1,196 nucleotides of DNA from Naegleria gruberi (taxonomy: Eukaryota). Of this stretch, positions 1 to 1,196 are shown piece after piece. The stretch is from assembly GCA_000004985.1 (NCBI GenBank), contig GG739507.1. One strand, written 5' to 3'. The notes beneath the pieces were generated by a model. The model was given only the letters and a program-made list of their open reading frames with translations, did not search any database and was not told the DNA's origin. Made by a program: the position numbers and the translations under genes. Each line of letters opens with the position of its first letter. Positions within the stretch are counted from its first letter, which is position 1.

Positions 1-1196
1 AATAATATAAAATCATCATCATTATCATTGAATAAATTTACATCTTCAATAATATCATCATTTAATAAAAATAAATCCTATCGGAATGTAACAATAATAA
101 TAATAATATCATTTATAATATTCATTTCAATATTATTATTATTATTTTCATCATCATCTAATAATACAACTACTACAACTACTCTAAATAATAATAATAT
201 AAATAATTTAAATAATTTAAATAATAATATAAATAATAATATAAATATAAATTTAAATAATAATATAGAATTTATAAATAAACAAAAAAAAGAAATTAAA
301 TGTAATTTACAATTTTTAATAGTATCATCACCTAGAAATGTATTAAAAAAATATTCATTATCACCATTTCATTATTTAAATCAAACAGTAGAAGGTATAT
401 TAAATTTAGAAAATGATTTTTTTAAACCATGTATTACTATATTAAGTGTTAAAGGATATAAATATGGTATTGAAATTTATAATTTATTAAAAAATTATTA
501 TAATTTAAATAATATACAAATTATAAATAATTTAAATAATTTAAATAATTTAAAATTTTCAAGTTTATTATTAGATTTTAAAAAAAAACAACATTTAAAT
601 GATTTTTATTCTTTATTTAATCAAATTAAAAATTATTTTTTAAATGAAAATATAATGATAATGGAAGATGATTTTTTAATGTGTGAAAATTCAGTTTATC
701 ATTTAATTTATACATTAATAGAAATGAATAAATATAAATGGAGTGGTGTTAGAGTTTCATTTGGATTAAATGGTATTATTTTAAATGGAAATGAATTAAT
801 TAATATTATTCAATTTTTAAAATTTCATATTGGTAGATCAACTCCAATAGATTGGTTATTAGAAGAATTTTGGAATGAATTTGATAAAATGGGTTTTAAT
901 TATTTTAATTATTTTAATTTAAATAATAATTTAAATAATTTAAAAAATAATAATTTAAATTTAAATTTAAATAATAATTTTAATAATAATAATTTAAATA
1001 TATTAGAATATAAAAAATTTAAAACATATAGATTTCAATTAATGAAACATATAGGTGTAATATCATCAGTTGGTAATGAAAGAACACATGAAACTAATGA
1101 TTTATATTTTCCACATTGTTATGAAACTTTACATGATGCTAAATTAATGTTTAATTTTGATGTTAATTCTTGTTCTCATTCTTTATTTTATCCATG
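1..1196 (+). CDS. Internal fragment (5' and 3' partial) of a putative type II membrane (Golgi-type) glycosyltransferase. It has a DxD-like motif, is Asn-rich and uses Dictyostelid-style codons. Frame 1, no stop codon in the window.
   Basis: Translating frame 1 (codons at 1, 4, 7 ...) gives no stop in 398 codons; the last 2 nt are a partial codon. This is highly non-random at this A+T content, where TAA/TAG/TGA are frequent in the other five frames. The translation reads ...NKSYRNVTIIIIISFIIFISILLLLFSSSSNNTTTTTT...CNLQFLIVSSPRNVLKKYSLSPFHYLNQTVEGILNLENDFFKPCITILSVKGYKYGIEIY...DFYSLFNQIKNYFLNENIMIMEDDFLMCENSVYHLIYTLIEMNKYKWSGVRVSFGLNGIILNGNELINIIQFLKFHIGRSTPIDWLLEEFWNEFDKMGF...KTYRFQLMKHIGVISSVGNERTHETNDLYFPHCYETLHDAKLMFNFDVNSCSHSLFYP. 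The first in-frame Met codon is at 655-657, which is implausibly late, so the start is upstream of the window. Confidence 0.85.
88..147 (+). other. Signal-anchor / transmembrane helix of the encoded protein (VTIIIIISFIIFISILLLLF).
   Basis: Twenty consecutive residues are hydrophobic (Ile/Leu/Phe/Val) with at most two Ser/Thr. On the N-side are the basic residues K-N-K-S-Y-R (nt 67-84), which suggests an N-in cytoplasmic tail. A Ser/Thr-rich stretch follows. This is the classic type II Golgi glycosyltransferase topology. Confidence 0.7.
148..267 (+). repeat. In-frame low-complexity Ser/Thr/Asn 'stem' region (SSSSNNTTTTTTLNNNNINNLNNLNNNINNNININLNNN). It includes a tandem (aataattta)x2 at about 202-219 and an (act/aca)6 Thr run at 166-183.
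   Basis: Codon-level repeats of aat, tta, ata and act/aca, read directly from the sequence in frame 1. Confidence 0.8.
502..552 (+). repeat. In-frame Asn/Leu/Ile low-complexity insertion (NLNNIQIINNLNNLNNL). It contains a perfect 3-unit tandem repeat of the 9-mer aataattta at 526-552.
   Basis: aataattta aataattta aataattta is read directly at 526-552. It is in phase with frame 1 and encodes Asn-Asn-Leu three times. Confidence 0.85.
664..672 (+). other. Candidate DxD-type (E-D-D) divalent-cation / nucleotide-sugar binding motif of a GT-A fold glycosyltransferase.
   Basis: The codons gaa gat gat fall within the hydrophobic context I-M-I-M-E-D-D-F-L-M. In GT-A enzymes, acidic pairs flanked by hydrophobic beta-strand residues are the canonical metal-binding motif. 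The functional assignment is inference. Confidence 0.45.
895..1005 (+). repeat. In-frame Phe/Asn/Tyr then Asn/Leu low-complexity insertion (FNYFNYFNLNNNLNNLKNNNLNLNLNNNFNNNNLNIL). It contains (ttttaatta)x2 plus one imperfect unit at 895-921 and (aataattta)x2 at 925-942.
   Basis: Repeats read directly from the sequence. The insertion lies between conserved-looking blocks (...TPIDWLLEEFWNEFDKMG and KTYRFQLMKHIGVISS...), so it probably loops out of the catalytic domain. Confidence 0.8.

Follow-up and report, generated by a model that had tools for sequence, protein, structure and literature searches.

The stretch of DNA analysed here (1,196 nucleotides in its whole length, hereafter the window) is covered from end to end by one open reading frame. 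Frame +1 contains no stop among its 398 codons; the other five frames hold 63, 77, 21, 32 and 73 stops. Dinucleotide-preserving shuffles (n = 2000) gave a mean of 40 stops in frame 1, with a minimum of 21 and a longest open run of 94 codons, and the analytic probability of a stop-free frame 1 arising by chance is ~5e-21, confirming the full-length stop-free frame described in an earlier sequence-only reading of the window. With such shuffling statistics and the homology described below, chance in low-complexity DNA was rejected as the origin of the frame. A search of both strands of the window found no RNA genes. Within the window, no Met occurs in frame ahead of aa 219 and no stop codon is present; since the frame is open at both ends and lacks an early Met and a stop, the 398 aa represent a protein fragment. 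This is best explained by a start codon just upstream of the window and by ~100–160 codons missing downstream. The following features were delineated:

1..1196, + strand: partial CDS in frame 1, 398 codons plus the "TG" of the next codon, open at both ends
1..87, + strand: predicted cytoplasmic tail, aa 1–29, with K4, K12, K23, K25 and R28 upstream of the anchor
88..147, + strand: predicted single transmembrane signal-anchor, aa 30–49, VTIIIIISFIIFISILLLLF, from hydrophobicity
148..285, + strand: stem, a Ser/Thr stretch (aa 50–61) followed by an Asn-rich low-complexity segment (aa 62–95)
289..1194, + strand: predicted GT-A fold catalytic domain, MGAT4 (GT54)-like, aa 97–398, from a structure model
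493..555, + strand: Asn-rich in-frame insertion 2, aa 165–185, surface loop, period-9/18/27 repeats
910..1008, + strand: Asn-rich in-frame insertion 3, aa 304–336, surface loop, period-12/24 repeats

The base composition is extreme. The window has a G+C content of 14.2% and a GC3 of 3.5%. Just 14 of the 398 codons have G or C in third position, 10 of them the obligate ATG or TGG, and in two-fold codon families A/T-ending codons outnumber G/C-ending codons 209:1. The extreme A+T content and the choice of AAT, TTA, CAA, GGT and AGA first read from the letters are thus indeed present. Synonymous GC3 in the catalytic domain is essentially 0, more extreme than the genome averages of W. magna or D. 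discoideum.

The predicted protein has the layout of a type II membrane protein. The segment aa 30–49 contains the sole 19-residue window with a Kyte-Doolittle value above 1.6 (peak 3.33), and SSSSNNTTTTTT follows C-terminal of it. Lys and Arg residues lie at aa 4–28 and none occurs between aa 50 and 92, a positive-inside pattern. By Kyte-Doolittle hydropathy, one N-terminal transmembrane segment, positive charges on its N-side and a stem are all found, as for a type II signal-anchor. The tail aligns in part to that of the homologue P0002, with aa 9–20 (SLNKFTSSIISS) facing aa 9–20 (SSNKLRNSIIFS). The DNA of the stem consists of tandem repeats of period 9/12/33, and the stem is missing in the Naegleria homologues. 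The tail, anchor, Ser/Thr stem and globular domain proposed from the sequence were therefore recovered as a hydrophobic segment at aa 30–49, a stem and a GT-A domain.

We then asked what the Asn-rich stretches are. Asn makes up 81 of the 398 residues, so the Asn richness noted earlier is real, but the "poly-Asn runs" are not long pure homopolymers: they are N-N-L / N-N-I repeats encoded by period-9/12 microsatellite-like DNA. Model confidence drops to a pLDDT of 68 in insertion 2, a region that is variable among homologues, and to 52–69 in insertion 3, which is missing in all three Naegleria-type homologues compared. Insertion 2 has no internal GT...AG pair; insertion 3 has a single G, at position 1006, and no GT. 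Lacking a GT dinucleotide, the inserts cannot be GT-AG introns. The only frame-keeping pair, GT(893)…AG(1006), would excise GFNYF, a conserved segment aligned to GMNYF in the homologues, and in-frame introns were thus rejected. The orthologue P0002 is itself encoded by a single uninterrupted ORF. Colinearity with this intronless homologue and the lack of GT in the inserts bear out a eukaryotic coding stretch that is uninterrupted in the window. The three Asn-rich stretches would have arisen by expansion of microsatellites in frame, at sites that tolerate them: the stem and two surface loops.

Residues 97–398 were modelled confidently (pLDDT 90) as a GT-A glycosyltransferase, and the best structural matches of the model were GnT-I, POMGnT1 and GnT-II, in line with the proposed glycosyltransferase domain in a type II-like membrane protein. 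The model displays a Rossmann-like fold, a DxD motif at a strand end, a G-loop, an Asp in the xED position and a C-terminal His (C-His). Sequence identity to GnT-I (GT13, 1FO9), POMGnT1 (GT13, 5GGF) and GnT-II (GT16, 5VCM) is only 10–12%, and Pfam/HMM searches gave no sequence match to GT13 or GT16 models. GT13 enzymes lack the C-His (PMC7185993), whereas the family of the window has a conserved His. The catalytic motifs of GT54 are GxPxxKR, FGDx6WR, EDD, GFIGKLF and HVGxH (PMC12616123); their putative counterparts in the window, with the xED-type motif, are:

325..336, + strand: S-S-P-R, aa 109–112, counterpart of GT54 motif 1 (GxPxxKR), at the end of strand beta1
574..603, + strand: D-F-K-K-K-Q-H-L-N-D, aa 192–201, counterpart of the end of GT54 motif 2 (…WR) and of TKQNLD
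664..672, + strand: DxD motif E222-D223-D224, predicted to bind Mn2+ and the UDP-sugar diphosphate
757..774, + strand: G-loop S-F-G-L-N-G, aa 253–258, counterpart of GT54 motif 4 (GFIGK)
844..852, + strand: xED-type motif P-I-D, aa 282–284, with D284 the predicted catalytic base
1045..1056, + strand: K-H-I-G, aa 349–352, counterpart of GT54 motif 5 (HVGxH), with H350 the predicted C-His metal ligand

The domain opens with FLIVSSPRN (aa 105–113). P111 and R112 are invariant in close homologues, and the family consensus IPTxxR aligns with GIPTVKR of MGAT4A. K194–196, N200 and D201 are also invariant and align to WRTKQNLD of MGAT4A. E222-D223-D224, within MEDDF (aa 221–225), lies at the end of strand 121–126 of the model, is at least 90% conserved in 100 relatives and aligns with the EDD of MGAT4A, which is the DxD motif of GT54 (PMC12616123). 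In the G-loop, aligned to LGFIG, G255 shows no variation across the same 100 relatives, and the conservation of G258 is at least 90%. P282 and D284, aligned to PIDWLLD, reach the same level of conservation, and D284 is placed by the model at the start of helix 187–195, where the xED Asp sits in inverting GT-A enzymes (PMC7185993). H350 and G352 are likewise at least 90% conserved and align to QHVGLHSS; the role of the C-His has been described (PMC7185993). A His-rich C-terminal block had been noted: five His are present in aa 350–393, but only H350 is conserved. GT54 motifs 1, 2, 4 and 5 are thus in register but degenerate, with SSPR (IPTxxR in the family), D-F-K in place of …W-R, GLNGI and HIGVI.

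How close is the relation to GT54? Searches of Pfam, NCBIfam and PDB sequences with the 398-aa translation returned nothing above noise, nor did a Pfam search with the inserts removed. The Pfam search that the sequence-only reading had proposed as a check therefore left the window sequence itself without a match to any glycosyltransferase family. Relatives were more informative. PF04666 (MGAT4_cons) was matched by 53 of 100 relatives (E <= 0.01), and no other catalytic glycosyltransferase family recurred. Where PF04666 matched at all, the ten closest relatives scored 13.6–41.2 bits and ten more distant ones 18.9–50.5 bits; none of these 20 individually scanned relatives reached the Pfam gathering threshold of 51.5 bits, the best score being 50.5. 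The family consensus matched PF04666 with 43.1 bits (E 3e-11) over positions 12–271 of 280.

We also compared profiles with human MGAT4A, whose sequence was validated by Pfam (445 bits on PF04666). In hhalign, an 82-sequence family profile aligned to MGAT4A with 98.6% probability (E 1.1e-15, 233 columns), and a four-sequence profile with 84.8%. The homology spans MGAT4A residues 124–374, and the EDD, G-loop, PID and C-terminal His of the family coincide with those of MGAT4A in the alignment register. Both proteins share one motif order: an IPTxxR-like motif, an aromatic plus a basic residue followed by KQxLD, EDD, the G-loop, PIDWLL(E/D) and HxG…SS. Animal GnT-IV (MGAT4, GT54) is likewise a type II membrane protein with a GT-A domain. 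However, identity between MGAT4A and the window family is just ~16–23%, and the window family is non-metazoan. Judged from sequence comparison, the link to GT54 is one of distant homology that holds at the profile level only. The guess of a GnT-IV-like enzyme thus stands as distant homology, but not as Pfam threshold membership.

The automatic names of the Naegleria homologues point elsewhere, to a GT18 (GnT-V/MGAT5-type) enzyme. These uncharacterised proteins, annotated as "GT18 domain-containing" (N. lovaniensis C9374_007946; N. gruberi NAEGRDRAFT_57357, 74048, 74047, 58235, 77773 and 78329), belong to the same family as the window. PF15024 is indeed matched above its gathering score in P0001–P0007 and others, and the family profile matches PDB GnT-V chains at E 1.4e-9. 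Yet the PF15024 match spans only profile positions ~466–557 of 557, a Cys-rich C-terminal module of ~90 aa that lies past the end of the window. No part of PF15024 matched the window itself, with inserts kept or removed, and the domain in the window is GT-A, whereas GnT-V is a GT-B enzyme (PMC7185993). The GT18 reading, to which we give next to no credence, is refuted for the window's own domain. The "GT18 catalytic domain" names are misleading because only the non-catalytic C-terminal module matches GT18, the catalytic domain being MGAT4-like GT-A. MGAT4 carries the C-terminal lectin domain CBM94/MGAT4A_C (PF23524); in the homologues its place is taken by the GnT-V-C-terminal-like Cys-rich module, and their C-termini match the last part of PF15024 and the C-terminal domain of GnT-V but not PF23524.

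Next, we considered the lineage of the gene. The window is homologous to P0001, P0002 and P0003 over aa 98–398. The nearest homologues, P0001 of Naegleria lovaniensis (E 2e-84) and P0002, are 60–61% identical to it over 235 core columns; they come from N. lovaniensis and a 35%-GC Naegleria-like contig. C9374_007946 and P0002 are colinear with the window over the whole span between the Cys that precedes FLI(V/M) and the closing …FxP. The window differs from the Naegleria homologues by three Asn-rich insertions, by a G+C content of 14% versus 35% and by a longer tail. In a distance-based NJ tree, the window grouped with P0001/P0002 with 100% bootstrap support, within a clade of N. gruberi paralogues supported at 94%; the named members of the window's clade are all Naegleria paralogues. 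Among 30 relatives looked up, all those with an organism name were heterolobosean except one haptophyte. The wider family takes in Acrasis kona and Phaeocystis, and its 558 detectable relatives come from Heterolobosea, a haptophyte and many environmental eukaryotes. Protein searches returned 3 matches with the full query, 1 with the masked query and 4 with the 82-sequence alignment, and no near-identical protein was found in the protein database. The word-indexed search was swamped, so that the absence of a closer relative is weak evidence. A metagenome locus scan yielded only relatives at 27–29% identity, and exact 34-mers of the window had no match in collections of viral, prokaryotic-genome and metagenome sequences. 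Since the homologues are all eukaryotic, an origin from a very low-GC bacterial endosymbiont was rejected; the window is eukaryotic DNA, not a prokaryotic or phage locus. From these sequence relationships, the gene most likely belongs to a heterolobosean amoeba of the Naegleria/Willaertia type, with Willaertia magna a plausible source; horizontal transfer may have occurred.

The window had been read as "Dictyostelid-like", and a gene from a dictyostelid social amoeba, encoding a candidate "intersecting" or "lower-arm" beta1,4-GlcNAc transferase, would be attractive on two grounds. Dictyostelium genes are A+T-rich, use A/T-ending codons and carry Asn-rich inserts, and the extreme A+T content, the AAT/TTA/CAA/GGT/AGA/TCA/CCA codons and the inserts of the window recall them. 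Dictyostelium has intersecting and lower-arm beta1,4-GlcNAc transferases whose genes have yet to be found, and GnT-IV makes the lower-arm linkage (PMC11795075). However, the window falls inside the Naegleria paralogue radiation, none of the named relatives among the 30 looked up is amoebozoan, and no MGAT4-related gene was found in Amoebozoa (PMC12616123). A near-identical protein was not found in a database that draws on NCBI and UniRef and is expected to hold annotated dictyostelid proteomes, and the 209:1 codon ratio is above the bias typical of D. discoideum. AT-richness is not diagnostic of Dictyostelium because W. magna, of the sister genus of Naegleria, has a genome of 24.8% GC (PMC6892926). 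Neither A+T richness nor Asn-rich inserts identify a Dictyostelium gene: the phylogeny of the gene outweighs its composition and indicates Heterolobosea, and we regard a dictyostelid origin as unlikely. We think it very unlikely that the gene is viral, whether from a giant virus or from an amoebal endogenous viral element, and was acquired from a heterolobosean host: 2.9 million IMG/VR contigs contained no relative and no exact 34-mer match, the match to R655 reflects ordinary GT-A fold similarity, and a type II anchor, a Ser/Thr stem and Asn-rich inserts are typical of cellular AT-rich eukaryotic genes. The partial conservation of GT54 motifs 1, 2, 4 and 5 could instead betray a pseudo-enzyme devoid of catalysis, or a GT-A scaffold that serves for glycan binding, as in mouse MGAT4E/F. 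This is improbable: the window retains the EDD, the glycines of the G-loop, the Asp of PID and the C-terminal His, whereas the DxD is gone (EDN/GDN) from the inactive MGAT4E/F of the mouse (PMC12616123).

Taken together, these results make it probable that the window is a fragment of an AT-rich, likely heterolobosean nuclear gene encoding an anchored GT-A glycosyltransferase of a protist family distantly homologous to GnT-IV. Such an enzyme would have a single N-terminal signal-anchor and a cytosolic N-terminus, followed by the stem and a lumenal GT-A domain. E222-D223-D224 and H350 would bind a divalent metal together with the diphosphate of the donor, a UDP-sugar that is most probably UDP-GlcNAc, and this donor would be covered by the G-loop (aa 253–258). 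From its place at the start of helix alphaF, D284 could then deprotonate the acceptor hydroxyl, leading to inverting (beta-linkage) transfer to what is probably a mannose-containing glycan of the secretory pathway. The donor, the acceptor, the linkage and the Golgi location are inferred, the first two by extrapolation from distant relatives.

The window holds part of an ordinary enzyme gene, as yet uncharacterised, and a search for literature linking Naegleria with GT54 or N-glycan GlcNAc transferases found nothing useful. GT54 was proposed in 2025 to be a metazoan novelty, and a sizeable protist family homologous to it qualifies the published view of GT54 as restricted to Metazoa. Tentatively, and with slightly more doubt than conviction, the window and its 558 relatives may represent an ancient sister family of GT54 outside Metazoa, in which a catalytic domain of MGAT4 type is joined to a C-terminal module of GnT-V type. 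If so, the GnT-IV-type catalytic scaffold would predate animals, against the 2025 proposal, and some free-living amoebae would have an undescribed way of branching mannose-rich glycans with beta-GlcNAc or another sugar. The family provides candidate glycan-branching enzymes for Naegleria-type amoebae, among them the pathogen N. fowleri.

Frame +1 of the window is stop-free through all 398 codons, versus 21–77 stops in each of the five other frames. In 2000 dinucleotide-preserving shuffles of the window, frame 1 carried 40 stops on average (minimum 21) and the longest stop-free run was 94 codons; the analytic probability of 398 open codons by chance is ~5e-21. The full-length open frame noticed in the sequence-only reading is thus real, although the 398 aa represent only part of a protein. 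Both ends of the ORF run off the window: it lacks a stop codon and any in-frame Met ahead of aa 219, and its terminal two bases, TG, fit a TGT codon because the homologues carry a Cys after the aligned final Pro (…SPCD or …FPCN). We found no RNA genes on either strand of the window.

G+C content is 14.2% over the 1196 nt and GC3 is 3.5%. As claimed earlier, almost no codons end in G or C (14/398, including 10 obligate ATG or TGG). In two-fold codon families, 209 codons end in A/T versus 1 in G/C, and the catalytic domain (aa 97–398, 302 codons) has no synonymous G/C-ending codon (synonymous GC3 = 0). To our knowledge, this is more extreme than the average gene of any well-known AT-rich eukaryote. 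The four non-obligate G/C-ending codons all lie within codons 1–41:

window 28–30, TTG10
window 76–78, TCC26
window 82–84, CGG28
window 121–123, TTC41

A search of a large protein database returned three significant matches: P0001 (N. lovaniensis C9374_007946, E 2e-84), P0002 (an ENA protein, 3e-83, whose gene is a single uninterrupted ORF on a 13.9-kb contig of 35% GC), and P0003 (from N. gruberi). A four-sequence core profile, searched exhaustively with HMMER, detected 558 relatives at E ≤ 1e-3, 247 of them at E ≤ 1e-10. Among the 30 best representatives that we looked up, those bearing organism names were six N. gruberi paralogues (P0003, from the protein database search, is a seventh N. 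gruberi protein), two Acrasis kona proteins, and one protein of the haptophyte Phaeocystis; none was amoebozoan. The claimed eukaryotic origin holds. In a bootstrapped NJ tree built on 235 core columns, the window, P0001, and P0002 grouped with 100% support, inside a 94%-supported clade whose other members are all N. gruberi paralogues. Over these columns, the window is 60–61% identical to P0001 and to P0002, which are 85% identical to each other.

The dictyostelid assignment of the sequence-only reading is therefore unsupported. Composition cannot separate the candidate lineages because the genome of Willaertia magna, the sister of Naegleria, has 24.8% GC, comparable to the 22% of D. discoideum (PMC6892926); W. 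magna also has a low GC3 (PMC11702301). One published survey reports no MGAT4-related gene in Amoebozoa (PMC12616123). The nesting among Naegleria paralogues, the lack of an amoebozoan among the named relatives, and the equally AT-rich W. magna genome make an extremely AT-rich heterolobosean, rather than a dictyostelid, the most likely origin. Exact matching against viral, prokaryotic-genome, and metagenome collections did not recover the source contig, and the protein database search gave no near-identical protein. The dictyostelid beta1,4-GlcNAc transferase genes are still unidentified (PMC11795075); a link to them is unsupported, since this gene does not appear to be dictyostelid. A giant-virus origin was also considered, but no relative of the window was found in IMG/VR, which argues against it. 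In a metagenome collection, two contigs from a single WGS project encode distant relatives (28–29% identity):

JAESGV010000097.1 (159.9-kb contig), 8001–8519, distant relative L003
JAESGV010002829.1, distant relative L005

The segment aa 30–49 (Kyte-Doolittle 3.33) is the only one in the translation that exceeds 1.6. K4, K12, K23, K25, and R28 lie on its N-terminal side, SSSSNNTTTTTT directly follows it, and the next charged residue comes only at aa 93. It is thus a predicted positive-inside, N-in/C-out type II signal anchor, in line with the topology first proposed, and lies too far into the protein for a cleavable signal peptide. The cytoplasmic tail at aa 9–20 (window 25–60), SLNKFTSSIISS, aligns with P0002 aa 9–20, SSNKLRNSIIFS, at identical residue numbers, so the true start codon probably lies a few codons upstream of window base 1.

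The window translation matched nothing in Pfam, NCBIfam, or the PDB sequences, and nothing in Pfam once its inserts were removed; the HMM search by which the sequence-only reading proposed to place the 398-aa translation thus gives no Pfam family from the window itself. PF04666 (MGAT4_cons) was matched by 53 of 100 relatives at E ≤ 0.01 (best 2.9e-15), and no other catalytic GT family recurred among the Pfam matches of these 100. A broad-family consensus matched PF04666 at profile positions 12–271 of 280 (E 3.2e-11). With hhalign, a family profile of 82 sequences, the masked window first, aligned to residues 124–374 of human MGAT4A with 98.6% probability (E 1.1e-15, 233 columns); the MGAT4A sequence used was validated as bona fide GT54 by Pfam (PF04666, 445 bits; MGAT4A_C, 168 bits). 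The PF04666 gathering score (51.5 bits) was reached by none of 20 relatives scanned one by one. The suggested GT54 neighbourhood therefore holds as distant homology but not by Pfam's curated threshold: the predicted domain is related to GT54, the family of animal GnT-IV, as a distant homologue or sister family and not as a member.

Modelling of the globular domain (aa 97–398) with a 100-sequence alignment gave a mean pLDDT of 90.3 and a pTM of 0.87, with low confidence limited to its two Asn-rich inserts. Residues ≥90% conserved among 100 relatives coincide with canonical GT-A active-site elements:

E222-D223-D224, DxD, at the end of a beta strand in the model
S-F-G255-L-N-G258, G-loop, counterpart of GFIGK
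P282-I-D284, xED, with D284 at the start of helix alphaF in the model
H350-I-G352, C-His, counterpart of HVGxH

The profile alignment places these in register with LEDDI, LGFIG, PIDWLLD, and QHVGLHSS of MGAT4A. In GT54 the DxD motif takes the form EDD (PMC12616123), and the start of helix alphaF is the catalytic-base position in inverting GT-A enzymes (PMC7185993). Of GT54 motifs 1 and 2, the window has only degenerate versions (SSPR; D-F-K then KQHLND). Based on the conserved elements and their alignment to MGAT4A, we propose that the protein may be an inverting UDP-sugar transferase that depends on a metal. Judged by its analogy to GT54, GT13, and GT16, it would most likely use UDP-GlcNAc to modify a glycan that contains mannose, within the secretory pathway.

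Asn accounts for 81/398 residues, and three stretches are Asn-rich:

nt 184–285, Asn-rich stretch in the stem
nt 493–555, Asn-rich stretch in a low-pLDDT loop
nt 910–1008, Asn-rich stretch in a low-pLDDT loop

The in-frame poly-Asn runs described earlier are indeed Asn-rich but consist of N-N-L / N-N-I repeats instead of long homopolymers. Their DNA forms microsatellite-like tandem arrays of 9/12-nt units (approximately AATAATTTAAAT, coding N-N-L-N) with 0–1 G per array, and the stretches are absent or variable in the Naegleria homologues. No GT dinucleotide occurs inside the three stretches, which rules them out as canonical introns. The sole frame-preserving pair, GT(893)…AG(1006), was rejected because its removal would delete the conserved GFNYF segment. 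The stretches are most readily interpreted as in-frame expansions that arose by slippage and that the protein tolerates at its surface; such expansions are characteristic of eukaryotic genomes with very high AT content.

The nearest relatives of all are Naegleria proteins that are annotated as "hypothetical" or "GT18 domain" and are uncharacterised. The PF15024 (GT18) label rests only on their last ~90 residues, a Cys-rich module that corresponds to PF15024 positions 466–557 of 557 and matches the GnT-V C-terminal domain in PDB (5ZIB, 6YJQ; E 1.4e-9). It lies beyond the window's 3' end:

P0001 aa 372–461, Cys-rich C-terminal module
P0002 aa 414–503, Cys-rich C-terminal module
P0003 aa 355–451, Cys-rich C-terminal module

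The module is not catalytic. GnT-V is a GT-B enzyme (PMC7185993) and the window's domain is GT-A, so the GT18 match is not the catalytic domain; we therefore rejected a GT18 identity, and automatic "Glycosyltransferase family 18 catalytic domain" names are misleading. As judged from sequence, the homologues carry a predicted MGAT4-like GT-A domain fused to a GnT-V-type tail that replaces the CBM94 lectin domain.

Taken together, the window encodes a predicted Golgi-type GT-A glycosyltransferase of the MGAT clade. GT54, the closest characterised family, shares its topology, fold, motif order, and EDD; however, this putative enzyme is non-metazoan and falls below the Pfam threshold, and the module appended to the C-terminus of its homologues is a different one. 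The 558 proteins detectably related to the MGAT4-like domain, those named being from Heterolobosea and one haptophyte and the unnamed ones including hits from metagenomes and Logan assemblies, are to be set against the proposal that GT54 is a metazoan novelty (PMC12616123). In at least two family members, including P0028 (Acrasis kona AKO1_014796, 512 aa), the MGAT4-like domain is joined to a class I chitinase (GH19, PF00182), an unusual hydrolase-transferase pairing.
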